A DNA stretch of 64,000 bases from contig CAZKWF010000001.1 in NCBI GenBank assembly GCA_964556565.1, positions 33,035 through 97,034 of the forward strand, read 5' to 3'. The notes under the pieces were generated by a model. The model saw only the letters and a list, made by a program, of their open reading frames with translations. It was not told where the DNA came from and searched no databases. The position numbers and the translations under genes were made by a program. Source of the DNA: an uncultured Candidatus Bathyarchaeia archaeon. GTDB taxonomy: Archaea; Thermoproteota; Bathyarchaeia; Bathyarchaeales; Bathyarchaeaceae. Below are positions 1-64,000 of this stretch, in pieces; positions within the stretch are counted from its first letter, which is position 1, and every line of letters starts with the position of its first letter.

Positions 1-395
1 CAATATAGAATCGAAATGTTTATTAAATCTTACGACATAATATTACTTGGCAGAAACCAAAACCCAAAACACAGTATGCCACAGGTGGAAGCATGAGAAA
101 AACCCAACGCCAAAAATGGCTGATAAGCGCGTACGTAACTCAAATCTTCCACTACTGGGACACTTTCAGAATTGTAATGAGCATTCGCTGAAAACGTACG
201 CGCTATCCTATTTTTTAAAATTTCCACCACAAATACACACACGCAAGAAAGCCTTCTAGACAAAAAACTGAAATCACAACAATAATTATCAATCATATCC
301 AAGGAAAGCCTAAGATAAAATATAGTGAATACCTAGACTATTAGGTTTTATAATCAGAAGAGACATATAACTCGTCTTACAGGAGATTTTTAACC

Positions 396-1682
396 ATGCT
401 TAGTCGTTACGTGTCTAAGACACCCAAATCTCAGCAACTGTATCAAAAAGCTGAGAGAGTTCTTCCCGCTGGAGTCTCATATTTCCTCCGACACATAGAG
501 CCTTATCCCTTCTACACAGCGAAAGCAAAGGGAAGCAAACTGACCGATGTAGATGGAAACGAATACATCGATTTCTGGCTCGGCCACACCGCCCTCATCT
601 TGGGACACAGCCCACCAGAAGTCATGAAAGAAGTTAGAAGACAAATTGATAATGGAACCCATTACGGAACAGCGCACGAACTCGAAATCGCCTTAGCCGA
701 ACAGATAGTGAAGATGGTTCCAAGCGCTGAAATGGTTCGCTTCACGAACTCCGGAACCGAAGCAAACATGTACGCCACACGACTAGCCCGCACATACACT
801 AACAGAGACAAAATCGCAAAGTTTGAAGGCGGATGGCACGGAGGCTACGACGCTCTCGATATAGCTATCAAACCTCCGCTGGATGTTCCCGAATCCGGTG
901 GATTAACACCTGGAACCTTGAAGGATACAATTGCACTTCCATTCAACAACATTGAAGAAGCAAGAAGAGTGATAAAAAATGAGAGACTTGCTGCGATTAC
1001 CATGGAACCTGTGCAGGGAGCTGGAGGCTGCATCCCAGCCGAAAGAGAATTTCTACAAGAGCTGAGAGAATTGTGCACCGAAAATGGGACACTTCTAATT
1101 TTCGATGAAGTCATAACCGGATTCAGACTAGCACCTGGAGGAGCACAACAACACTACGGAGTCCTACCAGACATCACGGTGATGGGAAAAATCCTGGGAG
1201 GAGGATTCCCAGTCGGCGCCTTCGCAAGCCGCAAAGAAATCATGGACCGCATGAACCCTATTCTCCATGAACGACCAAAATTCTCCTTTCATGGAGGAAC
1301 ATTCTGCGCAAACCCCATCACTATGACCGCGGGCTTAGCAACACTAAAACTGCTCCAAGATGGACAACTGTTGAATAAACTGAACAAGCGTGGAAACAAC
1401 CTTCGACAAAAACTTTCCAACATCTTTGAGAAAAACCGCGTTGATGTTCAAGTTACGGGTGAGGGATCGCTTTTACACACACACTTCACACGCGAAAATG
1501 TGAAAGACGTTCGTGACGTTTTTCGAGCAGACCGAGGAAAACTGTTAGACTATCATATGCACTTGATTATGAACGGAGTCTTTTTCCTTCCAACGCGCAC
1601 AGGTGCATTGAGCACTGCACACTCAGAAAGCGACATAGAAAAGCTTTTGACAGAGGCAGAAATCTTCGCAAAGAAAGACTAG
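396..1682 (+). CDS. Class-III PLP aminotransferase, glutamate-1-semialdehyde 2,1-aminomutase (HemL)-like
   Basis: 428-aa ORF. Motifs DVDGNEYIDF, FTNSGTEANM and FDEVITGFR, plus the PLP-lysine context MGKILGGGFP, are typical of the GSA-aminomutase family. Confidence 0.85.
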   Translation: MLSRYVSKTPKSQQLYQKAERVLPAGVSYFLRHIEPYPFYTAKAKGSKLTDVDGNEYIDFWLGHTALILGHSPPEVMKEVRRQIDNGTHYGTAHELEIALAEQIVKMVPSAEMVRFTNSGTEANMYATRLARTYTNRDKIAKFEGGWHGGYDALDIAIKPPLDVPESGGLTPGTLKDTIALPFNNIEEARRVIKNERLAAITMEPVQGAGGCIPAEREFLQELRELCTENGTLLIFDEVITGFRLAPGGAQQHYGVLPDITVMGKILGGGFPVGAFASRKEIMDRMNPILHERPKFSFHGGTFCANPITMTAGLATLKLLQDGQLLNKLNKRGNNLRQKLSNIFEKNRVDVQVTGEGSLLHTHFTRENVKDVRDVFRADRGKLLDYHMHLIMNGVFFLPTRTGALSTAHSESDIEKLLTEAEIFAKKD

Positions 1683-1815
1683 TCACCAAGCCCTTATGTC
1701 AGAAATATCGCGTACACATTCAGTTACTCTTGCTTGTCAATTCCCTGTGTCGCTCAAATACTATGCAGTAGAGACGATTTCGCAAAGATTTCACAACATG
1801 TGGTCGAAAACTACG

Positions 1816-2475
1816 CTAAGACATTTTGGTATCCACTTTAAACCCGTATTCTGCTTTTCTCAAGTCTTCCAAAGTGTTAATGTTGAAAAAGGTTAGTAGT
1901 TTTGGGTCAAATTGTCGAAGAACTAGAGTAGAAACGTATCGTATGTCCTTCATGTGGGCTATCATAGATCGCAAGTCAAGTTTTTTCTCTTTCAAGGCAG
2001 CTTTTGTTACAATCAGAGCTGATTTTGTATGGTAAACAGCTTGAAGCGGTTCGATATATCCGTTAGGCCATCTAGGAATAACTGCACTTTTGTTGATACA
2101 CAAGTCCAAGAGTAGCGACGCTATCTGGCTTGAGACAAACGGCGTGTCGCACGGAAGAAGAAGTGAATATTTGCCTTTAGCATTCCCAAAGCCAGTTGAT
2201 GCGCCAATAAGAGGGCTTTGCGTTCTACTTTCATCGACTACTATTTTTGCTTTGCCTTGCAACAAGCATTCAATTGGGTTTATTTGGCCTTCTGAGCTGA
2301 CAACAACTACGGTTTCATCAACCACTCCAGAAATCGTATCAAGTACGTGGAGAACGAGGGGTTTACCCGCTAATTTAACCAGCCCTTTGTCCTGGCCAAA
2401 TCGCTTGGAGAAACCACCCGCAAGAATTACTGCCGATCTTTTCAGAAGCATCAGCCTCATTTCATTTGTAACCAT
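1816..2475 (-). CDS. mobA: Molybdenum cofactor guanylyltransferase (MobA-like NTP transferase)
   Basis: 219 aa. N-terminal AVILAGGFSKRFG nucleotide-binding loop and LLLPCDTPF motif. Confidence 0.8.
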   Translation of the reverse strand: MVTNEMRLMLLKRSAVILAGGFSKRFGQDKGLVKLAGKPLVLHVLDTISGVVDETVVVVSSEGQINPIECLLQGKAKIVVDESRTQSPLIGASTGFGNAKGKYSLLLPCDTPFVSSQIASLLLDLCINKSAVIPRWPNGYIEPLQAVYHTKSALIVTKAALKEKKLDLRSMIAHMKDIRYVSTLVLRQFDPKLLTFFNINTLEDLRKAEYGFKVDTKMS

Positions 2476-2566
2476 TCGTTCTCTTTCGCCAAGTCTCCCT
2501 TCTGCTCAATTTTTTTTGGTAAAAACACCTATCGCAAAACTTGATCTTTTGCATAACCGATTTCCT

Positions 2567-3463
2567 CTATACTTTCAATTCGGAGAGAACGTACTGGATT
2601 ATCTCGTCTGCAATGTTAATTGTAGTAACCGATTGTAATCCTCTCCATCCTGGTTGACTGTTCAGTTCAACTATCAGGGGTCCTTCGGGTCCTTCTAAGA
2701 TGTCGACGCCAGCCACTCTACAACCGATCACTTTCGCTGATTTCACCGCAAGATTCTCCATCTCTTTATCCAACTTCAACGCCACCGGCTTCGCGCCCAA
2801 GCTTACATTTGTTTTCCAGTTGTCAGCTATCCGTCTCATAGAGGCTACGACATGAACACCTAAAACCAACGCTCGAATATCGGAATTTCCATGAGGGATA
2901 AACTCTTGTATGTACAGAACACCGTGAAGGAAAGAAACTGCCCTGAACACTCTTGCAGCAACCTCTGGATCCGAAACTCTTGTGGAGCCAACTCCCCTTG
3001 ATCCAAACAAAGGCTTTACCACAACATCTTCTCCCAACTCGTAGAAGACCTTCAAAGCCTCATCAGGATTTTCTGTCACTGCTGTGCGCGGGACAGGCAA
3101 TCCGTGCTCCTCCAAAAGAGCCAGTGCACAGTATTTGTCTACTGAACGTTCAATGGACAACGGGGGATTAATGATCAGCATTCCTAGGCGTTCAAGGCGA
3201 TGCAGAAGGTCCATCCTGAAGATGATTTCCTCAAGAGAACCGCGTCCGATAGGGCGTATGATTAACGCGCGTAAATCTCTAAGGATGTCTGTCTTCTCTA
3301 CCGATGCTTTAGCCTTATGTTTGATGCGAGCAACGATTTTGGGAAAGCTGAAACACATAGGCGTGACGTTTCGCCTTTCCATTGCTCTTCGCAGTTGAGT
3401 GATGTCCCATCCATTCTCGTTTATCGTGACGATTCCCATCTCCAAAGCAGCATCCCTCATCAT
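2567..3463 (-). CDS. RimK-type ATP-grasp alpha-L-glutamate ligase (RimK/MptN/CofF family)
   Basis: 298 aa. ATP-grasp signatures VVVKPLFGSRGVG, YIQEFIP and AGVDILE...VELNSQPGW. Confidence 0.75.
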   Translation of the reverse strand: MMRDAALEMGIVTINENGWDITQLRRAMERRNVTPMCFSFPKIVARIKHKAKASVEKTDILRDLRALIIRPIGRGSLEEIIFRMDLLHRLERLGMLIINPPLSIERSVDKYCALALLEEHGLPVPRTAVTENPDEALKVFYELGEDVVVKPLFGSRGVGSTRVSDPEVAARVFRAVSFLHGVLYIQEFIPHGNSDIRALVLGVHVVASMRRIADNWKTNVSLGAKPVALKLDKEMENLAVKSAKVIGCRVAGVDILEGPEGPLIVELNSQPGWRGLQSVTTINIADEIIQYVLSELKV

Positions 3464-3527
3464 TAGCCTTTACTTGGATTAAGGAATAAAGGTTAGCGCC
3501 GCCAAACGCTTTTTTACCTGTGAGAAC

Positions 3528-4478
3528 CTAAAACCTATGAATATATTGTGCGAGTTGTTTGGCGTTTTCTATTTTCTCGGAGAGATTTAGATGCAGGTAC
3601 GCTCCAAACTCGTTGTAGTATGGTGGACCCCTCCTTGAAAACAACGTTAAAATCTTTCCATCATGATTTATCTTGAAACCTTCTCCAGTTGGTTCGTGCC
3701 CCCGAATTAACACTTTGGCATTCAACATTTTTAGAAGCTTCTTTGTGATATCTTCACCAAAAAGCCTTCCAGCTCCTCTAGGCGAGGGATAAATCCCCCT
3801 CACACCCTCTCTAGGATCACTCCAAAGTATCTCCTCCAGATGGGTTTCGCGCGGATGCTTCTCATGAGCGAAGGCTAAATCCTCTATTGTAGAAGCTTGG
3901 CTTGGCACTCCGCCGTGAAGCAAAACGTACCTTTCATTTACAAGCACTCCACTGTACAAATAGTTGAAAAGTCCACGTATCCTTGTATAGACCTGTGATG
4001 CAGCGTCGCCGAACTTCCTCTGCAGGTGAGCTGGCAAATCGTGTGGATGGGCGAGGAGGTCGTCGGGTCCTTCGTGATTGCCTCTCATAAGAACAACATG
4101 CTTTGGAAACAGTTCTTTGAGCTTTAAGATAACGTAGTAGACCTCGGGCGAGTGGAGTCCTCGGTCTCCGTAGTCTCCAAGGAAGATCATAGTGACATCT
4201 TCATCTTTACGGCTTTTCTTCATGAAATCGCCGCCTTTCAAGGCAATCAGGAGGCTTTCCAAGTCTCCATGGATGTCTCCAACGACGATTGCTTCACCTA
4301 CTGGCGGTGTTGAAACGAACCTGCCTGTAACTTGCCTGCTTCCTATTTGCCCGTTCTCTTTGGCCAATAGCTGCGTGACTTTTTCAACTAGCTGAAGAAA
4401 TTCGTTGCTATCTACTTTCTTAGCCATGTCGATCAAGTCAGAAGGTTCTTTAATGTTGACGACCACATTCATCACCAT
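3528..4478 (-). CDS. PPP-family Ser/Thr protein phosphatase (metallophosphoesterase)
   Basis: 316 aa. Contains the GDIHGD, GDYGDRG, RGNHE and LHGG motifs. Confidence 0.8.
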   Translation of the reverse strand: MVMNVVVNIKEPSDLIDMAKKVDSNEFLQLVEKVTQLLAKENGQIGSRQVTGRFVSTPPVGEAIVVGDIHGDLESLLIALKGGDFMKKSRKDEDVTMIFLGDYGDRGLHSPEVYYVILKLKELFPKHVVLMRGNHEGPDDLLAHPHDLPAHLQRKFGDAASQVYTRIRGLFNYLYSGVLVNERYVLLHGGVPSQASTIEDLAFAHEKHPRETHLEEILWSDPREGVRGIYPSPRGAGRLFGEDITKKLLKMLNAKVLIRGHEPTGEGFKINHDGKILTLFSRRGPPYYNEFGAYLHLNLSEKIENAKQLAQYIHRF

Positions 4479-4620
4479 TCGTCCAAATAAGTACTATAGA
4501 TGATTAAGCTTCTTCAAATATTGTTTCCAAGTCTCGGTTCTTGCCTGACCATTTTTTTGATGTTTTCACTTGGCGATTCATCTGTGGGTGTTAAAAAAGG
4601 GGCACCACTAGATGTTACTT

Positions 4621-4971
4621 CTAGTATGGAATGAAGCAGAGGAACTTTAGAGTTTTGTCTCCTATGTTTCTGAAGGAATGTGGGATGTTTGGTGGGATGA
4701 AGATTGCGTAGCCTGGGACGACGCATTTTTATTGGTCTCCGCATTCAACTAAGCATTGTCCATCTAGAATGAAGACTTCGTGTTCCCAACTGTGTGAGTG
4801 ATGTGCTGAGTGTCCTTCTGGCTTGACTTCGAAGTAGCGCATAGCGAAGTTTTTTGCGCCGTCATCTTTCGTTATCAACCATCTGACTTGGATGTCTTTG
4901 TATGCGGGGTCTTCCACTTTTGCTGCTTCTATTTCGCTGAAGTGAACAGCCTTAAATCCCAAATGTTTCAC
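4621..4971 (-). pseudogene. Cupin-domain protein interrupted by one in-frame TAA (4729-4731)
   Basis: The track ORF ends ...HSHSWEHEVFILDGQCLVECGDQ*. The same frame continues KCVVPGYAIFIPPNIPHSFRNIGDKTLKFLCFIPY to TAG at 4621-4623, which is the second cupin motif. GTG start at 4969-4971. Confidence 0.7.
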
Positions 4972-5054
4972 CTTCTCTTGTTTTGATTGCGATCTAACGA
5001 TTATATAAAACTAGTCTTGTGTAAGCGTGTTTTTGTCATGTTGTTTGCTTGTTT

Positions 5055-5097
5055 CTCTCTCTTTCTAAGCCTCCTATAACCCCCTATAATTTATTTT
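5055..5097 (-). promoter_or_regulatory. Conserved promoter/leader module copy (CT-tract, C-run, TATA-like box), facing the cupin gene
   Basis: Sequence ctctctctttctaagcctcctataaccccctataatttatttt. It lies 83 nt from the GTG at 4971 and belongs to the family with copies at 7876, 20243, 23499, 36173, 36229 and 56481. Confidence 0.55.
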
Positions 5098-5387
5098 AAT
5101 GAGCATCTATAGAGGAGGATCTGATTGAGTGTTCTGGTCTGTTTGTGATTTTTGTTTCTGTTTCCGAGTCCTCCTTGATCCGCCAATTTTTCAAGCGCAT
5201 AAACTGTAACGGTAGAGAGAACATCGTAATAGTAGCAGCAAGGGCCCTGAAATGTTGATTATATCTTCATAAACCTCTTAAAAGGGGTAGTTGACGTAGA
5301 ATTTGGCGATTGAAATGGGGATATTGTTGGTGGTGCCTCAGCTTGTTTCATCTATCCTCTGTGTCACATATATGGAACAATCATGCA

Positions 5388-6464
5388 ATGAATAATTTGT
5401 TTGGTGAAATTAGAATGATAGAGGTTGAAAAGAAGGGAATTGGAAAGGCAAAAGTTGGTTTATTGATACCTGTTATCTTAGTGGTCATACTTGCCGTTTC
5501 AAATGTCTGGTCTTATGCAACCCTACAAGACCAAATAAACACTCTTAGCAATGAGAGAGATAATCTGCAGAGTAACGCGAACACATTTCAGTCCCAAATA
5601 AATTCACTAAATACAACACATCAAGATTATGTATCAACGCACAATCACTCAAATTCTGAATACGATACGCTCCAATCTCAAGTAAGCACGCTCAAAAATG
5701 AGAATCTAATACTGCAAGCGCAGGTTGCTGGGATGAATGAGACGCTGACTTTGTTTGAAAGGCAAACAAGAGAAGTGTTTTACTTTAGAATTTTTTCATT
5801 GTACAACTACAAGACTGAAGAGTACTGGTATGCGTGGTACAAGATAAAATCTGCTGATTATTACAACTATAGGTTCGATGTTGAGACTCATGCTCCAGCA
5901 CTTTTGAACGATAGAGTTACTGAAGAGTTGATATCGAAGACTACTGGCTCTTGGAATGACTCGGAAAGCGATGTTATAGAAGAACTAGCGTACGATCTTT
6001 GGCAAGTTAGTCAAGGAGATGAGGAGGTATTCGTGAATCTTGTGATGCAACTCGTCCATCAACTTTGTTATAACGTGACATTATACACAAAATATCCCAT
6101 AGAGACACTAGTTGAAGTATCAGGGGATTGTGATAACTTAGCGGTCTTAACAGCATCGATACTAAATGCTGGCGGATTCGATGTTGTGCTCTTGCTTGTA
6201 TATGCCGATGGCGGAGGTCATTGTATGCTTGGAGTTTCCATGGATTCTCCGCCTGACGATCTTTATGGTTACGGAAGAATTGAGAGCTACTATGTAGATG
6301 ATGATGACGAGCGATACTGGTTGATCGAGGCTACTTGGGGAGACCCTGGAGGAGCCAATTGGATAGACCCTGCAACGCCTGAGGCTTACAATTACGTAGG
6401 TGCTTTTGTAGGGGACAATCCTTGGGAAGAGATAGAGATAGTAAGCATAATCCATCCAGACTAA
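5388..6464 (+). CDS. Membrane-anchored coiled-coil protein with C-terminal transglutaminase-like Cys-His core
   Basis: The track ORF starts at TTG 5310; the first in-frame ATG is at 5388. One TM helix (LLIPVILVVILAV), a Q/N/S-rich coiled coil, and GDCDNLAVL...GGHCMLGV...WLIEAT. Confidence 0.55.
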   Translation: MNNLFGEIRMIEVEKKGIGKAKVGLLIPVILVVILAVSNVWSYATLQDQINTLSNERDNLQSNANTFQSQINSLNTTHQDYVSTHNHSNSEYDTLQSQVSTLKNENLILQAQVAGMNETLTLFERQTREVFYFRIFSLYNYKTEEYWYAWYKIKSADYYNYRFDVETHAPALLNDRVTEELISKTTGSWNDSESDVIEELAYDLWQVSQGDEEVFVNLVMQLVHQLCYNVTLYTKYPIETLVEVSGDCDNLAVLTASILNAGGFDVVLLLVYADGGGHCMLGVSMDSPPDDLYGYGRIESYYVDDDDERYWLIEATWGDPGGANWIDPATPEAYNYVGAFVGDNPWEEIEIVSIIHPD

Positions 6465-6633
6465 CAATTGATTTAGATCAACCTTTGAGAGACTTTTTCG
6501 AGGCAAACAGAAGTCTACACATCAATATTCTATAGAGTGAATGTTGATGGACAAGTGTGTAGTTGCCGCTCTTTCCTTCCTCGTCCTGGATGCAGCAAAT
6601 TTATAAAAGAAGCGATGATGGACAGTATGCGGT

Positions 6634-7554
6634 ATGAGGCCATTTTTGGAATCCATGAAAGAGATGCAGGGTTACGTCTTAATTACTGTAGCGTCGATCT
6701 TATGGGGTACGCTGGGGATTCTCGCGAAGTTATCTTTTGAACATGGGGTTCTTCCAGAAACTTTGATTGCCTTGAGACTTGCCATTAGTTTCGCAACATT
6801 ATCGGTTGTTCTGGCATTATTTAGCAGAAAATCATTTAAAGTCAAGAAAACTGATGCACTTCTCTTTTTGATTTTTGGTGTGTTTGCCACGGCTCTTCAA
6901 AGGATTTCCTATTTTTATGCTGTGGATCTTACAACGGCCACAGTGGCAGCAATACTTTTCTACACATATCCTGTTTTTGTAACCATTTCAGCTTCTTTCT
7001 TTCTAAAGGAGAAAATTACATCAGAAGAATTGTTAGCTATTATTTTGACATTTTCAGGGGTTGCCCTTGTTGTTAGGATATATGACACATCCTCATTGAA
7101 AGGTAACCTTGTCGGAATAATCTTTGGACTGCTTTCAAGCCTTCTCTTCACCCTCTACTTCATGATAACTAAAGAACTTAGAAATAGGTACGCTAGTTGG
7201 ACGTTAACCATTTATGGCGACGGTGTAGGCTTGTTGACTCTAACACCAGTTATTTTCCTTTCTATTCCACAGATAATGAATTTTTCACTGCAACTTTGGT
7301 TACTGATTTTCACGATAGCTTGGATTCCCTCTCTTCTAGCTTACCTACTGTACTCTTACGCGTTAAAACATGTTAAAGCCTCGAAAGGAAGCATACTCTC
7401 AGTAATAGAACCATTGTCAGCAGCACTATTCTCTACAATTTTTATAGGAGAAAGCCTCGAAAAGCTGCAAACAGTAGGAATAGCGCTTGCGTTAATAGGA
7501 GTTGTCCTACTCTTCAGAATGAAAGAAAAACGCATAACAAGGGGATCAGAGTAG
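6634..7554 (+). CDS. EamA/DMT-family transporter
   Basis: 306 aa, about 10 hydrophobic helices, with a duplicated EamA-like architecture. Confidence 0.8.
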   Translation: MRPFLESMKEMQGYVLITVASILWGTLGILAKLSFEHGVLPETLIALRLAISFATLSVVLALFSRKSFKVKKTDALLFLIFGVFATALQRISYFYAVDLTTATVAAILFYTYPVFVTISASFFLKEKITSEELLAIILTFSGVALVVRIYDTSSLKGNLVGIIFGLLSSLLFTLYFMITKELRNRYASWTLTIYGDGVGLLTLTPVIFLSIPQIMNFSLQLWLLIFTIAWIPSLLAYLLYSYALKHVKASKGSILSVIEPLSAALFSTIFIGESLEKLQTVGIALALIGVVLLFRMKEKRITRGSE

Positions 7555-7875
7555 CAAAGGCGCTGATTAACAGTCTTTTAACTTCAGAATACCCACTAAA
7601 ACCTTTAGCGTCACAGCTTACGTTGACCAAAACAACGCGGTTGTCGATAACAAGTCACCACCACAACCCAAACATTTTCTTCGTATTGCTCTACTGATAC
7701 CACGCAAGTGTAAGAATTGTGGTGCATTTAAATCTTCAATGATTCATACCTTCCACACCTCGGACAAACGAACAGGCAAAACAAGTTTTCATTCAACATG
7801 CATCACAATGACAAGTGCGGGTCTATGCCTTTCTCAACACATTACACACACGATTGGCAGTTAACAAGCTTTCCA

Positions 7876-7915
7876 GCAACCACCCCCCTAGGTAGGGGGG
7901 TCTAGAAAGAGAAAG
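7876..7915 (+). promoter_or_regulatory. Promoter/leader module copy, palindromic subtype (CCCCCCTAGGTAGGGGGG + TCTAGAAAGAGAAAG)
   Basis: Matches the reverse complement of 23499-23540 at 43 of 44 positions. It ends 101 nt before ATG 8017. Confidence 0.55.
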
Positions 7916-8016
7916 ATTAACGTAAATAACAGAACAGAATAGTTAACTTTTCAGAGAAAGGCTTATAACATAGCAACGTTTTCTTGTGGCAATCTTCCAG
8001 AAAGGAGAATTACGCT

Positions 8017-8343
8017 ATGCAGATTGTCAAGGAACCATGTGGACACCAAACGCTCTACCGACTTGTAGACAAGCTAGATTGTATACTAGGTCGAGCAACA
8101 ACCTCAGAAACCGCTGAAGAAGTCAGACTACACGAGATCTACGTAAAGCCTGAACATCGCGGAAAAGGCTACGGAAGCACTCTCATACAAGCAATCCTCA
8201 ACGGAGACAAAACAAAACTGATAACATTATGCACAGGATTTACAAACATTCCATTCTTCAAACGACACAACTTTGAAGTAACAGAAACCAGTGACAGCCT
8301 AGTTTTTATGAGCAGAAAAACATTGACACCCAAGATACAGTAA
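8017..8343 (+). CDS. Small GNAT-family N-acetyltransferase
   Basis: Acetyl-CoA motif IYVKPEHRGKGYGSTLIQ. ATG 8017 is preceded by AAAGGAG (8001-8007). The track start is TTG 7984. Confidence 0.6.
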   Translation: MQIVKEPCGHQTLYRLVDKLDCILGRATTSETAEEVRLHEIYVKPEHRGKGYGSTLIQAILNGDKTKLITLCTGFTNIPFFKRHNFEVTETSDSLVFMSRKTLTPKIQ

Positions 8344-8426
8344 CAGCATTCTGAAACTGCTCTCCTTTTACAAGCTACAAAAAATTATTGTCTCTCATTA
8401 TACATAATGAATGTTAGGGCTTCAAC

Positions 8427-9464
8427 TTGGGAGTCAACCTCACACCCATCATAATCAAAAAAACAATACGTTTAGAAGACCTCAGAGACAAAAACCTTGC
8501 AGTAGACGCCAACAACACACTATATCAATTCTTATCGCTAATTCGAACACCAGACGGAACACCCCTAAAAGACTCAAACGGACACATCACCTCCCACCTC
8601 ACAGGACTCATGTTCCGCTCCACACACCTAATACACAATTACGGAATCAACCTAATCTTCGTTTTCGACGGAAAACCCCCACCACTCAAAGAACAAGAAA
8701 TCGCAAAGAGACGAGAACTCCGAAAAAAAGCCACAAAAGAATGGGAAAAAGCACTCGAAACAAAAGACTACGCCACAGCATTCTCCAAAGCAGTTATGAC
8801 AAGCCGCTTGACAAAACCATTAATTGATGACGCAAAACAACTCCTCAAACTCCTCGGAATACCTTTTATTCAAGCACCCAGCGAAGCTGAAGCTCAAACA
8901 TCCTACATGGCTGCAAGAGGCGACGTTTGGGCTTCAAGCAGTCGTGACTACGACGCTCTTCTTTTTGGATCACCCCGCCTCTTAAGATATCTCACAATCT
9001 CAGGCAAGGAGTTTCTACCCAGCAAGGGAGTTTCTCGACCATTGAAACCAGAACTCATCGACTTGAAGAAACTCCTTTCCTATCATGAACTCACTCATAA
9101 ACAACTCATAGACCTAACAATCTTGATTGGAACCGACTTTAATAATAGAGTGAAAGGAATAGGCCCTAAAACAGCCTTGAAGCTGTTGAAAAAATATGGT
9201 AACATAGAGAAACTACCCAGCAACGTTAGGTCAAAGGTTCCTGAACACTACAATGAGGTTCGAAAAATCTTCTTAAAACCTAACGTCACATCTGACTACG
9301 CTCTTAAATATGGAAAACTCGACGAAAAGAACCTCCATCAATTTCTCTGTAACCAACGAGATTTTTCTGAAAAAAGTGTAGGAACTGTTATTCAAAGAAT
9401 GAAGAAGTTTTACTCAACCAAAAAACAAACTAGCCTGAAAAAATGGTTTGCCATGCCTAACTAG
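8427..9464 (+). CDS. fen: Flap endonuclease 1 (FEN-1)
   Basis: 345 aa with a TTG start. MGVNLTPII..., AVDANNTLYQFL, FVFDGKPPPLK and GTDFN match the XPG-N/XPG-I organisation. Confidence 0.95.
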   Translation: MGVNLTPIIIKKTIRLEDLRDKNLAVDANNTLYQFLSLIRTPDGTPLKDSNGHITSHLTGLMFRSTHLIHNYGINLIFVFDGKPPPLKEQEIAKRRELRKKATKEWEKALETKDYATAFSKAVMTSRLTKPLIDDAKQLLKLLGIPFIQAPSEAEAQTSYMAARGDVWASSSRDYDALLFGSPRLLRYLTISGKEFLPSKGVSRPLKPELIDLKKLLSYHELTHKQLIDLTILIGTDFNNRVKGIGPKTALKLLKKYGNIEKLPSNVRSKVPEHYNEVRKIFLKPNVTSDYALKYGKLDEKNLHQFLCNQRDFSEKSVGTVIQRMKKFYSTKKQTSLKKWFAMPN

Positions 9465-9550
9465 TATTTTTGAGACGTAACCGTCATTTACTTCTGAATC
9501 TCCGAACGGCAAGACAGAACTGACCAAGAAAAAAGACAAGGCCCTTTAGG

Positions 9551-9844
9551 CTACTCAGTTTCGCCTTCCTTCGCTTCCTCTACGGTTTCTGCTTCCACTT
9601 TTTCCTCCGCTTTTCCAACCACTTCTGCTTCAGCGAATCTTCGACTTATCTTAGTTATCTTTATCCGCACATGCTCACCAGGTTTGGCATTTGGAATGAA
9701 GCACACGAGTCCCTTGATTCGCGCAATGCCTTCGCCTCGACGGCTAGTCTCTTGAATTTCCACATCGTATTCTTTTCCTAACTCAACGGGTTTTGGGGGA
9801 AATCGTGAGGCATATCCTCTGCGCTCTCCTCTTTCATATCTCAT
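9551..9844 (-). CDS. TRAM-domain protein
   Basis: 97 aa. GKEYDVEIQETSRRGEGIARIKGLVCFIPNAKPGEHVRIKI is a TRAM beta-barrel signature. Acidic C-terminal tail. Confidence 0.85.
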   Translation of the reverse strand: MRYERGERRGYASRFPPKPVELGKEYDVEIQETSRRGEGIARIKGLVCFIPNAKPGEHVRIKITKISRRFAEAEVVGKAEEKVEAETVEEAKEGETE

Positions 9845-9903
9845 GTTTTCACCTCTGCTTATTTTTGAACAAAACTCTTCATTTTAAAGAAACTGATGTT
9901 GAC

Positions 9904-10194
9904 CTATGTGATGTTCAGGGTCCCGTATTTCCCTACGTTTAGTTGAATCTCTCCTCTGAACGAAGTGATATATCCGTTTTCAATCTTGACTGTGTCGTCA
10001 ACGTTAACTTGATCGATTTGTTCGTTCCACAGAGTTAGCTTTATTGTACCAGTGTCGTCGCTAACGAGAGCATCCGCAACGCGGTATGTCTCATTTTTGT
10101 ACCTTGACTGAACCTCACGAGGATCTGATTTTTCGGTCACCTTTGCTACGACATTTACTCTCCGCATTCCATTCCTCAACTCTTTAATTTTCAC
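9904..10194 (-). CDS. Single OB-fold nucleic-acid-binding protein (short SSB/RPA-like)
   Basis: 96 aa. OB pattern VNVVAKV...DDTGTIKLTLWNEQ...V.IENGYI. Has a 4-nt ATGA overlap with the upstream TRAM gene. Confidence 0.7.
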   Translation of the reverse strand: MKIKELRNGMRRVNVVAKVTEKSDPREVQSRYKNETYRVADALVSDDTGTIKLTLWNEQIDQVNVDDTVKIENGYITSFRGEIQLNVGKYGTLNIT

Positions 10195-10484
10195 AACGTT
10201 TCCTCCTGTCTGCTTATTTTCTCCGCGATAGCAAATTTTTTCCCAACACTCACGATTTTCACCTTCAGACGCTCCCCAACCTTGACTTGAGGTACAAATA
10301 TTAGAAAGTTTTGTATTCTCGCTATTCCGTCGCCTCTTGTGCCTATGTCATTTATGACCACATCGATTTCTTGCCCTTTTCTAACTGGAACTGGTTGAAA
10401 AGGTATAGCGTCGAACTTCCGTTCTCTTTTATGTTTACGCCTCGGTCTTACGTGCCTTGGTTTTTCTGAAAGCCTTCTCGGCAT
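10191..10484 (-). CDS. TRAM-domain protein with basic N-terminal tail
   Basis: 97 aa. GQEIDVVINDIGTRGDGIARIQNFLIFVPQVKVGERLKVKI. Paralog of 9551-9844. Confidence 0.85.
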   Translation of the reverse strand: MPRRLSEKPRHVRPRRKHKRERKFDAIPFQPVPVRKGQEIDVVINDIGTRGDGIARIQNFLIFVPQVKVGERLKVKIVSVGKKFAIAEKISRQEETL

Positions 10485-10810
10485 CTGTTCTTTCGTCCCT
10501 TATCGCGGAACCAGCCATCCAGACAGAACTGCATTGTCGGTAAAGCGACTTCTAGCGTAGCTCCGTTCCGGTATGCCGGTGAAGATGAAGGATTATTGAT
10601 GTTGAATATAAATTTTGTCATGTGGCGATTTCGTAGATTGGAGGCGGTGGTAAGCAGGCTAGATCAAAAGACGCACGTGAACTAAACAGGCCAGGACCCA
10701 CATAGAGAGACAAAGACGGGCATTTTCTTTCTGTCTGTCTCCAAGAAAACATTCAAATCTATCATAAAACGATAAGCTGAAAGCTATTCCTAGAGTTGGT
10801 AAGAGCTTAG

Positions 10811-10834
10811 TCGGCGTCATAGCCGAGTTTTTTT
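10811..10834 (+). terminator. Hairpin plus T7 tract with no annotated plus-strand gene upstream
   Basis: tcggc-gtcata-gccga followed by g+ttttttt (T-run 10828-10834), inside a 409-bp ORF-free gap. Confidence 0.3.
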
Positions 10835-10893
10835 GGTACTGAGAATGCGAAAAACTTGAAAGGTTAAAGAATGAATGGTAGACTTTCCGCTTG

Positions 10894-12096
10894 TCAGGTG
10901 GTATAAGGTTTGAATTTCCATTTTTCTCGCTCTGAACAAAGTTTCTTCATGATTTCTACAGCTTTTTCTTCAGGTATGGACATCATAATCTTGCCTACGT
11001 GTTTGCAAAGCTGTTTAACGGGGATGCATCTGCTCCAATCCGCACAATCATGAATCACGGTTTGATTAGAAATGTCGATTAACACGCGATATTTACGAAT
11101 CAACGCATTAACTCGTTCATCCGTAACCTCTTGAATTATGACTTCGCTATCCTTGATACCCTTGGCTCGCTTAATTTTGTAAACGGGCATTAGCACTTGG
11201 AGAAGCTCTTGGAAACCCATTTTCTCAATTTTTTCAGGCATGAACGTGGTCAAAGCCAGAGTCCGTTTCTCCATCGGCGGTGCCGTAGCTTTGGTTTTGA
11301 AATATGTCTCCACGGTCTTTTTTGCTTCTTTTTGTTTTGGCGTTAGGATGTCAAGCATTTCTAATACTTGTAAGCAATTTCTCACCGCGTAGCCATGGTA
11401 GTGGTTGTTGAAGTATCCGTACACGGTTTTGGCTTTTTTTGCAGTTTCCTTGACCTTCGGAATCCAAGGCTCTAGTTCCTCCGTCTTGTAGCTGTAGTTG
11501 TACCATGGGCGTTCGCCTTTTCCATGCCACCTTATGTAGGCGATGTCACTTGTCACTTTCACTTCGGGCGGAAGTAATGGTTCATCCACAATCGTGTATG
11601 CAACCTCATACTTTTCAAGAAGCCTCCAGGTTTCATCTCTCAACCAAGAAGGGTCTCGAAACTCGATGGCAAACTTAGACTCTGTGGGCAACAATTCGAA
11701 GAAAGTCTCCATTAGATCGAGGTCAAATTTTATGCCAGGAGGCAACTGAATGAGCACACATCCGAGTTTTCCGTTCAACTGCAACGGTTGCATCAGTTCA
11801 CAAAAGCGTTGAATATCCTCCTCCACACCCTGTTTTGGGTCCAACTTCTTTTTATGCGTGATCAATCTCGGAAGCTTGGCCGCGTACACAAAATCTGACT
11901 TGGTATATTTGAGCCAGCCCATGACCATGCCCTTTGAAGGATATGCGTAGAAGGTGGAGTTGATTTCGGCTGTCTTGAAAACTTCTGAATATGCTTTGAG
12001 CTTACTCGCTTTCTCAACCTTGTAAAAAGGGCCTATCCAATCTTTGTAGGACCATCCAGAGCACCCTAACAATATTTTGTTCACTAAACCCACCAC
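10894..12096 (-). CDS. DUF72 (YecE-like TIM-barrel) protein with about 130-aa C-terminal extension carrying a SWIM-like ...C..CKH... element
   Basis: The N-terminal 270 aa are about 70% identical by eye to the 43687-44517 product. The C-terminus contains HDCADWSRCIPVKQLCKHVGKIM. Confidence 0.75.
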   Translation of the reverse strand: MVGLVNKILLGCSGWSYKDWIGPFYKVEKASKLKAYSEVFKTAEINSTFYAYPSKGMVMGWLKYTKSDFVYAAKLPRLITHKKKLDPKQGVEEDIQRFCELMQPLQLNGKLGCVLIQLPPGIKFDLDLMETFFELLPTESKFAIEFRDPSWLRDETWRLLEKYEVAYTIVDEPLLPPEVKVTSDIAYIRWHGKGERPWYNYSYKTEELEPWIPKVKETAKKAKTVYGYFNNHYHGYAVRNCLQVLEMLDILTPKQKEAKKTVETYFKTKATAPPMEKRTLALTTFMPEKIEKMGFQELLQVLMPVYKIKRAKGIKDSEVIIQEVTDERVNALIRKYRVLIDISNQTVIHDCADWSRCIPVKQLCKHVGKIMMSIPEEKAVEIMKKLCSEREKWKFKPYTT

Positions 12097-12173
12097 GAGA
12101 CTTGTATAATAAATGGAAACAGACTTGTATATTACTAATTGTTGAATTTGAAGCTGTTTGATTCAGCCAAGCA

Positions 12174-12332
12174 CTAGCGTTTTTCACCTCTAACGAAAAG
12201 GTAAGTTCTGTACGGTTTGAACCCTACTTTCTCGTATGCCCGTACAGCAGATGGATTGTCGCTGAGAACATGAATAAACGCCATTGGGCATCTTGTTAAG
12301 ATTTTCTTAACCAATGAGGACACGATTGATGT
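12174..12332 (-). pseudogene. C-terminal fragment of a disrupted GNAT acetyltransferase
   Basis: Translates as TSIVSSLVKKILTRCPMAFIHVLSDNPSAVRAYEKVGFKPYRTYLFVRGEKR* (stop at 12174-12176). It continues the GNAT fold that breaks off at 14333. Confidence 0.7.
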
Positions 12333-12442
12333 TTACGTATAGATTAACGTGTTGCGAATGTTCTTGTGCCCTAGGGTTCTCATCATATGAGGATTCTTGG
12401 TCTGTAAATGAGGGCAAGGATAGACGAGGCGACGTGATGTGG

Positions 12443-13564
12443 TCAAGTTTGTGCCTTGATTCCGTCGACTTTATGCTCCGCTTCGGTAATGTAAAGCCGA
12501 ACGTTTTTTTTACACTTAATTTTTTCAATTATTCCTTGTGTGGTCAATTTCTGTACATGGTAGTTTACGGTGTTCTTATGGAGCTTTAGTTGCCTGCAAA
12601 TCACGACTTGGGTTATACCTGGGTTAGAGGCTATAAAACCTAATATTTTAGCTGCGTTCTTGTTCAGCAACGCAATACGAATTTGGACTTGGAGTCTGCT
12701 AGGTCTTCTTCCAGTTGGATAGAAGATGAGGTATCGCCCGCATCGATCGTGGCCGATGAAACGGAAACGTTCAAGCACACTTAGGTGCCACTTAACTGCA
12801 TGAACGCCTAAGCCAAAGTTTTTCGTTATTTCACGTAAGTGTGCCCCCGGGTGCTTTTTTAGATACTCGTAGATTTTTCTGCGCTTCTCATTCGACAGAA
12901 TAACAGTCTCTGAAAGTCGCCCCACTTGTACTAAAATTGTTATCGTTAAAGGATAGATATGATCATCTGACAACCTTAAAGTTAGATGAAGTTTAAGAAA
13001 AGTAGTAAAAGAATCTTTTTTAATGATGCCAGATCCAACATAATGCATTTGAATAGGAGTCTGTTGAGCTGGCTTTGTACTTAAGTTCATAGCTTCTGCT
13101 TTGAAAATCTGGTCAGAAACTACCGTTGTAAAATTAAGTTTCCATGACTGTTCAGGAGATTTTATTGTAATGATAAAGGAATGGTCATTTGTAGTTTTAT
13201 TACTACATTTTTCGTCAGACAAGTTATTGTCGTGTTGTACTTCAAACACAGATTTTATCTGTAAATGTATAATTGTCGTTTGATTAAACATAAGTAACGT
13301 GTCATTGACAATTTCAATTACATTATCCGTATAATTTCTCGCGTAATTATTTACCTCGGTCCCTAATTCAATAAGTTTGGTTTGAGTCAGTACCTTAGCA
13401 GAACTACCTTCAAAAGAAAGAACTCTCGGCGTTTGCAACGAGAAACAGACTAAAAGTAGAAGTGCTATAATCACGCTAAAACGAATTTTCAACGTGTTAC
13501 CCGCAATATTTAGGACCAAACTAATATAATTAAGATTTGGTACAAACTTTGTTCCAAAATCCAA
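12443..13564 (-). CDS. Membrane-anchored protein with extracytoplasmic domain and two C-terminal ArsR-like wHTH domains
   Basis: 373 aa. N-terminal TM helix (VIIALLLLVCF). C-terminal KIYEYLKKHPGAHLREITK...VKWHLSVLE and AKILGFIASNPGITQVVICRQLKLHKNTVNYHVQKL. Confidence 0.6.
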   Translation of the reverse strand: MDFGTKFVPNLNYISLVLNIAGNTLKIRFSVIIALLLLVCFSLQTPRVLSFEGSSAKVLTQTKLIELGTEVNNYARNYTDNVIEIVNDTLLMFNQTTIIHLQIKSVFEVQHDNNLSDEKCSNKTTNDHSFIITIKSPEQSWKLNFTTVVSDQIFKAEAMNLSTKPAQQTPIQMHYVGSGIIKKDSFTTFLKLHLTLRLSDDHIYPLTITILVQVGRLSETVILSNEKRRKIYEYLKKHPGAHLREITKNFGLGVHAVKWHLSVLERFRFIGHDRCGRYLIFYPTGRRPSRLQVQIRIALLNKNAAKILGFIASNPGITQVVICRQLKLHKNTVNYHVQKLTTQGIIEKIKCKKNVRLYITEAEHKVDGIKAQT

Positions 13565-13604
13565 TTATGCATGTCTTCCCATCCTATTTATATGGGATGA
13601 AGGA

Positions 13605-14165
13605 ATGAAAATAAAACTAATGTGGACTAATGTGGCTCTGATTGCCTCATTAATCCTCGCGGTGAGTTTTCTGCCCCTGTTGATAAGCAATCCCAAACTC
13701 AGCCCTATTGTTACGTCGGAAGCTCAGCAAGAAGGGATACGTATGATTATGGAGACTATTATAATCTTCGACAATGGTACTAAAGTAAAAATAGGCCCCA
13801 TAGAAGTTCCATGTCGTGTCGTCGAAGTGACTGATAGAGGTGACGTGGTCGTACCTGAGTATCTCCCTCCAGAAGCAAACATGGTAACAAAGACTCCAAG
13901 TGATTCCGATACCACGATAGCTGGACGAATAACATGGAGTGGACTAGGAAGCGGTTGGCATTATCTTCAGGCACCATTTAATTATACATTTTCAGCAACT
14001 CCAGTAGTAGCTATCGGGTGTTTCTACTCTTGGTCAGATTCTGGGCATATTGAGGATAAAAATAATCCCGACAGTGGACTTGGGATATATACAACATATT
14101 TCTGGTACCGTGTCCAGTCTAGTGGCGCTGGCAGGGCGGGAGTTAATTTCTACGCGACGGATTAG
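13605..14165 (+). CDS. Secreted or membrane-anchored hypothetical protein
   Basis: 186 aa. N-terminal signal/TM segment (VALIASLILAVSFLPLLI). No recognisable catalytic motif. Confidence 0.5.
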   Translation: MKIKLMWTNVALIASLILAVSFLPLLISNPKLSPIVTSEAQQEGIRMIMETIIIFDNGTKVKIGPIEVPCRVVEVTDRGDVVVPEYLPPEANMVTKTPSDSDTTIAGRITWSGLGSGWHYLQAPFNYTFSATPVVAIGCFYSWSDSGHIEDKNNPDSGLGIYTTYFWYRVQSSGAGRAGVNFYATD

Positions 14166-14332
14166 CACCAGAGCATCAGAGTTTTAGCGTCAACTCCTTT
14201 TCCTTTTTTGTCTGAGAGTTTTAGATTATAGTTGGATAAACGATTCTAAGGTGGAAAAAGCATTTGGAAGATATGTGACTAAGACTTCAAGGACTCCTTG
14301 CCTTTTTTCCTGCCTATATCACTTCTTTTGTT

Positions 14333-14901
14333 TGCGTAGCCTTTGCATTTATGTGACTCTTCAGTGGCTACCACTCCGATGTTACTTCCCCACCCAGTGA
14401 AACGTGTACCCCCTAGCGAAATAAGCTTTCCATCAACCTTTATTCCCAACCAAAGCCTTCCATCATACCTTCAATGATCCGTTGGGATGCAGTCTCTCTC
14501 CACGACTCTGGATTTGCCTGTCTCATCAAACTAGCTATTTCTTTTGCATCAGTGGGAGTTAGCTTAACTACTGGATGTTTAATGTGTAATCTTTCCTCAC
14601 CTTTTTGCAAGGTCATTAAAATCAATTCGTGCCTTGTCAAGGGCTTGTATTTCTTGAGCACTAGGTTTTCATGTTCCATCAAAACTTGGATCTCAGCTTT
14701 TTCCAAATCGAGATATTCTAAAAGAGCGTTAGCAGCTTCAGCGCTTCCCCTCAGTTGAACTATGCTTTGTCTATAAGTCAACATCATTCCCTGTATCCGA
14801 TTGTCTTTCAAAGCCAGCAGTATCTTTGTCGAGTTTTTCTCGAATTTCCAATCAAGAATGAAAAAATGGTGATGAGGGCATCTTGATATACGTAGTTCCA
14901 A
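14333..14901 (-). pseudogene. N-terminal part of the disrupted GNAT (FR47-like architecture), with a frameshift near 14445-14460
   Basis: The 153-aa track ORF (14440-14901) ends EGFGWE*. The adjacent frame continues WLGIKVDGKLISLGGTRFTGWGSNIGVVATEESHKCKGYA, then runs into the inserted DNA. Confidence 0.65.
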
Positions 14902-15042
14902 AAAATATCCTCAAACCTAGAGTCAAGAGGTAGTATTTCCATTTAAAATCACTCGTCTTTTCCACGTTTTCCTCTTTTTTTGAGATTACTACCGAAAAAG
15001 TCAAAAAGCACAGGCTTTGTTATACGTTTCGGTTACTTAACA

Positions 15043-15771
15043 ATGTGTCCTGCGAGGAAGAAAACGACTATTAAAAAGAGCGACTTCATCATCCTCAATT
15101 ATGTAGGTAGAGTTAAAGAAACAGGAGAAATCTTTGACACCACCTTCGAAGACGTAGCGAAAAAGGAAAAACTGTACAAAGAGGGAGAAATCTATGAACC
15201 GAGACTGATCGTTGTCGGAGAAGGCTGGGTATTGAAGGCCTTAGATGAGAGTCTACTAAAGTTCAAACTAAAGAAAGCTTCCTCCGTCGAAATACCTCCG
15301 GAAAAGGCGTTCGGACCCCGAGATCCAGAAAAGGTCAAAATGGTCGCCCTTCGGAGACTAATCTCCCGCGGAATTACGCCTAAAATAGGAATGCGTCTCG
15401 AAGTTGATGGAAAACTCGCTACTATAAGAACTATGGGGTCTGGAAGAGTTCAACTGGATCATAACCCTCCCTTAGCTGGCAAAACCTTGGTTTATGACGT
15501 GACAGTTGAGAAAAAGCTTGAGACAAAAGCGGAAAAAATTGCTGCTCTCATCCACCGAAGAATACCTTCAGTAGACTTGAAGATGTTTCATGTGAAAATA
15601 GGAAAAACGGGCGTGGTTATAAACGTGCCCGAGGAAGCGTTTTATGTGGAAGGGCTACAGCTTGCGAAAAGAGGCATCGCTACCGACACACAAAGGTTTT
15701 TCCCAGAGACAACAACAGTGAAATTCGTTGAAACGTTTAAGAAGAAGGAAGTCAAGGCAAAAAAACCTTGA
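15043..15771 (+). CDS. Long archaeal FKBP-type peptidyl-prolyl isomerase
   Basis: DFIILNYVGRVKETGEIFDTT... and VQLDHNPPLAGKTLVYDVTVEK. First ATG is at 15043; the track start is TTG 14980. Confidence 0.85.
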   Translation: MCPARKKTTIKKSDFIILNYVGRVKETGEIFDTTFEDVAKKEKLYKEGEIYEPRLIVVGEGWVLKALDESLLKFKLKKASSVEIPPEKAFGPRDPEKVKMVALRRLISRGITPKIGMRLEVDGKLATIRTMGSGRVQLDHNPPLAGKTLVYDVTVEKKLETKAEKIAALIHRRIPSVDLKMFHVKIGKTGVVINVPEEAFYVEGLQLAKRGIATDTQRFFPETTTVKFVETFKKKEVKAKKP

Positions 15772-15845
15772 TGACGACAAGTTTTCACATTGCTTGACAA
15801 CTACAAAGGTAACCACCGGCTTTCTGAGTCAACACCACTCCTGTT

Positions 15846-16910
15846 TCAATCTATCACACCCGTGGCTTTTACAATTTTCTCCGCAGAATCATAATCCAAT
15901 CTTTTTTCTTCCAAAATCGTATATCGCTCAGGACGAATTGCACGAGCTCGTACTAAAGCCTGTATAATATACTTCGGTTCTATTCCAAGCTCCGCAGCAG
16001 TGGTAGGAGCACCCACTTTTCGTAGCGTCTCTTTGATGTGTTTCCAATTCATTTCATAAAGGTATGCCATCATTATTGTTCCCACGCCACACTGTTCCCC
16101 ATGCAAGCCTGGTTTTGACGCGATAAGATCGAGAGCGTGACTGAATAAATGTTCGGAGCCACTACAAGGTCTACTGCTTCCCGCGATGCTCATGGCGACC
16201 CCACAACTTATCAACGCCTCCAAGAGAACCCGAACTCCCTCTTCAATTCTATGTTCCATTATGCCCGCATTTTTCGCAACAAGCTTTGCACTCATCAAGG
16301 CTAAACTTGCAGCATATTCACCATAATACTCGTTTTTCACGCTATTGGCTAGTTTCCAGTCGCGAACCGCTGTGAATTTAGATATTGCGTCTCCACATCC
16401 GCTTGCTGTGAAACGATGAGGTGCTTGGGTGATTATACTGGTATCTGCAATAATGGCCATAGGAGACTGCGCCACATCAGAGTAAGGTTTGTCTAGCCCT
16501 TTAACTGACACGAAGGGGCTTGCAATTCCATCATGAGAGGCAGCGGTAGGTATGCTTATGAATGGAATGTTTTGACGTGCAGAACTAAGTTTTGCAACGT
16601 CGATTTTGGTGCCGCCACCGACCCCAAGAACCACCTGCGGTTTTAACTCATGTATCCTTTTTTCAACCAACTCAACATCTTTCATGGTGGAAGAGTCTAC
16701 GATTATTTGATCAACATTCATTCTTGCATCATCGAGTAAATCAATGATTTTTTGACCTGCAATTGAACGTGTGTGAGGACCCGTTACCGCAAAGGCGGAT
16801 TCCGAAAAGCCAAGTTTTTTGCAAATATCCCAAACAAGTTCTAAGGTTTCGTTTCCCACAATGACTTCTCTCGGAAGTTGCATGCGATGTAGCTTCATAG
16901 TCAAGGGCAA
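15846..16910 (-). CDS. egsA: sn-glycerol-1-phosphate dehydrogenase
   Basis: 354 aa. GVGGGTKIDVAK, ASHDGIASP and GSEHLFSH...HGEQCG metal-site motifs. This is an archaeal lipid hallmark enzyme. Confidence 0.9.
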   Translation of the reverse strand: MPLTMKLHRMQLPREVIVGNETLELVWDICKKLGFSESAFAVTGPHTRSIAGQKIIDLLDDARMNVDQIIVDSSTMKDVELVEKRIHELKPQVVLGVGGGTKIDVAKLSSARQNIPFISIPTAASHDGIASPFVSVKGLDKPYSDVAQSPMAIIADTSIITQAPHRFTASGCGDAISKFTAVRDWKLANSVKNEYYGEYAASLALMSAKLVAKNAGIMEHRIEEGVRVLLEALISCGVAMSIAGSSRPCSGSEHLFSHALDLIASKPGLHGEQCGVGTIMMAYLYEMNWKHIKETLRKVGAPTTAAELGIEPKYIIQALVRARAIRPERYTILEEKRLDYDSAEKIVKATGVID

Positions 16911-17011
16911 TCACTGTTTCAAGGTCTCATTTTAATGAGTCTCAAAGCATTTTTAAATTGGTCGGTGAAGTGCCCATATTGTTAAATTCGCATTTACTTC
17001 AGTAAAACGAG

Positions 17012-17359
17012 CTATTCAGCTGGAGTTTCCCCAAGAAAGTCTTTTAGCACTTGTTGCACCGGCATTTCGAAAAGCTCCCGCAGTCGTTCCAGCAATTTCG
17101 TTCCTTCTTCTGTTATCGAGTAGTAATTGATACGCCTTCTACCTCTTTGCCTCCACTTGCTGACAGTGAACCCTTTTTCTTCCAGCTCGTAGAGTAGAGG
17201 GTACACTATGCCCGGACGGAAACTTTGACCAGTTAATCTTTTCATCTCCTTCACAATTCTGTATCCCGACATAGGCTCCCGGCTGACTAACCAAAGAATG
17301 ATAGCTCTGTTAAAACCTCTGATGGTAGTTTTAATCAAGTCTTTCTCCATGTCAGCCAA
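17012..17359 (-). CDS. PadR-family transcriptional regulator
   Basis: 115 aa. wHTH pattern MSGYRIVKEMKRLTG...PGIVYPLLYELEEKGF. Confidence 0.85.
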   Translation of the reverse strand: MADMEKDLIKTTIRGFNRAIILWLVSREPMSGYRIVKEMKRLTGQSFRPGIVYPLLYELEEKGFTVSKWRQRGRRRINYYSITEEGTKLLERLRELFEMPVQQVLKDFLGETPAE

Positions 17360-17491
17360 TGATGAAGCCTCTAGCTACCTCATTAGACTTCCTCAGGTCT
17401 TGATATGATTTACGTGAAGGCCAGTTGAAGCCTTTTCCCACAAGTGTAGGAGACTCGAGGAACTTCAATTTTCAAAAAGTTGATACATAAA

Positions 17492-17833
17492 CTAATCGAT
17501 CTCGCCTTTGTCAGCCAGCATATCTGTAATGAGCTCTTTGATCGGCATTTTGAAAAAATTGCGAACTCTACCTAGAAGGTTCTCGCCTTTTTTGGTTAGT
17601 GAGTAATATTTTATTTTACGTTTGCCCTTTTCAATCCATTTACTTACGGTGAAACCGCCTTTTTCTAAATGGTGGAGAAAAGGATATACTATTCCAGGCT
17701 TCAACTTCTGCCCAGTTAGTTTAGTGAACTCCTTCATGAGCTCGTATCCAGATCTTGGTTTAACGTACAGAAGCCATAGTATTATTGGTTTATTGAGCCC
17801 TCGTATGAATGCGTAAACGAAGTTTTTGACCAT
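17492..17833 (-). CDS. PadR-family transcriptional regulator (tandem paralog)
   Basis: 113 aa. RSGYELMKEFTKLTG...PGIVYPFLHHLEKGGF. Confidence 0.85.
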   Translation of the reverse strand: MVKNFVYAFIRGLNKPIILWLLYVKPRSGYELMKEFTKLTGQKLKPGIVYPFLHHLEKGGFTVSKWIEKGKRKIKYYSLTKKGENLLGRVRNFFKMPIKELITDMLADKGEID

Positions 17834-17916
17834 GTGCTCACCAGGTAGTAAGTCTTATATATATCAAAATTTAAATGTTTTGCAATTTGTGATACGAAAT
17901 CTCTGGGGGTGCTTGG

Positions 17917-18798
17917 ATGTTTCAATATCTCAGGGCTTGCAGAGTCGATAGTTGGATCGGATGGGCTTTCAGTTTTGGTTTGGGAAGCATAATCTTTGAC
18001 CTTCCCCCTTTTGAACGCGCTGCCATAGTTTTTACAGCTTTCCTGCTCGTCACAGCCAGCGTCTTCGTTTTAAATCAATACGTTGACCGTGAAGCGGATC
18101 AAAAAAACAAAGTCAAATCACGTTTACCTGTTGCATCAGGGAAAATAACACCACGTAATGCATTGATTTTTTCCTTATTACTGATCATCTTAGGTTTAGC
18201 TCTGGTTTTCGTAGTTGATGTTTATCTCTCTGCGTTGTTTCTTATATATCTCGGACTATGGACTGCCTACTCCACTCCACCTTTCAGGCTTAAAGCTCTG
18301 CCAGTTGTAGACCTCGTCGTTTCAGGTTTAGGTGCCGGGTTTTTACCATTCTTCATGGGTTTGGGAGTGACTCACCACCTAAACAGTGATGTTTCATTAA
18401 TTATGTTAGTTGCCATACCCTTAACATTGATTCACTCAGGAGGTCACATAATTCAAGCCGTCGGAGACTGTGAAGCAGACAGTGAAACGGGGATTAACAC
18501 CTCTGCCGTAAAGTATGGAAAGAAGAAAACTGTTGTAGTTGCTGGGTTAATGATACTTGTGGCAGTTCTCTCACCATTTGTATATTCAGCTTTTGGTTTA
18601 CTCTCTTATAGCCACCTACTTTTGTTTTTTATACTCTTTCCGCTTTCCATGCCTGTTGTTAAACGATATGCAGATGTTTTGAAAGACCCTTCAACAAGAA
18701 GCGTCGTTAACCTACAGAAAACAGCTGGAAAGTATGGGACCATCGCAATAGCCGTAGTGTGGGCTTATGCAGTGTTTACAAAGATAGCTGGCTTCTAA
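17917..18798 (+). CDS. UbiA-family prenyltransferase (possible ether-lipid or quinone prenyltransferase)
   Basis: 293 aa, about 8 TM helices, with Asp-rich motif NQYVDREADQKN. Confidence 0.8.
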   Translation: MFQYLRACRVDSWIGWAFSFGLGSIIFDLPPFERAAIVFTAFLLVTASVFVLNQYVDREADQKNKVKSRLPVASGKITPRNALIFSLLLIILGLALVFVVDVYLSALFLIYLGLWTAYSTPPFRLKALPVVDLVVSGLGAGFLPFFMGLGVTHHLNSDVSLIMLVAIPLTLIHSGGHIIQAVGDCEADSETGINTSAVKYGKKKTVVVAGLMILVAVLSPFVYSAFGLLSYSHLLLFFILFPLSMPVVKRYADVLKDPSTRSVVNLQKTAGKYGTIAIAVVWAYAVFTKIAGF

Positions 18799-18867
18799 AG
18801 GCTCAACATAGAACCTGCAAGATGTTAATGGCTAATCTCAACGCCAAAAAAGCTGGGGAGGTTTGCG

Positions 18868-19245
18868 CTATTCGATTCCCCATCGTTTGGTGACTTTGAC
18901 TATTATGAAGATTACGAAGGCTACGATGAGAAAGGTTATCAATGCACCCAAGAAGTGCCCAACTAGAAACGGGCCAACTGATATTTCATCCCACTTACCC
19001 ATGCCTGGAACTAGCTGTATTGTTGGCATGATAAGATCGCTTACTAGTGCTTGAACCAATGCACCAAGGTATATACCCATAATGAAAGCTACTGCTAATC
19101 CCATGACCTTGTATTTTGAGAGGAACTCTAAGAACTCGGCCCACACTCCTTTGGGTGCTGGGGTAGGTGGAGTAGGTTTAGGTTCAACAGCTTCCCTAAT
19201 CTTCTTAAGTTCTTCCAACATTTCCTTCTCAATAGAGTTTGACAA
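18868..19245 (-). CDS. mscL: Large-conductance mechanosensitive channel
   Basis: 125 aa. FLEFLSKYKVMGLAVAFIMGIYLGALVQALVSDLIMP matches the MscL TM1 signature. Confidence 0.8.
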   Translation of the reverse strand: MSNSIEKEMLEELKKIREAVEPKPTPPTPAPKGVWAEFLEFLSKYKVMGLAVAFIMGIYLGALVQALVSDLIMPTIQLVPGMGKWDEISVGPFLVGHFLGALITFLIVAFVIFIIVKVTKRWGIE

Positions 19246-19349
19246 TTAATCCCCTCAAAACTATCTTTTCGATCCATGTTCAGTTTTAAATGTTTCGAAA
19301 AGAAGAAACCTATAAAACGTGAAAAAGTCTGAAATGCCAATTACACAAG

Positions 19350-19667
19350 TTAGATGACATCTTCCAACTCGAAAGCCATGAACTCATCTGCATCTGGGTA
19401 AAGCTCTCTCGTTGCCTTAACAGCCTTAAACACAGTCGAGGCTTCAGGAAATATTCGCTTGTAGTTTACATCTTTAAAGATTCTCGCTAGTGATCCCCTA
19501 TGAACCCTCGTGATCCTCTTTCTTAGAAGAGCTTTTCCACATTGAATAGTAGCTATGTCTCCTGCCTTGCTGTTTTTCCATTGAGGCTTGACTGCTCTCA
19601 AATCCACATCTCTCTTGCCCAATCTGCACGAGTCAAAAGCTTCTTTCTTAACCATGAACAAGGGCAT
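19350..19667 (-). CDS. ASCH/PUA-like small beta-barrel protein (tentative)
   Basis: 105 aa. The pattern ...FD..RLGKRDVDLR...KAGDIATI....LLRKRITRV resembles ASCH-type domains. Confidence 0.4.
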   Translation of the reverse strand: MPLFMVKKEAFDSCRLGKRDVDLRAVKPQWKNSKAGDIATIQCGKALLRKRITRVHRGSLARIFKDVNYKRIFPEASTVFKAVKATRELYPDADEFMAFELEDVI

Positions 19668-20130
19668 AACATCACAATTTTCATTATAGCGTTCACTCTT
19701 TGAAAGTCTTGTGCATCATTCGAATATCTTAGGAAATAGTTCATCAAGAAGTTCAATTGAACTTGTGCAGGAAGTAACTACCTTAGGGGCAGAAATTGAA
19801 TATGTATAGTTACTCACACGCTTACCATTCATAACAAGCATGAGTTATGGGATCCTAAAATGGGAACAAGCACATCAAGCAGATGGACTTCTATCATTGC
19901 TGGACTGGTCATAAATTGCCATCTAATATTTCTCTAGCAAGCTGTGATAGAGCTTGCTCCCTATATTTCTCTCATTCTGGCTTACTGAATGCCAAATCCT
20001 CCCATTCAAAACCGTTTAGGTGGTGGCGGGCAATTTGTTCTTGAGTTCGGTGGAGGAACTCGCAGTTAAGGACTACACGCGTTTACAACATCACATGAAA
20101 ACCGCATCGTCTAATACAGACGCCGTCGAT

Positions 20131-20180
20131 TCCCATCTTTTCGTATCTTTTCCTATCTTTTGCTATCTATTCCTATCGTG
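20131..20180 (+). promoter_or_regulatory. Five 10-bp-periodic repeats (TATCTTTTCC-like) upstream of the psmB/aCPSF1 promoter module
   Basis: tcccatcttt/tcgtatcttt/tcctatcttt/tgctatctat/tcctatcgtg. Homologous to the reverse complement of 36314-36360. Confidence 0.6.
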
Positions 20181-20242
20181 ATATAAACCGTTTTCAAGCT
20201 TAGCTTCAAAAAACCAATCAGAAACAAGCTTTGTGAAAAACT

Positions 20243-20276
20243 AAAAAAATATAGGGGGGGTCTATAAGAGAGAGAC
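20243..20276 (+). promoter_or_regulatory. Promoter/leader module copy (AAAAAAATATA, G7, TCTATAAGAGAGAGAC)
   Basis: Same architecture as the copies at 5055, 36173, 36229 and 56481. Followed by a G-poor leader, GCAAACAACCAAGCAAAAAACACACACAG... Confidence 0.6.
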
Positions 20277-20466
20277 TAGTGCAAACAACCAAGCAAAAAA
20301 CACACACAGAAAACACATCTATTCTCAACAAGTCAGCTTCTCACAAACCACCACAAAAACAAGAAAAATAACGTAAAGTTTTTATGCAAACACACCATGA
20401 ATACATCTCTCTCACTTCTCCCGAGAAAATCTCTTGGGGAAATAGATTATCTAGGAGGAACAACAA

Positions 20467-21111
20467 ACGCATCAAAACCCAGATCACCCAACACTAAAAG
20501 GAACAACAACAATAGGAGTAATCTGCAAAGACGGAGTCATCCTAGCCTCAGACACCCGCGTAACAATGGGATACTTCGTAGCCCACAAAAAAGGAAAAAA
20601 AGTATACAAAATCGACAACCACCTAGCAATGACCATCTCAGGAAGCGTCGCCGATGCACAACGAACAGTAGACATCCTCAAAGCAAACGCACAACTATAC
20701 AAACTAAACACCAAACGCCCAATACCAGTAAACTCAGCAGCCAGACTCATCGCAAACCTTCTGTTCTCAGCCCGCCTAGCCCCACTGATAGCTCAAGTTC
20801 TCGTCGGAGGCATCGATGACACAGGACCACACATATTTTCGTTAGATCCCTTCGGCAGCCTCACCGAAGAAAAATGCGTCGCCACCGGTTCAGGCTCGCC
20901 CATAGCCTACGGAGTACTGGAAGACAAATACAAAGAAAATATGATAATCAAGGATCTCCTATCTGTAGTCGTGCGCGCCGTTGACTCAGCTATGAAAAGA
21001 GACGCTGCAAGTGGAGATAACTTTGACGTAGCAATCATAGACAAGAAAGGATTTCACGAATTAAACGATGAAGAAAAAGGAAACATTCTAGGAGGCTCTG
21101 AGGAGCGATAA
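20467..21111 (+). CDS. psmB: Proteasome subunit beta; 5' end unresolved
   Basis: The frame encodes ...HPTLKG/TTTIGVICKDGVILASDTRVT, with the catalytic Thr1 codon at 20503-20505, upstream of the track ATG (20566). No ATG, GTG or TTG lies between the TAG at 20452 and Thr1. AGGAGG (20453-20458) sits 8 nt before ACG 20467. Confidence 0.8.
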   Translation, partial: THQNPDHPTLKGTTTIGVICKDGVILASDTRVTMGYFVAHKKGKKVYKIDNHLAMTISGSVADAQRTVDILKANAQLYKLNTKRPIPVNSAARLIANLLFSARLAPLIAQVLVGGIDDTGPHIFSLDPFGSLTEEKCVATGSGSPIAYGVLEDKYKENMIIKDLLSVVVRAVDSAMKRDAASGDNFDVAIIDKKGFHELNDEEKGNILGGSEER

Positions 21112-21117
21112 AACAGC

Positions 21118-23034
21118 GTGACAGCACTCGACAAAACAAAAGTAGAAATCAGTCAATCAATACTAGAACGTGTTCCTAAAGAGGCAGAAATCACACGAAT
21201 AGAATTCGAAGGTCCAGCTCTAGCCGTTTATACAAAAAAGCCAGAAGTTCTCATCGAGCAAAGTTACGTAATCGCAGACATCGTCAACCTGATCAGAAAA
21301 CGAATCGTTGTACGTTCTGACCCCTCGGTAAGACTGCCTGAGAAGGACACAGAAAAAATCATACAGAAAGTAGTTCCTCCAGAAGCACAAATTTCAGGAA
21401 TGAGTTTTGATCCCAGCCTAGGCGAGGTTATCATCGAAGCCGAAAAACCCGGCTTGGTCATTGGAAAAAACGGGGTTATCCTACAAGAGATCATAAAACA
21501 GTCACGATGGAGGCCCCGCGTTCTAAGGAGCCCTCCAATACCATCTAAAATCATGGCCCACATGCGACATTATCTCCACACTGAAAGCAAGGAACGAGAA
21601 AGAATACTCCGTACAGTGGGCGAAAGGATTTTCAGACCAACAGTTTACGGAGTCGGAGACATCCGAATCTCTGCGTTAGGTGGCTTTCAACAGGTGGGAA
21701 GGTCTGCCATCCTTGTACAAACAAGAGAAAGTCAAGTCCTACTGGATTGTGGCATAAACCCGGGCTCCTCGAATTCGCTCTTAATTTTCCCAAGACTCGA
21801 TGCACCTCAGTTTGATTTAGACACGTTAGACGCTGTTGTAATAAGTCATTCACATCTAGATCACTGCGGCTTCCTTCCATTTCTTTTTAAATATGGGTAT
21901 GATGGTCCGGTTTATTGTTCAGCCCCCACGTCAAATCTGATGACTTTGCTTCAATTAGATTATCTTGACGTAGCGAGTAAACAAGGGGTGATGCCGCCAT
22001 ACGATCAAAGAGATGTGCGGTCAACCGTGTTACACACCATCCCCCTGCGATACGGCGCCGTGACTGACATAGCCCCAGATGTTCGTTTAACCCTTCATAA
22101 CGCTGGACACATTTTGGGTTCATCGATCGTTCATTTGCATGTTGGAGAAGGTTTGCATAACATCGTCTACACTGGCGATTATAAATACGGGAAAACGATG
22201 CTTCTTGAACCTGCGGTCGCAGAGTTTCCCAGAGTAGAGACCATAATAACTGAAAGCACGTATGGAGCTCCGCAAGATGTAATGCCATCTAGAGTTGAAG
22301 TTGAAGAAAAACTTACGGCGGTCATAAATGGCACTTTAGATAGGAGAGGCAAAGTTTTAATCCCAGTTCCAGCTGTCGGCAGAGCTCAGGAGATTATGCT
22401 GGTCATTGATGGGTATATGCGCCGAGGACTGATGAGGGAAACGCCCGTGTTTATTGAGGGTATGATTTCTGAGGCTACTGCTATTCACACAGCTTATCCA
22501 GAGTATTTAGAAAGGGAAGTGCGAAACAGCATTTTGCATGAGGGAGTTAATCCGTTTCAATCGGATTATTTCACGATTGTGGAGCACCCCAGTGCCCGAG
22601 AAGAAATTGTGGATGGAGATCAATGTATTATCATAGCAACTTCTGGCATGCTTGAGGGTGGGCCGGTGATAGATTACTTTAAGCGTTTGGCATCAGATGA
22701 ACGCAATACGATAATTTTTGTGAGTTATCAAATTGAGGGGACACGAGGGAGTAGGGTGCAAAAGGGTTTGGCAGAAACGCCTATAATAAATAGTGAGGGA
22801 AAAATTGAAGTTATAAAATCGAATATGAAGGCTGAAACTATTAATGGGTTTTCTGGGCATTCTGATAGGAGGCAGATTATTAATTATATTCGCCGAGTTA
22901 TGCCGAAACCTGAGAGAATAATTGTGTGTCATGGTGAGAGCGCAAAATGTTTGGGTTTAGCGAACTTTTTGCGGAGAAGGTATAATGTTGAAACGTTAGT
23001 GCCAGAGGTTTTGGAGACTGTTAAGCTGCGGTAG
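21118..23034 (+). CDS. aCPSF1/FttA-type beta-CASP ribonuclease (2x KH + metallo-beta-lactamase + beta-CASP)
   Basis: 638 aa with a GTG start. N-terminal KH repeats, HSHLDHCG motif and a beta-CASP C-terminal region. Confidence 0.9.
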   Translation: MTALDKTKVEISQSILERVPKEAEITRIEFEGPALAVYTKKPEVLIEQSYVIADIVNLIRKRIVVRSDPSVRLPEKDTEKIIQKVVPPEAQISGMSFDPSLGEVIIEAEKPGLVIGKNGVILQEIIKQSRWRPRVLRSPPIPSKIMAHMRHYLHTESKERERILRTVGERIFRPTVYGVGDIRISALGGFQQVGRSAILVQTRESQVLLDCGINPGSSNSLLIFPRLDAPQFDLDTLDAVVISHSHLDHCGFLPFLFKYGYDGPVYCSAPTSNLMTLLQLDYLDVASKQGVMPPYDQRDVRSTVLHTIPLRYGAVTDIAPDVRLTLHNAGHILGSSIVHLHVGEGLHNIVYTGDYKYGKTMLLEPAVAEFPRVETIITESTYGAPQDVMPSRVEVEEKLTAVINGTLDRRGKVLIPVPAVGRAQEIMLVIDGYMRRGLMRETPVFIEGMISEATAIHTAYPEYLEREVRNSILHEGVNPFQSDYFTIVEHPSAREEIVDGDQCIIIATSGMLEGGPVIDYFKRLASDERNTIIFVSYQIEGTRGSRVQKGLAETPIINSEGKIEVIKSNMKAETINGFSGHSDRRQIINYIRRVMPKPERIIVCHGESAKCLGLANFLRRRYNVETLVPEVLETVKLR

Positions 23035-23401
23035 GTGTTTCCTCTCCAGAGATAGTAGTTTTTTCTCGCCATATTCGAACGAAGGAGGGCGTGATGACGA
23101 CGCGTTCTTCGCCTAGTCGGGCTATGTCTCCTCCTACTGATTCGGTGAATTTGCATAGTTCGTTTACTGCGTGTTTGATGTCTTCGATGCTTTTTTTTGC
23201 GAGTGGGCTGACTCTTAGGATGAGGATGTTTCCTGATTTGACTTCGCGTTTGATTGTGTCTATGTCGTTGAGGTTGCGCAAAGGTAGAGCTCTTAGGTAA
23301 ACTTTGGCGGGGAGATTGGTGGAAGGAGTTTGTTCGGTTAGTTTTTCGGTTCTTTTGATTCTGTCGACGAATCTGTCTATTGCTTTTCCAAAACTTGACA
23401 A
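23021..23401 (-). CDS. sepF: SepF-like cell-division protein (DUF552)
   Basis: 126 aa with a TTG start after GAGGAG. Core LRNLNDIDTIKREVKSGNILILRVSPLAKKSIEDIKHAVNEL...GGDIARLGEERVVITP. Its 3' end overlaps the aCPSF1 gene's by 14 bp, convergently. Confidence 0.75.
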   Translation of the reverse strand: MSSFGKAIDRFVDRIKRTEKLTEQTPSTNLPAKVYLRALPLRNLNDIDTIKREVKSGNILILRVSPLAKKSIEDIKHAVNELCKFTESVGGDIARLGEERVVITPSFVRIWREKTTISGEETPTAA

Positions 23402-23498
23402 GTCTATCTCCTCATGTAGTTTGGTTGTGGCTTGAAGTTTAAATTTTTCCTTTTTTTGGTGCTTAAATATGTGCGTGTGTTTGTTTCGTTATTTGCAT

Positions 23499-23540
23499 AT
23501 CTCTCTCTTTCTAGACCCCCCTACCTAGGGGGGTGGTTGC
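23499..23540 (-). promoter_or_regulatory. Promoter/leader module copy, palindromic subtype
   Basis: atctctctctttctagacccccctacctaggggggtggttgc. The CT-tract lies 99 nt from the sepF start. Confidence 0.55.
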
Positions 23541-23704
23541 TTTATCAGATTTGCTTTTGTGTCTCGGTCCTCTCTCTAAGCGTTGTGGATGTTCTGTCTA
23601 GGTAGTGATTCACGTGAGATTCGCATTATAATGTGGGCTTTTGCGATGTGGAATGCTAGTTCAGTGATAACGTGTAGTCTGCGATCTGAAGAGTTTGTGG
23701 AGTT

Positions 23705-24160
23705 TTAGGCTTGTTGTTCTCCGAAAATGAACTCGCAGTGTTCGTCTCCTTTTCCAGCGCATTTTTCTTCGGTTACGATTATTGTTTTCTTCAAGAGTTC
23801 TGAGAGAAAACCTGCTATGAAGCCTCTGAAGAAGTGGCAACTTGGCTGATTTGTTTTACGAGTCATTGCCTCAAACGAGTCGTCTATTATGATTCGTCCG
23901 GACCCGTTTTTGAAGTCAACTTTTTGGAAAGACATTTTTCCCCAGTTCTCTTTCTTTTTTAACGAGGAGAGATAGTTGAGTGCCTCTTCTTTTTTGTTAA
24001 ATTCTTTTTTCTTTTTTTGGTGTAAATGTACGCCGCATTTTATTGCTGCTGTATATAGTATCACTGAAGCTGCAGAAGGAGAGAAAATCAGTTCTAGAGC
24101 ATTTTCCATTTGGCCGAACGTTTCGAACTGAAATGTGAAGCTTCCTTCTCTTGCTTTCAA
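23705..24160 (-). CDS. V4R-domain protein
   Basis: 151 aa. C-terminal CHFFRGFIAGFLSELL...EEKCAGKGDEHCEF is typical of V4R domains. Confidence 0.7.
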   Translation of the reverse strand: MKAREGSFTFQFETFGQMENALELIFSPSAASVILYTAAIKCGVHLHQKKKKEFNKKEEALNYLSSLKKKENWGKMSFQKVDFKNGSGRIIIDDSFEAMTRKTNQPSCHFFRGFIAGFLSELLKKTIIVTEEKCAGKGDEHCEFIFGEQQA

Positions 24161-24417
24161 ATTACATGTTCACCTTTGCGTTTGCCAATCTGAGGTTATG
24201 ATTAATGCTATATACGTATATAATTTTCGAGAATAAACAAGATTGCTTGATTCTGAATTCGATTTTGTCTTATGCGTTTAGGTATTGACGGAATAACTGT
24301 GAAATCCTTATCCTGACCATCAGCTGAACTGCTTTCTAGCTTCTGATGATTTTCATCTATTGAATTCTTCTTGAAAGCAAAAATTTTTTAATTTCAGTTT
24401 AGACTAAGCAAGTTGCT

Positions 24418-26235
24418 GTGATGAAAATGGATCTCTTTGAGAAGATCAAACTGATAATCGAAACACAGGGCTACATCCCATTTGATATTGGGAATGCGAA
24501 GAAATTGTTTACTGGGCCTTTTCTGACGCCAAATAATGCTTTTATCTTGCATCTAACATCTTTGGAAAATCCGAATGATCATAGTCCTGTTCTTCCAGAA
24601 AATGCCTACACTGCTGACGCCAAATTTTCTCCGGATGACTCTTGGATTGCGATTCCTGTTGACTACACTGGAAAAGAAGAAAGTGCACTGTATCGGTTAT
24701 CTACGACAAATCCTGAACGTCCAATACCTATGGAACGTCTTAGCAAAATTGCGGGTAGACATTTGGGTTTTGACTGGAGTCCCGATGGGAAGAAAATTGT
24801 TTGGGGATTTTCTAAACAGAAGAAAAATCATGTTGCAATTCAAAAGAACGAAGCTGAAACAGATGAACATTCTTTATGGAAAGGGGATGAGACGGTTCAA
24901 GCTTTTCACTGGAAACATCCCAATTTTTTGAAGTTCACTCGAATAAATGGTAAAACCAATGAATTCGATGAAATAATAATGAATCCCAACTCAGGCGAGA
25001 TTATTCGGACCATTCCAGTCGTCAGTTCTTTTATTTTTGATGGTTCATGGCATCCCCAGAAACCGATTATTCCGTTTCTGAATAGAGAAGATGGCAAATT
25101 AACAGTGTTAGATGTGGATTCCGGTGAAAAAATAGCCCTGCCACAGCCAGAGGGCGAAATAGAGAAAATTGTTTGGAGTATTGATGGCAATACTCTCTAT
25201 TTGTCTTCAACAAAGGATGCACGAGACAAAGTTTATTCAATTGATTTTGATTCACTAGAGCTGAATCCTCTTCCATTGCCACAGGGGATTAACAAAATTG
25301 GTAAAATACGAAAAATAGACAATGAAGAAATTCTGTTTTTTGCACATGCGGATGCAACTACACGTATGAATTTGTGGAAGTTCGACTTGGGGTCACATAA
25401 TGTTGAACAGTTAACAAGGAAGCGCTCTCCCAAAATCGGAACAGATGAGTTCCCTTTGGTCAATTCAATCAGTGAACACTGGAACTCGAAAGATGGACTT
25501 GGAATCCACGGCTTTGTTATGGTTCCTCAGTCTCCACCGCCTGTAGAAGGATACCCTGCCATTGTTTTTGTTCATGGTGGGCCTACAGGACAAGACGTAG
25601 ACTCTTTTGTAGGGACATATCAAATTTTGGTACAGGAAGGCTTTGTTGTCTTTCGTCCTAATTTTCGTGGTTCAACAGGGTATGGTGTGGCTTTTCAGAG
25701 AGCCAACTATAGAGAGATAGGGAATGCAGATTTAGTGGACATAGTGAGTGGGGTCGAAATGTTAATCGAAAAATACCGAGTGAATCCGAAGAAGGTGGCT
25801 ATAACTGGAGGGTCATATGGCGGGTATATGACTTTACGAGCTCTAACTAAACCAGAGATATTCGAGTTTGCTACAGGTTGGGCAACGGCAGCTATTTCAG
25901 ATTTTGAATACCTGTGCAATAATAGTGATGCCGTATTCCGTGATTATATTGCTTATCTGTTTGGTCCAATAGAAGAGAGTCGTTCACTCTTGAAAGAGGC
26001 CTCACCCATGACAGACTGGGAAAAAGTTAGAAAGCCTTTAGGAATAGTTCAGTTTGCTAATGACACTAGGACTCCACTGAAACCAGTATGGGATTTTGCA
26101 AACAAGCTTGTTGAAAGAGGCGACCATGTTGAATTCCATGTTGAACCAGCGATGGGACATGCTAACATACCTAAGGGATACTTAATTCGTTCAGTTGCTC
26201 GGCAGATCCAGTTTTTTCAAAAAGTAATGAAATGA
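24418..26235 (+). CDS. S9-family serine peptidase (acylaminoacyl-peptidase/prolyl oligopeptidase type)
   Basis: 605 aa. Beta-propeller N-terminal half, with an alpha/beta hydrolase C-terminal half carrying the nucleophile elbow GGSYGGYM. Confidence 0.85.
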   Translation: MMKMDLFEKIKLIIETQGYIPFDIGNAKKLFTGPFLTPNNAFILHLTSLENPNDHSPVLPENAYTADAKFSPDDSWIAIPVDYTGKEESALYRLSTTNPERPIPMERLSKIAGRHLGFDWSPDGKKIVWGFSKQKKNHVAIQKNEAETDEHSLWKGDETVQAFHWKHPNFLKFTRINGKTNEFDEIIMNPNSGEIIRTIPVVSSFIFDGSWHPQKPIIPFLNREDGKLTVLDVDSGEKIALPQPEGEIEKIVWSIDGNTLYLSSTKDARDKVYSIDFDSLELNPLPLPQGINKIGKIRKIDNEEILFFAHADATTRMNLWKFDLGSHNVEQLTRKRSPKIGTDEFPLVNSISEHWNSKDGLGIHGFVMVPQSPPPVEGYPAIVFVHGGPTGQDVDSFVGTYQILVQEGFVVFRPNFRGSTGYGVAFQRANYREIGNADLVDIVSGVEMLIEKYRVNPKKVAITGGSYGGYMTLRALTKPEIFEFATGWATAAISDFEYLCNNSDAVFRDYIAYLFGPIEESRSLLKEASPMTDWEKVRKPLGIVQFANDTRTPLKPVWDFANKLVERGDHVEFHVEPAMGHANIPKGYLIRSVARQIQFFQKVMK

Positions 26236-26375
26236 TTCTTCCAAAGTTTTGAACTAACCCTCTTGTCTTTCCGTCAATAATACTCGCGTTCGTCATGCAC
26301 GTATATTTGTGTTTGGGATTAAAGTTTAAATCTTTATAAGCACAATCAAATGGTGGAAAAAGGAAGGAAAACTGC

Positions 26376-27062
26376 ATGGTTACGGCTGGAAAGGTCTTTA
26401 AGCTTGTTGAACCCGCGCCGTTGTCTGATCTGGCGTCTAGGCTTAGTGGCTACAAAAGGGAGGAACCTTACGAAGAAGGCGACTACAAGTTCACGTTAAT
26501 CACGGAAATTGTACGTCTTACGCCTCGTGGTAACACTCTCACAGGTGTATATTCCCATGATTATGTCACTCAGGCGTTTCATCGAGGGAAAACCATTCCG
26601 CTTCCGCGAACTGTTGAGGCGTTATTCAGTTTTGCACAACGTGGAGACCGAGCGTTTTTGACTGTTGTTGAAAGAAAGAAAATAGCTAATTCTATCGCCA
26701 ACAAACTCAGTGATACAATCTATGAAAAGGTTGGGCACATATTGGAAGCACGAATACCTCCAGAAAGTCTTCGAGATTTCCACACGCAAAATCCTGAGGA
26801 TACAAAGATCACTTTTTTCGACAACGTGGACATTCCTAATATAAATAAGCTTTCTTTGTATGGGCCAGACTTGGTGGGCACTACGCTTTTTGAGGATTAT
26901 GGGAAGCACGGCGACCTGTGGTACGTTGTGGCAAGGTCTAAAGAATATGGATACGTGGTTGGGGTGACGCGGGATGCCTCGGTTACGATATTCAATGTCA
27001 CTGACAAAGACAAGTATCTAGAGTATGTTGCGAAGGAAATTTATCCACTAATTTTGGTTTGA
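26376..27062 (+). CDS. Hypothetical protein
   Basis: 228-aa ORF with ordinary composition and no recognisable motif. Confidence 0.5.
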   Translation: MVTAGKVFKLVEPAPLSDLASRLSGYKREEPYEEGDYKFTLITEIVRLTPRGNTLTGVYSHDYVTQAFHRGKTIPLPRTVEALFSFAQRGDRAFLTVVERKKIANSIANKLSDTIYEKVGHILEARIPPESLRDFHTQNPEDTKITFFDNVDIPNINKLSLYGPDLVGTTLFEDYGKHGDLWYVVARSKEYGYVVGVTRDASVTIFNVTDKDKYLEYVAKEIYPLILV

Positions 27063-27069
27063 TACCAGC

Positions 27070-27080
27070 TGCATGCATGC
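27070..27080. repeat. ATGCATGCAT-family palindrome
   Basis: tgcatgcatgc, between the convergent stops at 27062 and 27085. Confidence 0.7.
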
Positions 27081-27084
27081 GATT

Positions 27085-28248
27085 CTATTGTGTAACAGAG
27101 TGATACCAATTGATTATGTATTCTGGCAGGTTTAGTCCTCTTTCACTCAGTCTTTCAGCAAGTTTCACGGGTAATGGGCTTAGGACGTATGCTGCTCGCA
27201 TATAAAACCTCCTAGGTTGACCTAACTTCACAGTTTCTTCTAGGGCTATTTGGAAGTCTGACTTCTCGGCTAAAGTTGACTTTCTTGTCCCCGTGATTGA
27301 CAGAACCATTCCGTTCAGTTTTTTGAAGACATCACACCAGTTGATGACAGGTTTTGTTTCTCCGGAAAACGACACCAAGATCTCAAAGTCTCCGGCTCTA
27401 GGATGTGGTGTGTTCACCCCCCGGGCTATGTATACGTTGTCTCCCAAAAAGCCCTTGATGTGAAAAAGCCTTATGGCAACCATCTTAATGATCTCGTTTG
27501 CCGTGCCTCGCCCCCCAAGAAAAACGTTGGTCCGCTTTTCCATCATATCAACAAGGTGTGCATAGGTTTCCGACTCCAAATTCGAGTCGATCATGGGTCC
27601 TAGCTTTGTGAATTCCTCTTCACAAAGTTGAAACACTCCATCCAATTTGAGGTTTCGGAAGATCGCTTCGGTCATCATACACAAAAGGAATAGGCTACCA
27701 AGTTCGAACACATCGCCCATAATACCTATCTCGCTGTATTCCAAGGAAGGCTTCGAGCTTCGTCGCCCTTTCAATTTGGCGACATGCCCGTGTTCACGAA
27801 CTATTTTGGCTAATGGTGAGTTCGTGTTAGAGGTTATAAGTCCCATAGAAAATTTCGACGTCTTCTTGTCTTCGATATATCTTGCCAAGTCTTGCGCCAT
27901 TGTCACGGAGTCTCCGGAGAGGCCGCTTCCAGAGTTGATTAATAGCAAGATCTTTTTGTATCTTCTTTCAAGTTCGGCTGCCGCATCGTACATGTTTTTC
28001 CCAGGAAAACCTGGGTCGTCGGGGGTCAACACCACTTTGTTTCTCCAGCCTATCTGGCTCATTGCAATTTGGCTCATTGCAGCGTTCAGGGAATATAATG
28101 ATCTTCCAGATCCGCCACAGACTACGCAGTTTGCAGATTTTAAGTTCTCATAAAGTGGTAACAGTTTTTTTCTTTTTATGGCAAGAATGTTATCTTGTAT
28201 CCTATTAACGTATCCTATACGACTAATCTTGCTTCTGATTGTACTCAC
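27085..28248 (-). CDS. Tandem SIS-domain sugar-phosphate-binding protein
   Basis: 387 aa with two SIS-like halves (CVVCGGSGRS...LLLINSGSGLSGDS...LITSNTNSPLA and FLGGRGTANE...LVSFSGETKP...SITGTRKSTLA). Confidence 0.6.
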   Translation of the reverse strand: MSTIRSKISRIGYVNRIQDNILAIKRKKLLPLYENLKSANCVVCGGSGRSLYSLNAAMSQIAMSQIGWRNKVVLTPDDPGFPGKNMYDAAAELERRYKKILLLINSGSGLSGDSVTMAQDLARYIEDKKTSKFSMGLITSNTNSPLAKIVREHGHVAKLKGRRSSKPSLEYSEIGIMGDVFELGSLFLLCMMTEAIFRNLKLDGVFQLCEEEFTKLGPMIDSNLESETYAHLVDMMEKRTNVFLGGRGTANEIIKMVAIRLFHIKGFLGDNVYIARGVNTPHPRAGDFEILVSFSGETKPVINWCDVFKKLNGMVLSITGTRKSTLAEKSDFQIALEETVKLGQPRRFYMRAAYVLSPLPVKLAERLSERGLNLPEYIINWYHSVTQ

Positions 28249-28331
28249 ACCTTATTAGAAGAAATGCCTCTAGCAATTTAAATCTTGAACCATTATGCGT
28301 GCATTTGTGTACAAAATAGTGGGCTCTAGGG

Positions 28332-29033
28332 TCATGAATCCGTTGCTTTTCTCAGTGCAGCCATCGCTAGTAACCGCGTAGAATCCAATGTTGGCAGAGG
28401 TGAATCTTCTTGGGTTATGAGAAGAGGTATCTCGGTGCAGCCAAGAACTACGGCGTCACAGCCTCGGTTTTTCAATTGGTCAATAACCTTGGTGAAGTAA
28501 GCACGAGATTTGGTGGTGAACAAGCCCTTAACCAGTTTGTCGAAAATTATCTCGTTAATGTGTCCTTGTTCATTTGTCGTTGGTATCAGGTGGTCAATGT
28601 TCACGGCGGCAAGCTTGGTGGGATAAACTGGGCCTTCCATCAAATAGCATGTGCCCAGTATGCCGAGGCATTTGTAGTTTTTGCGTGCTGCCTCAGCGGC
28701 AACTATTTCAGCAATGTGAAGCCAAGGTAATGTTGATTCCTCGGTGACTTGGTCAAATGCTTGATGGATTGTGTTGTCGGGACATATGATGAAGTCTGCT
28801 CCTGCCTTCGCCACCTTTTCTGCTGACGATAACATCAAATCTGCTACTTGGTCCCAATTGCCTGCTTCGATGTGTCGCATGTATTCGTTAAGGGGATAAG
28901 TGTGCATTGTGATCTCGGGATGTGAGTGTTTTCCCATCTGTTTCATCCCTTCTATGCAGATTGTGCGATAACAGAGGGCGGCTCCTTCTGCGCTGCATGC
29001 GACTATGCCGATGTGCTCAGTCTTTTTCTTCAC
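28332..29033 (-). CDS. Aspartate/glutamate racemase-family protein
   Basis: 233 aa. IGIVACSAEGAALCY and VVLGCTEIPLL match the two catalytic-Cys regions. Confidence 0.8.
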   Translation of the reverse strand: MKKKTEHIGIVACSAEGAALCYRTICIEGMKQMGKHSHPEITMHTYPLNEYMRHIEAGNWDQVADLMLSSAEKVAKAGADFIICPDNTIHQAFDQVTEESTLPWLHIAEIVAAEAARKNYKCLGILGTCYLMEGPVYPTKLAAVNIDHLIPTTNEQGHINEIIFDKLVKGLFTTKSRAYFTKVIDQLKNRGCDAVVLGCTEIPLLITQEDSPLPTLDSTRLLAMAALRKATDS

Positions 29034-29227
29034 TATGTTATAACCCCCACAGTTTTGTCATAGTTTTTGCCTTTTGAAAGCTTTGCTCTTGAACGCCTGA
29101 AACACTGTTTGCTGAATTGGAATGAGCAGGTGACAGCTACATAGAAGATAAGTTTCAACATTCAACTATTGGAAAAAGCCAAGATATATGAATAAATTAT
29201 ATAAACGAATTAGCTTAACCACTCTTC

Positions 29228-29503
29228 ATGCCAAACAAAGTTCATTGCGCCCACATCCTCGTAAAGACTGAAAAAGAGGCAAAAGAGATTCTGGAACGGT
29301 TGAAGAAAGGAGAAAAGTTTACAAACATCGCCAAAGAAGTTTCGCTCTGTCCCTCAGGAAAACAGGGTGGAGACCTTGGAACATTCGGCAGAGGAAAGAT
29401 GGTGAAGGAATTCGAGAACGCCGCTTTTGCCCTCCAGAAAGGACAGACTTCACCTATTGTAAAAACGAAGTTTGGATACCACATAGTAAAGAGGCTTGAA
29501 TAA
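29228..29503 (+). CDS. Parvulin-type peptidyl-prolyl isomerase (PpiC/PinA-like)
   Basis: 91 aa. HILVKTE...CPSGKQGGDLGTFGRGKMVKEFE...FGYHIVKR. Confidence 0.9.
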   Translation: MPNKVHCAHILVKTEKEAKEILERLKKGEKFTNIAKEVSLCPSGKQGGDLGTFGRGKMVKEFENAAFALQKGQTSPIVKTKFGYHIVKRLE

Positions 29504-29749
29504 CCAAAATTCTCCTTCGTACAATCGTGTCTAAAGACTAAATGCTGGTTGTATAGAGCTAGTTGTGACACGGTGACCGTGCATTACGAGTTGGACTTGA
29601 CCTAATTTTCCTTCGCGCTTGCTAAACCTTTTTATATGAGGGTTGCTGTTTAGTCGGTTGTCACATTAACTCATGTTGAATTAAAGAAGCTTTTTGAAGG
29701 CTTTTGAAAGATTACATGCGGAATTTTTGTGACAGGAGATGTGAAATAT

Positions 29750-30865
29750 ATGCAAATAGAATATTTCAAAGATTTGCCTTTGAGTTCAGAAGTTATGAAA
29801 GGCATTGAGGAGCTTGGATTCAGTAATCTTTTCCCAATTCAAGCTCAAGCGATAATACCATTACTTGAAGGAAAAGATGTCATTGGACAGGCAAAGACCG
29901 GAACAGGAAAGACTGCGGCTTTCGGAATACCGATGATTGAACGACTAGACCCGAAAATCAACAGTGTTCAAGGTTTAGTCTTGGAGCCTACACGCGAGCT
30001 TGCTATACAGGTTGCAGAACACATAAGTCGACTCAACAAATATGCACCATTCAAGGTTTTGCCAATTTACGGAGGAGAATCTATTCGGAAACAGATATAC
30101 GCATTGGAAAGAGGGGTCCACATTGTTGTGGGCACGCCGGGTCGCATGATAGATCATTTGAAACGAGGAACATTGAATCTGGCGTCAGTGAAAATTGTTG
30201 TTCTTGATGAGGCTGATAGAATGCTGGATATGGGGTTCATAGATGATATAGAATACATACTTTCAAAGGTGCCGGTGAACAGGCAGACAAGTCTTTTCTC
30301 GGCAACAATAGACAAGTCTGTAATGAATGTGTGCAATAGATACATGAGGAACCCTGAAAAAATACTTGTAAGCAAAGACGAAATAGCCCTTACACAGATA
30401 GACCAGTATTACATGGTTGTAAACCCTAAAGGCAAATTCAGAATCCTATGTGACATATTAGACGAAAATCACATAGAACGGGCTATAATATTCTGCAGAA
30501 CACGCATAGGCACAAGCACACTAGCAGACAAATTGAGGGAAAGAGGCTACGACGCAAGACCTTTGCATGCAGGCTTCACACAAGCGCAAAGAGACTTTGT
30601 TCTTAATTCCTTCAGAGACAGAAAGCTGAAGTTGCTTGTTGCAACGGATGTAGCTGCAAGAGGCTTGGACATTCAAGGAATAACCCATATAATAAACTAT
30701 GACATCCCATTAGACGCATTAGTGTACTTTCACAGGATTGGGCGGACAGCTAGAGTGGGACGCCCGGGAACAGCGATTACGCTTGTAGGCTACGGAGAAA
30801 TACCTGAACTTAACCAGATAAAATCTTTGACGAAAACTACTATTGACGAGTTGGAGCATAGCTAG
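29750..30865 (+). CDS. DEAD-box RNA helicase
   Basis: Q motif, AKTGTGKT, DEAD, SAT and HRIGRTAR. I prefer ATG 29750 (after AGGAG) to the track's GTG at 29729. Confidence 0.9.
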   Translation: MQIEYFKDLPLSSEVMKGIEELGFSNLFPIQAQAIIPLLEGKDVIGQAKTGTGKTAAFGIPMIERLDPKINSVQGLVLEPTRELAIQVAEHISRLNKYAPFKVLPIYGGESIRKQIYALERGVHIVVGTPGRMIDHLKRGTLNLASVKIVVLDEADRMLDMGFIDDIEYILSKVPVNRQTSLFSATIDKSVMNVCNRYMRNPEKILVSKDEIALTQIDQYYMVVNPKGKFRILCDILDENHIERAIIFCRTRIGTSTLADKLRERGYDARPLHAGFTQAQRDFVLNSFRDRKLKLLVATDVAARGLDIQGITHIINYDIPLDALVYFHRIGRTARVGRPGTAITLVGYGEIPELNQIKSLTKTTIDELEHS

Positions 30866-31033
30866 GCACAGATAAAACGGGAGAATTTGTGAGGATATAT
30901 AGCCGCTTTGTCTGCAGGCTAGATGTTGCAGAGAAAGTGGTCACTTTTTCCCAGAAAAGATAACCGTAGTGACCAAGATTATTATTGGGTTGAAATGTAA
31001 GTTGAGCCAATAATAGGTGTAAATGTAGGAGCA

Positions 31034-32317
31034 ATGCGATTGCCGATCATCTCTAGGCTGAAGCAAGAATTCTCGTTCATTCAAGGAAACTATGCTATTC
31101 TTGTGTTAAGCTGGATCATCATGGATTTCGCTATGGAACTGCCAGGCACATACTACTCGCTTTACGTTATCGATCCTGCGTTAGGGGGCACAGAGACAAT
31201 CCTTGGCGTCATAGGGTTTGCTTCTTTCTTAGCCTTAGCTCTGGTTCAGTTTCCTGGGGGTTACTTGGCGGACAGACATGGAAGAAAATGGTTGATTTCA
31301 ACAATGACTTTCGGAGTAGCGCTGTCATACATTTTTTATGCTTTAGCTCCCAGTTGGCATTCGATCTTGGTTGGAGCTATGATTGGAAACTTATGCCTAA
31401 TCTATCAGCCAGCTCTCTTGGCCATGGTCGCAGATTCGCTTCCGTCTGAGAAAAGGGGCATGGGTTTCTCGATCATCACCCTTATTACCCGTGTTGCGAC
31501 GACTCCTGCTCCTGCAGTGGCCGCTTTTCTGGTAACCTTTTACGAGTTTGTCCCTGGTATGAGAATATGTTATTTTATTCTGGTGGCTCTTTTCTTGACT
31601 GCAGCTACTTTGAGGTCACGATTGCGAGAAACTGTGGGAGAGGGTGGGAGTATAGATCGTCGAGAGTTCGTGAGCTCTTATCCTAGAGCTATAAGAGAGG
31701 GTGTGGCTGTTTGGAGGAAGGTGCCTCGTTCAATGATCTATCTTTTCTTGTCCAATCTGGTAGGAACACTCGGTTTTGCTGTAGGTATGCTTCTTTTCAA
31801 TGTCTATGCGGTGGACACTTATGATGCGTACGGGAACATCGTGCACGCATCTGTGTTACATATTTCAACTGTTGACTGGGCGATATTAGGGATGTTCCTT
31901 TTTGTGACAATGATAATATTCGCCATTCCCGTTGGCAAACTTGTTGATAAGGTGGGAAGAAAGATTCCGATACTATTAGGGCTAGGGCTCCTTGCGCCTT
32001 CCAGTTTGCTCTTTGTCTATGGAGATTTACCAAAGCTGTATATTTGTATGCCATTATTTGGTCTAGCACAAATACTACTGATGGTTGGATTTTCAGCTCT
32101 GCAAGCTGACTTGGTTCCTAAAGAGCAGCGAGGAAAAATCATTGGGTCTTCGAACTTCGTTAACTACATCATAATGGCGCTGGGTACGTTAGCTGGGGGT
32201 TTCATCTATGAACATGTCTCTCCTCAACTTCCGTTTCTTATTCCGGTAGTGTTTGTTGTTCCCGAGATTTTGATAATTCTGTTCTTAGTTCATGAACCTG
32301 AGAAGAGAGAAGAATAA
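31034..32317 (+). CDS. MFS transporter
   Basis: 427 aa, about 12 TM helices, with GGYLADRHGRK loop motif. Paralog of 61784-63028. Confidence 0.85.
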   Translation: MRLPIISRLKQEFSFIQGNYAILVLSWIIMDFAMELPGTYYSLYVIDPALGGTETILGVIGFASFLALALVQFPGGYLADRHGRKWLISTMTFGVALSYIFYALAPSWHSILVGAMIGNLCLIYQPALLAMVADSLPSEKRGMGFSIITLITRVATTPAPAVAAFLVTFYEFVPGMRICYFILVALFLTAATLRSRLRETVGEGGSIDRREFVSSYPRAIREGVAVWRKVPRSMIYLFLSNLVGTLGFAVGMLLFNVYAVDTYDAYGNIVHASVLHISTVDWAILGMFLFVTMIIFAIPVGKLVDKVGRKIPILLGLGLLAPSSLLFVYGDLPKLYICMPLFGLAQILLMVGFSALQADLVPKEQRGKIIGSSNFVNYIIMALGTLAGGFIYEHVSPQLPFLIPVVFVVPEILIILFLVHEPEKREE

Positions 32318-32377
32318 GACGAGTGTGGGTTAACCGATTTCTTGATAGAAGCGTCACTTTGTTTCAATAATGTTGTT

Positions 32378-32920
32378 CTAGTATTCGATTCCTTTTCTGC
32401 CGAGTGTGCCTTGGGCATAAGGATGCTTGACTTCTCTCATTTCAGTAACGAGGTCAGCTGCATCAATGATTTCAGAAGGAGCGTAACGACCGGTTAGAAC
32501 CAATTCTACGTGTTTAGGCTTGTTTTCAATTAGTTCAACCACTTCATTAGTCTTTATCATTTTTAGGTTCAGAGCTACGTTGATCTCATCCAAAATGACG
32601 ATGTCGTATTCACCGCTGTTAACGATTTCCTTGGCAAACTTCAAGGCTTCATTGGCTCGTTTGACATCTTCTACGAGTGGAGGGTCTTCCGTAATGTATC
32701 TGCCTTGGCCGAAAGCCTTCAGTTTGAAGTCTGGAAGTTGCTCGATAATGTGAAGTTCGCCATGTTTGAAGTCGCCGCCTTTGATGAACTGGATCATATG
32801 AACCTTGAAACCCCATCCGATGGCGCGTAATGCTAATCCGAGAGCGGCTGATGTCTTGCCCTTTCCATCTCCTGTATAGACCTGCGTTAGTCCTTTTTCT
32901 AATCGTTGTTTCGTCATCAC
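32378..32920 (-). CDS. cobO: Cob(I)alamin adenosyltransferase (CobO/BtuR type)
   Basis: 180 aa. VYTGDGKGKTSAALGLALRA P-loop, with ILDEINVAL. Confidence 0.85.
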   Translation of the reverse strand: MMTKQRLEKGLTQVYTGDGKGKTSAALGLALRAIGWGFKVHMIQFIKGGDFKHGELHIIEQLPDFKLKAFGQGRYITEDPPLVEDVKRANEALKFAKEIVNSGEYDIVILDEINVALNLKMIKTNEVVELIENKPKHVELVLTGRYAPSEIIDAADLVTEMREVKHPYAQGTLGRKGIEY

Positions 32921-32935
32921 GGTTTCTCCATTACC

Positions 32936-33901
32936 TTACCGGTGTCTTTTGAATCCTTTCAGCCTCTCTTCAAGTAATGTATCTGCAGCTGAATATGGAT
33001 CTGTTTTCTTTGCAAAAATTTTCTCAACGAGTTTTTCTAATTCGCCCTTGCGCTTCAGCTCGTCTATGATAGAATCAGTTGTCTTTTGCTTGATTGCTTC
33101 GACCAGTTCTGTTTCAGCTTTTTGTCTGCGCTGTGTGTCAAAGCCTTCTTTTTTCAGATATTTCATGTGCTGGTTTATGTGGTTGAGAAGCTCTGTGGTT
33201 CCTTCGCCTTTCGCGGCTGTTGTCTTGATGACTGGTGGCTTCCATTTTTCCTTCTCTGAACTCATATTCAACATTGTTTCTATGTCAATCACAGCCTCAT
33301 CTGCGTTCTCGCGGTCAGCCTTGTTCACTACGAAAATGTCTCCTATTTCCATCATGCCTGCTTTGATGGCTTGTATGTCATCGCCTAATCCTGGAGCCAG
33401 CACAACAACTACGGTGTGAGCGACTTTTATGATGTCAACTTCGGATTGTCCGGCTCCAACGGTTTCAACTATGACCGCGTCTTTGCCCGAAGCGTCTAAC
33501 ACTTTAACTGCGTCTTTTGTAGCCCTCGCTAGTCCGCCAGGACTGTTTCTTGTTGCCATGCTTCGGATGAAAACTTCTTCGTCTGTGCTGAGTTTCTGCA
33601 TGCGTATGCGGTCTCCGAGGAATGCGCCTCCTGTGAAGGGGCTGCTTGGGTCTACGGCTATTATGCCTACGCGTTTTCGTTTTTTTCGTAGTTCTTCGAC
33701 TAGTCTTTTTATTAATGTGCTTTTTCCTGAGCCTGTGGGTCCGGTTATGCCTATTATGTGTGCTTTGCCTGTGTGTGGGTAGAGTTTGGATACGGCTTTT
33801 TGGGCTTCTGTTGGGTTGTTTTCGATGAGGGTGATGGTTTTGGCTATGGATCTTTGGTTGCCTTTGAGTACGCCGTTGACGAGTTGTTTGGTTTGGTTCA
33901 A
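32936..33901 (-). CDS. meaB: MeaB/ArgK-type G-protein chaperone of methylmalonyl-CoA mutase
   Basis: 321 aa. GITGPTGSGKSTL, ETVGAGQSE and VVNKADR motifs. Confidence 0.9.
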   Translation of the reverse strand: MNQTKQLVNGVLKGNQRSIAKTITLIENNPTEAQKAVSKLYPHTGKAHIIGITGPTGSGKSTLIKRLVEELRKKRKRVGIIAVDPSSPFTGGAFLGDRIRMQKLSTDEEVFIRSMATRNSPGGLARATKDAVKVLDASGKDAVIVETVGAGQSEVDIIKVAHTVVVVLAPGLGDDIQAIKAGMMEIGDIFVVNKADRENADEAVIDIETMLNMSSEKEKWKPPVIKTTAAKGEGTTELLNHINQHMKYLKKEGFDTQRRQKAETELVEAIKQKTTDSIIDELKRKGELEKLVEKIFAKKTDPYSAADTLLEERLKGFKRHR

Positions 33902-33932
33902 TGTTGGTCCCGTGTTTTTGAGAGTCGGTGGA

Positions 33933-34340
33933 CTATTTTCTTTCTTGTGTGTGCTTTTTGATGTACCCTATGATTGTGTTTGTGGGGGTGTCTGGTCCGA
34001 ATACTTCGGCTATGCCGATTTTCTTTAATGCGGGGATATCTTCATCTGGGATGACTCCTCCTCCGAGTACTAGGATGTCGTTTAGTCCTTTTTGTTTCAT
34101 TAGTTCTGTTATTTTTGGGAAGAGTGTCATGTGGGCGCCTGATAGTATGCTCAGGGCGACTACGTCTACGTCTTCTTGTAAAGCGGTTTCTACGATTTGT
34201 TCGGGTGTTTGCCATAGCCCTGTGTAGATGACTTCCATGCCGGCGTCTCTGAACGCTCTTGCGATGACTTTGGCTCCTCTGTCGTGGCTGTCAAGTCCTG
34301 GTTTTGCGACTACGATTCTGATTTTTCTTTTTGTGCTCAT
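33933..34340 (-). CDS. Methylmalonyl-CoA mutase, B12-binding subunit
   Basis: 135 aa. [15 protein letters not shown] (the DxHxxG cobalamin motif) and a GGGVIP tail. Confidence 0.9.
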
Positions 34341-34359
34341 TTTTTCGGTTCGCCCTCCT

Positions 34360-36075
34360 TTAAATTATGATTTGTTCTTTATATTGTCCGTAGACATTGC
34401 GGAGGACGTCGCAGATTTCTCCAAGCGTAGCATAAGCCTTTACGGCTTCTATTATTGTGGGCATCAGGTTTTCGTCATGTTCAGCGGCCTTGTGGAGCTT
34501 ATCAAGCATGTCTTTTGGTTTTTTGTTGTTTCGTTTCTTTTTCAGCCTTTCTAGTCCGTCTACTTGTTCTTTTTCTGCTTGCTGCTCTATTCTCAACAGT
34601 TTTATGGGTATCCATTCTTTCTCTACCGTGTATTCGTTGACTCCGACTATGGTTCTTTGTTCGTTTTCTATCTCTTTTTGATATTTGTAAGCGCTATCAG
34701 CGATTTCTTTTTGGAAGAATCCTTTTTCTATTCCAGCGATTACTCCGCCCATTGAATCTATTTTGTTAATGTATTCCATCGCGTGTTCTTCCATTTCGTT
34801 TGTTAAGGCTTCTAGGCAGTATGATCCTGCGAGTGGGTCTATGGTGTCTGTTACTCCGGTTTCGTGGGCGATTATTTGTTGAGTTCGTAGAGCTACTCTG
34901 ACTGCCTCTTCAGACGGTAGAGCTAGTGCCTCGTCAAATGAGTTGGTGTGTAGTGATTGTGTGCCTCCTAGTACTGATGCTAAGGATTGGAATGCGACTC
35001 GTATGACGTTGTTGATTGGTTGCGTTGCGGTTAGTGTGCATCCTGATGTTTGGATGTGCATTCTCATCCATTGTGATCGTGGTTTTTTGGCTTTGAATCG
35101 TTCTTTCATGATCTTAGCCCATAGTCTTCGTGCTGCTCTGAATTTGGCTATTTCTTCTAGGAAGTTGTTGTGGGCTGCGAAGAAGAATGATAGTCTGGGT
35201 GCGAATTGGTCGACTTTTAGTCCTCGTTCGAGTGCGGATTCTACGTAGGTGATTCCGTCTGCTAGTGTGAAGGCGAGTTCTTGTACGGCGTTTGAGCCTG
35301 CTTCTCGGATGTGGTATCCGCTGATGCTTATGGGGTTCCATTTAGGCAAATGTTTCGCACAGTATTCTGTGATGTCTGTGACGAGTTTGACTGAGGGTTT
35401 TGGTGGGAATATGCATAGTTTTTGTGCGTGGAATTCTTTTAGGTTGTCGTTTTGGGTTGTTCCTCCGAGTTTTTTTCTGGGTACTCCTTGCATATCCCCT
35501 ATTGCGATGTACATTGCTAGTAGCATGGTTGCTGGTCCGTTTATGGTCATGGATGTGGTTACTTTGTTTAAGGGTATTCCGTTGAATAGAACCTCCATGT
35601 CTTGTAATGAAGATACTGCTACGCCGCATTTGCCTACTTCGCCTTGTGACAGTGGGTGGTCTGAGTCTAGGCCTAGTATGGTTGGGTAGTCGAATGCGAT
35701 GCTTAGTCCTGTCTCGCCTTCTTTCAGTAGGTATTTGAATCGTTTGTTTGTTTGTTGGGCTGTTCCGTATCCTGAGAATTGTCTCATGGTCCATAGGCGT
35801 CCTCTGTACATGGTTGCGTGTAGGCCTCTTGTGAATGGGGGTTCTCCTGGGAAGCCTAGGTCTCGTGTGTAGTCTACGTTTTTGTTGTCTTCTGGTGTGT
35901 ATAATCGTTTGATGTGTATGTTTGATGAAGTGTGAAAATCATTTTTTCTTTCAGGGTGTCTGCTTATCCATTCTGGAACTGTTTTTGTTTTCCAGTTTTT
36001 TCTTTTTTTCTGGACTTCGCTGAGTTTGTGTTCGTCAAACACTTGTTTCTTGCCTCCGTCAATTTTAGTAATCAT
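34360..36075 (-). CDS. Methylmalonyl-CoA mutase, catalytic (substrate-binding) subunit
   Basis: 571 aa. [24 protein letters not shown] and IAFDYPT match the mutase TIM-barrel signatures. Confidence 0.9.
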
Positions 36076-36172
36076 ATTATTGTTCGTCCTAAAAAGTTGT
36101 TTCTGCTTGATTCTTCTTGTTTATGGGTGTTCTGTTTTGTATTTGTGTTTGGGTTTTTCACATTCTTTTATT

Positions 36173-36210
36173 CTCTCTCTTTTATAGACCCCCCTATAGC
36201 CCCCCCTAAT
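36173..36210 (-). promoter_or_regulatory. Promoter/leader module copy (proximal of a tandem pair)
   Basis: ctctctcttttatagacccccctatagccccccctaat. The CT-tract lies 97 nt from the mutase ATG (36075). Confidence 0.6.
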
Positions 36211-36228
36211 TCTTTGTAGCTCCTTATG

Positions 36229-36260
36229 TCTCTCTCTAGACCCCCTACCTAATTTTTTTT
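36229..36260 (-). promoter_or_regulatory. Promoter/leader module copy (distal of the tandem pair)
   Basis: tctctctctagaccccctacctaatttttttt. Confidence 0.5.
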
Positions 36261-36313
36261 GATAAGCTTGAAGTGAGCTTCTTTTTGTGAACAGCGCTTG
36301 AATATTGCTCAAG

Positions 36314-36360
36314 TCACGAGGGAATAGATGGGAAAAGATGCAAAAAGGCGGGAAAAGTGA
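36314..36360 (-). promoter_or_regulatory. 10-bp-periodic repeat array upstream of the mutase promoter modules
   Basis: cacgagggaatagatgggaaaagatgcaaaaaggcgggaaaagtga aligns with the reverse complement of 20131-20180 (cacgataggaatagatagcaaaagataggaaaagatacgaaaagatggga). Confidence 0.6.
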
Positions 36361-36936
36361 GCCAGGTTGCTGGAGTGAATGTCGTAAGTAAGGTGCAGTT
36401 GTATGTAGACCTTTTTAATTACCCAGCCTGTGGAGAGGAAGCCGCTGAGATGATACTTAGGGTTCTAGAGAAGGAGTGGGCCATCCAAGAAAGCTAGAGG
36501 CAATTCAAAATTTTCGCTTGAGTTTAAATAGTTTCGCTATTAACGAAAACGCTACCATATGAAATGCACACGTTTCCTTTTGTCTTAGATTTTCTTCTTA
36601 ACGAAACTGTAAGGCAATCCGACAGAAGATGCACTATCGCTATCGGATATTTTTCTCGGGAAATACGTACGCATGAACGACAGATCAGGGTATAAAACAT
36701 GGAGAAACTCGTATGTCTTGTAGAGAGGAAAAGTTGGCCTGACCAAGCCTAGAGTCTGCCATGGGCATGGAGAGATTATTGCGCTATTCTATTTGGAGCA
36801 TATTTGGCGAGGTATGTTGAAAACAACCGCTTTTTAATGGAGATGTGCTTCGCATGCTTGCTTTTCGTGTGGGTTTGGTTTTCGAAAATGATTTAAGGTT
36901 TGCTGCGTATGTTTGTTTGAGTCTGGTGATTTAGAA

Positions 36937-37179
36937 ATGGAGCCTGTTGTTGCTATGCTTTCAAGGTATGAGGAAAATGCGAAATGGCTTAGTAGTCACT
37001 ATGAGGAGTTGAAGAAGAGGTTTAAGGACGAGTGGATTGGGGTTCTGAACGAAACTGTTGTTGATCATGACCGCGAGTTGGGTAGGCTTGTTAAAAGGTT
37101 GCGTAAGAAGTATTCAGAGGCTTACAATGAGATTGCAGTGGAGTACGTCACTGCTAAAGAGATAGAGCTGATACTCTGA
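36937..37179 (+). CDS. DUF5678-like small protein (antitoxin-like partner)
   Basis: 80 aa from ATG 36937 (track TTG 36913). Pattern ...YEELKKRFKDEWIGVLNETVVDHDRELGRLVKRLRKKY. Confidence 0.55.
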   Translation: MEPVVAMLSRYEENAKWLSSHYEELKKRFKDEWIGVLNETVVDHDRELGRLVKRLRKKYSEAYNEIAVEYVTAKEIELIL

Positions 37180-37192
37180 AAAAGGGGATTTT

Positions 37193-37636
37193 TTGAGGAT
37201 TCCCTGCTTTTTTAAGCCTGGAATTTTTGAAGCGGCTTATGTTGTTGCCGTCTTAGAATCTAATGCTCTGGGTATGTGTGAGACAATTGAGTTTTTGGTT
37301 GATACTGGGGCTTCGAGGACAACGATCTGCGATAAGGATGCGATTAGATTAGGCATAGATTTTGGCAAGTTGGAGAAGCTTGGCGAGGGCATGCTTGGAA
37401 TAGGCGGAGTGGTTGACACCTATGTTTTGAAGGATGTTAAACTCGTTTTCCGCAGGGAAGACGAGAAAGGTCATGTGCAAAATTTTGAAAGAATTTACGT
37501 TTTGAAGCATGCTGCCTTAGACGAGAGAATTATGAGGATTCCAAGCATTCTCGGAAGAGACATACTAAACAAGTACGCGCTTATTTACGATAAAAGACAT
37601 GAAAAGGCATACATAACGGATGAAACGCTTACCTAA
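37193..37636 (+). CDS. Retropepsin-like (clan AA) aspartic protease
   Basis: 147 aa. Catalytic FLVDTGASRTTI (D-T-G-A) and C-terminal ILGRDIL. Starts 13 nt after the upstream gene. Confidence 0.7.
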   Translation: MRIPCFFKPGIFEAAYVVAVLESNALGMCETIEFLVDTGASRTTICDKDAIRLGIDFGKLEKLGEGMLGIGGVVDTYVLKDVKLVFRREDEKGHVQNFERIYVLKHAALDERIMRIPSILGRDILNKYALIYDKRHEKAYITDETLT

Positions 37637-38040
37637 AATCTTAAGCTATATTGGCTTTAAGTTTAGGTTCCAAATATTCTTAGGTTTCACGATGGGATTT
37701 AGGTTTGAAGCAAACCATCAAGGGCTTGTAGGTCTGTCGATGCTTATTGTCAAGTGCAAAGATGACAACGCAACAGGATGCCGAAATGTTGTTAAGGCTG
37801 GATGTGATTTTGTTTCAGAAGTCTGATCTTTCTCTTCTCGAAAGTCTCTTTCTGAAGCATTCATTCAATCGCATTATTTCACTACCGGAAGGTTGCCTTG
37901 GAGCGCGATGCCGTCAACCAACATTCATGTAGAGTGTAAATGAGGATGGCGGCTTTTGTTTTCAATCTCCTCTGCTGAGATATAGACGTGGATCAAACGC
38001 TATGCTATATAGTATTGGTAACAGACCTTGCAGCGTGAGT

Positions 38041-38244
38041 TTACGTTTTCTTAATGAATTCGATTAGTGCAATTATGATGCCAGCTAACGCTACTAGTCC
38101 GCCTAGAATTTCCATAGCTGTCCAGAAGTTCATGTCGCCTCTTGTGATGAAGGCTATTAGGCAATTCCTTTGAGAAGCGTAAAAACCCAAAATTGTGCCG
38201 ACAATGAAAAGAGCTAAACCGAAGAGAATCAAGCTTTTCCTCAT
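38041..38244 (-). CDS. 67-aa two-TM membrane protein (copy 1)
   Basis: Its C-terminal 44 aa are identical to those of the 44575-44778 product. Confidence 0.6.
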   Translation of the reverse strand: MRKSLILFGLALFIVGTILGFYASQRNCLIAFITRGDMNFWTAMEILGGLVALAGIIIALIEFIKKT

Positions 38245-38307
38245 AAATCATCCCAACAAATCATACATCTAATTTAATGCATAGGCAAAGTCTTCTTTTG
38301 AGTTTGG
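38041..38307. repeat. Direct repeat, left copy (pairs with 44575-44840)
   Basis: By hand alignment the first 120 nt have 3 mismatches (97.5%) and the next 84 nt have 16 mismatches (81%). Similarity continues about 60 nt beyond the start codon. Confidence 0.85.
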
Positions 38308-38413
38308 TCTGCATGTATGCGCACGGCCTGCAAGGACCACAGGTTTGGCAGGCTTAGACTCGATTCTCCCCCTACCAGGCTAGGGCAACCCCGTAAAGGT
38401 AACTCCCTCATTT

Positions 38414-38423
38414 TGCATGCATG
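38414..38423. repeat. ATGCATGCAT-family palindrome
   Basis: tgcatgcatg, 61 nt beyond the 3' end of 38484-39173. Confidence 0.7.
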
Positions 38424-38483
38424 GGGCGACTATTCTCTATCTCTTCTGGTCTCTAATCGTTTCTCCTTTCGGTCTTCGCAATG

Positions 38484-39173
38484 TTAGTTTGTCTCTAATG
38501 GAAGAATATGGAATAGGAGTTCTCTCCCTCTCTTTCCAACTTCTGCTATTGTGCCCATCTTCTTAAGACAATAGGTAATTTTGCGTGCCAAGTTGACTGA
38601 AGCGGCAACACGTGCTGAAAGATCTTTGTTGGTGAAGGGATCAGGCAGTTCTCCTGGGAGGAATCTAAGAAAATCCTTTTCATCCTTGAACAGGACCCGT
38701 TCAGTGACACTTATCAGCTTCCTGTCCTTGACGCTCACTCCTCTTCTTCTCCAGCTTCCCCTTCCATCATTGCATCTCACTTCCTCCTCCTCAATCATTA
38801 AGACTTCGAGAGAAAAATTCCTATGCTCTACCAGATCTGGCAGTCTTACAAGTTCATGGAATAAGTCAACCAGCCTTCCTTTCTTCGGAGACTTTCTTCT
38901 GCTAAGTGGTTCGCCAGATTGCGCAACTCGGATTATCCATTTCTGTTTCGCTATAGGGTACACTAGCCGGACCTTGTGATCTCGAACTAATCTTTGGAGT
39001 TTTCTCTTAGCTGCAGAGAAATTATTAGTCTGGATTTCAACCAGCAAGCTACCTTGCACAACATCAACCACAAAGCCCCCAATATTGACTTCAAACATGT
39101 CTCCTGGAAGCGAATACCATTGTTTGATTGCTGAATGGAGAGTATATTCATTCATTGCATTCCAACTGTACAT
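38484..39173 (-). CDS. PD-(D/E)xK-like nuclease-fold protein with C-terminal wHTH-like region (tentative)
   Basis: 229 aa. The segment GGFVVDVVQGSLLVEIQTNNF...KVRLVYPI has a D...E-x-Q/K-like core. Confidence 0.4.
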   Translation of the reverse strand: MYSWNAMNEYTLHSAIKQWYSLPGDMFEVNIGGFVVDVVQGSLLVEIQTNNFSAAKRKLQRLVRDHKVRLVYPIAKQKWIIRVAQSGEPLSRRKSPKKGRLVDLFHELVRLPDLVEHRNFSLEVLMIEEEEVRCNDGRGSWRRRGVSVKDRKLISVTERVLFKDEKDFLRFLPGELPDPFTNKDLSARVAASVNLARKITYCLKKMGTIAEVGKRGRELLFHILPLETN

Positions 39174-39257
39174 AGATGGATAATTGAATTGCTAACATGG
39201 ACCCATATACATCGCGTACACCTGCTTTCGTTTCTTACCAAAAAAAGGGAAGATTAC

Positions 39258-39307
39258 AGGGGACATCTCCACCGTGGCGGAGGTTCAAATCTCTCCGGAC
39301 CCATTGA
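39258..39307 (+). other. tRNA 3'-half-like remnant (T-arm GGAGGTTCAAATCTCTCC plus GGACCCA)
   Basis: Carries the canonical GGTTCAAATC T-loop context but with an 8-nt loop. I found no complementary 5' acceptor strand (TGGGTCC) upstream. Confidence 0.3.
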
Positions 39308-39351
39308 CTCCACAGACCTATCATGCATTTGAAAATTGGAAAGCCTCAGGG

Positions 39352-41652
39352 TTAAAACGAGGTAAGTTTTGTGGACTCGTAGCCTCTAACTGAATTGTAA
39401 ATGTCCTTTGCGGAATAGCCAAATGGGCTCAAAAGGTTGGAAGCCGCTGAATAGAGGAGAAGAAGGTATTTTTTAATATCTGAACTCATGTTTCCCTCAA
39501 TCAATTCTTCCGCTTTGACCCTTCGTTCGTACCGTTTGTTTTTTGCACTCGTAAAGAGAAATCTAACACTCTTCCCAGCGGAAACCTCTACGCCTTCCTT
39601 CAAAAGTTGTTCGGCTGCAATCACTTGGCTGACTTTCTGCTTATAGCTTTCCAGATTCTTAGAAAGACGCTTAGTAACGATCAAGTCCCAGATAGACACT
39701 TCTCCATCTATCAATCTCTTTCTACATTCCCTAACTACGTTCAAAGCGTCGGGTATTTTCTCAATGAAGACCTTAGAATCACCAGCAGTAGCCAACACTC
39801 TGATCATTTCCATCTGCGCATCATACACGAATTTTGGCGTATCCCTTCTTCTAATCTCTATGCCCCTAACTTTAATTCTCCCATCTTCCTTAACACCGTA
39901 ATAGCGATTCAACACGGCAACGTTAGGGTGCATCTTAGAAGGAAGGAAAACAATCCACTTGTAGCGGCCTTCAAAATTTAGAGGTACTCCAATTTTTGCA
40001 CTTACCTCTCTACATAGGCTGATGTATTCCTGTGTTGTGGCGTCTACCTTCTTGAGCCACAGTGAATCAACGATTCCATGAATTATGCTGAATCCTCTTC
40101 TCTCAGCAATATGAGCGGTCTCCAGAAATGCTTGTCTGCCGAAAGCACAAACACCAATATGGCCGTCAACAGTGCCAAATTTAGCGTTTCTATATCCAAG
40201 GTAGCCGAAGCACGTTACTAGAATCCATTTCAAGGCATCTTGACGTCTTTCATAAACTTCTTTTAACCTCTCATCTTTAGCTTCTCTCTTCAACCTCTTA
40301 TAACGCAACCTTTTTGCAACCGCGAACCTCAAAGTCTTGGGCACGATTCCAATACGTTTCTCGCAGATGTTGTATCCAAGCTCAGGGATACGCAATGGCG
40401 AATCTGGACAACACTTGCAAAGAACAGTTTCAGCTGATATGTTGTTTTTGACCATCAAGGAAGGATACATTGACGAGAAATCTACTTCGCCAACCCAATT
40501 GTGAATGCCCATCCTGGGCTCATAGATAAAGCCTCCGCGGTCTCCAACTAATAGCTCATAGGCAGATTTGAAAGCTTCTGGAATACGTTTATTCCTAGGG
40601 ATCAAAACGTCATCCTTTATTGCTTGGTAGAACTGGAGAGACGACATGCTTGAGCCTATTGAAGATCGTGAAGCTCGATGTAGAGGCACTCTGCAGGTTC
40701 TGGCGATTTCGATAAGTCCTTCAATTCCACACTCGTTGAGAATGAACGTGTTGTTTTCGTCGATGTGAACTCTACCATAAAGTCTCCTCATAGGAGCCCG
40801 ATAGTATGTTCTGCCGTAAGAAAAGAAAGTTGTTCCACGTTTCCGCTTGGCAACAAGAGGTATGTTCGCTCTACTCAGAACAAACCTGTCTAAAACACCG
40901 TTAACCAGCGCCCTTCTTGCAAGATAAGGAAGTACATGCGAGTCACCACCGCTAGTCAACAAAATATCTGGATCAAGTTTCTTAGCAACTTCAACAAACT
41001 GCAGTAGTTTATCTTTCTCGTCACCAGAGTCAAGGATTATTTTCTCGCCATCTTGAAAAACAACTATATCCTCCAATGGGTCATCAAGGTTTGCTATCTT
41101 CCCTTTCTTAGCAATATCAACATGGATTCTCATGATACGCAAAGGCGGAATCTGATAATCAACACTTTCCACAGAGTCTAAAAGCCGATATCTCAACCCA
41201 TGCTTTTCAACCTCGATTTCAACAAAAGCAAGTGGAAAAATATCACGGTCATAAAGATAGGCTTGAGTGCTCCGCAGATCACAGTTGTGCACTTGATAAC
41301 GTAAATATCCACCGATTTCTAGGATTTCACGCACAAAGAATGGAATCCTTCTGCAATCTTTCAATGTAACCTCTAAAACCTTTGACTTTTCAGTATCAAT
41401 TGGATTAGCATATTTGTGAACGAAACTGCATGAGATTATTGATCTGTTAGCAAAGAATCGAGTTGAAAGTCTCTCTATATCTTCTTCTTTGCCGGAAATG
41501 TAGATTTTCGGTTTAAACTCATCTATCAAACGGATTCTTTCGCCATCCTCAGTGATAATCCAAATGCTCATCTGGCCAAATGCTGAAGGATAGAGGTCGA
41601 AAACCCAACCTTTCACATGCTTAAGGTTGACTGCATTACTTTCTGATTGCAT
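39352..41652 (-). CDS. Family-B DNA polymerase, PolB2-like, with degenerate exonuclease motifs and altered motif C
   Basis: 766 aa. Motif A DFSSMYPS is intact. Motif B reads KWILVTCFGYLG. Motif C reads HGIVDS instead of YxDTDS. ExoI reads HVDIA (E lost) and ExoII reads GGDSHVLPYL (FD lost). Confidence 0.85.
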   Translation of the reverse strand: MQSESNAVNLKHVKGWVFDLYPSAFGQMSIWIITEDGERIRLIDEFKPKIYISGKEEDIERLSTRFFANRSIISCSFVHKYANPIDTEKSKVLEVTLKDCRRIPFFVREILEIGGYLRYQVHNCDLRSTQAYLYDRDIFPLAFVEIEVEKHGLRYRLLDSVESVDYQIPPLRIMRIHVDIAKKGKIANLDDPLEDIVVFQDGEKIILDSGDEKDKLLQFVEVAKKLDPDILLTSGGDSHVLPYLARRALVNGVLDRFVLSRANIPLVAKRKRGTTFFSYGRTYYRAPMRRLYGRVHIDENNTFILNECGIEGLIEIARTCRVPLHRASRSSIGSSMSSLQFYQAIKDDVLIPRNKRIPEAFKSAYELLVGDRGGFIYEPRMGIHNWVGEVDFSSMYPSLMVKNNISAETVLCKCCPDSPLRIPELGYNICEKRIGIVPKTLRFAVAKRLRYKRLKREAKDERLKEVYERRQDALKWILVTCFGYLGYRNAKFGTVDGHIGVCAFGRQAFLETAHIAERRGFSIIHGIVDSLWLKKVDATTQEYISLCREVSAKIGVPLNFEGRYKWIVFLPSKMHPNVAVLNRYYGVKEDGRIKVRGIEIRRRDTPKFVYDAQMEMIRVLATAGDSKVFIEKIPDALNVVRECRKRLIDGEVSIWDLIVTKRLSKNLESYKQKVSQVIAAEQLLKEGVEVSAGKSVRFLFTSAKNKRYERRVKAEELIEGNMSSDIKKYLLLLYSAASNLLSPFGYSAKDIYNSVRGYESTKLTSF

Positions 41653-41896
41653 CTAACTTCTTCTCTAGCCTGTTCAAAGTCTTCTGTTGATGTAGGAGAA
41701 TCGACATGACCATGGATTCGAATAGTACAGGACGCGTGGCGTTGCCCCCGGCAGACGCGTAGTTTCTACATGCATCCATCATACGATCAAAAGCTGTTCT
41801 ATCTTCCTTTCGCAGAGCTCTCGCAAATCCACTCCAACTCTGCAATTCTCTATCTAGTGCCATTCGATATGATTCAACTGTTTTTCCCATCTTCAC
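41636..41896 (-). CDS. 86-aa helical hypothetical protein, translationally coupled within the polymerase operon
   Basis: Overlaps the polB start by 17 nt and the upstream RadA-like stop by 4 nt. Confidence 0.55.
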   Translation of the reverse strand: MKMGKTVESYRMALDRELQSWSGFARALRKEDRTAFDRMMDACRNYASAGGNATRPVLFESMVMSILLHQQKTLNRLEKKLDAIRK

Positions 41897-42612
41897 ACCT
41901 TCATGAATCTAGTGAGTGAGCGATTTTCTGAAGGGAAGCGAGCACTTCCTAAGGTGAAAAAAGGATGCTTCTCCAAGAGAAACTGCTGGCCTTGTTTAGA
42001 AGGTTTAATTGATGCTACAGCGTTGGCTCGTCCACAAACTACTGCTTTAAGAAAAATATTCTGCTTTGATGGATAATGAGGGGGGTAAGTAGCAACTACG
42101 ATCGCACGTTTTTCTTCAGCAAACTTTGAGAGAAAGAGGATCACTTTGTTGAAAACATGTCTAGCCTCTCTCTTAGGCACATCCTTGTCAAGATACAAGC
42201 CTGCAATATCTGATATAATAACAAGCTTCGAATTATGTTTCTTAACAGCCGTCTCCATTTTGTCAAGAATTAGAGAAGTCATCTGATAGGCTGTGAATGC
42301 TCTAGAAATGAAGATCCGTTCTAAAACTTCCTTCGGGCCAAGCTTGTGAAGTTGGGCAATATATGAAATGTCATACAATCTGAAAGTGTTGCCCCCGTCG
42401 ACGAACACCACGTTTGTCTCTAAGCCTCCAAGTTGATATGGAAGCTGGGCTCTAACGCAGAGAAGCATTGATAAGGGCAAGATTGTAGAAGCGCCATGAA
42501 GGACAGCAAAGTCGCCTAGGACAAAGCCTGGAAACAAGGCATCTATATTTTTGATGTTGAAAGATAAGCGAAGTTGAGAGGAAACGGTCTCTAACAATGT
42601 GCTTGCTGACAA
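41893..42612 (-). CDS. RadA/RadB-like RecA-fold protein lacking the Walker A lysine
   Basis: 239 aa. Collinear with RadB (NIDALFPGFVLGDFAVLHG, VVFVDGGNTFRL, LVIISDIAGLY), but GxxGxGKT is replaced by HGASTILP. Confidence 0.7.
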   Translation of the reverse strand: MSASTLLETVSSQLRLSFNIKNIDALFPGFVLGDFAVLHGASTILPLSMLLCVRAQLPYQLGGLETNVVFVDGGNTFRLYDISYIAQLHKLGPKEVLERIFISRAFTAYQMTSLILDKMETAVKKHNSKLVIISDIAGLYLDKDVPKREARHVFNKVILFLSKFAEEKRAIVVATYPPHYPSKQNIFLKAVVCGRANAVASIKPSKQGQQFLLEKHPFFTLGSARFPSENRSLTRFMKV

Positions 42613-42775
42613 AACTATCTTTCTCTCCTAACGTTGGGGTTAAAAACTTGGGATTCGAAGATTCTTAAAGATTTGGCAGTAGAATATTCTGGAAAAGGGG
42701 ACAGAGTAGAGCAAAAGTGAAAGCGGGGATGAAGATTAATTTGTCTGAATGTGAAAGTAAACAAGAGGGCGAAGA

Positions 42776-43690
42776 TTGACAGAGTACCTTGTTGGAACAG
42801 GCGGTTGGGCCTACTTCAAAGTTCCGAACAAACTTTCACTAAAAGCTTATTCTGAAAACTTCAACTTTGTAGAAGTGAACTATACCTTTTACAAATATCC
42901 TAGCGCCAAAATGGTGGAGAGATGGCGGCAAATAGTACCTAAGGATTTCACATTCACCGTTAGATGTCATCAAGACCTAACTCATAGAATCGGCTTTGTA
43001 CCAGTAGACCAAGCTTACGCAGTATTCGGTCGGATGATAGGTATATGTAGAATCCTTGACGCTCCCTTTCTACATTTGCTGACACCTGCAAGCTGTGTTC
43101 TCGACCACGTAAAGATAAGACAAGCAGAAGATTTCTTCTCAACAATCGATCTGAAGGGCGTACGCCTTGTTTGGGAAGTAAGAAGCCCCATAACTACGAA
43201 ACTCGTCAATCTTATGGAAGACTTTGGGATAGTCTATTCAGTTGACCTATCAAGGGAACCGCCAGCATACGAATCTGGTGTTATCTACAGCAGGGTTTTC
43301 GGTAAGGGGAAGCACAACCTCTACCAGTTCACTGATGAGGAGCTTGGGGAGATCGATCAGAAAATACTCAAAACTGAAGCGAAAATCGCAGTCATTACAT
43401 ATCATGGTCCACGAATGACAAGCGATGCTTTGAGATTCACGAAATACAAAGAAACAGGGAAATTTCCGCCAGTTACTGCTCACACAGGGATTGAATCAGC
43501 CAAAACAGTTCTTCAAGAGGATGCTAGACTTCCCTCAACAAAAGCAGAACTTGTCAGGCACCAAGGCTGGAAGGTAATCGATCTAGCAGCCGACAAGAGA
43601 GTCCACCTACATGAGTTACTTTCTAAAATACCTGAGAAGACTTACAATAGCATCCAAGAAGTGATTGAAGAATTGGAGGGTATCCAATGA
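42776..43690 (+). CDS. DUF72-family protein (divergent)
   Basis: 304 aa with a TTG start. YLVGTGGWAY...VEVNYTFYKYPS matches the DUF72 N-terminal signature. Confidence 0.75.
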   Translation: MTEYLVGTGGWAYFKVPNKLSLKAYSENFNFVEVNYTFYKYPSAKMVERWRQIVPKDFTFTVRCHQDLTHRIGFVPVDQAYAVFGRMIGICRILDAPFLHLLTPASCVLDHVKIRQAEDFFSTIDLKGVRLVWEVRSPITTKLVNLMEDFGIVYSVDLSREPPAYESGVIYSRVFGKGKHNLYQFTDEELGEIDQKILKTEAKIAVITYHGPRMTSDALRFTKYKETGKFPPVTAHTGIESAKTVLQEDARLPSTKAELVRHQGWKVIDLAADKRVHLHELLSKIPEKTYNSIQEVIEELEGIQ

Positions 43691-44517
43691 GCACAAGCAA
43701 CATTTTGCTAGGCACTTCAGGTTGGAGCTACAGGGAGTGGATAGGACCCTTCTATAGTAAGGGGGAGAAGAGTATGTTGCGTGCTTATGGAAGAGTCTTC
43801 AAAACGGCTGAGATAAATTCCACGTTCTACAGGTACCCTACAGATAAAATGGTCATGGGTTGGACGAGATATAGCCCTGCTGACTTCGTGTTCACGGCGA
43901 AGCTACCTAAGCTTATCACTCATGAGAAGAAACTCGATTTGGAGCAAGGGGTTGAGGAGGATCTTCAAAGATTTTGTGAAACAATGCGAATTCTGCTATT
44001 GAACGGGAAACTTGGGTGTTTGCTCATTCAGTTGCCCCCAAAATACGGGTATGATGTTGACCATTTGGAGTCTTTCTTCAAAATTCTTCCCGCCGACTTC
44101 AAATTTGCCGTGGAATTTCGCAACCTATCGTGGCTACAGAGTGAAACATGGAATTTGCTGAACAGATACAAGGTTGCTTACACCATCGTCGACGAGCCTC
44201 TGTTGCCGCCTGAAATTCACGTAACCTCAAGCTTTGCCTATTTCCGTTGGCACGGAAAGGGTGACAAACCGTGGTTTAACTACAGATATTCAAAGGATGA
44301 GTTGGAGCCTTGGATACCAAAGGTGAAGGAGACTTCTAAGAAAGTCAAGAAGGTATACGGCTATTTTAACAATCATTTCCACGGGTATGCACCTGAGAAC
44401 TGCCTGCAGGTATTGAAAATACTTGGCATGATCGAGTCTGGTCAGCAAGAAGCAATGCGACGCGTCAAAAAACACAGGCAAAAGCCGAAACAGACAACTC
44501 TCGGAGCATTTGGTTAG
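43687..44517 (+). CDS. DUF72-family protein
   Basis: 276 aa. ATGA overlap with the upstream DUF72 gene. About 70% identical by eye to residues 1-270 of the 10894-12096 product. Confidence 0.85.
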   Translation: MSTSNILLGTSGWSYREWIGPFYSKGEKSMLRAYGRVFKTAEINSTFYRYPTDKMVMGWTRYSPADFVFTAKLPKLITHEKKLDLEQGVEEDLQRFCETMRILLLNGKLGCLLIQLPPKYGYDVDHLESFFKILPADFKFAVEFRNLSWLQSETWNLLNRYKVAYTIVDEPLLPPEIHVTSSFAYFRWHGKGDKPWFNYRYSKDELEPWIPKVKETSKKVKKVYGYFNNHFHGYAPENCLQVLKILGMIESGQQEAMRRVKKHRQKPKQTTLGAFG

Positions 44518-44574
44518 AAAGAATGATAGCGTCTGACCTTTGGCCTGCGTTGTGATATGTCCGTAATGCATACA

Positions 44575-44778
44575 TTATGTTTTCTTAATGAATTCGATTA
44601 GTGCAATTATGATGCCAGCTAACGCTACTAGTCCGCCTAGAATTTCCATGGCTGTCCAGAAGTTCATGTCGCCTCTTGTGATGAAAGCTATTAGACAGTT
44701 CCTCTGAGAAGCAGAAAAACCCAAAGCTGCGCCAACAACAAAAAGAACCAAACCGAACAGAATCAAGCTTCTCCTCAC
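44575..44778 (-). CDS. 67-aa two-TM membrane protein (copy 2, GTG start)
   Basis: Paralog of 38041-38244. Confidence 0.6.
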   Translation of the reverse strand: MRRSLILFGLVLFVVGAALGFSASQRNCLIAFITRGDMNFWTAMEILGGLVALAGIIIALIEFIKKT

Positions 44779-44840
44779 AAGTCAACCCAACAAATCAACA
44801 TCTAGGATAATGCAAAGGCAAAATATTCTTTTAAACTTTG
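44575..44840. repeat. Direct repeat, right copy (pairs with 38041-38307)
   Basis: See the left copy. Same orientation, 6534 bp apart. Confidence 0.85.
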
Positions 44841-45016
44841 ATTATCATTCAAGGAGTAACTCGACGCTTTGATAATTATGCTGCGTTTCGAACAACCATT
44901 CATGACTAAACCCTCAATTTAATATGTCCAACTTTCAAACATGAAAACCTAAAATAATGCTTGTATTTTTCTCCTTCCCATAGCAGGAGACCAGCAAGCC
45001 TGTGTATACACCATGC

Positions 45017-45757
45017 CTAGGTTCTCTGGAATATCTGCGATAAATCTTCAAAGATTCTTTCATAACGTTTTACTTTTGTGCTTTCCCATCCTTTCTTGAA
45101 ATCCTCTCTGAGAATGTAAACACCATCCAACTCATACTCAGCGATTATTCTGTTTCTGCTTTTCCCGTCAAACGACCCTTTTTTATTCTTACTTATGATG
45201 AAGTCGTCGTCATTATCCGTAGTCGCTAAAAAGACACGGATGTTTTTTGTAACGTCCGATGATACTAGTTTCAACTTCCAATAACATGCTTGTGCTATCC
45301 GCTCTCGCAAGCTTGTCTTACAAGATATTATTGCTATTATATCGGATTTCCAAGGCTCTAAATTCGCAAATTTAACAATAGCTAGATCAGTATCTGGAAG
45401 TAGCAAGTATTCTCCATACTTCACAGCAAGTTTTCTGAGGATAATATCATTCTTTTTTATCTCGTTTTCTTGCAGAACTTCAAAATCCCGAAAGCTCTGG
45501 TCTTGGCTTTTAAGCTTAAGCAGGTACCCTTTGGTGATGGAGTAAATAACTTTTTGAAACTTATTTCCTATGTAACCATGCCAAGATTGTTCTAGGTCTT
45601 TGTCAGGATGAATCTGCCTCAAAACTTCGATGTACTCGTCTTTCAGTTTCTGAATCTCGTCCCATGCTGTCTCAGGAGGCAACTCTCCGGTTTTGACTTG
45701 ACTTATTAAGTTGTCTATCTTTTTTCTTGGGTCTGCTTTCATTTCTTTCCTCTCCAA
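45017..45757 (-). CDS. Type II restriction endonuclease-like PD-(D/E)xK protein
   Basis: 246 aa. LLLPDTDLAIV ... IIAIISCKTSLRERIAQ is a PD...SxK variant with the K-T-S-x-R-E-R tail common in type II REases. Lies 27 nt downstream of the methyltransferase gene. Confidence 0.65.
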   Translation of the reverse strand: MERKEMKADPRKKIDNLISQVKTGELPPETAWDEIQKLKDEYIEVLRQIHPDKDLEQSWHGYIGNKFQKVIYSITKGYLLKLKSQDQSFRDFEVLQENEIKKNDIILRKLAVKYGEYLLLPDTDLAIVKFANLEPWKSDIIAIISCKTSLRERIAQACYWKLKLVSSDVTKNIRVFLATTDNDDDFIISKNKKGSFDGKSRNRIIAEYELDGVYILREDFKKGWESTKVKRYERIFEDLSQIFQRT

Positions 45758-45784
45758 TTGAAGGGTCGACTACTCATTTGACTT

Positions 45785-47038
45785 TTACCTTTCGTATTGG
45801 GTCCACTCAATTTTCCGCGGCTTAGTCCTTTTGATTTTCTCTCCATTTGACTTTCGCATAATAAACAAATATTTGAAGCCTCGTAGAAAGAAGTTGAATC
45901 GTCTTGCACGATTGTACCACAAGCCCGTATGTGATGCTTGTCCTCTTCTGGCTATACATATAATATCGACTGTATCGAAGTGTTTGCATAATCTTTGATA
46001 AACTTTGAACCCTACTGGAGTAAATTGTCTTTTTACCCATTGGTCGCCAATTAGCCATCCAAGTACTTTTCCAGACTTTAGAATCCGATGACATTCTTTC
46101 ATCACCTTTTCAAGCTCATCGTAGAACAGTTCATTTTCACTTGAAATCTTACCTATGCAGTCGGCATGTTCATTATATCTTATGTTATCCCCATATGGAG
46201 AGTCAACGAATACTAGATCTACATGATTACCTGTGAGAGGAATTTTTCGTGAGTCATTTTGAATAATATCAGATCTTACTGGCGCAATATCGTAACCAAT
46301 CACTCTACGACCTTCTTCTTTGCAAACATCAATTGTGGTGCCACTACCGCACATTGGGTCGACTACCAAATCTCCAGGTTCGGTGTATCTCCAAATAATG
46401 TTCCATATAAGTAGAGCAGGTGTCACACCCGGATACTTATTATCCCCTTTGGGATATTTACCGTAGCTTTGTCTAGGAAAATCCCAAAGAGTTGTGGCCT
46501 CCAACAAAGGCAGTTCTTCATGAGGATCTTGGCCAATTTGCTTCACTTCACCTAGTAACTCCCATGATCTAAGTTCCTTTGATACCTCGAGATCTGAACC
46601 TTCGGTTTCTAACAAGAATTGGAACCAGTCGTCCATCCGTAAATTTTTGGGACGATAAAGCTCAAGGAGTTTAATAGTGACTTTCCTGTTCATAGGAGAA
46701 GAACGTTCTATTCCCAATGTTTTCAGCAGTTTCTTTGCGTTTTTTGTTGGTATAATTTTTCCAAGGGGTTCTGCTTTCACCTGATATGGATATTTGCCAT
46801 CCCATGCTTCTGGCTGGATGTTCATCTCTGCATCAGAGGTCGCTCTGAATACACCGTATAGCATGTCAGAGTCCAGATTTAGAAGGAATAAGAAGCTTCC
46901 CTTTCTCACTTTCATTGCAGCGGGCGCATAGAGCCTGTTTGTTCCGAAGAGCAGACGACTGAAGCATTCATTCTCCGATTTATTCGTACATGCAAAAACT
47001 TGTCCATGTATGATTGATTTCTTGGAGAGCTGAAGCAA
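45785..47038 (-). CDS. DCD (PUA-like) domain fused to an N4/N6-type DNA methyltransferase
   Basis: 417 aa. The N-terminus IHGQVFACTNKSENECFSRLLFGTN...GSFLFLLNLDSDMLYGVFRATSDAEMNIQPEAWDGKYPYQVK matches the DCD consensus. The C-terminal half has LVVDPMCGSGTT (motif I) followed by VFVDSPYG (motif IV). Confidence 0.8.
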   Translation of the reverse strand: MLQLSKKSIIHGQVFACTNKSENECFSRLLFGTNRLYAPAAMKVRKGSFLFLLNLDSDMLYGVFRATSDAEMNIQPEAWDGKYPYQVKAEPLGKIIPTKNAKKLLKTLGIERSSPMNRKVTIKLLELYRPKNLRMDDWFQFLLETEGSDLEVSKELRSWELLGEVKQIGQDPHEELPLLEATTLWDFPRQSYGKYPKGDNKYPGVTPALLIWNIIWRYTEPGDLVVDPMCGSGTTIDVCKEEGRRVIGYDIAPVRSDIIQNDSRKIPLTGNHVDLVFVDSPYGDNIRYNEHADCIGKISSENELFYDELEKVMKECHRILKSGKVLGWLIGDQWVKRQFTPVGFKVYQRLCKHFDTVDIICIARRGQASHTGLWYNRARRFNFFLRGFKYLFIMRKSNGEKIKRTKPRKIEWTQYER

Positions 47039-47230
47039 TAGTAAATATCTCCCTTCAACTTGTTAAGTAGAACTGCTTATTTAAGCATAGCAGAACTCGA
47101 AAACTTACCTTCCTAGCTTATGCGCACTTGGATAAATAATAAAATGTTTGTTAAGAAAAAAAGGAAAACTGTTCTTTTAATCTATTCTATCTCTGGAAAA
47201 GTTATAAGAGAACACGTGCTCTGATTAAAT

Positions 47231-47238
47231 TGCATGCA
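47231..47238. repeat. ATGCATGCAT-family palindrome (8-mer core)
   Basis: tgcatgca, 34 nt upstream of ATG 47272. Confidence 0.6.
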
Positions 47239-47271
47239 GTTTTTATATTCTGATTACTACTATCCTTAGTC

Positions 47272-48312
47272 ATGAGTTCAAAATTAGGCTTCTCAGAGTG
47301 GCCTTTCCGTACAATCCCAGACGAGGAATTCGTCAAGATATGGTGCGGTCGTAAAGAACTCTACGAAAGATTAGATAGGATATTCAACGGTATTGTCCGA
47401 AGACCGATGTTCCAGATTCATTTGGTGTACGGAGATTTTGGAACAGGGAAAACACACAGTATCAAGCATATGATAACCAAGTACCGTGAAAAGGTTAAGC
47501 TCTTGACGTCAGAGTTAGAATACGATATCACAATTAGGACGTTCACACAGTTATATCAGGCTCTGGTGAGTCGGTTAGACTTCAAAACAATTATAAAGTG
47601 GCCTAATCCCCCAGAAAAGAATTTCTGGCATGATTTTAGGTCTTTTGTTGGAGCAATCAAATCAAAGGACGAAGAAGAAAAAACAATAGCCACGAGATGG
47701 TTTACAGGTGAAGAAAAAAGCAAGAAAGCTCTAAGCAGAATCGGTATCAGAAGCCCTGTAGACAGCGTTGACACAACTATACGTGCATTTTCGCAACTCA
47801 CCAAACTGGCTGGGAGAAACAGATCTGCAGTTGTGTTGTTTATAGACGAGTTCCAACATATTGGCAAGCTCAACAGGAATTGGAAGGAGAGCATCCTGAA
47901 TGGATTAACCAAACTGGTGAACTCAAGCCCAAAGCATTTTTGTCTAATAATCTCGTTCAGACTTAGAATGCCGATGAAAATCCTTTCAATTATCCCGGAG
48001 AGCATGAAAACTAGATTCTCAGGGGATCCATTCATAGAGGTTACAAACTTTTCCAGAGATGAAGCGGAAGAATTCATGAAATGCCTTTTTAGGAAATTTC
48101 GCACTCGTAAATCTGAAGATCCATATCTTCCCTTCACACCCGAAGCTTTTGAAGCAATATTTGCGTTTCTAAAGAAGAGGAATGTAGAGTACAATCCCAG
48201 ATCTTTAATGAAGGTATTCGGATATGTAAGTGAGCGCTTTGAGGATTCCTCCCAAAACCCACCAATTTCTGAAGATTTCACAAAGGTATCATTGTGGTCT
48301 TATCAGGCATAA
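47272..48312 (+). CDS. ORC/Cdc6-like P-loop ATPase (paralog of 52274-53437)
   Basis: 346 aa. CGRKELYERL..., Walker A VYGDFGTGKTHS and Walker B VVLFIDEFQH. Its stop lies 1 nt from the convergent 48314-49351 stop. Confidence 0.7.
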   Translation: MSSKLGFSEWPFRTIPDEEFVKIWCGRKELYERLDRIFNGIVRRPMFQIHLVYGDFGTGKTHSIKHMITKYREKVKLLTSELEYDITIRTFTQLYQALVSRLDFKTIIKWPNPPEKNFWHDFRSFVGAIKSKDEEEKTIATRWFTGEEKSKKALSRIGIRSPVDSVDTTIRAFSQLTKLAGRNRSAVVLFIDEFQHIGKLNRNWKESILNGLTKLVNSSPKHFCLIISFRLRMPMKILSIIPESMKTRFSGDPFIEVTNFSRDEAEEFMKCLFRKFRTRKSEDPYLPFTPEAFEAIFAFLKKRNVEYNPRSLMKVFGYVSERFEDSSQNPPISEDFTKVSLWSYQA

Positions 48313-48313
48313 G

Positions 48314-49351
48314 TCATTCCGGTAAATTGTGTGGATACGTGTATAAACCATCGATTATGGGTGAAAACGCTTCTTTGTCGAAGACAAGATTTGTCGAAGT
48401 AGTATGAACCTCAATCCGACCTCTTAGCCTAGAAAAAATTTCTGGGCCTTCGGGGACTTCTGAAAGATCTCTCCAAATAGGATTCTTCGTTGGAACTTCC
48501 TTTTCAACTGCTGCTATTGATTCCACGAATTTCGGAGCATGACTTGTTATGCAGGAAGTTTCAACTATCCGAGAATTGTAAAGAATTAACACGTTTTGTA
48601 GAAATCGTTTCTGAACTGAGTTATCTTTCGAGAACATGAGGACGGGATCACCACGATAGAGAGGTTGGTTTATGTAGGCGTCTAACATGCCACTAATGAA
48701 GTTTTTCAGTTGTTTTGAATTCAGCTGCATACACACTCTTTCAAGCCGAGCAGCACATATTATTCTATGAAGTTCTGCCAACGCATTTCCCTTGAGTATA
48801 ATCCACAAATGTCCAAGCTTTCCTTTTTTTATTTTCACCACAATCTTCCTGTTTATACTATCTGCTAAACTCGTGATGCAATGTTCGACGAATTTTACAT
48901 ATTTAGGATCGGTCGCATTACGGACCAGCGAGACAATACATTTGTTGTTACTACTTACAATATCGGTAGCCAACCCGCTTCCATACACCGCATCGGATTG
49001 CCAATCCATGATTTCTCCTTTCACTCCTGGTACGAACTCAGGGGATTTAGGGGGATTGTAAAATTCAATAGCGCTGACCGAACATAGATCCTTTGTCTTG
49101 AAAGGCCTCTCTGAAAAAACAACAGTTTCAGGTACCAGAACACTATCTGTAGTTTGTGTGATCAGCCTAGTGCCACAGGATTTCTCTTCATTGCGTAATC
49201 CGACTTTCCGGTATTTTGTGTGCTTACCTATTCCTTCGACACCTAAGACCTTCGCATCTCTTGGAAGTTGGTTCAGAGAAATGACTCCACATCTGGTGAA
49301 AACAAAGCTATCCTTCGAAACTACTACGCCATAGCTCATTTCATATCCCAA
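48314..49351 (-). CDS. Free-standing intein-like protein (degenerate Hint + LAGLIDADG domains)
   Basis: 345 aa. Block-A-like VVSKDSFVFTRCGVISLNQL, LAGLIDADG-like YGSGLATDI and FISGMLDAYI, and terminal IEVHTTSTNLVF...IDGLYTYPHN followed by only 3 residues. The nucleophile and the TxxH His are absent. Confidence 0.55.
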   Translation of the reverse strand: MGYEMSYGVVVSKDSFVFTRCGVISLNQLPRDAKVLGVEGIGKHTKYRKVGLRNEEKSCGTRLITQTTDSVLVPETVVFSERPFKTKDLCSVSAIEFYNPPKSPEFVPGVKGEIMDWQSDAVYGSGLATDIVSSNNKCIVSLVRNATDPKYVKFVEHCITSLADSINRKIVVKIKKGKLGHLWIILKGNALAELHRIICAARLERVCMQLNSKQLKNFISGMLDAYINQPLYRGDPVLMFSKDNSVQKRFLQNVLILYNSRIVETSCITSHAPKFVESIAAVEKEVPTKNPIWRDLSEVPEGPEIFSRLRGRIEVHTTSTNLVFDKEAFSPIIDGLYTYPHNLPE

Positions 49352-49776
49352 GGTATAAAGAAAGTTGGTGAATCTAGGGTACCCTGATAGTCCACTATAC
49401 CTTCTAAAAGAAGATGTGTAAACAAGGTCCTCACTATTAACGATGAATATCCAGTGAGTCGCGAAGCATCTGTGACAGACAACTTCTTTTTCTTGTACAG
49501 CATTTTCATTAACGGTGATAGAATGCTACTTAGATTGTTCTCCTTTGTCGCAAGCGTAAAAAAGGAGTAAGGTCTCTCTTTTTTGCTCAATGCAATATGC
49601 TCGTAGATTTTTCGTTCGATCACCAATTTCTTTATGATTTCATTTACTTCATTTCTTGATGTATCACTTGCTACATTTTGGATAATATGAATCAAATGTG
49701 GTTTGTTCACGATCAATCTTGATCCTATCTGCTCAAAAACGTGTTCCACGATTTTCTTGTAACTGTTGATTGTCAA
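49336..49776 (-). CDS. Small protein with two wHTH-like halves
   Basis: 146 aa. 16-nt overlap with the downstream Hint-like gene. Confidence 0.45.
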   Translation of the reverse strand: MTINSYKKIVEHVFEQIGSRLIVNKPHLIHIIQNVASDTSRNEVNEIIKKLVIERKIYEHIALSKKERPYSFFTLATKENNLSSILSPLMKMLYKKKKLSVTDASRLTGYSSLIVRTLFTHLLLEGIVDYQGTLDSPTFFIPWDMK

Positions 49777-49787
49777 AGTAGTTCAAC

Positions 49788-50831
49788 CTAAAGTTTGATT
49801 CTGAGAAACCTTTTTTCGCCGTATCTGTCTGGAAGTATCTGATACCTATGCCTATCGTTTGTTTGCGCCTCATTTATCATTTCCCTAGCTTCAGATTCCT
49901 TCAGTCTATAACCTTGTAAGCCTTTTTGAATCACCAGTATATTAATCAAAGTGTTTATGTCGCAAACATTGAAAGCTGGGTCACGCAATTTTTCGTACAG
50001 GTTCTCTACATGTTCAATCGTTTCTTGACCTGAAACTATCTTGGTTCCTGGGTATCCACAGTTTCTAAGAAGAGTGTGCAATAGATCCTCCTGCGCTCGT
50101 GAAACAACTGTCTTGTAATTTGGTAAGAATCTAATGATTTCACAGTATGGCCTTACAACGTTTTTCTCTAAGAAGGAAATTCTATTGTTGCTGGGTCCCT
50201 CTCTATTTACAAGGTTCAAGTCTTCCATGATGCCAAGCGAAGGCTTTATCTTTGGATATAACGCCTTGGCGGTTTTTCCTCGTCTAACCGCTTTTCTATA
50301 CAACTTTAGATATCTCCTTCGAATGTCTAGACTATGAACAGACTCGACAGCAATCTTGAGTGCGTGGACGTAGACGGAGAAAGCATGATCAACCAATTCG
50401 TTTTTTGGCAGCATTTTTCTCGCCTTATACCAGCGGTAATCGTCACGGATTTCCCCAAATCTCTCAAGGTGATCGTGAAGCGATTTCACCATAGCATAAT
50501 TCTCCAATAGAAAACATCTCAAAAAAAAGATCTTGAATTCAACGGGAAGCTCTATCGGAATTTCCTCTACTGGTGTGAAAAATTCCAGAGTTCTACCCCA
50601 TGGAGTCAATTTGTTGTTCCTGAAAATCACTTCCAGTTCTTTTGCTATCGTTATTGTGTATTGTATAGACCTTTTATTCTGTTTATATCCTTCTTCAATC
50701 CCATGGATTTTCCTGAAGGAACTCAATGCCTCTCCAAACTTTCGAGCAATCATCATATCAGAACTTGGCTCTCTTGTCTTGACGCATCCCTTGAGAAGCA
50801 GTGCAAAATAGACAATCTTGTCAACTTGCAT
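49788..50831 (-). CDS. Alpha-helical hypothetical protein of the island operon
   Basis: 347 aa with no recognisable motif. Gaps of 11 and 23 nt to the neighbouring genes. Confidence 0.5.
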   Translation of the reverse strand: MQVDKIVYFALLLKGCVKTREPSSDMMIARKFGEALSSFRKIHGIEEGYKQNKRSIQYTITIAKELEVIFRNNKLTPWGRTLEFFTPVEEIPIELPVEFKIFFLRCFLLENYAMVKSLHDHLERFGEIRDDYRWYKARKMLPKNELVDHAFSVYVHALKIAVESVHSLDIRRRYLKLYRKAVRRGKTAKALYPKIKPSLGIMEDLNLVNREGPSNNRISFLEKNVVRPYCEIIRFLPNYKTVVSRAQEDLLHTLLRNCGYPGTKIVSGQETIEHVENLYEKLRDPAFNVCDINTLINILVIQKGLQGYRLKESEAREMINEAQTNDRHRYQILPDRYGEKRFLRIKL

Positions 50832-50854
50832 ATGTGTATTAATAAGAAGAGGCT

Positions 50855-52267
50855 TCAGTACTCTTTTCCACCATGAACGCTTACACGGGGTCTTATTTTG
50901 ATTGTGAATAGTCTGTTGACCGTCTCAGAGGAGATTATGCAGTACCCAAGTTTTAGGTCTCTACCTACCTCTTTAAAGAGATTTCTTTGTATTTCTCTCG
51001 AACCTATCTTTGCTCTTTCGAAATCTGATGTATTTCTCATGTTATATGCAGTCAAGATGTCTTGATCTCTTGATAGGCTATGGATAATTCCGATGTCTAG
51101 ATTCGCCTGAATTGAGGCATCGAGAGCTGAAGGCGATTGTGTGGCGAAAGCAGCAGATAACCCTATGTTCCGACCCTCTTTAACATATTTTAAAAGAGGC
51201 CCTTTTGAAGGCGGACTTCTTGTGGCAGGTATGTAGTTATGTGCTTCATCCATCAGGATCCAACCTCTTGGCGTCCACTCTTTTTTTAGTAAGAGTTGAA
51301 GTTTCTTAATTTCCCCTTTGTAATCAGATGAAGATGACTTGGTTAATAATTCCAATCTCTTCTCACATTCGTCCGTTATACCTCGGGCTTGGAAGATTTT
51401 TCGAGTTAGGACACCAACCACAGTCGTTCTCAACTCTTGTTCTAGATCCCGTAGCAACAAAACTGAGATTTTTCCATCCTTGAATATTTCCCGCACAGGT
51501 ATAGAGAAAGAGCCAAATATTTTTGCCAATTCAAGAGACCGTACTCTTCTAAATGCCGCATCCAAAGTTTTTTGTTCATATCGGTTCTTGGTTGAAGATG
51601 ATTCAAGCTTCGAATAAATATCAGAAAATGAAATTTCATCTTGCTCTTGCAGTGAAGTAATTAGATCCATGAATAGCTGTCCAAGGGGATCGGCTATCGG
51701 ATCTAATCCAAACATAAAACACCAATCTGCAGGTTCAAGATCTTTTAGGCTCAGCGAAAACTCAGTGAACTCAGGCGGATAATAATCCCTCTTGTATCCG
51801 TATGGAAAATAGAAGTCCGCAGGGACTTTTTCCTCCTTAATTCCCCATCTTTCAAGTTCGTTAATTCTCTCTTTTCCCTCCATGCTGGCTAGGTATTGCA
51901 TGCCCCAAAATACGTTGAGGGAATCAAACACTATAACAGCTTGGTGATCCTTCATCTGATTTATCCACTGCTTGCTAACTAGGCCCTCTGCAAGCACACC
52001 TAATGTATAGCTCTTGCCACTACGTCTTTTTCCCATAACGTAAACTATGTGGGCTCTATCAGTGTCCATCCAGACATCACAAGAATTAGTATCATATTCA
52101 TTGGATTTGCCAAGATATATACAAGATGGCGAATCCTCAGATGAGGAGCCAATGATCATGCCAGTTTTGGATGACCATGGCTTTTGTGGCTTAAGTTTTG
52201 GCAGAAAGCGATACCATTGTTCAAAAAGGATTCGTCTGAATTCAGGAATGTTTTCTGGTTTATCCAT
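50855..52267 (-). CDS. HerA/FtsK-superfamily ATPase (DUF87-like)
   Basis: 470 aa. Walker A MGKRRSGKSYTLG and Walker B WILMDEAHNYIP, plus GRNIGLSAAFATQSPSALD and GIIHSLSRDQD, as in HerA-type ATPases. Confidence 0.75.
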   Translation of the reverse strand: MDKPENIPEFRRILFEQWYRFLPKLKPQKPWSSKTGMIIGSSSEDSPSCIYLGKSNEYDTNSCDVWMDTDRAHIVYVMGKRRSGKSYTLGVLAEGLVSKQWINQMKDHQAVIVFDSLNVFWGMQYLASMEGKERINELERWGIKEEKVPADFYFPYGYKRDYYPPEFTEFSLSLKDLEPADWCFMFGLDPIADPLGQLFMDLITSLQEQDEISFSDIYSKLESSSTKNRYEQKTLDAAFRRVRSLELAKIFGSFSIPVREIFKDGKISVLLLRDLEQELRTTVVGVLTRKIFQARGITDECEKRLELLTKSSSSDYKGEIKKLQLLLKKEWTPRGWILMDEAHNYIPATRSPPSKGPLLKYVKEGRNIGLSAAFATQSPSALDASIQANLDIGIIHSLSRDQDILTAYNMRNTSDFERAKIGSREIQRNLFKEVGRDLKLGYCIISSETVNRLFTIKIRPRVSVHGGKEY

Positions 52268-52273
52268 ATCGAT

Positions 52274-53437
52274 CTACTCAACAAAACGTGAGTAAACATA
52301 TGGGGATTTGTCTAAGGCTGCGTTTCCAACAGCATTTGATAAGGCGTCGATCAATCTTCTCGGAGTTAGCTGAGACTCTTCAGTTATGCCTGCCAAAATT
52401 TGTTCCAAAGCTTCTTCAGAAAATGGATAAGTCGAATCATCGACTTTTTCATTTGGTGGGCTTTTAGCTGTCTTTGCTTTAATGTTGCATTTTGGGTCTC
52501 TCACGTATTGTATAACATCCTTCATAAACCTCATGGCATCAGGTTGTTCTAGTGTTGGGATTTCAATCCTGTTTCTCGGCCCTATTCTACTTATCACAGG
52601 CTCTTCGACAACTGTGGTTTCTGTTTCCCACCCACCAGCCTCAGTCGAGATTGACCAAATTACTGAAATGTACTTATTCGATTTGTCTGCCAATCTTAGA
52701 AATCCAAGGTTTAGTGAATCAAGTGCGTCATTGCTCAGGTCTTCCCAGCGTTCACACTCGTCCAACAGAATAATGATTTTCTTTTTCTCATAGGTCTCAA
52801 ACAATTTACCTATTGTTTCTAGCATCTTCACTAACATCTGTGGGTCAGCTTCTTTCAAATGAGAAGATACGCCTAAGTTGCTCAAATCTGAACTTGAGCT
52901 TGTGCTTCCTATCAGCCAGCGCCACACTAGGTTCTCGTCGGCCAAACTAATGCTCAGAACGCTCGCAAGATCATAATTAACTTCCTCAAGTCTCTTGTGG
53001 ATTGCAGCTGCCAGTTCGTCTCGCTTCCATCCAATTTTTTGCTTTATGAAATCTTGTTGTAGCTTTTGGAATAGCGTCAATATTTTTGGCTTACCTATAT
53101 TTTTGAGGATGTGTGCATACAAATCAAGAAACCTTGCATTTCTCGGGAAATCAGGGGCAGAGACGTACACAATCTCCACACCATATGGCGTTTTAGAAAG
53201 AGCTTGCTTAAGAGCAGTCGTCACCGTGAACAGAGTATGTGTCTTTCCTGCCCCATATGTACCAGTGACAAATCGCTTAGGACATCTAGCGGTTACAAGA
53301 TCAACTCGGATCTTTCTGGTTATTGAATCTACGTCGACTCCACTTCGTGGAACGTAAAAACCTGAATCTTTATCAGCGTATATTTCGAAGTTGTTTCTGC
53401 CTTTTTTAAGAGAGTATAGTTCTTGCACTGTAGACAC
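52274..53437 (-). CDS. ORC/BrxC-like P-loop ATPase
   Basis: 387 aa. Walker A TGTYGAGKTHTL and Walker B KIIILLDECERW. Shares the post-P-loop pattern (..F..LY..) with the 47272-48312 product. Confidence 0.7.
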   Translation of the reverse strand: MSTVQELYSLKKGRNNFEIYADKDSGFYVPRSGVDVDSITRKIRVDLVTARCPKRFVTGTYGAGKTHTLFTVTTALKQALSKTPYGVEIVYVSAPDFPRNARFLDLYAHILKNIGKPKILTLFQKLQQDFIKQKIGWKRDELAAAIHKRLEEVNYDLASVLSISLADENLVWRWLIGSTSSSSDLSNLGVSSHLKEADPQMLVKMLETIGKLFETYEKKKIIILLDECERWEDLSNDALDSLNLGFLRLADKSNKYISVIWSISTEAGGWETETTVVEEPVISRIGPRNRIEIPTLEQPDAMRFMKDVIQYVRDPKCNIKAKTAKSPPNEKVDDSTYPFSEEALEQILAGITEESQLTPRRLIDALSNAVGNAALDKSPYVYSRFVE

Positions 53438-53449
53438 AAAACAACCCTT

Positions 53450-54193
53450 CTAGTTGGAAATCTTAAACCTTTTCCAAGTAATAAGACTTGCTAATCTTGC
53501 TTTGGCTTCTCTAAATAATCTATCATCGTATATACAAAGAGAAAGTTCAGGGTTTCTAGAGAAGGTGAGGTTTTCCGAACCCAATAACAGGACTCGATTT
53601 CTCCAAGAATCTATGCTTTGTTCAAGCAAGTAGACCTTGGCATGTACACTTCCATGTAGACTTATTTTTCTAATACCTTGATTCCAGAGCCATCTAAGAG
53701 AGTTCTCAATACTATTTCTTAGATTAGCAGTTGCCGTCTTTTCCGGAGGTCGAGTTATGATCTGAACTCTATGCACCTTCTCCAAACATCTCTTGAAACG
53801 AGATTGATGTTCCTTTCCTATCACAATCCAAGGTGAACAGATCCAAAAACTCTCCAATTTTGGCAATTTTTCCATAAAAGACATGATGAAGTTACAAGCA
53901 TCATTCACCAAACGAGGTTTGCGGCTTTGCCGATGAAAATTCATTAGCGCCTGTAGAGAGCGTTTTCCAAATAGATATCCAAGATGGTAGAACCATTCCT
54001 TACCCTTATCTGTGAGACATACCATATCCTCTTTCACATCAATGAGAAGGGTACCAGACATCTGCTCAATCTGGTCAAACGATAGATTATATGTCGAAAG
54101 CACGCCCGAGAAATACACTCTAGAAACTGGACCGCGTTGAAGAACTGAGCAGATATTTAAGAGAGCTTCAAGACTTGCTGGTTTTGAACTCAT
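53450..54193 (-). CDS. wHTH + single-HKD phospholipase-D-family nuclease
   Basis: 247 aa. FWICSPWI, then LHGSVHAKVYLLE...LLLGSENLT (HxK...GSxN). The N-terminal ~90 aa are wHTH-like. Confidence 0.75.
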   Translation of the reverse strand: MSSKPASLEALLNICSVLQRGPVSRVYFSGVLSTYNLSFDQIEQMSGTLLIDVKEDMVCLTDKGKEWFYHLGYLFGKRSLQALMNFHRQSRKPRLVNDACNFIMSFMEKLPKLESFWICSPWIVIGKEHQSRFKRCLEKVHRVQIITRPPEKTATANLRNSIENSLRWLWNQGIRKISLHGSVHAKVYLLEQSIDSWRNRVLLLGSENLTFSRNPELSLCIYDDRLFREAKARLASLITWKRFKISN

Positions 54194-54340
54194 GAATTGA
54201 AACCAGCTTATGATTTACAAAAGTAATACTATTTATATTTCTCCGCCCCGCGAATCGAATTTTTAAGAAATAAACATTTCTCGCATGCGTGCATTTTCAA
54301 AGGTTGAGAAAGGCGGAAGAAAGCAATGTAGTTGTTATCT

Positions 54341-54348
54341 TGCATGCA
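54341..54348. repeat. ATGCATGCAT-family palindrome (8-mer core)
   Basis: tgcatgca. A degenerate gcatgcgtgcat lies at 54283-54294. Both sit between the island operon start and the amidohydrolase 3' end. Confidence 0.6.
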
Positions 54349-54471
54349 GAACATAGGGTGTCTGCAAGGAGATTATACGCGAATTGAAAGAGAAGGTTTT
54401 CACCTTTGTATTTGGTTCATATCTTAGACCCTGGTAGAAGCCGTCACACAGGCACACGATCCTTCAAACAA

Positions 54472-56046
54472 TCACTCTGACCTGACATAGACCACGTTTC
54501 CGCCTACAATGGTCATCTCCACTTTAACGTCTCTAATTTCATTAGGCGGGATTTCATGTGGTTCACGAGACAAAACTACGAGGTCCGCCAGTTTACCAAC
54601 ATCAATCAACCCCTTAATATCCTCTTCAAAAGATGCATACGCCGCGTTAACCGTGTAGAGACGTAGAGCATCATCCACACTGATTCGTTCCTCAGGAAAG
54701 GCTTCTCTCGCCACAGCCGCCCAAACGCCTAATAAAGGATCAATAGGCTCAACTGGACAATCTGACCCGCCAGTCGTCAACACACCCTCTTGAACCAGTG
54801 TTCTGAAAGGATAAACCCATCTAGCTCTGGTAGAACCTACACGATTTGCCACCCAGAAATCAGAAACAACAAAATGCGGCTGTACAGATGCTATCACCTT
54901 CAACTTCTTCATATGTTGAATCAGCCTCTCGTTAAGAACAGACGCGTGCTCTATACGGTGACGATGATTCTCCTTCGGCGCTTCCTTTAACGCGTTTTCC
55001 AGTACGGTCAACACCATGTCTATAGCCCGATCACCGATAGCATGTATGGCCAACTGAAAGCCAGCTCTATGTGCCTCCATAACAAGCGTATTCAGCTTCT
55101 CTTGAGTGTACAGCATCATTCCTTTCCTTGTAGGCTCATCTTGATACGGCTGAAATAAAGCTGCAGTACGCGCACCTAGAGAACCGTCTGAAAAGATTTT
55201 CACACTTCCAATTCGTACCCTGTTGTCTCCGAAGCCTGTGTGCATGCCTAAATCGATCAGATGGTCCAAAAGCTTCACTGAAACTATGACATACACTCTT
55301 AGAAGCAGTTTATTCTGTTCACGAAGCTTCTGGATAACGCGTATCTCGGTTGGTGAGCTGATCAGCCAGTGGACGCTGGTCAGTCCCGCTTCTACGGCTT
55401 TCTGGCACGCTAGACTGCACGCTTCTGTGAGTTCTTCCTCGCTGGGCTCCGGCTTCACCTCCCAAACTAGATTCATTGCATTTTCACGTAAGATGCCCGT
55501 CGGTTCGCCTGTTTTCGGATCTTTATCGATCTGTCCAGCGGGTGGAAGCGTGGCTTCTCTTGTAATGTTTGCTAGTTCTAATGCTTGGCTGTTTGCAACG
55601 CAGACGTGTCCGCATACGCGTGTAAGAATTACTGGGTTGTTCGGTGAAAACTTGTCCAAGTCCCATCGAGTAGGGTATCGTCTCTCTGTGAGGCGGTCTT
55701 GGTCCCATCCGCGGCCTAAAATCCATTGTCCTTTGCCTGTCTTTTGTATACGTTTTTTTAGTTTTTTCTGCATTTCTTTGATGGAGTTGACTCCTCTAAG
55801 GTTGATTTGTTTTAGTGATTTTCCGTATCCTGTGACGTGTGCGTGAGTGTCTATGAAGCCGGGAACAACGGTTTTTCCTTTAAGGCTTATTATCTTCGTG
55901 TTTTTTCCAATCCATGGTTTGATTTCTTTGTTTGTGCCCACTTCAATGATTCTGTCATCTTTGACGGCTATGGCTTGAGCGTGGGGCTTAGAAGGGTTCA
56001 TGGTCAAAACGTTTCCGTTGGTTAAAACCAAGTCTGCCCACATCAT
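54472..56046 (-). CDS. Amidohydrolase-3 (YtcJ-like) metal-dependent hydrolase
   Basis: 524 aa. PGFIDTHAHV (HxH), HAIGDRA and a GSDCPVEP tail. Confidence 0.85.
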   Translation of the reverse strand: MMWADLVLTNGNVLTMNPSKPHAQAIAVKDDRIIEVGTNKEIKPWIGKNTKIISLKGKTVVPGFIDTHAHVTGYGKSLKQINLRGVNSIKEMQKKLKKRIQKTGKGQWILGRGWDQDRLTERRYPTRWDLDKFSPNNPVILTRVCGHVCVANSQALELANITREATLPPAGQIDKDPKTGEPTGILRENAMNLVWEVKPEPSEEELTEACSLACQKAVEAGLTSVHWLISSPTEIRVIQKLREQNKLLLRVYVIVSVKLLDHLIDLGMHTGFGDNRVRIGSVKIFSDGSLGARTAALFQPYQDEPTRKGMMLYTQEKLNTLVMEAHRAGFQLAIHAIGDRAIDMVLTVLENALKEAPKENHRHRIEHASVLNERLIQHMKKLKVIASVQPHFVVSDFWVANRVGSTRARWVYPFRTLVQEGVLTTGGSDCPVEPIDPLLGVWAAVAREAFPEERISVDDALRLYTVNAAYASFEEDIKGLIDVGKLADLVVLSREPHEIPPNEIRDVKVEMTIVGGNVVYVRSE

Positions 56047-56198
56047 GAGACCTCCTTTGTAATTCCGATATGTTTTGAGACTATTTGAACAATCTTATCA
56101 ATTAATAAAACTCTTTAGAAATTCTGATAATTACAGATGCTTTTTGTTGGGATGAACAGTTTTCAGAATGTTTGTGGATGATTTTGAGGCTGTGAGTT

Positions 56199-56384
56199 TC
56201 AGCGTCGTCTTCTTCGTCTTCGCTTGAGCGGATTTTGGCCTGGGGTGCGTTGTAGGACTACTCGTTTTTCGTAATTGCGTCGGCATCGTACCCTTGGCAT
56301 TCGTGTTTTTCTCGGCGTGGTTGCGATCTTTGGGGTTTGTGACCGAACTTTTCCGGCTTTTGACAGTGATCCGTGTGTTGGCAT
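56199..56384 (-). CDS. rps30e: Ribosomal protein eS30
   Basis: 61 aa. MPTHGSLSKAGKVRSQTPKI matches the eS30 signature. Ends in an R7 run. Confidence 0.8.
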   Translation of the reverse strand: MPTHGSLSKAGKVRSQTPKIATTPRKTRMPRVRCRRNYEKRVVLQRTPGQNPLKRRRRRRR

Positions 56385-56480
56385 TTATTGTTCCTCTGTC
56401 CTGTGTACTTTTGTGTTGGTCGGGGTTCTTTTAAGTGTTTTTCTTTTTGTCCTTGATGTGTTTGTCCTGTTGTTTGCGCG

Positions 56481-56510
56481 TATCTCTCTTTAGGCCCCCT
56501 ATAATTTTTT
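56481..56510 (-). promoter_or_regulatory. Promoter/leader module copy
   Basis: tatctctctttaggccccctataatttttt. The CT-tract lies 99 nt from the eS30 ATG. Followed directly by ATGCAT. Confidence 0.6.
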
Positions 56511-56688
56511 ATGCATACATAAAGCGGTTAACATAGATCGTTTACATTTAAACATTATAGAGTGTAAAGAACGTGTAAAACTCCAAAAATCGGGGACTGA
56601 TGGGCTCCGCTTATATACATTTCAGAAATCAGTTTTTAGAAAAAAGAGAGGGGGAATGTTTTTCTCAGCAGATTCTTCTAAGGGCTAC

Positions 56689-57150
56689 TTATGATATTAC
56701 CCAGATGTACACACGTATCTCCTCCCAACGAATATCGTCGGGGGCTCTATGAACGAGGATCTGGTTGATGCTCTGCGCCCACCAGGAAGCACCATCGTTG
56801 TACCATTCACCATCATAATAGTATGCAAAGCCTCCATACAGCATTTGGTGGAGGTCACTATTTACCCACCTCCCAACCATATAAACGAAGAGCTCATTGG
56901 TTCCAAGATTGTGCTCGCATATGACCCCCCCAGGGCTAACTGCCATCCATCCACTGTCGTATGCTGGTGGACCCATAAATCCAAGCGGTAATGATTGATT
57001 CTCCAACACTTCAATTCTGGATTCAAGACCATAGAATGCTTCCCAAATCTGATCAAAGGGATTACCACCATTTGAAGCCATACTTGTTCCAATTAGGAAA
57101 CAGATGAGTGCAATGCTTGTTATCATAACAGCTTGTTTCTTCCCAATCAC
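56689..57150 (-). CDS. Small secreted/anchored hypothetical protein
   Basis: 153 aa. N-terminal TM/signal segment (VMITSIALICFLIGT), W/Y/G-rich. Confidence 0.5.
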   Translation of the reverse strand: MIGKKQAVMITSIALICFLIGTSMASNGGNPFDQIWEAFYGLESRIEVLENQSLPLGFMGPPAYDSGWMAVSPGGVICEHNLGTNELFVYMVGRWVNSDLHQMLYGGFAYYYDGEWYNDGASWWAQSINQILVHRAPDDIRWEEIRVYIWVIS

Positions 57151-57258
57151 GTTATCACCCCCTTATCCCTTCTAACAACCTAACAGACTCTTTCAACCCA
57201 TACTAAACATTTGAGGAACTAACTTCTATAACATACATGCACAATGTAAAATTCCTTA

Positions 57259-57268
57259 ATGCATGCAT
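57259..57268. repeat. ATGCATGCAT palindrome
   Basis: Exact 10-mer, 109 nt upstream of the 57150 start. Confidence 0.7.
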
Positions 57269-57425
57269 AGTCACATCGAGTAGCCTTTTCTCCTTAGCAA
57301 GGATTCAGAATCTTTAAATCCTAGTGTGAGAATGTCGAATTAAATAGCGGTTGGTAATTTCTGGAGTACTAGATGTTCTGTTGTTTCTGGAAGTTTCTGG
57401 CTAACAAATAAATTGAGGTGATAAA

Positions 57426-57521
57426 ATGCCATATAAACCTAGAAAAAAGCGTATGCCAATTAAACAGGTATTAAGGATAGAAAAAGGATTTAGGATGGAG
57501 GACCTGGAAGGGAAATACTGA
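57426..57521 (+). CDS. Candidate 31-aa basic micro-ORF
   Basis: MPYKPRKKRMPIKQVLRIEKGFRMEDLEGKY*. GAGGTGA lies 6 nt upstream of the ATG. The stop abuts ATGCATGCAT (57521-57530). Confidence 0.25.
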   Translation: MPYKPRKKRMPIKQVLRIEKGFRMEDLEGKY

Positions 57522-57530
57522 TGCATGCAT
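57521..57530. repeat. ATGCATGCAT palindrome
   Basis: Exact 10-mer. Confidence 0.7.
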
Positions 57531-57581
57531 TAAATTTGTTGGTTTCTACATCTTCGTAACATCCTCTGATTCTTCAAGAGC

Positions 57582-57612
57582 AACAAATCCAACATCAAAA
57601 TAATCCATGCAT
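57582..57612 (+). repeat. 31-nt direct repeat, left copy (AACAAATCCAACATCAAAATAATCCATGCAT)
   Basis: 29 of 31 positions identical to 59922-59952. Lies 74 nt beyond the 3' end of 57686-59524. Confidence 0.8.
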
Positions 57613-57685
57613 ACTGAAAATCCGTTAGAAAAAATGGAGTGTACGGGAGATATCTCCACATTTTTGTTGCTCGCGTAGAGGGCGG

Positions 57686-59524
57686 TTAAGCCAAGTTGGC
57701 AATGTAGATATCGATGAGTTCTCGAATCTCTACCTGCGCTGTACAGTCCACGATCCAGTCGTTTCCGTCAGGTGACAAGCCGCAACCATCAACGTGCCGT
57801 CGTGTGTTCTCCAGCAGCTTCATCGCTTCATCAATATTGCCGTCAGCCACGGCTAGTTCGACATCGTTGAGTATGTTGATCATGGCATTCCTAAGACCTC
57901 GGCTACGACTTCGATCCTTGAAAGCACTATCTGGCAAAGCGTTTATGGCATTCTGAAGCCACTCCACGTCTTCCCCGTCTGGTATGCCGTCGTCGTCAGT
58001 ATCAGAGTCCAACGGGTCAGTTCCGTACTCAACCTCCAAACCATCAGTGAGACCATCGTCGTCAGTATCGGAGTCTAGGGGATCAGTGCCGTAGACGTCA
58101 ACCTCGTCACCATCCGTGAGTCCATCGTCGTCACTATCAGGGTCCAAGGGGTCAGTACCGTAAACATTAACCTCGTCACCGTCAGTTAAGCCGTCGTCGT
58201 CGCTGTCCGTGTCTAGTGGGTCTGTACCATAGACATTAACTTCGTCACCGTCTGTCAGTCCATCGTCGTCGCTATCAGAGTCATCCGGGTCTGTGCCCAT
58301 CGCGATCTCCGTTCCATCCATGAGACCGTCGTCGTCGCTGTCCAAGTCAATTGCGAATGTTAGATTTCCAAGCGGTGGGGTGTATGTTGCGTTGATTGCT
58401 CCGATTTCGGGTTCAAGGAGGGGAACTGGAAGGTTGCCCATACCTACGAGGGTTCCGACACCTGGGTCGAGGCCTAGGATGTTAGTTGCTGCAACTGCGT
58501 CTCCGATTGTATCATCTAGACCTATCTGCTGGTAGAGGGGGCCTAGGCTGCCGGAGAATATGTTGATAGTTCGATCACCAACTATGGGGTCCAAGAAGCC
58601 CTTCATGTCGAGGTTCAGGTCTATGTCTGCAGATGTATTCAGCCAGTGGAGAACGGGTGTTAATAGTGCATTGACGGTATCAGGTTCATCTGGGAGCTGA
58701 ACGGTAACATCTAGAGTCTCACCGGCAGTTCCCCACTCGAGGATGCTTGGAAACCCTGGAAACCCCAATATCGGACCTGGATCTGTGATGTTAGCTCCAG
58801 TGGCATCGATGAAAGCCACCGCGCCACCGGCACCGCCTCCTATAGGTGTATCAGGAAAGTCATCTAGAGGCACAGGCGAAAGCGTAAGGGCGCTTGTTAA
58901 ACTCGCATCAAGTATGTGAAGGGTGAAGAGAGTCAAACCGATTGTACTACTACTCATAGGGACAACGACAGACGGTTCTCCGTTGAGAGGTGCTGTGAAG
59001 TTTGCTGATCCTGTGGCCAGATCCATGGGTACTGGTACGTTGTCGATAAGTTCAAGTTCTACGAGAAAGGGAATGATAGCGGCACCGAAGGGAATTATTA
59101 GCTCAGTCCAGGCTAGCGCGGTGACATTGAAAGAGACGGTGATCACTGCTGATGCATCAAGGCTGATCTCTGGGCCAGAATCATCGGTGGGTGTGTAGGT
59201 TATCTGTAGTGGCATGGGTTGTCCGGGCAGAATATCCGCAGTGTCATAGGTGAGAGTTATGTCAACTCCCATGTCAACCATGACATTAGCCGTTCCATTG
59301 ATGTCAAATTCGTAATTGATTAGTTCCTCACCAAAAGGTCCTAGAAGCGCATCGTCTATGTTTTCGTCAAACGTGAAAGTAGCGTTGAATCCAAGTCGCA
59401 GATGCTCCGTAATGGTGACCTCGGTTTGGGCATGTACAGATGGGACGAGTGCAGACGGAAACAACACCAAGGAAGCGAACATCAGGATTATCAGGCTCAA
59501 TGTGCCTACGTGGTTTCTTCTCAT
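57686..59524 (-). CDS. Secreted protein with thrombospondin-type-3-like Ca-binding repeats
   Basis: 612 aa. Signal/TM segment at the N-terminus, with about 6 tandem units TDPLDxDSDDDGLTDGDEVNVYG. Confidence 0.75.
   Translation of the reverse strand: MRRNHVGTLSLIILMFASLVLFPSALVPSVHAQTEVTITEHLRLGFNATFTFDENIDDALLGPFGEELINYEFDINGTANVMVDMGVDITLTYDTADILPGQPMPLQITYTPTDDSGPEISLDASAVITVSFNVTALAWTELIIPFGAAIIPFLVELELIDNVPVPMDLATGSANFTAPLNGEPSVVVPMSSSTIGLTLFTLHILDASLTSALTLSPVPLDDFPDTPIGGGAGGAVAFIDATGANITDPGPILGFPGFPSILEWGTAGETLDVTVQLPDEPDTVNALLTPVLHWLNTSADIDLNLDMKGFLDPIVGDRTINIFSGSLGPLYQQIGLDDTIGDAVAATNILGLDPGVGTLVGMGNLPVPLLEPEIGAINATYTPPLGNLTFAIDLDSDDDGLMDGTEIAMGTDPDDSDSDDDGLTDGDEVNVYGTDPLDTDSDDDGLTDGDEVNVYGTDPLDPDSDDDGLTDGDEVDVYGTDPLDSDTDDDGLTDGLEVEYGTDPLDSDTDDDGIPDGEDVEWLQNAINALPDSAFKDRSRSRGLRNAMINILNDVELAVADGNIDEAMKLLENTRRHVDGCGLSPDGNDWIVDCTAQVEIRELIDIYIANLA
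57965..58348. repeat. About 69-bp tandem coding repeats (TSP3-like units)
   Basis: Recurrent ccgtcgtcgtc...gggtc(a/t)gt(a/g)cc blocks on the plus strand. Confidence 0.8.
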
Positions 59525-59921
59525 GTGTTTTCACCATTAGGCACACCTTTTGAATCATTTTAAATATTAGACTTGTGAAAGAAAACTCTAGAACGGTTCT
59601 TCTCTTCTTCAGCACGTAAAAAAGGGTTCGCCGGAGCTAACTGGCGGGCTTGCGACCTAGCTGATGTATCATGGCATGCATACTCCGATTTATAGGCATA
59701 CACGAACTTGAGCACAGTTGGGTGCTTTTATATTCAAGAGCCGTTGGAGTTGTGTCCGCCTGCCTGCTATTGCCAAATCATACCCATGCGCGCGCGCAGA
59801 AAAAAACCAGCAAATCAGCTTTGTGCGTTAAGAATTTCAAAGATGCCTTCATTGAAAATCAGAGAATTTCATGTTTTTCCGGACTTGTTGCTTTCCTTGT
59901 TGGTTTTTTGATGTTAAAAGT

Positions 59922-59952
59922 AACAAATCCAACATCAAATTAATTCATGCAT
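59922..59952 (+). repeat. 31-nt direct repeat, right copy
   Basis: AACAAATCCAACATCAAATTAATTCATGCAT. Lies 398 nt upstream of the 59524 start. Confidence 0.8.
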
Positions 59953-59955
59953 GCA
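59946..59955. repeat. ATGCATGCAT-family palindrome
   Basis: catgcatgca, overlapping the end of the 31-nt direct repeat. Confidence 0.7.
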
Positions 59956-60097
59956 AACTCATACGCACAAAAGAGTTTAAATAGCCAGCATGTCAACTGA
60001 TTGAACACACGAGAATTAGAATTCCATGAGAATGCTGGTTTTTCGTTGACTGTTAAATGGAGGTGTAGTTCGATTGTCGTATAGAGAAAAGCGAGAA

Positions 60098-60217
60098 ATG
60101 CACAAGGCTGTATGCGCTGATTGCGGTCAAGAATGTGAAGTTCCCTTCAAACCTGACGGAACCAGGCCCATATATTGCCGAGAATGCTATTCCAAACGAA
60201 GACCCCCAAGAAGATAA
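60098..60217 (+). CDS. 39-aa CxxC-x17-CxxC zinc-ribbon protein (below the ORF-track length cutoff)
   Basis: MHKAVCADCGQECEVPFKPDGTRPIYCRECYSKRRPPRR*. Matches the widespread C..CG....VPF.P...RPvYC..C small-protein pattern. Confidence 0.65.
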   Translation: MHKAVCADCGQECEVPFKPDGTRPIYCRECYSKRRPPRR

Positions 60218-60272
60218 TAAGCTTATTAGCTAAATCTTCGGTCCGTCTTACGCACTTCCTTCCTTTTTATTA

Positions 60273-60283
60273 CATGCATGCAT
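60273..60283. repeat. ATGCATGCAT-family palindrome
   Basis: catgcatgcat, 56 nt after the zinc-ribbon stop. Confidence 0.7.
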
Positions 60284-60339
60284 CAAAATTCGTTATACAC
60301 ATCTTTTACGTTCATGTTAAAAGAATGTAAACATCTTCA

Positions 60340-60350
60340 ATGCATGCATG
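60340..60350. repeat. ATGCATGCAT-family palindrome
   Basis: atgcatgcatg, 8 nt beyond the 3' end of 60358-60675. Confidence 0.7.
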
Positions 60351-60357
60351 GATAGTA

Positions 60358-60675
60358 CTATCTTACAAATGTCTGCGCGTGCGCTTTGTCTGTGCATTCT
60401 GTTAACTTTTTGCATGTTAGGCATTCTTCTGGAATCTGACCTCCACTAGAGAATAGCTTCAGATATCCAAAGTAGTGCGGGCAACTTGACGGGTCTTCTT
60501 TTCTCACTTTGCGAGAATGGCTTGGGAATTTCAAGCCTTCCTCTTCCAAGGTGAGATCAATTCGGTTTTTGCAGTGTGGGCAAGCGTAGTAAGTTTCCCG
60601 CGGGATCCTTGAGAGATCGATCTGTGCAATAAGCTGATTAATCTTCTTTCCACAGCCTGGATGAGGACACTTCAC
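60358..60675 (-). CDS. Cys-rich zinc-finger protein
   Basis: 105 aa. CPHPGCG...CPHC plus a further C..C pair. Confidence 0.5.
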   Translation of the reverse strand: MKCPHPGCGKKINQLIAQIDLSRIPRETYYACPHCKNRIDLTLEEEGLKFPSHSRKVRKEDPSSCPHYFGYLKLFSSGGQIPEECLTCKKLTECTDKAHAQTFVR

Positions 60676-60801
60676 TGGCCTTTCAACCCGATATATTAAG
60701 TATCAATCGGAGGCGTAGTTCCTAACACTCGTAGCATTCTTCTATTGTCAGATTAAACGTTTATGAACAGACAGTCAACATTCAAAAACGCGCATAGAAG
60801 T

Positions 60802-60810
60802 TGCATGCAT
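60802..60810. repeat. ATGCATGCAT-family palindrome
   Basis: tgcatgcat, 42 nt beyond the 3' end of 60852-61553. Confidence 0.7.
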
Positions 60811-60851
60811 TCGAAGGCAGTGGTTGAGCTATAACAAAGATAAGCAGTGAA

Positions 60852-61553
60852 TCAAGTTAGGCCAGAAATGAAAGCAAAAGCCATGATGAGAAGGATAATT
60901 CCACTAACTTTGGGAATGTATTTCTCGTAGTGTTTGACTTTTGATTCGACTTTTTGATATGCTTTGATGCTGAAAAGTGTGACTCCAATCAAAGCTATGG
61001 TAACCGATAGAGCATAGCATATCATTAGAGTGAATGGGTTAACGCCTCCAATAGTCAGCGCTAAGAGTGCAAACTCTTCTTCATGGGCGAAGCCGAGCAC
61101 AAAAGCGAAGACCGCTATGCCTAGAAGAGTCAACTTCACTCTCTTTTTGTGTTTGTGCCAATGACTGTGTCTCCCTGTGTCAGGGTGCTCATGCTCGTGT
61201 TCATGTTCAAACTCCCCAAGGTTCTCATGGAGATGCCCATGTTGACTTTCACCTTCATCTTCAACCTTTTCAAAGAAAAACCTGAGGGCAAGCAATATCA
61301 AAACTGCGCCCGCAAGGTACTTCATGATCTGAGATGGAAAAGTAACGAAAGAACTGATCAAGATGTAAACTATGACAACCGCAATTGATGAGATAAAATG
61401 GAAAAGTGAAATAATAGTTGAGCTAACAAAACCGTAGAATATGGGTCTTCGGGTCCTTGAGGAATATAAAAAAGCGACTGGCCAGCCATGTGCGGGCTCC
61501 AGCCCATGTAACAACCCTATTGCGATCACAGCAAGAAAAACCGAATCAAACAA
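60852..61553 (-). CDS. His-rich-loop metal (Ni/Co-type) transporter-like membrane protein
   Basis: 233 aa, about 6 TM helices. GLLHGLEPAHGWP motif and cytoplasmic loop HGHLHENLGEFEHEHEHEHPDTGRHSHWHKH. Confidence 0.6.
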   Translation of the reverse strand: MFDSVFLAVIAIGLLHGLEPAHGWPVAFLYSSRTRRPIFYGFVSSTIISLFHFISSIAVVIVYILISSFVTFPSQIMKYLAGAVLILLALRFFFEKVEDEGESQHGHLHENLGEFEHEHEHEHPDTGRHSHWHKHKKRVKLTLLGIAVFAFVLGFAHEEEFALLALTIGGVNPFTLMICYALSVTIALIGVTLFSIKAYQKVESKVKHYEKYIPKVSGIILLIMAFAFISGLT

Positions 61554-61783
61554 CTTCCATTCACTTGCTCTTCTTAACGAACCGCTTTAAGAAAAATCTT
61601 CCCGTTCGTCATGTATGCATCCCGAACAAACTGTGACTCCTTGACTTGTTTTGGTTTGGATAGAAACTCTGTGACTCTACATGAATGTACCTGTTCGCTT
61701 TTGAGGGAAGGTTAGGGGTTCTGGGTGTCATGTTGAAACTAAGCCTTATATTGATGGGTATTGTTTGTTCGGGAGTGGAATTC

Positions 61784-63028
61784 ATGGGGTTAGTGGACGT
61801 TCTTAGGCGAGAGTTCTCTTTCATTACAGGGAATTATCGAATTCTTGTAGTGAGCTGGATAATAATGGACTTGGCTTTTGAAATGCCTGCCCCAAACTTT
61901 CAGTACTACGTTGAAGCTCTAGACGGAACAGGCGTAGCTCTAGGACTCATAGGTCTTGCCAACTTCCTCGCAATGGCAGCAGTAGCCTTTCCCGGTGGCT
62001 ACCTTACAGACAAATATGGAAGACGTTGGCTGATAACGACCATGACGTTTGGAATGGCCTTGTCATGGCTGTTCTTTGCGCTTGCACCCACATGGCACTT
62101 CATTCTATTAGGATCAATCGTGAGCAGTCTTTGCCTAATTTATCAACCTGCACTGTTCGCTATGGTCCAGGATTCGCTTCCACCGGAGCGTAGAGGCATG
62201 GGCTCTTCAATTATACAGCTCATCCACGGCACCTTCAATACTCCTGGCCCCATAATCGCTGGTTTTTTGCTGCTACAGTTCGGGCTGATTACAAGCATGA
62301 GAATCATCTACCTAGTTATGACCGCTCTGTTTCTTACCGCAGCAGTGTGGCGGCTCAGATTGAAGGAAACCATTACGAACGGAGAGCCCATTCGCTTTAG
62401 ATACTTCATCTCTTCGTACCCCAAGGCCATCAAAGAAAGCTTCAAGGTCTGGAAAGTCGTGCCACGATCAATGTTCTGGCTGTTTATTATTCAAAGCCTC
62501 ATGATGTTCGGCATGTCGCTTACCAACGTGATCAACGCACTGTACGCTAGAGATGTGCTTCAAATACCCCAGGAACAATGGTGGCTTGTCTTCATCCCAC
62601 TCTTGCTGACCATAGTTGTAGCTTCTATCCCAATTGGCAAAACGGTTGACAAGATTGGAAGAAAAATTCCATTAGCTACTGGCCTCATCATCTTTGGTGT
62701 AGCAACATGGATTTTTATGACTGGCGACTTTTTGAGAGTCATGGTTTCGATGTGCATGTTTGCAATCGGTCAGTTGTTGGTGATGTCTTCGGTGATGGCG
62801 CTTGCAGCAGATCTTGTACCTCCAAAGAATAGGGGCAAGGTAGTTGGATTCAGAAATTTCGTCGGTTACATCGTGATGGGTTTCGGTATGCTGTTTGGTA
62901 ATTATCTCTATGTTAGCTCAATTCCTCAACTGCCCTTTTACGTAACACTTGGATTGATCGCAATAGCACTCTCCATAGTTCTGCTTCATGTACATGAACC
63001 TGAGAAACGAGTGGATGAGCACACATAG
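61784..63028 (+). CDS. MFS transporter (paralog of 31034-32317)
   Basis: I chose the start at ATG 61784 by alignment to its paralog (MGLVDVLRREFSFITGNYRILVVSWIIMD against MRLPIISRLKQEFSFIQGNYAILVLSWIIMD). The track start is 61685. Confidence 0.8.
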   Translation: MGLVDVLRREFSFITGNYRILVVSWIIMDLAFEMPAPNFQYYVEALDGTGVALGLIGLANFLAMAAVAFPGGYLTDKYGRRWLITTMTFGMALSWLFFALAPTWHFILLGSIVSSLCLIYQPALFAMVQDSLPPERRGMGSSIIQLIHGTFNTPGPIIAGFLLLQFGLITSMRIIYLVMTALFLTAAVWRLRLKETITNGEPIRFRYFISSYPKAIKESFKVWKVVPRSMFWLFIIQSLMMFGMSLTNVINALYARDVLQIPQEQWWLVFIPLLLTIVVASIPIGKTVDKIGRKIPLATGLIIFGVATWIFMTGDFLRVMVSMCMFAIGQLLVMSSVMALAADLVPPKNRGKVVGFRNFVGYIVMGFGMLFGNYLYVSSIPQLPFYVTLGLIAIALSIVLLHVHEPEKRVDEHT

Positions 63029-63094
63029 GCGCACATTTACCTTTGTGTGCGTACGTGTAGTACCTTAGCCTCTCTATTCCAAAAGCTTGGAAAT

Positions 63095-63976
63095 CTACTT
63101 TCTTCTTACTTTCAACACTTCAAGACTCATATCGAGTGCTTTTGCGCAACCGGTTAGCTCTCCGAGACTGAGGACGTCTATCCCCGTGGCAGCGTATTCG
63201 AGAATATTTTGTTCGGTTATCCGCCCACTCGCTTCGATTAAAACATTGTTTCGTAATCCTTCCCTTTTCAACAGCGCTACAGCTTCCTTTGCTTGTTGAG
63301 GAGTGAAATTGTCAAACATGACGATATCTGCTCCAGCTTTCGCCGCTTCCAAAGCTTCTTCGACATTGGTAACCTCAATCTCAATTTTCTTAGAAAACGA
63401 AACAGCATCTCTAACCTTTTTCACAGCATCCGCAACGTTTCCAATGATTGCAAGATGATTGTCTTTTATGAGGACAAGGTCATCCATGTGGAGACGATGT
63501 GTGTCACCACCCCCAAGCATTACCGCCTTCTTATCGAAATACAGAAGCCCAGGTGCTACCTTTCGGGTGCATGCGATTCGGGTCTCATAGCCAGCGCCTC
63601 GAACCTTTTTGATCAGCCGATTGGTTGTGGTGGCTATACCGCTCATTCTCGTTAGAAGATTGAGAAGGGTTCTCTCAGTTGAAAGCAACGTTCTAGCGTC
63701 TCCGACAATCTTCATTATGGTTGCTTTCTCCTCAATCTTAGAACCATCAGTCACAAGAGCTTCAGCCTGCAATTTCAAACTCTCCAACAACGTTAAGGCT
63801 TCCTCTACTCCAGCTACTACTCCAGCCTCCTTTGCAACGACTTCGGCTTCAACAATTGTTCCAGAAGAAACTGTGAGCGCGGTAGTTGTGTCTCCCTGTC
63901 CAATGTCCTCCTCTAGAAACTTGCGAACCTTCTCCTCCAAAACTCTCTTAGGAAGAAACATTGCTAATTTCCCCAC
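63095..63976 (-). CDS. nadC: Nicotinate-nucleotide pyrophosphorylase (carboxylating)
   Basis: 293 aa. TRKVAPGLL, GGGDTHR and IVMFDNF motifs. Confidence 0.9.
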   Translation of the reverse strand: MGKLAMFLPKRVLEEKVRKFLEEDIGQGDTTTALTVSSGTIVEAEVVAKEAGVVAGVEEALTLLESLKLQAEALVTDGSKIEEKATIMKIVGDARTLLSTERTLLNLLTRMSGIATTTNRLIKKVRGAGYETRIACTRKVAPGLLYFDKKAVMLGGGDTHRLHMDDLVLIKDNHLAIIGNVADAVKKVRDAVSFSKKIEIEVTNVEEALEAAKAGADIVMFDNFTPQQAKEAVALLKREGLRNNVLIEASGRITEQNILEYAATGIDVLSLGELTGCAKALDMSLEVLKVRRK

Positions 63977-64000
63977 TCAGTTACTTCCATTATGTTTTGA

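Follow-up and report, generated by a model that had tools for sequence, protein, structure and literature searches.

By 2014, comparative genomics had linked the genes for the archaeal family-B polymerase PolB2, the inactivated RadA paralog iRadA and the small protein PPB2 (Makarova et al. 2014, which cites an analysis of 2013; PMC4104785). A PolB2:iRadA:PPB2x3 complex was modelled in 2025 by Timinskas, Timinskas and Venclovas, with a score of about 0.91 for the Bathyarchaeum model of PolB2, iRadA and three copies of PPB2 (PMC11791011). The same study covers the enrichment of DUF72 genes near polB2, clamp-binding motifs and near-identical operons in Bathyarchaeota. Function and regulation have been shown for Sulfolobales only, where the damage-induced Dpo2 acts as a translesion extender: Sulfolobus Dpo2, with IID in motif C, is an active exonuclease-free mismatch extender (PMC8764526), and the induction of dpo2 depends on Orc1-2 (PMC6061795).

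An analogy has also been published with the E. coli Pol V mutasome (UmuD'2C-RecA-ATP), in which a translesion polymerase joins a RecA/Rad51-family subunit through a mimic of the filament interface and, as in the PolB2 mutasome, a small subunit inserts an N-terminal arm and the clamp is bound. However, the catalytic subunit of Pol V belongs to the Y family, its RecA, unlike the dedicated and ATPase-dead iRadA, is active and also serves recombination, and its small subunits are unrelated to PPB2 and present in a different stoichiometry. Pol zeta of eukaryotes (Rev3-Rev7 together with Pol31 and Pol32) resembles PolB2 as a multisubunit, damage-linked B-family enzyme with an inactive exonuclease domain and a post-insertion extender role, but its accessory subunits are unrelated and none is RadA-like.

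The window analysed here is a stretch of 64,000 nucleotides from an uncultured Candidatus Bathyarchaeia archaeon. An ORF check of its sequence recovered the three co-oriented minus-strand ORFs where an earlier note on this DNA had placed them, and the trio is real (Table 1). We estimate at roughly 85% the probability that it is a chromosomal archaeal PolB2 "mutasome" operon of gene order 1a (iRadA-PPB2-PolB2), encoding a damage-tolerance polymerase and two helpers. The novelty attributed to the trio does not hold: the PolB2-iRadA-PPB2 operon has been published (PMC4104785, PMC11791011) and its Bathyarchaeota form with two DUF72 neighbours is already listed, which makes this an ordinary finding. 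The trio as submitted brings no new biology, its coding part being known; its practical value lies in annotation, which now names PolB2, PPB2 and iRadA and corrects the start of PPB2. This analysis directly established the identity of the genes, the state of their motifs, the synteny and the conservation of the promoter motif. From the literature, we infer that the trio of the window would form a complex, act as an extender and be induced by damage.

Table 1. Coordinates of the features of the locus, in positions of the window
Feature	Position	Strand	Description
PolB2	39352..41652	minus	766-aa family-B polymerase; Pfam DNA_pol_B 1.8e-33
PPB2	41636..41890	minus	84 aa; arCOG07300, Pfam DUF8156; start ATG 41890
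iRadA	41893..42612	minus	inactivated RadA/Rad51 paralog, 239 aa; Pfam Rad51 9.8e-15
Shared divergent intergenic region	42613..42775	.	163 nt between iRadA and DUF72a; sequence, 17 orthologous spacers aligned
SD-like GGAG, iRadA side	about 42626-42629		in the 163-nt intergenic region
TATA-like CTTTAAGAAT, iRadA side	42661-42670	minus	
Conserved element copy TTCACTTTTGC, then TCTACTCTGTCC	42711-42721	minus	
TATA-like ATTAAT for DUF72	near 42735-42742		
Conserved element copy TTTACTTTCAC	42751-42761	minus	
DUF72 paralog a	42776..43690	plus	304 aa; Pfam DUF72 2.9e-27; divergent from the trio
DUF72 paralog b	43687..44517	plus	276 aa; Pfam DUF72 1.3e-63; 4-nt overlap with DUF72a

The Bathyarchaeota type 1a operons of GCA_026014805.1 and GCA_020351305.1 (PMC11791011) match the window in gene order and lengths (239, 84-89 and 766-767 aa), and likewise carry IVD at about 525-527, a divergent DUF72-DUF72 pair and the iRadA C-terminal motif at residue 230; the polymerases share 84% and 73% identity with that of the window. 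Only the flanks differ, those of the window comprising a DUF8091 gene, duplicated genes for 67-aa membrane proteins and a restriction-modification/defence island. Dpo2 of Sulfolobus/Saccharolobus islandicus (SiRe_0614/0615 region) is also an exonuclease-dead PolB with the first motif-C Asp replaced (IID versus IVD), and its partners are a RadA paralog with a dead ATPase and a protein of arCOG07300. However, the gene order of Sulfolobales is 3a (PPB2-PolB2-iRadA), and the S. islandicus exonuclease domain is structurally decayed (PMC11791011), whereas the PolB2 of the window is about as long as the solved archaeal PolBs used in its alignment.

The earlier note had described two gene overlaps. 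The 17-nt overlap between the small gene and the polymerase gene stands, with the polymerase Met1 invariant in 17 homologs. The 4-nt overlap between iRadA and the small gene is an artefact of a GTG start (GTG 41896) chosen by the ORF finder; the ATG start is preceded by GGTG and lies 2 nt past the iRadA stop codon, so the junction is a 2-nt gap (TGA-AG-ATG). The protein previously called an 86-aa helical protein is indeed helical, its length being 84 aa from the MGKTVESYR start (ATG 41890-41888). The tight spacing of the three genes suggests that their translation may be coupled.

About 70 loci share the xGK/RTVxSYR N-terminus of PPB2, and the MGKTVESYR-type start is universal in homologs, residues G2, K3, T4, V5, S7, Y8 and R9 being invariant in 24 sequences. 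AlphaFold2 places helices at 5-25, 28-46 and 53-83 (pLDDT 73.6), a fold for which Foldseek returned nothing significant in the PDB. Close homologs carry PF26485/DUF8156; this name and DUF8091 were taken from precomputed matches on close homologs, the local Pfam copy containing neither family, so that PPB2 and the 229-aa flanking protein matched nothing in it up to E = 10. BLASTP relates the PPB2 of the window to distant MGRT-type PPB2 at 3e-07. By analogy with the published complex, PPB2 would form a three-helix trimer, with one MG(K/R)T arm inserted between PolB2, iRadA and DNA.

[quoted passage not shown] The protein was aligned to Pyrococcus RadA (1pzn), starting at RadA residue ~112, and to 4a6p. 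The replacement of the P-loop by HGASTILP that had been noticed earlier was found at residues 39-46: the Walker A sequence GEFGSGKTQ of 1pzn stands opposite HG--ASTIL, with ASTIL for GSGKT and a 2-residue deletion, so the Walker A lysine and threonine are gone. A GxxxxGK[ST] P-loop was found in none of 60 Bathyarchaeia iRadA homologs. A canonical RadA/RadB recombinase was rejected on the missing P-loop and on NCBIfam scores (61 and 60 bits for RadA models against cutoffs of 259 and 361; 22 against 172 for RadB). At the C-terminus, the clamp-binding-like motif NRSLTRFM occupies residues 230-237 (nt 41925-41902), and [LIVM]xx[FY] is present in the tail of 57/60 homologs; the operon of the 84% ortholog has NLTLTEFM at iRadA position 230, scored as a PCNA motif (PMC11791011). 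The C-terminal tail of PolB2, STKLTSF, is a weak clamp-binding candidate because the Gln is missing.

iRadA is proposed to be an ATPase-dead Rad51-fold subunit that docks on a PolB2 loop (361-FKSA-364, then D371-R372) mimicking the RadA oligomerisation motif, and its tail, perhaps together with that of PolB2, may tether the complex to PCNA. Segment 355-369 of PolB2, which includes FKSA, is an insertion relative to 5mdn as judged from sequence only. It is followed by G370-D371-R372-G-G, invariant in 17 homologs and aligned with VDKGG of a 34%-identical operon; by the same kind of sequence criterion, the conserved D(K/R) motif is present in the PolB2-specific loop after the candidate iRadA-binding beta-alpha segment. 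The 34%-identical operon (iRadA-PPB2(MGRT)-PolB2(ITD)-SRAP) is one of three related loci on viral contigs; it is useful for distant comparison and is not taken to indicate mobility.

The family-B assignment of the 766-aa polymerase is confirmed by Pfam, and its motifs were assigned by alignment to the solved archaeal PolBs 5mdn and 2jgu, which shows neither intact exonuclease residues nor DTD. The losses reported earlier are borne out: ExoI FDIE has become V-D179-I-A181, the Asp being retained and the Glu lost, and ExoII NGDSFD has become G235-G-D-S-H239-V240. ExoIII YxxxD reads R294...D298, and Pfam DNA_pol_B_exo1 reaches only 18 bits, under the cutoff. Motif A (D391-FSSMYPS) is intact, as described before, while motif C is altered from YGDTDS to HG-I527-V528-D529-S, with IVD for DTD. 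Motif B, absent from the earlier note, is also altered, from KxxxNSxYG to K475-WIL-V479-T480-C-F482-G; this change is strong (N to V, Y to F), and the kinetics may therefore differ from those of Dpo2.

The loss of the first motif-C Asp, the altered motif B, the lost exonuclease site and an iRadA without P-loop could together indicate a catalytically dead complex, serving as a structural or regulatory factor, for instance in the handling of replication forks or in origin-independent initiation, as first proposed in 2014 for the "inactivated" PolB2 and RadA (PMC4104785). However, an altered motif C and a dead exonuclease are no mark of lost polymerase activity, since Dpo2 of Sulfolobus, which has IID in that position, polymerises robustly and is needed for damage tolerance (PMC8764526, PMC11791011). 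Moreover, none of 17 aligned homologs departs from the motif-A Asp or from the second Asp of motif C, and the core of motif C, HGIVDS[LMF], is kept in 84/87 related loci (HGIVDSL in 81/87), which makes a dead complex unlikely. The occurrence of KWILVTCFGY in 87/87 loci is not counted as evidence, because this peptide was itself the scan pattern. Under the mutasome reading, PolB2 would be the catalytic subunit, without proofreading and retaining these two Asp residues, and would extend mismatched or lesion-opposed primer ends in translesion synthesis; by analogy with Dpo2, exonuclease-free mismatch extension is its most likely function.

P0006 and P0054, which share 84% and 73% identity with the PolB2 of the window, are both listed as PolB2 (IVD at 525) in Supplementary data file 1 of PMC11791011, where these orthologs are assigned to operon type 1a, "DUF72 DUF72 iRadA PPB2 PolB2". 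Among NCBIfam models, those of "type B" reach 370 and 332 bits and those of DNA polymerase I at most 194, all below cutoffs; the best two, NF004418 and NF004416, fall under their curated cutoffs. Identity to published orthologs and these scores point to the PolB2 clade and not to PolB1 or PolB3. A replicative PolB1/PolB3 identity was rejected, as ExoI-III are not intact, DTD is missing and the DNA polymerase I equivalogs reach 119-194 bits against cutoffs of 780-1289. A casposon or pipolin protein-primed PolB was likewise discarded: the neighbours include neither Cas1 nor an integrase, the exonuclease has lost its active site and viral contigs give only three matches. The contig index holds no record of the exact polymerase sequence of the window, a 94% relative being on record.

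The neighbourhood survey called for in the earlier note was carried out, and the full trio was found in 60 of the 80 related Bathyarchaeia loci whose upstream sequence was long enough. The earlier idea that the polymerase and an inactive recombinase form a fixed partnership for damage tolerance was judged right, and the partnership is not absolute: PolB2 stands without adjacent partners in 10/80 loci and iRadA is missing in 10/80. Pfam confirmed both DUF72 genes suspected beside the trio. The DUF72 family has a TIM-barrel fold and is related to UV-damage endonuclease. The first paralog is in the same position in L001, L003-L016 and L069; a divergent DUF72 adjoins iRadA in 16 of the 71 Bathyarchaeia loci with enough upstream sequence, paired in 14.

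The five-gene block (trio and DUF72 pair) is conserved while its flanks vary between genomes, often with integrase, Mrr or restriction-modification genes. This variability, a 223-nt direct repeat (91% identity) on either side of a 6.3-kb block, and the match of PPB2, iRadA and DUF72 each to a PHROG of unknown function would fit a module that replicates a mobile element or a virus, an option already raised in the earlier note. However, only three relatives occur in 2.9 million IMG/VR contigs, against more than 586 matches in species-representative genomes, complete MAG chromosomes with chromosomal contexts among them. The block holds no integrase, Cas1 or terminal-protein gene; the repeat is merely the duplicated gene for a 67-aa membrane protein, absent from 87/87 related loci; and exonuclease-dead polymerases are poor replicases. 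The mobile-element option, weakly supported at best, is thus very improbable. An anti-phage defence system that happens to include a polymerase-like protein might be suggested by the adjoining island on the right flank (45-52 kb), with a BsaWI-like endonuclease, a methyltransferase, a BrxD/SngB-like ATPase and a HerA/mad8-like ATPase. This adjacency is not conserved, and PADLOC gives no model match for the trio or DUF72 except a polymerase-to-intein-host artefact labelled HEase, so that a defence role is scarcely credible.

Upstream of Bathyarchaeia PolB2 operons there is a conserved element, TTCACTTTCAC. The exact 11-mer occurs in 33/60 upstream regions, in one orientation throughout and mostly at -106 to -127, and of the 49 exact matches that 1.1 Mb of related loci contain, about 43 are upstream of mutasome genes. 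It belongs to an architecture in which TTCACTTTCAC is followed by a CTCTCC-like tract, in many clades by GTCGTTTC, and by TTTAAAA. This arrangement precedes essentially all Bathyarchaeia PolB2 genes, with or without iRadA/PPB2, as well as stray iRadA and PPB2 paralogs, and appears not to have been described previously. In the clade of the window it is common to the trio and the divergent DUF72 pair, and it lacks the proximal GTCGTTTC box that many relatives have. The copy at the conserved position in the window has one mismatch, and the sole exact 11-mer match in the window is within the intergenic region; across the whole window, the 11-mer with one mismatch is not enriched (12 matches versus 8 expected).

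The TTCACTTTCAC element is similar to AATAGTTTCRGWDTACTCWS (core ANTTTC), the damage-response element that Orc1-2 binds in Sulfolobales. Because the shared region carries such an element, the trio and the divergent DUF72 genes may be co-expressed upon damage. Tentatively, and with some doubt, an Orc1-2-type DNA-damage regulon with DUF72 as a member might reach beyond Sulfolobales into mesophilic uncultivated Bathyarchaeia. On this resemblance, the element could delineate a regulon of the damage response in a class of archaea that is abundant and uncultivated, and tie DUF72 to the response.

The gene on the other side of the trio, previously labelled PD-(D/E)xK-like and counted as part of the module, is not part of it, and its label is not confirmed. 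This 229-aa gene, a member of family DUF8091, is missing from 87/87 related loci, never being adjacent. The nuclease label depends only on a D31...E40-x-Q42 pattern on adjacent strands, and was not accepted as demonstrated; Foldseek matched only the C-terminal winged helix, which is like ribosomal protein S25e or ArsR. Homologs of this gene start at the second Met (39155, 223 aa).

[quoted passage not shown] An operon linking an "inactivated" PolB2 to RadA-family ATPases that are likewise inactivated and to the ~90-aa helical arCOG07300 protein was predicted across archaea and in some bacteria by Makarova, Krupovic and Koonin in 2014, its first observation being credited to a 2013 analysis (PMC4104785). 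Timinskas, Timinskas and Venclovas (2025) renamed the partners iRadA and PPB2, classified the gene orders, reported orc1/cdc6, SRAP and DUF72 genes as enriched beside polB2, and modelled a PolB2:iRadA:PPB2x3 heteropentamer at high confidence, with a Bathyarchaeum trio among the modelled complexes (PMC11791011). Supplementary data file 1 of that study assigns the operons of GCA_026014805.1 and GCA_020351305.1 to type '1a (iRadA-PPB2-PolB2)', both with the neighbours 'DUF72 DUF72 iRadA PPB2 PolB2' and the motif IVD at 525, and one with the iRadA PCNA motif NLTLTEFM at residue 230 (PMC11791011). The polymerases printed in that table, P0006 and P0054, are 84% and 73% identical to PolB2 of the window, and their loci (L003 and L001) were fetched independently; the closest PolB2 relatives all come from Bathyarchaeota/Bathyarchaeia MAGs. 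Since these orthologs are listed in the same arrangement, the trio, together with its DUF72 pair, is a member of the catalogued operon. The literature already covers the system, including its Bathyarchaeota form and the neighbouring DUF72 genes; the interpretation in the earlier note is thus judged right on damage tolerance and wrong on novelty.

All three ORFs were found where the earlier note had placed them, and Pfam agrees that both divergent genes on the other side of the trio are DUF72 genes. The real start of PPB2 is the ATG at 41890, two codons inside the GTG at 41896 and with GGTG just 5´ of it, which gives an 84-aa product (MGKTVESYR...). This N-terminus is kept in ~70 related loci, with ATG, GTG or TTG as initiators, and gene callers place the PPB2 start 2 nt past the iRadA stop codon. 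With this start, iRadA and PPB2 do not overlap by 4 nt but are 2 nt apart (TGA-AG-ATG). PPB2 and PolB2 do overlap by 17 nt, as first described, Met1 of PolB2 being invariant in 17 homologs.

Positions of the genes, repeats and promoter elements in the window
Feature	Position	Strand	Remarks
DUF5678 gene, then aspartyl-protease-domain gene	36913-37636	plus	second gene 147 aa, retroviral type (RVP/gag-asp_proteas matches)
Direct repeat, copy 1	38041-38263
DUF8091 gene	38484-39173	minus	229 aa; conserved start = second Met, 39155
PolB2	39352-41652	minus	766 aa; Pfam DNA_pol_B 1.8e-33
PolB2 cysteine cluster	40419-40363		residues 412-430
PPB2 ORF as first called	41636-41896	minus	86 aa, GTG start
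iRadA	41893-42612	minus	239 aa; Pfam Rad51 9.8e-15
DUF72/iRadA spacer	42613-42775
TATA box	42661-42670		CTTTAAGAA
Element copy 1	42711-42721	minus	TTCACTTTTGC, one mismatch, conserved position
Element copy 2	42751-42761	minus	TTTACTTTCAC, exact, between putative DUF72 TATA box and DUF72 start
Direct repeat, copy 2	44575-44797
Defence-type island	45017-52267
BsaWI-like type II endonuclease	45017-45757
N6/N4 DNA methyltransferase	45785-47038		N-terminal DCD ('development and cell death') domain
BrxD/SngB-like AAA ATPase	47272-48312
HerA/mad8-like ATPase	50855-52267

Alignment of PolB2 to the solved archaeal PolBs 5mdn and 2jgu upheld every motif call behind the earlier description of an exonuclease-dead enzyme with an altered motif C. 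In place of the canonical FDIE, ExoI reads V-D179-I-A181, keeping the Asp and losing the Glu; ExoII (NGDSFD) reads G235-GDS-H239-V240 and ExoIII (YxxxD) R294...D298. Motif A (DxxSLYPS) is intact as D391-FSSMYPS, and motif C (YGDTDS) has become HG-I527-V-D529-S. Motif B, absent from the earlier list, is KWILVTCFG (canonical KxxxNSxYG). At the first Asp of motif C, Dpo2, the PolB2 of S. islandicus, has IID where PolB2 of the window has IVD. Dpo2 is a robust polymerase without proofreading, with poor insertion opposite lesions and efficient extension of mismatched and lesion-opposed termini (PMC8764526). This biochemistry speaks against the trio being a catalytically dead regulatory complex, which we consider unlikely.

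Most likely, the trio works as an extender complex of this kind. The mechanism is taken over from Sulfolobales and the 2025 models, and its steps are carried by inference to Bathyarchaeia. By homology, PolB2 would be the catalytic extender, iRadA would act as its dedicated scaffold, ATPase-dead and probably tethering it to PCNA, and PPB2 would be a trimeric pillar with an arm reaching the active-site cleft.

The 2025 study further describes a D(K/R) loop motif in PolB2, preceded by a mimic of the RadA-oligomerisation motif, PCNA-binding motifs in either iRadA or PolB2, and an 'MGRT' arm in PPB2 (PMC11791011). In the window, G370-D371-R372-G-G of PolB2 is invariant in 17 homologs and aligns with VDKGG of a 34%-identical operon with an MGRT-type PPB2 and a SRAP gene. 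Just upstream of D371-R372, 361-FKSA-364 lies within an insertion relative to canonical PolB, in the same place as the iRadA-binding motif of the published model. The Walker A motif of Pyrococcus RadA (GEFGSGKTQ) aligns to HG--ASTIL in iRadA, and a P-loop was found in none of 60 Bathyarchaeia iRadA homologs, bearing out the claim of a RadA paralog without Walker A. The iRadA C-terminus, 230-NRSLTRFM-237, equals the published NLTLTEFM in position, and [LIVM]xx[FY] is present in 57 of 60 tails. PPB2 begins with an MGKT arm with Arg9 and is predicted to form three helices (5-25, 28-46 and 53-83; pLDDT 73.6), and PF26485/DUF8156 is carried by all 120 homologs listed. For the sigma-factor-like fold of PPB2, a structure search (Foldseek vs PDB) gave no significant match.

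PolB2 also holds four cysteines (C412-x-C414-C415...C430), invariant in Bathyarchaeia PolB2 and in the 34%-identical relative; the stretch aligns with a two-Cys stretch (C-knydi...C-kdipgf) of Pyrococcus PolB 2jgu, and the additional CxCC might bind a metal. At the distant locus L090 (7195-10972; IMG/VR UViG 2547132368_000001), an iRadA(192 aa)-PPB2(MGRT...)-PolB2(ITD)-SRAP operon of 34% identity lies on a contig classed as viral, which is either a mutasome-carrying provirus or a contig mis-called viral.

As anticipated, the trio recurs in other genomes. Of the 87 related loci examined, 80 extend 1.3 kb or more beyond polB2 on its upstream side; 60 of these carry the full trio, 10 have PPB2 with iRadA not detectable (a tiny ORF in its place where read, e.g. 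L051), and 10 have PolB2 alone. A divergent DUF72 gene stands beside iRadA in 16 of 71 loci with enough sequence, as a pair in 14. PPB2-PolB2 loci with iRadA not detectable include L031, L033, L048, L051, L059, L060, L064, L072 and L075. "Solo" PolB2 genes with IVD and no adjacent iRadA or PPB2 occur at L036, L037, L038, L042, L045, L073, L085 and L087, with a related promoter where upstream sequence was read; some MAGs carry a trio as well as a solo copy (e.g. L035/L085, L068/L087).

The genes flanking the five-gene block vary between genomes in the loci with gene tables read. Together with the 223-nt direct repeat bracketing the block and PHROG matches of unknown function, this variability would suit the replicon of a mobile element. 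This is nevertheless very unlikely: viral-contig relatives number only 3 against >586 genomic ones, a recombinase was not found within the block, and the repeat is a duplicated 67-aa membrane-protein gene missing from relatives (homologs in 0 of 87 loci). A defence system, for which there is no PADLOC support, is the least credible reading of the trio.

The repeat (~223-255 nt, 91% identity, 3´ half nearly identical) comprises this gene, predicted to encode a membrane protein, and the sequence upstream of it, in two copies around a 6.3-kb block of the DUF8091 gene, the PolB2 operon and both DUF72 genes. The DUF8091 gene (PF26351, by proxy) is outside the mutasome module and has a homolog in none of the 87 loci; about 2,259 relatives were detected, the named ones from Bathyarchaeota. 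In its protein, a D31...E40-x-Q42 pattern is conserved across neighbouring beta-strands. The PD-(D/E)xK fold proposed for this neighbour was not demonstrated, the structure match covering a C-terminal winged helix only (ribosomal protein S25e- or ArsR-like). In some sources, homologs are wrongly labelled 'ribosomal protein S25'.

Of the whole finding, only the promoter element may be new. Alignment of 17 orthologous DUF72/iRadA spacers, followed by 60 distinct iRadA-upstream regions, revealed a TATA box (TTTAAAA) ~58 nt 5´ of the start codon and, ~45-50 nt upstream of it, the element TT[CT]ACTTT[CTA]AC and after it a CTCTCC-like tract. Exact copies of the 11-mer were found in 33 of the 60 regions, always in forward orientation and mostly at -106 to -127 (chance expectation, 0.005 per region). 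The 1.1 Mb of loci contain 49 exact copies, 41 of them 5´ of the PolB2 operon and 2 further ones 5´ of stray iRadA or PPB2 paralogs; kinship among the sequences inflates these counts. Related forms stand 5´ of "solo" PolB2 genes and PPB2-PolB2 operons, so that the element accompanies operons, solo genes and stray paralogs across Bathyarchaeia (L001-L087). In its extended form, the consensus (TTCACTTTCAC-TSTACTCTCC) is similar to a 20-bp damage-response element of Sulfolobus, AATAGTTTCRGWDTACTCWS. Orc1-2, on which DNA-damage induction of the Dpo2 genes depends, binds the ANTTTC core of the Sulfolobus element (PMC6061795). By this resemblance, the Bathyarchaeia element would be consistent with joint regulation of the trio and the DUF72 pair in response to damage.

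Directly right of the block, the defence-type island also holds two ORFs without family match. The small DUF5678 gene and its aspartyl-protease neighbour form an unusual pair, with a methylmalonyl-CoA mutase cluster on one side and the PolB2 block on the other.

What the first reader, a model, noticed from the sequence alone, without database searches (positions are those of the whole stretch)
45017..47038. Type II R-M pair whose methyltransferase carries an N-terminal DCD (PUA-like) domain
Residues ~10-125 of the 417-aa protein match the DCD consensus closely. The match includes G.vF.C...t..EC....LFG, G..LFL.n.....L.G.F.A.S.....NI.P.AW....YP.QV and ...KLLELY. DCD was defined in plant development/cell-death proteins and belongs to the PUA-like/EVE/YTH/ASCH reader superfamily. 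Here it is fused to an N4/N6-type methyltransferase with motif I (DPMCGSGTT) preceding motif IV (VDSPYG). A PD...SxK endonuclease gene follows 27 nt downstream. A modified-base reader fused to a methyltransferase suggests methylation that senses the modification state, for example hemimethylated or foreign-modified DNA. I cannot rule out an RNA target.
Basis: partly seen in the sequence, partly recalled or inferred. Interest (0 to 1): 0.6.

Follow-up and report, generated by a model that had tools for sequence, protein, structure and literature searches.

The report
Restriction-modification pair with DCD reader domain
This is a small, mobile two-gene DNA defence unit: a cutting enzyme of the BsaWI/CCGG family and a protective methyltransferase that carries an extra "modified-base reader" (DCD) domain. 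The arrangement was described computationally in 2020, but nobody has yet tested what the reader domain does.

Summary
The 417-aa protein (45785-47038, minus strand) matches Pfam DCD (E 9e-20) and N6_N4_Mtase (E 4e-25). The next gene is a BsaWI-family endonuclease (E 5e-26) that keeps the PD...K and K+4 R-E-R motifs. The DCD model (pLDDT 89.5) resembles YTH and EVE reader domains.

New details from this work:
- The methyltransferase core is circularly permuted relative to beta-class enzymes.
- The pair recurs together in 15 of 16 related loci across distant archaeal and bacterial phyla, without shared neighbours, so it is an autonomous mobile Type II R-M module.
- A DCD-less sister methyltransferase (60% identical core) also pairs with a BsaWI-family nuclease, so DCD is an accessory, apparently gained once.

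The architecture itself is not new. Bell, Wolf and Koonin (2020) reported frequent DCD-methyltransferase fusions, usually followed by a PD(D/E)XK nuclease.

The most likely mechanism is inferred, not shown: the flexibly tethered DCD binds methylated bases in DNA and biases the enzyme toward already-marked host DNA. The methylated base (m4C or m6A), the exact recognition site and the DCD ligand remain unknown.

Verdict: a real but ordinary-to-moderately interesting new member of a published kind.

The parts
45785..47038 (-). DCD-methyltransferase gene, 417 aa. TTG start preceded by an SD-like AAGGGAGA; TAA stop at 45785-45787.
   Evidence: ORF. Pfam DCD + N6_N4_Mtase. An identical 417-aa protein is on record from NCBI (P0001). 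Residues 10-58 are conserved across homologues, which supports the long ORF. Upstream sequence.
46604..47011 (-). [quoted passage not shown]
   Evidence: PF10539 at E 8.9e-20. AF2 DCD-only model with pLDDT 89.5 and pTM 0.86. Foldseek top hits are YTH m6A readers and EVE domains, E from 1.7e-5, TM 0.5-0.59. Invariant residues are E24, F51, L52, G62, F64, A66, W79, Y83, Q86 and P91.
46511..46603 (-). Variable linker, residues 146-176.
   Evidence: This is the least conserved stretch of the 45-sequence alignment. The full-length model has pTM 0.49, and pLDDT falls below 50 from residue 169, so the relative orientation of the two domains is undefined.
45788..46510 (-). Amino-methyltransferase catalytic domain, residues 177-417, circularly permuted relative to beta-class enzymes.
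   Evidence: PF01555 at E 4.3e-25. In the PDB alignment to TTHA0409 (2zie), query 185-260 matches chain 198-274 (motif I) and query 272-338 matches chain 40-105 (motif IV). Colinear match to a PADLOC Type II MTase model, PDLC03351.
46334..46360 (-). Motif I, DPMCGSGTT (AdoMet binding), residues 227-235.
   Evidence: Coordinates. D227, P228, M229, G231, S232, G233, T234 and T235 are invariant and C230 is near-invariant (>=90%) in the family.
46184..46204 (-). Motif IV, DSPYGDN (catalytic), residues 279-285. It aligns with SPPY of TTHA0409.
   Evidence: Coordinates. Invariant. Alignment to 2zie.
45863..45913 (-). Conserved basic C-terminal segment NRARRFNFFLRGFKYLF, residues 376-392. Candidate DNA-contact or target-recognition element (inference).
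   Evidence: Near-invariant across 45 homologues. Also present in the DCD-less relatives P0137 and P0139.
45743..45784 (-). Intergenic spacer with an SD-like GGAGAGG ahead of the nuclease ATG.
   Evidence: Sequence.
45017..45742 (-). BsaWI-family (CCGG-family) Type II restriction endonuclease gene, 241 aa from ATG 45742. The mechanical ORF from TTG 45757 gives 246 aa. Residue numbers quoted in this report use the 246-aa ORF.
   Evidence: PF18643 at E 5e-26. The exact 241-aa product is called in an independent assembly. Conserved downstream of the MTase in related loci.
45386..45400 (-). Nuclease LPDTD segment (P121-D122), the PD of the PD...K active site.
   Evidence: The LPD.D pattern is conserved in every aligned nuclease with this region; the residue between the two aspartates varies (T, A or V) and L012 lacks the region. 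It corresponds by pattern to BsaWI D145 (PMC4652773).
45299..45319 (-). Nuclease K147-T-S-L-R151-E152-R153: the catalytic lysine plus a continuous R-(D/E)-R CCGG-recognition motif at K+4..K+6.
   Evidence: Same spacing as BsaWI K165/R169-D170-R171. K and RER are invariant in the 11-sequence alignment; the three residues between them vary. Coordinates.

Best explanation
A self-contained, horizontally mobile Type II restriction-modification module.

The nuclease is a BsaWI/CCGG-family PD...K enzyme. It is predicted to cut a palindrome with a CCGG (or CCNGG) core.

The methyltransferase is a small, circularly permuted N4-cytosine/N6-adenine amino-methyltransferase. Its core alone is sufficient to protect the host.

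The N-terminal DCD domain is an accessory PUA-like (YTH/EVE-like) base-reader, held on a flexible linker of about 30 residues. It was gained once by this lineage.

The most likely role of DCD is inferred: it binds a flipped-out methylated base in DNA, most simply the enzyme's own m4C or m6A mark on the parental strand or at nearby sites. This would concentrate the methyltransferase on already-marked host DNA. Re-methylation of hemimethylated sites after replication would be favoured. Accidental protective methylation of unmarked invading DNA would be disfavoured.

Shown here: domain identities, motif integrity, gene linkage, mobility, and the accessory status of DCD.

Inferred: the DCD ligand, the maintenance bias, the methylated base and the exact recognition site.
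For: - Domain identities: DCD E 8.9e-20, N6_N4_Mtase E 4.3e-25, RE_BsaWI E 5e-26.
- The DCD model has pLDDT 89.5. It is structurally closest to YTH m6A readers and to EVE domains, including the modification-dependent nuclease VcaM4I.
- The nuclease keeps PD, K147 and R151-E152-R153 with BsaWI's spacing.
- The nuclease lies directly downstream of the MTase in 10 of 11 genome loci with downstream sequence and in 3 of 3 long metagenome contigs. It is also present in the split variant and in L029.
- The loci span Bathyarchaeia, Asgard archaea, Caldarchaeum, Nitrosopumilales, Methanosarcinales, Thermodesulfovibrio, WOR-3 and Brevinematia. None share the window's other neighbours. The module is therefore autonomous and mobile.
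- Accessory status: the DCD-less P0139 (60% identical core) is paired with an intact RE_BsaWI gene. Many stand-alone relatives of 240-280 aa exist. In an NJ tree the DCD-bearing enzymes form one clade, with P0139 as sister.
- DCD is under purifying selection but evolves faster than the core: 43-56% identity in most loci (73% in the closest relative) against 67-80% for the core, with ten invariant residues.
- A flexible tether is indicated by full-model pTM 0.49 and a variable linker.
- The Thermodesulfovibrio versions add a separate HTH in front of DCD, so DCD is unlikely to be the transcriptional regulator.
- Published context: prokaryotic DCD is otherwise fused to McrB-like and PD(D/E)XK modules of modification-dependent restriction systems (PMC7641849). 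This supports the idea that DCD binds modified bases.
Against: - No ligand of any DCD domain has been determined in the literature I could search.
- A strictly maintenance-type enzyme would be hard to reconcile with the wide horizontal spread, because establishment in a new host needs de novo methylation. Any bias must be partial.
- Reader and catalytic domain would both need to flip bases within one 4-6 bp site, which may be sterically awkward. Binding neighbouring sites is an ad hoc way around this.
- The window shows only modest CCGG depletion (O/E 0.72), weaker than for GGCC, and no depletion of any CCGG-core hexamer. The predicted specificity therefore has no independent support.
- BsaWI's second acidic residue (D175, K+10) has no counterpart: the nuclease has A157 at that position.
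Confidence: 0.45

Rival explanations
1. The Bell-Wolf-Koonin hypothesis. DCD recognises a different, pre-existing modification, such as another host mark or a phage hypermodification. It directs the methyltransferase to add a supplementary methyl group to such DNA, which the linked nuclease would otherwise cut.
For: The authors who first described the architecture proposed this (PMC7641849). DCD relatives sit in Type IV-like systems that sense foreign modifications. DCD evolves faster than the catalytic core, as arms-race sensors do.
Against: The DCD-less sister system with the same nuclease family appears complete, so no second modification is needed for protection. The module works in hosts from at least eight distant phyla, which are unlikely to share one additional modification. 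DCD keeps ten invariant residues across these hosts, which suggests one constant ligand.
Confidence: 0.2
2. DCD does not read modifications here. It is a generic nucleic-acid-binding or base-flipping helper (a DNA clamp, or part of the target-recognition apparatus). It raises the affinity or processivity of a minimal methyltransferase core, perhaps in thermophilic hosts.
For: The core is very small, with no obvious separate target-recognition domain. Relatives carry other DNA-binding add-ons at the N-terminus, such as ParB_N in P0209. Many loci come from hot-spring MAGs. Some PUA-like domains bind unmodified nucleic acid (my own knowledge).
Against: The stand-alone cores and the DCD-less P0139 system manage without it. 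The best structural matches are dedicated modified-base readers. Its published prokaryotic contexts are modification-dependent systems.
Confidence: 0.2
3. DCD is a regulatory module. It senses the methylation state of DNA, or free methylated nucleotides, and uses this to time or limit methyltransferase activity or operon expression. In this it would replace the controller proteins or N-terminal HTH autoregulators of other R-M systems.
For: In other CCGG-family systems (SsoII and Ecl18kI; my own knowledge) the extra N-terminal region of the methyltransferase autoregulates the operon. A PUA-family domain was recently reported to bind free m6-dAMP as a signal (preprint 10.64898/2026.01.15.699771, abstract seen).
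Against: No CCGG or CCNGG site is conserved upstream of the gene in 15 loci. The Thermodesulfovibrio-lineage proteins add a dedicated HTH_17/MerR-type domain in front of DCD, which implies that DCD does not supply promoter binding.
Confidence: 0.08
4. The enzyme methylates RNA (tRNA or rRNA, Trm11-like) and the adjacent nuclease is unrelated.
For: The full-length model's top Foldseek hits include Trm11 and Bud23. There are weak UPF0020 and TIGR01177 hits. YTH domains read RNA m6A. A distant relative, P0143, sits next to a pseudouridine synthase gene.
Against: PF01555 and the REBASE-derived PADLOC Type II MTase models score far higher (E 4e-25 and 3e-21) than any RNA-MTase model (about 1e-5). 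The BsaWI-family nuclease is conserved next to the gene in 15 of 16 loci. The Foldseek hits reflect only the shared linear Rossmann topology.
Confidence: 0.03

Closest known systems
DCD-methyltransferase + PD(D/E)XK nuclease modules described in silico by Bell, Wolf and Koonin 2020 (BMC Biol 18:159, PMC7641849)
   Same: [quoted passage not shown]
   Different: The paper's text does not assign the nuclease to the BsaWI/CCGG family. It does not note the permuted motif order, the DCD-less sister system, or the split and HTH-bearing variants. It proposes that DCD reads a different modification. No experiments exist either way.
BsaWI (W/CCGGW) and the CCGG-family Type IIP/IIF endonucleases (NgoMIV, Bse634I, Cfr10I, SgrAI, Ecl18kI, PspGI, EcoRII-C)
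   Same: Pfam RE_BsaWI match at E 5e-26. PD...K active-site variant in which S replaces the usual acidic residue before K. Continuous R-E-R motif at K+4..K+6, as in BsaWI R169-D170-R171.
   Different: No detectable pairwise similarity to any PDB chain by phmmer. BsaWI's D175 (K+10) has no acidic counterpart: the nuclease has A157. The N-terminal region is unrelated by sequence. Outer-base specificity and oligomeric state are unknown.
Beta-class N4-cytosine/N6-adenine DNA methyltransferases (TTHA0409, CcrM, M.RsrI, M.MboIIA, M.PvuII, rotifer N4CMT)
   Same: Best sequence relatives among solved structures. They share the motif I region, including the xP(A/G)xxP loop, and a motif IV of the (D/S)PPY type.
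   Different: The motif order is reversed (I then IV), so the topology is linear as in gamma-class and Trm11-type enzymes. Motif IV is DSPY rather than DPPY or SPPY. There is no inserted target-recognition domain. A DCD domain has been added.
Modification-dependent (Type IV) enzymes with PUA-like sensors: EVE-HNH VcaM4I, YTH-McrB of Thermococcus gammatolerans, DCD-McrB and DCD-PD(D/E)XK fusions
   Same: The same reader fold. All are placed in defence contexts.
   Different: Here it is fused to the writer of a protective mark, so the logic is reversed.
Eukaryotic reader-writer maintenance logic (UHRF1 SRA domain with DNMT1; SRA-SET SUVH enzymes). Analogy only, from my own knowledge.
   Same: A PUA-like base-flipping reader is coupled to a methyltransferase, so existing marks promote new marks.
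   Different: There is no homology of the catalytic parts. The marks differ (5mC versus m4C or m6A). In this system the coupling is only hypothesised.

Membership tests
DCD / Dev_Cell_Death domain (PF10539), PUA-like superfamily | Significant match to the Pfam DCD profile above the gathering score | tested here: met
   71.2 bits against a cutoff of 27.8, E 8.9e-20, residues 12-99. Also met in homologues L003, L005, L007 and L012.
DCD / Dev_Cell_Death domain (PF10539), PUA-like superfamily | [quoted passage not shown] | tested here: met
   The AF2 model (pLDDT 89.5) has E12-17, H19-28, E30-33, H35-41, E49-54, E59-66 and E85-91. Foldseek gives probability 1.0 to YTH and EVE structures, TM 0.5-0.59. 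hhalign against four EVE sequences is only weak: 48.6% probability, E 1.8e-4.
DCD / Dev_Cell_Death domain (PF10539), PUA-like superfamily | Binds a modified base in a dedicated pocket | not testable with these tools
   No model coordinates were available. No DCD ligand is reported in the searched literature.
N6_N4 amino-methyltransferases (PF01555) | Profile match above the gathering score, with an AdoMet-binding motif I | tested here: met
   89.4 bits against a cutoff of 26.7. DPMCGSGTT is conserved throughout the family.
N6_N4 amino-methyltransferases (PF01555) | Catalytic motif IV of type (D/N/S)-P-P-(Y/F/W) | tested here: inconclusive
   The motif is D-S-P-Y, invariant, and aligns with SPPY of TTHA0409. 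Serine replaces the first proline. By convention (my own knowledge) the first-position D favours N6-adenine and S favours N4-cytosine, so the target base cannot be called.
Beta-class motif order (IV...TRD...I) | Motif IV lies N-terminal to motif I | tested here: not met
   Motif I (185-260) precedes motif IV (272-338) when aligned to TTHA0409. The enzyme is a circular permutation and should not be filed as beta-class.
Type II restriction-modification system | Adjacent, co-oriented methyltransferase and endonuclease genes whose linkage is conserved | tested here: met
   42-nt (or 27-nt) gap on the same strand. The nuclease lies next to the MTase in 15 of 16 related loci. The module moves without other neighbours.
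Type II restriction-modification system | Methylation of the recognition site blocks cleavage by the partner | not testable with these tools
   Requires biochemistry.
BsaWI / CCGG-family endonucleases (PF18643) | Profile match above the gathering score | tested here: met
   91.3 bits against a cutoff of 26.2, E 5e-26, residues 106-216.
BsaWI / CCGG-family endonucleases (PF18643) | PD...K active-site variant with a continuous R-(D/E)-R recognition motif four residues after the lysine | tested here: met
   P121-D122, K147 and R151-E152-R153. K and RER are invariant in 11 nucleases. Compare BsaWI D145, K165 and R169-D170-R171.
BsaWI / CCGG-family endonucleases (PF18643) | Second acidic catalytic residue (BsaWI D175 at K+10; E at K+13/14 in NgoMIV/Ecl18kI) | tested here: not met
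   K+10 is A157, K+13 is W and K+14 is K. The second acidic residue must lie elsewhere, or the active site differs.
MADS (methylation-associated defence system) | A multi-gene mad1-mad8 set including a mad2 methyltransferase | tested here: not met
   Only generic similarity of the MTase to mad2 (E 4.7e-11, weaker than the Type II models), plus a mad8-like hit on the neighbouring HerA-like ATPase. The other neighbours hit no mad models. The R-M pair occurs without these neighbours elsewhere.

The most novel reading that the evidence does not exclude
The DCD domain reads the enzyme's own m4C or m6A mark. This would make the system a prokaryotic 'read-write' maintenance methyltransferase inside a Type II R-M system: a compact analogue of UHRF1-DNMT1 that sharpens self/non-self discrimination by keeping the methyltransferase on already-marked DNA. 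It would also give the first defined ligand for a DCD domain, with consequences for plant DCD cell-death proteins.
Probability: 0.3. Interest if true: 0.7.

Novelty: new member of a known kind. Interest (0 to 1): 0.35.

Why it matters
If the DCD domain really reads methylated bases and biases its own methyltransferase, this would be a simple, experimentally tractable example of epigenetic "maintenance" logic in a two-gene prokaryotic system. It would also explain how some R-M systems might reduce phage escape through accidental methylation. Determining its ligand would give the first biochemical function for the DCD domain, which in plants is tied to development and cell death but has no known ligand. 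As it stands, the locus is a clean, compact representative of a family that was already noted computationally in 2020. The value added here is a sharper description: a BsaWI/CCGG-family partner, a permuted core, a single gain of DCD, and a DCD-less sister system that serves as a natural control for experiments.

Tried and rejected
1. The word-indexed homology search with the DCD domain alone returned only 15 fragments of the same family and no other architectures.
2. A profile search of the DCD alignment against PDB sequences found nothing, even at E 10.
4. Foldseek with the full-length model returned generic class-I methyltransferases, including Trm11. It did not discriminate DNA from RNA targets.
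5. Palindrome avoidance in the window: CCGG has O/E 0.72 (z -3.2), but GGCC and GATC are at least as depleted and no CCGG-core hexamer is avoided. This is too weak to support a specificity call.
6. A search for a conserved CCGG or CCNGG site upstream of the MTase gene, as a sign of methylation-sensing autoregulation, found none in 15 loci.
7. No close relative of either gene was found on annotated plasmids or in viral contigs, so the transfer vehicle is unknown.
8. The apparently DCD-less closest relative, P0137, turned out to be a split form with a separate 112-aa DCD ORF. I do not count it as proof that DCD works in trans. Its nuclease has REH instead of RER, the look-up is by exact protein identity (so the four samples need not be independent lineages), and it may be a decaying copy.
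9. Membership of MADS, or a functional tie to the neighbouring PLD/ATPase cluster, was considered and rejected as obligatory.
10. The BsaWI paper and a 2026 hot-spring methylome preprint gave no information on the cognate methyltransferase type for this family.
Full report
**Observation**

Two co-oriented ORFs lie on the minus strand at 45785-47038 (417 aa) and 45017-45757 (246 aa).

- The first matches Pfam Dev_Cell_Death (PF10539; E 8.9e-20; 71.2 bits against a gathering score of 27.8; residues 12-99). It also matches N6_N4_Mtase (PF01555; E 4.3e-25).
- The second matches RE_BsaWI (PF18643; E 5e-26).
- Motif I (DPMCGSGTT, residues 227-235) precedes motif IV (DSPYGDN, residues 279-285).

There is one small correction. 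A Shine-Dalgarno-like GGAGAGG sits just before the ATG at 45742. The 241-aa ATG-start product is the one on record in an independent assembly, whereas the TTG-start protein is not on record. The nuclease therefore probably starts 42 nt, not 27 nt, after the methyltransferase stop codon.

**The methyltransferase**

Its best relatives among solved structures are beta-class amino-methyltransferases: TTHA0409, CcrM, a rotifer N4-cytosine MTase, M.RsrI, M.MboIIA and M.PvuII. The alignment to TTHA0409 is out of order, however. Query 185-260 matches chain 198-274 (the motif I region), and query 272-338 matches chain 40-105 (the motif IV region). The enzyme is thus a circular permutation of the beta-class arrangement, with a linear I-to-IV topology. 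This explains why the full-length AlphaFold model mostly hits generic class-I methyltransferases, including Trm11.

REBASE-derived PADLOC Type II MTase models match at up to E 3e-21, one of them colinearly. RNA-methyltransferase models reach only about 1e-5.

Motif IV is D-S-P-Y, invariant in 45 homologues. By the usual convention (my own knowledge: DPPY for N6-adenine, SPPY for N4-cytosine) the target base cannot be called.

**The nuclease**

The BsaWI paper (PMC4652773) gives the active site as E92, D145, K165 and D175, and a continuous R169-D170-R171 motif that reads CCGG. The window protein has P121-D122, S145-C146-K147 and R151-E152-R153, which places R-E-R at K+4..K+6 exactly as in BsaWI. 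The lysine and R-E-R are invariant in an alignment of eleven nucleases from related loci, and the LPD.D pattern is kept in every sequence that covers that region. There is no acidic residue at K+10, K+13 or K+14, so the second catalytic carboxylate is unassigned.

I infer a CCGG-core (or CCNGG-core) palindromic target. The outer bases are unknown.

Two nuclease subtypes exist, about 35% identical to each other. They do not track the methyltransferase tree. L001's methyltransferase is the closest to the window's (71%), yet it carries the other nuclease subtype. This suggests partner exchange within a single specificity.

**The DCD domain**

[quoted passage not shown] Its best PDB matches are YTH m6A readers (Pho92, MRB1, YTHDF1-3, YTHDC1) and EVE domains (PH1033, MJECL36 and the EVE-HNH nuclease VcaM4I), with E from 1.7e-5 and TM 0.5-0.59. 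A shallow profile-profile comparison with four EVE sequences taken from the Bell et al. supplement is weakly positive: 48.6% probability, E 1.8e-4.

In the full-length model the inter-domain geometry is undefined (pTM 0.49), and residues 146-176 are the least conserved stretch. This fits a flexible tether.

**Distribution and linkage**

The word-indexed search found 2,767 homologues. The best 120 clusters all carry DCD plus N6_N4_Mtase at 65% identity or more.

A scan of one genome per species returned 12 loci. They come from Bathyarchaeia, Promethearchaeota, Caldarchaeum, Nitrosopumilales, Methanosarcinales, Thermodesulfovibrio/Thermodesulfovibrionales, WOR-3, Brevinematia and unclassified bacteria.

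| Part | Identity to the window protein |
|---|---|
| Catalytic domain | 67-80% |
| DCD domain | 43-56% (73% in the closest relative, L001) |
| Nuclease | 34-41% (63% in L009 and L010) |

The nuclease lies immediately downstream in 10 of the 11 loci that have downstream sequence. L008 is an orphan, and L011 and L012 carry decayed copies. It is also downstream in three further members on long contigs, in the split variant and in L029. That makes 15 of 16 loci, not all of them independent.

None of the window's other neighbours accompany the pair elsewhere. No close relative was found on plasmids or in viral contigs. This is an autonomous, horizontally mobile two-gene module.

**DCD is an accessory**

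An exhaustive search with the catalytic domain alone found many stand-alone relatives of 240-280 aa (42-52% identical). Only one full-length 50%-identity cluster carried DCD.

- The closest apparently DCD-less protein, P0137, is in fact a split form. A 112-aa DCD ORF overlaps the methyltransferase start, and a BsaWI-family gene follows. Its nuclease reads REH instead of RER, so it may be decaying.
- P0139 (60% identical core, no DCD) is paired with an intact BsaWI-family nuclease in the opposite gene order.
- In a neighbour-joining tree of catalytic domains (no bootstrap), all DCD-bearing enzymes form one clade. The split form is basal to it and P0139 is its sister.

The simplest reading is that an existing system, a permuted methyltransferase plus a BsaWI-like nuclease, acquired DCD once and kept it through extensive inter-phylum transfer.

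In the Thermodesulfovibrio lineage a further HTH_17/MerR-type domain precedes DCD.

**Mechanism**

Shown here: domain identities, intact catalytic and recognition motifs, conserved linkage, mobility, and the dispensability of DCD for the basic R-M function.

Inferred: DCD binds a methylated base flipped out of DNA. I favour the enzyme's own product as the ligand, for three reasons. The module functions in hosts too diverse to share any other modification. DCD keeps ten invariant residues across those hosts. Its structural neighbours read exactly the kinds of exocyclic N-methyl marks that an N4/N6 methyltransferase writes.

Tethering the writer to marked DNA would speed re-methylation of hemimethylated sites. 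It would also hold the enzyme on the host chromosome, which would lower adventitious protection of incoming DNA. The bias cannot be absolute, because establishment after transfer needs de novo activity.

Rivals and my estimates:
- DCD reads a different modification, as Bell et al. proposed: 0.2.
- DCD is a generic DNA-binding helper: 0.2.
- DCD is a regulatory sensor: 0.08. This is weakened by the absence of conserved upstream sites and by the separately added HTH.
- The enzyme targets RNA: 0.03.

**Comparison with what is known**

[quoted passage not shown] The kind is therefore published. I found no later experimental work.

This locus is a new member of that kind. What this analysis adds:
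- assignment of the nuclease to the BsaWI/CCGG family, with intact recognition motifs;
- the permuted methyltransferase topology;
- the single-gain scenario, with a DCD-less sister system;
- the split and HTH-bearing variants;
- the breadth of horizontal spread.

**Context**

The pair sits at one end of a defence island, at about 45.0-54.2 kb. The island holds a PLD-like nuclease, two BrxC/D-like ATPases, a HerA/mad8-like ATPase and three unknown proteins. That neighbouring cluster is itself conserved as a unit in other metagenomes. It lies next to the DCD R-M pair again in L029, but at the opposite end. It occurs without a methyltransferase at its PLD end in L027 and L028. I read this as island co-location, not a functional dependency.

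**Verdict**

The novelty is modest, because the architecture is published. The mechanism of the reader domain is open and readily testable.

Noticed in passing
window 47272-54193 (genes at 53450-54193, 52274-53437, 50855-52267, 49788-50831, 49336-49776 and 48314-49351 on the minus strand; 47272-48312 on the plus strand); also L026, L027, L028, L029: Next to the R-M pair is a cluster that is conserved as a syntenic unit (60-92% identity) in four metagenome contigs. Its order is: PLD-like nuclease, BrxC/D/KAP-like ATPase, HerA/mad8-like ATPase, a 347-aa unknown (weak DUF7745 hit), a 146-aa HTH-like protein and a 345-aa unknown, plus a divergent BrxC/D-like ATPase. It matches no complete known defence system in PADLOC; there are only partial mad8, DrmC and SngB hits. 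It looks like an uncharacterised multi-gene defence system. In L029 the DCD R-M pair abuts it at the opposite end from its position in the window.
   Followed up: partly
L005 217-1623 and L007 5713-7182 (Thermodesulfovibrio lineage): A three-domain variant of the methyltransferase: an HTH_17/MerR-type helix-turn-helix (E about 1e-13), then DCD, then the MTase. The promoters of both loci contain a repeated TGTTGAYTAATGTTG-like element that could be the HTH operator.
   Followed up: partly
L013 1683-3509 (also L014-L016): A split variant. A separate 112-aa DCD ORF overlaps the start of a 282-aa methyltransferase ORF by 31 nt, at an AAAAGGGGTAAAAA stretch. The same protein occurs in assemblies from four samples. 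The linked nuclease has REH instead of the RER recognition motif. This could be a functional two-polypeptide form, a frameshift site, or a decaying system.
   Followed up: partly
P0146 (627 aa) and P0209 (692 aa), relatives of the catalytic core: Other add-ons occur on the same permuted methyltransferase core: a LAGLIDADG-type insertion suggestive of an intein (P0146) and an N-terminal ParB_N domain (P0209).
   Followed up: no
window, whole 64 kb: GGCC (O/E 0.57, z -6.2) and GATC (O/E 0.72, z -5.9) are more strongly under-represented than CCGG. This hints at past or present pressure from HaeIII-like and MboI/DpnII-like restriction systems in this organism.
   Followed up: no
window 42776-43690 and 43687-44517 (+): Two tandem, overlapping paralogous genes lie directly beside the R-M pair (the second is DUF72, E 1e-63). 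Beyond them are a RadA/KaiC-like ATPase (41893-42612) and a family-B-like DNA polymerase (39352-41652), so the island is embedded in housekeeping DNA of a probable archaeon. No tRNA gene or Rfam match occurs anywhere in the 64 kb.
   Followed up: no
L008 6001-7116 (Nitrosopumilales MAG): An orphan DCD-methyltransferase with no BsaWI-family gene in the 2 kb downstream.
   Followed up: partly

Follow-up and report, generated by a model that had tools for sequence, protein, structure and literature searches.

A putative restriction-like immune operon with HerA-type and ORC-like ATPases and a phospholipase D-family nuclease in a Bathyarchaeia archaeon

Gene content and layout of the locus

We analyzed a cluster of seven genes in a 64,000-nt stretch of DNA (the window) from an uncultured Candidatus Bathyarchaeia archaeon, together with the restriction-modification (R-M) pair next to it:

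45017..45757, minus strand: BsaWI-family type II restriction endonuclease (RE_BsaWI 5e-26)
45785..47038, minus strand: DCD (PUA-like)-N6/N4 DNA methyltransferase fusion (N6_N4_Mtase 4e-25, Dev_Cell_Death 9e-20)
47272..48312, plus strand: ORC/Cdc6-BrxD-like AAA+ ATPase A, 346 aa (Pfam BrxC_BrxD, AAA_16, ATPase_2)
48314..49339, minus strand: free-standing intein-like protein, Hint lobes around LAGLIDADG (AF2 and Foldseek)
49336..49776, minus strand: 146-aa accessory protein, archaeal clade only
49788..50831, minus strand: fifth core gene, ~350-aa helical protein with three putative wHTH-like units (distant-locus profile)
50855..52267, minus strand: HerA/FtsK-superfamily ATPase, 470 aa (DUF87 and HerA models)
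52274..53437, minus strand: ORC/Cdc6-BrxD-like AAA+ ATPase B, 387 aa (Pfam AAA_22, BrxC_BrxD, KAP)
53450..54193, minus strand: single-HKD phospholipase D (PLD)-family nuclease with a probable wHTH (PLDc_2 Pfam match)

An ORF check of the window revealed that all seven ORFs of the cluster were intact and located and oriented as originally predicted, and their tight packing was confirmed, with gaps of 12, 6, 23 and 11 nt; the stops of 48314-49351 (-), as that gene was first delimited, and 47272-48312 (+) were 1 nt apart. The former gene had been thought to overlap its upstream neighbor by 16 nt. Because its relatives and the database copy (P0176, 341 aa) start at Met5, the gene spans 48314-49339 and the overlap is 4 nt. 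The AT-richness of the cluster that had been noticed by eye was confirmed, but was slight: GC is 40.3%, as compared with 42.5% over the whole window, and the 6.9-kb segments of lowest GC begin at 44.5-44.9 kb. ATGCATGCAT-like motifs, previously placed at both borders, were enriched in the window (17 versus 2.3 expected); since they are scattered over many sites throughout it, they are not border markers of the cluster.

The five-gene core and its distribution

Across about 40 loci taken from other genomes, the conserved unit proved to comprise five genes, usually in the order ORC-like ATPase A, wHTH-PLD nuclease, ORC-like ATPase B, HerA-type ATPase and a fast-evolving ~350-aa protein. This order was kept in Bathyarchaeia, Aenigmarchaeota, Chloroflexi, Planctomycetes, Proteobacteria, Actinomycetota and others, and was found in about 25 of 30 GTDB loci from more than 10 phyla as well as in metagenomic contigs. 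The original prediction of a cluster of nuclease, NTPase and DNA-binding components was borne out; the cluster is conserved and co-transcribed, and its gene order does recur in many genomes. However, what evolution has conserved is not the set of seven genes but the five-gene core together with a gene for modification, and the genes of the 146-aa and 345-aa proteins are confined to one archaeal clade. Catalytic residues were invariant in all four core enzymes in orthologue alignments, and their catalytic motifs are intact.

First, the PLD protein matched PLDc_2 over residues 114-236 (29.4 bits, cut-off 27), and in 25 orthologues H184, K186, G205, S206 and N208 were invariant and the HxK...GSxN and CSPW motifs unchanged, which upholds its assignment as a single-HKD PLD; weak matches to DrmC (7e-4) and BfiI (E 0.15) were also found. 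Its N-terminal domain (~95 aa), which had likewise been called a wHTH, is variable and probably is one, as suggested by a weak match to a LysR-type wHTH (E 0.14). The protein is the predicted effector of the system. Second, both ORC-like ATPases passed the BrxC_BrxD Pfam cut-off of 22.2 bits (ATPase A, 43.8 bits, 2e-11; ATPase B, 23.2 bits) and had conserved Walker A and B motifs, in agreement with their initial description. In ATPase B, whose top PDB sequence match was human Cdc6 (E 0.001), Walker A (G59-T66) and Walker B (D226/E227) were invariant in 28 orthologues, and its gene lay directly upstream of HerA in every core-retaining locus. In the orthologue alignment of ATPase A, Walker A and D192 of Walker B were invariant, and E193 was present in at least 90%. 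The two proteins are distant paralogs (21% identity, E 7e-7), as predicted, but the role of the converging copy should be recast: its orthologue leads the operon, in the same direction as the other genes, in about 25 loci of bacteria and archaea and comes first almost everywhere else, and ATPase A is a core gene inverted and displaced in the window's archaeal clade. Third, the HerA/DUF87 identity of the next ATPase was supported (3.5e-8), with invariant Walker A (GKRRSGKS) and Walker B (DE). Its best PADLOC match was mad8 (7e-16), several further HerA models matched, and its profile hit the defence HerA structures 9c1m, 8xau and 8wet/TdpA. NCBIfam helicase_HerA (1e-6) scored far under the model cut-off. 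Full-length homologues at ~40% identity number in the hundreds, and the protein is predicted to be a DNA translocase.

Finally, the product of 49788-50831, earlier noted as a helical 347-aa unknown, is indeed helical and can now be recognized as the fifth core protein: a profile from 25 distant loci matched it at 1.9e-24, with 13-21% identity to distant family members, and its gene always starts a few nt from the HerA stop. No Pfam or PDB sequence match was obtained. The only Foldseek matches of its AF2 model (pLDDT 90) were partial and non-significant (E 0.07), to an ORC winged helix and to the domains with which FokI and Nt.BspD6I recognize DNA, suggesting that it may carry three wHTH-like units, and it is predicted to be the target-recognition subunit. 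The family had 272 representatives among 1.84 billion proteins, and no fusion to a larger protein was seen among the 150 listed (99-405 aa).

A HerA ATPase with a nuclease partner is also the architecture of archaeal HerA-NurA, and the operon might therefore be a housekeeping DNA-repair module, an analogous end-resection machine, a reading to which the sub-threshold helicase_HerA match lends something. However, the patchiness and rarity of the family, its decayed copies, fast-evolving recognition subunit and linked methyltransferase, and the presence in one archaeal locus (L041) of a canonical Rad50-Mre11-HerA-NurA operon immediately next to the system make this highly improbable. The decayed copies (L034 and L024) and an IS insertion in a further locus (L005) fit dispensable defence genes. 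Several loci had defence-type neighbors (TaqI R-M, AbiEi, SLFN-like helicase, PIN/MazE), which speaks for a role in defence; against it, housekeeping neighbors were present at L002, L008 and L010.

It has also been considered that the block stems from an integrated plasmid, virus or other selfish element, now decayed, and is its module for maintenance, replication or partition; the ORC-like initiators, HerA pump, PLD nickase and homing-endonuclease relic would then serve the element and not the host. Viruses and plasmids of archaea do commonly encode ORC-like and HerA-like ATPases (PMC4158269), and the block shifts between genomic contexts, is slightly AT-rich and includes an intein/homing-endonuclease-derived gene. 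However, no integrase, replication-initiator, capsid or conjugation genes, tRNA or long flanking direct repeats were found beside it in the window, and the same core is chromosomal in many phyla, with unrelated flanks. A check for confinement to plasmids or viruses yielded one distant match among 72,556 plasmids (a Haloplanus HerA with 26.6% identity, beside a BrxC-like ATPase and a GNAT) and none among 50,697 phage records. With the intein-like gene moreover degenerate and limited to one clade, we regard this origin as quite improbable.

Clade-specific proteins and linked modification genes

The 146-aa protein was found only in the archaeal clade (L002 and L037-L041). It had been described as a double wHTH; its sole match was a weak one to HTH_Mga (E 0.033), and the sequence pattern in the alignment suggests that it probably consists of two wHTH units.

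For the 345-aa protein, the guess of a Hint domain with LAGLIDADG gained support from the fold, as its AF2 model (pLDDT 82) matched the TliVMA intein (2e-9), PI-SceI (1e-6) and I-DmoI (3e-4) in Foldseek. The family is small (27 proteins only, 39-100% identity). Its consensus and sequences contained no conserved Cys1/Ser1, Block B was TxxT instead of TxxH, the C-terminal HN was not conserved, and the second LAGLIDADG motif read AGMLDAYI, with the catalytic Asp replaced by Tyr. The protein is thus catalytically degenerate, as had been proposed, and is probably a DNA-binding accessory. A Hint fold interrupted by a LAGLIDADG domain is shared with HO endonuclease and PI-SceI, and HO is a free-standing gene as well; unlike both, the 345-aa protein no longer has the residues for splicing, lacks one or more of the catalytic Asp of LAGLIDADG, and sits within a defence-like operon.

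With regard to DNA modification, nearly all complete bacterial loci carried one such gene: a single orthologous methyltransferase family (E 1e-86 to 1e-206) in 19 intact loci, with fragments in the decayed L024, and a GNAT+ABC-ATPase fusion in 5 further loci. In the archaeal clade, the DCD-methyltransferase was at most one gene from the block in all seven contexts, although the arrangement took three forms and the flanks were never the same. The BsaWI-like endonuclease adjoined it in six of the seven, was absent from L038, where the methyltransferase is kept, and had no counterpart among the bacterial loci. A single DNA-modification gene almost always accompanies the core, and we read the archaeal pair as filling this role, with the DCD-methyltransferase as the predicted self-marking component; the abutting type II R-M pair of the original prediction is real, but its linkage to the block indicates more than a mere neighbor. 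On the other hand, the DCD-methyltransferase is not orthologous to the bacterial one (31.7 bits versus 287-681 bits for intact orthologues) and has its own endonuclease, so it could belong to an independent R-M module merely travelling with the operon. The five- to seven-gene operon would then be a modification-independent defence, for example acting by abortive infection or by sensing replication or packaging intermediates of an invader. In favor of this, the pair is a complete type II module alone and varies in position and orientation relative to the operon. We consider this rather unlikely, because the linkage has survived rearrangement in every archaeal context, L038 retains the methyltransferase without the endonuclease, and the dedicated methyltransferase or GNAT-ABC gene of nearly all complete bacterial loci is unaccompanied by an endonuclease.

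Putative function and relation to known systems

Based on the recurrent core order, invariant catalytic residues, linked modification genes and defence-type neighbors, we read the cluster as one copy of a rare, widely spread and so far unnamed restriction-like immune operon. More specifically, a modification-linked operon of the 'HerA/FtsK capture' type is a fairly probable explanation. In such a system, the methyltransferase would mark host DNA; in the window's clade this would be the DCD-fused N6/N4 enzyme, which might also shield against its own BsaWI-like partner. Selection of target DNA would fall to the fast-evolving multi-wHTH protein together with the wHTH in the PLD subunit, and the two AAA+ ATPases, acting like ORC/Cdc6 and BrxC/D as ATP-dependent DNA-bound switches or loaders, would recruit the HerA ring, which would drive foreign DNA to a PLD dimer for cutting. 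That cutting is conditional on missing methylation is purely our inference. In the archaeal clade of the window, ATPase A would have been inverted and two more DNA-binding proteins gained, one of them the 146-aa protein and the other an intein/homing-endonuclease fold that has become inactive.

Analysis with PADLOC 2.0, NCBIfam 2026 and Pfam assigned the cluster proteins to no named defence system, and MADS, BREX, DISARM, Dnd and SIR2-HerA were rejected on membership tests. The claim that the cluster is undescribed may hold for its PLD-effector, methylase-linked form, which was not found in the text of two studies or in the supplement consulted (PMC10853773; PMC12839542), but not for the general combination: an in-silico prediction under the name 'HerA/FtsK capture systems' already brings together HerA/FtsK, an Orc/Cdc6 ATPase, a nuclease and a fast-evolving wHTH protein (PMC10853773; PMC12839542). 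Those systems (Rakesh, Aravind & Krishnan, NAR 2024; PMC10853773) likewise place a HerA/FtsK-type ATPase beside Orc/Cdc6-family ATPase(s) and an endonuclease effector, with a rapidly evolving multi-wHTH protein likened to DndG/SspB/FokI, in mobile, patchy neighborhoods. The operon matches this logic, with a PLD as its effector and, in addition, a dedicated gene for modification, and the published in-silico model for HerA plus Orc/Cdc6 systems supports the defence reading. The described systems differ in having a PD-(D/E)xK REase effector and an Orc protein into which an inactive REase is inserted, with no mention of PLD/HKD in the text of that article or the supplement consulted (PMC10853773), whereas the cluster has a wHTH-PLD effector, two small BrxD-like ATPases (346/387 aa) and a methyltransferase or GNAT-ABC gene as part of the unit. 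The predicted BREX-Related Capture (BRC) system (NAR 2026; PMC12839542) is also similar in having HerA/FtsK, an ORC/Cdc6 ATPase of the BrxC type, a tripartite wHTH protein and, in some cases, a GNAT modification enzyme, and the Haloplanus plasmid locus resembles it. However, the cluster is without PglZ, STAND NTPase and TGT, its nuclease is a PLD, and its ATPases are short and BrxD-like, in contrast to the four-domain DUF6079 of BRC.

Further support for defence comes from the best PADLOC match, since Mad8 belongs to the experimentally validated methylation-associated defence system MADS, whose self/non-self discrimination is thought to rely on methylation (Maestri et al., bioRxiv 10.1101/2023.03.30.534895). 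MADS combines, as does the cluster, a methyltransferase, a DndG-like wHTH protein, HerA and a nuclease-type subunit, but it has 8 genes over ~22 kb, a mandatory kinase (Mad6), a type-I-like methylase with S subunit, DUF4276 and an OLD/Toprim ATPase; the PADLOC models mad6 and mad7 had no match among the window proteins. A HerA-family hexameric ATPase partnered with an effector is also common to SIR2-HerA, DUF4297-HerA and TdpAB, which differ in having two genes, SIR2, DUF4297 or TdpB effectors and no ORC-like ATPases. The cluster's HerA profile matched their solved HerA chains at 1e-11 to 4e-3, over the C-terminal ATPase motifs only.

Layout and surroundings of the cluster

We consider it reasonably probable that the cluster is a modification-linked defence operon of restriction-like type, built from HerA, ORC-like ATPases and a PLD nuclease, which is the best explanation of the observations below. 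The general idea of the original prediction, a defence-like cluster of nuclease, ATPase and DNA-binding genes, was retained, whereas its boundaries were redrawn by comparative genomics. All seven predicted genes were present as intact open reading frames at exactly the positions and on the strands proposed.

Genes of the nine-gene block (the seven-gene cluster and the adjoining R-M pair)
53450-54193, minus strand, PLD protein, 247 aa
52274-53437, minus strand, ATPase B, 387 aa
50855-52267, minus strand, HerA, 470 aa
49788-50831, minus strand, member of the ~350-aa family, 347 aa
49336-49776, minus strand, 146-aa protein
48314-49351, minus strand, intein-like protein, 345 aa
47272-48312, plus strand, ATPase A, 346 aa
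45785-47038, minus strand, DCD-methyltransferase
45017-45757, minus strand, BsaWI-like endonuclease

The intergenic gaps of 12, 6, 23 and 11 nt were confirmed, as was the single nucleotide between the stops of the 345-aa gene and ATPase A. However, the overlap of the 345-aa and 146-aa genes, put at 16 nt, shrinks to 4 nt with a start at the fifth codon of the former, which is most likely its true start because the family consensus sets in at this codon and a database copy (P0176) is 341 aa long. The cluster had also been described as AT-rich; the dip is real (GC 40.3% versus 42.5% for the window) but small, and it extends over the R-M pair, which is included in the window's lowest-GC 6.9-kb stretches (beginning at 44.5-44.9 kb). 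Likewise, the ATGCATGCAT motifs regarded as borders of the cluster or island are scattered over many sites of the window and leave the cluster unmarked. This palindrome (at most one mismatch) occurred 17 times in the window against 2.3 expected, at sites spanning 27069-61620 (e.g., 44566, 54285, 57259, 57521, 60274 and 60340), several of which fall between checked ORFs. It bears no relation to the cluster borders and may be a regulatory or promoter-associated motif that occurs genome-wide.

Neither long repeats bracketing the cluster nor tRNA or Rfam RNA genes were found in the window, and bacterial promoter and terminator scans of it remained at background level. The flanks of the cluster, which encode a family-B DNA polymerase, a RadB-like protein, two DUF72 proteins and an amidohydrolase, look chromosomal. 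The gene at 57686-59524, whose 612-aa product contains TSP3 repeats of bacterial type, coincides with a local rise in GC to 52.6% (58-59 kb).

With regard to a mobile element, genes for an integrase, replication or a capsid were absent from around the block in the window. tblastn searches with HerA gave no match in 50,697 phage records and a single distant one in 72,556 plasmids (Haloplanus, 26.6% identity; locus L042), which adjoins a BrxC-like ATPase and a GNAT gene, and a PHROGs search yielded generic terminase/HerA motif matches and nothing more. Defence-type neighbours (TaqI R-M, YjiV/MZB helicase, AbiEi, SLFN-like helicase and PIN/MazE) were found in several of the loci compared with the window, and other loci were flanked by housekeeping genes. 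When 131 naive neighbour ORFs were scanned with PADLOC, methyltransferases were recovered; the result was otherwise uninformative, its summary being saturated by MTase models.

Conserved core and modification genes in other genomes

The comparison set comprised 30 GTDB loci, all from MAGs, together with metagenomic contigs. Among the groups represented were Bathyarchaeia, Aenigmarchaeota, Dehalococcoidia and other Chloroflexi, Planctomycetes, Desulfobacterales, Binatia, Gammaproteobacteria, Xanthobacteraceae, Actinomycetota and Vicinamibacterales, and the same gene order recurred in bacterial and archaeal loci. HerA homologues at ~40% identity were numerous, and the closest GTDB loci were from Bathyarchaeia (~42% HerA identity). 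The recurring co-directional order was ATPase A - PLD - ATPase B - HerA, followed by a ~350-aa gene whose start lies no more than a few nucleotides from the stop of HerA. A profile of the distant ~350-aa proteins matched the 347-aa protein of the window at 1.9e-24, and this connection brings the core to five genes. Thus, the seven genes do not form a conserved unit as originally supposed: two of them, the 146-aa and 345-aa genes, belong to one clade only. ATPase A, previously described as a converging paralog, is indeed paralogous to ATPase B (21% identity) but is the displaced first gene of the operon.

Several loci departed from this pattern. Pseudogenised copies were observed in a Verrucomicrobiae MAG (L034:7083-11556), with ATPase B and HerA in many fragments, and in a Chloroflexia MAG (L024:476-5515), with ATPase B and the methyltransferase fragmented. 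An IS element (Transposase_mut) lies between ATPase A and PLD in an otherwise complete system (L005:6456-7698). Two distant variants (L030:12662-16573 and L031:8853-12719; HerA 29-30% identical) kept only ATPase B and HerA, which in L030 are followed by a DndB-like protein and then by one of 904 aa whose matches to RNA-polymerase Rpb2 domains are weak.

A sixth gene was associated with the core in most bacterial loci. A profile of N6/N4 methyltransferases of ~445-470 aa revealed one orthologous family in 19 intact loci (E 1e-86 to 1e-206), with decayed fragments in L024, and the gene immediately preceded ATPase A in some loci and followed the ~350-aa gene, on one strand or the other, in the rest. 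At this position, five other loci carried a 616-636-aa fusion of GNAT and ABC-ATPase domains, which may be an alternative self-marking enzyme of non-methyl type.

Loci with the GNAT + ABC fusion, and how it was recognised
L003:12513-14363, Pfam check and BLAST clustering
L019:12396-14306, BLAST clustering
L023:6596-8488, Pfam check and BLAST clustering
L029:12423-14285, BLAST clustering
L035:10252-12126, BLAST clustering

Locus L012 ends in an N6_Mtase fragment, and the sixth gene was not identified in L006 and L009 (short contigs) or in L007 (archaeal).

The archaeal clade of the window (HerA 69-89% identical) provided seven independent contexts: the window together with L036, and loci L002, L037, L038, L039, L040 and L041. 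All seven kept the order PLD, ATPase B, HerA, 347-aa, 146-aa and 345-aa genes followed by inverted ATPase A, and had a DCD-fused methyltransferase no more than one gene from the block, although the flanking genes differed in each. A BsaWI-family endonuclease stood beside the methyltransferase in six of them.

Placement of the DCD-methyltransferase relative to the block
Window, L002 and L040: downstream, same direction
L039 and L041: downstream, inverted
L037 and L038: upstream of the PLD gene

The two genes of the window's pair (N6_N4_Mtase 4e-25 and RE_BsaWI 5e-26) share a strand and are separated by 27 nt, and the region 45017-47038, as a predicted methyltransferase and endonuclease operon, agrees with the definition of type II restriction-modification. 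The methyltransferase of the window matched that of the bacterial systems over motif I only (31.7 bits) and therefore represents a non-orthologous replacement. It carries a fused N-terminal Dev_Cell_Death (DCD, PUA-like) domain (residues 12-99; 9e-20), and this fusion was conserved in all seven archaeal relatives; a DCD domain serving as modified-base reader on the methylase could favour maintenance methylation. In L041, a canonical Rad50-Mre11-HerA-NurA repair operon adjoins the system. A 461-aa protein with no Pfam match, which has no counterpart in the window, is encoded directly upstream of PLD in the 71%-identical relative (L002:6575-7960).

Core and accessory proteins

The PLD protein scored above the Pfam cut-off of PLDc_2. 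Residues H184, K186, G205, S206 and N208 (HxK...GSxN) and a CSPW motif were invariant in all 25 orthologues, indicating that the nuclease site is under selection, whereas the N-terminal ~95 residues are variable and weakly resemble LysR-type wHTH domains. Both ATPases exceeded the Pfam threshold for BrxC_BrxD and also matched AAA_16, AAA_22 and ATPase_2, with weak matches to ORC1/Cdc6 (including TIGR02928, orc1/cdc6) and TnsC; the best PDB match of ATPase B was Cdc6 (E 0.001). Walker A and Walker B were kept in both, and their sequences assign them to two distinct orthologous families. HerA combined a DUF87 match (3.5e-8) with matches to HerA models and invariant Walker motifs, and its profile reached several solved HerA chains from defence systems.

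The 347-aa protein had no sequence relative in Pfam, NCBIfam, PADLOC, PHROG or PDB. Its AF2 model (pLDDT 90) consists of three helix-helix-hairpin units, for which Foldseek gave partial and non-significant likenesses to the recognition domains of FokI (E 0.07) and Nt.BspD6I and to the ORC winged helix (probability 0.96 over 86 columns). The family evolves fast (13-21% pairwise identity between the window's protein and distant members) and is rare: a search of 1.84 billion proteins gave 272 representatives at E<=1e-3, and none of the 150 matches listed (99-405 aa) was fused to a larger protein.

The 345-aa protein had been guessed to be of Hint+LAGLIDADG type, and its fold proved the guess right. 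Its model (pLDDT 82) matched the TliVMA intein (7qss, 2e-9), PI-SceI (1jva, 1e-6) and I-DmoI (3e-4) in Foldseek, i.e., an intein Hint fold with an inserted LAGLIDADG endonuclease domain. A splicing intein was rejected, since splicing residues are not conserved and the gene is a free-standing ORF, not inserted in a host protein. The family lacks a conserved N-terminal nucleophile (Cys/Ser), block B reads TQxT and not TxxH, with the histidine absent, and the C-terminal HN of the window's copy is not conserved. In addition, the catalytic Asp of the second LAGLIDADG motif is replaced by Tyr. The protein is most likely a DNA-binding relic. The family includes 27 proteins (39-100% identity), besides which one weak match was seen in a Bathyarchaeota locus. 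As for the 146-aa protein, claimed as a double wHTH, the two-unit sequence pattern was recovered but its HTH_Mga match was weak; it looks like two wHTH units.

Comparison with known systems and proposed function

The claim that no named system fits was borne out by PADLOC, NCBIfam and Pfam tests for MADS, BREX, DISARM, DndFGH and SIR2/DUF4297-HerA, and literature searches found no named system of this composition. MADS was raised by the best PADLOC match of HerA (Mad8, 7e-16) and rejected because the gene content differs: of its mandatory genes Mad6 (kinase), Mad7 (DndG-like) and Mad8 (HerA), the first two had no match at E<1 among the window proteins. BREX was rejected as the phosphatase PglZ had no match and the methyltransferase PglX only a generic methylase motif match (1.8e-9, among 66 MTase models); BrxD models matched at E 3e-4 to 2e-3. 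For DISARM, the helicase DrmA and DrmB (DUF1998) were not found, and its PLD subunit DrmC matched the window's PLD only weakly, at 7e-4 with PADLOC and at 15.9 bits with NCBIfam, where the cut-off is 133. Neither a SIR2 nor a DUF4297 domain occurred in any of the nine proteins, and SIR2-HerA and DUF4297-HerA were rejected. DndFGH and SspFGH were dismissed as well, with the kinase-like DndF not found, the giant DndH matching over the HerA motif region only (7e-5) and DndG matching ATPase A at 0.025. Shango (SngB 3e-6, on ATPase A only) and Azaca (ZacB 3e-3) were rejected for lack of their signature genes. The NCBIfam model DS41_1_antiphage matched ATPase B at E 0.019, and the DefensePredictor paper does not tie DS-41 to this architecture.

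By its predicted gene content, the operon matches the general definition of the Orc/Cdc6-HerA capture class, itself predicted. It has the HerA/FtsK-superfamily ATPase and the adjacent Orc/Cdc6-family AAA+ ATPase, here as two genes, of the HerA/FtsK capture system described by PMC10853773, which also includes a rapidly evolving wHTH/multi-wHTH protein. However, several differences were observed. The operon effector is PLD/HKD in place of a PD-(D/E)xK REase; the bacterial loci lack the BsaWI-like REase, which is part of the attached R-M pair. In the capture system, the Orc protein carries an inactive REase between the AAA+ core and C-terminal wHTH (PMC10853773), whereas such an insertion was not evident in the two short BrxD-like ATPases, whose lengths leave little space for it and in which no nuclease-like Pfam domain was found. 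The modification gene is integral here, and the archaeal form adds the intein-derived and 146-aa accessories and the attached type II R-M pair. The parts consulted of the text and supplement of the class-defining papers (PMC10853773, PMC12839542) do not mention a PLD/HKD form. The architecture is not categorically new, but it is unnamed, broadly distributed, clean and testable, and it stands out by the GNAT-ABC alternative and by a putatively domesticated intein fold, both of them unusual side features.

The predicted parts fit a restriction-like machine. Modification would be the task of one enzyme and DNA recognition that of a fast-evolving protein, joined by two ATPases of ORC/BrxD type, a pump (HerA) and a PLD nuclease that has a variable DNA-binding head of its own. 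Host DNA would be marked by the modification enzyme, and invader DNA, unmarked or otherwise recognised, would be bound; the AAA+ pair could act as an ATP-dependent switch or loader, HerA would translocate the bound DNA and a PLD dimer would cleave it. In silico work has put forward this logic both for those HerA/FtsK capture systems that include Orc/Cdc6 ATPases (PMC10853773) and for BRC (PMC12839542), and validated MADS offers a parallel with its methylase, DndG-like wHTH protein and HerA. More tentatively, and with somewhat less confidence than in the operon's defence role, we propose an unnamed, phylogenetically broad six-gene immune system of methylation-gated 'capture and cut' type, with a sister form that uses the GNAT+ABC fusion and possibly a non-methyl DNA mark, and an archaeal form that would have recruited a domesticated, inactivated intein/homing endonuclease as DNA-binding subunit. 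Its six genes would encode two BrxD/ORC-like ATPases, the wHTH-PLD protein, HerA, a member of a new multi-wHTH recognition family and a modification enzyme cognate to the system.

If it works as an immune system, it would be a compact and well-delimited member of the HerA/ORC 'capture' class, which is so far a prediction, and its bacterial six-gene versions (~7.5 kb) would be small enough for direct testing in E. coli. Such tests would also make it possible to study how ORC/BrxD-type ATPases and a HerA pump cooperate with a nuclease, a question shared with BREX, DndFGH and MADS. The alternation of methyltransferase and GNAT+ABC at one position would then point to a possible unexplored self-marking modification of DNA (or protein), and the degenerate intein fold would be a rare homing element that a defence system has taken over for a structural or DNA-binding role.

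Finally, the block on the Haloplanus sp. HW8-1 plasmid (NZ_CP098519.1, 110820-124228) encodes a 1363-aa 'BREX ATP-binding' protein, a hypothetical protein, a HerA-like protein, GNAT, a PD-(D/E)XK nuclease and a helicase, and resembles the predicted BRC system.
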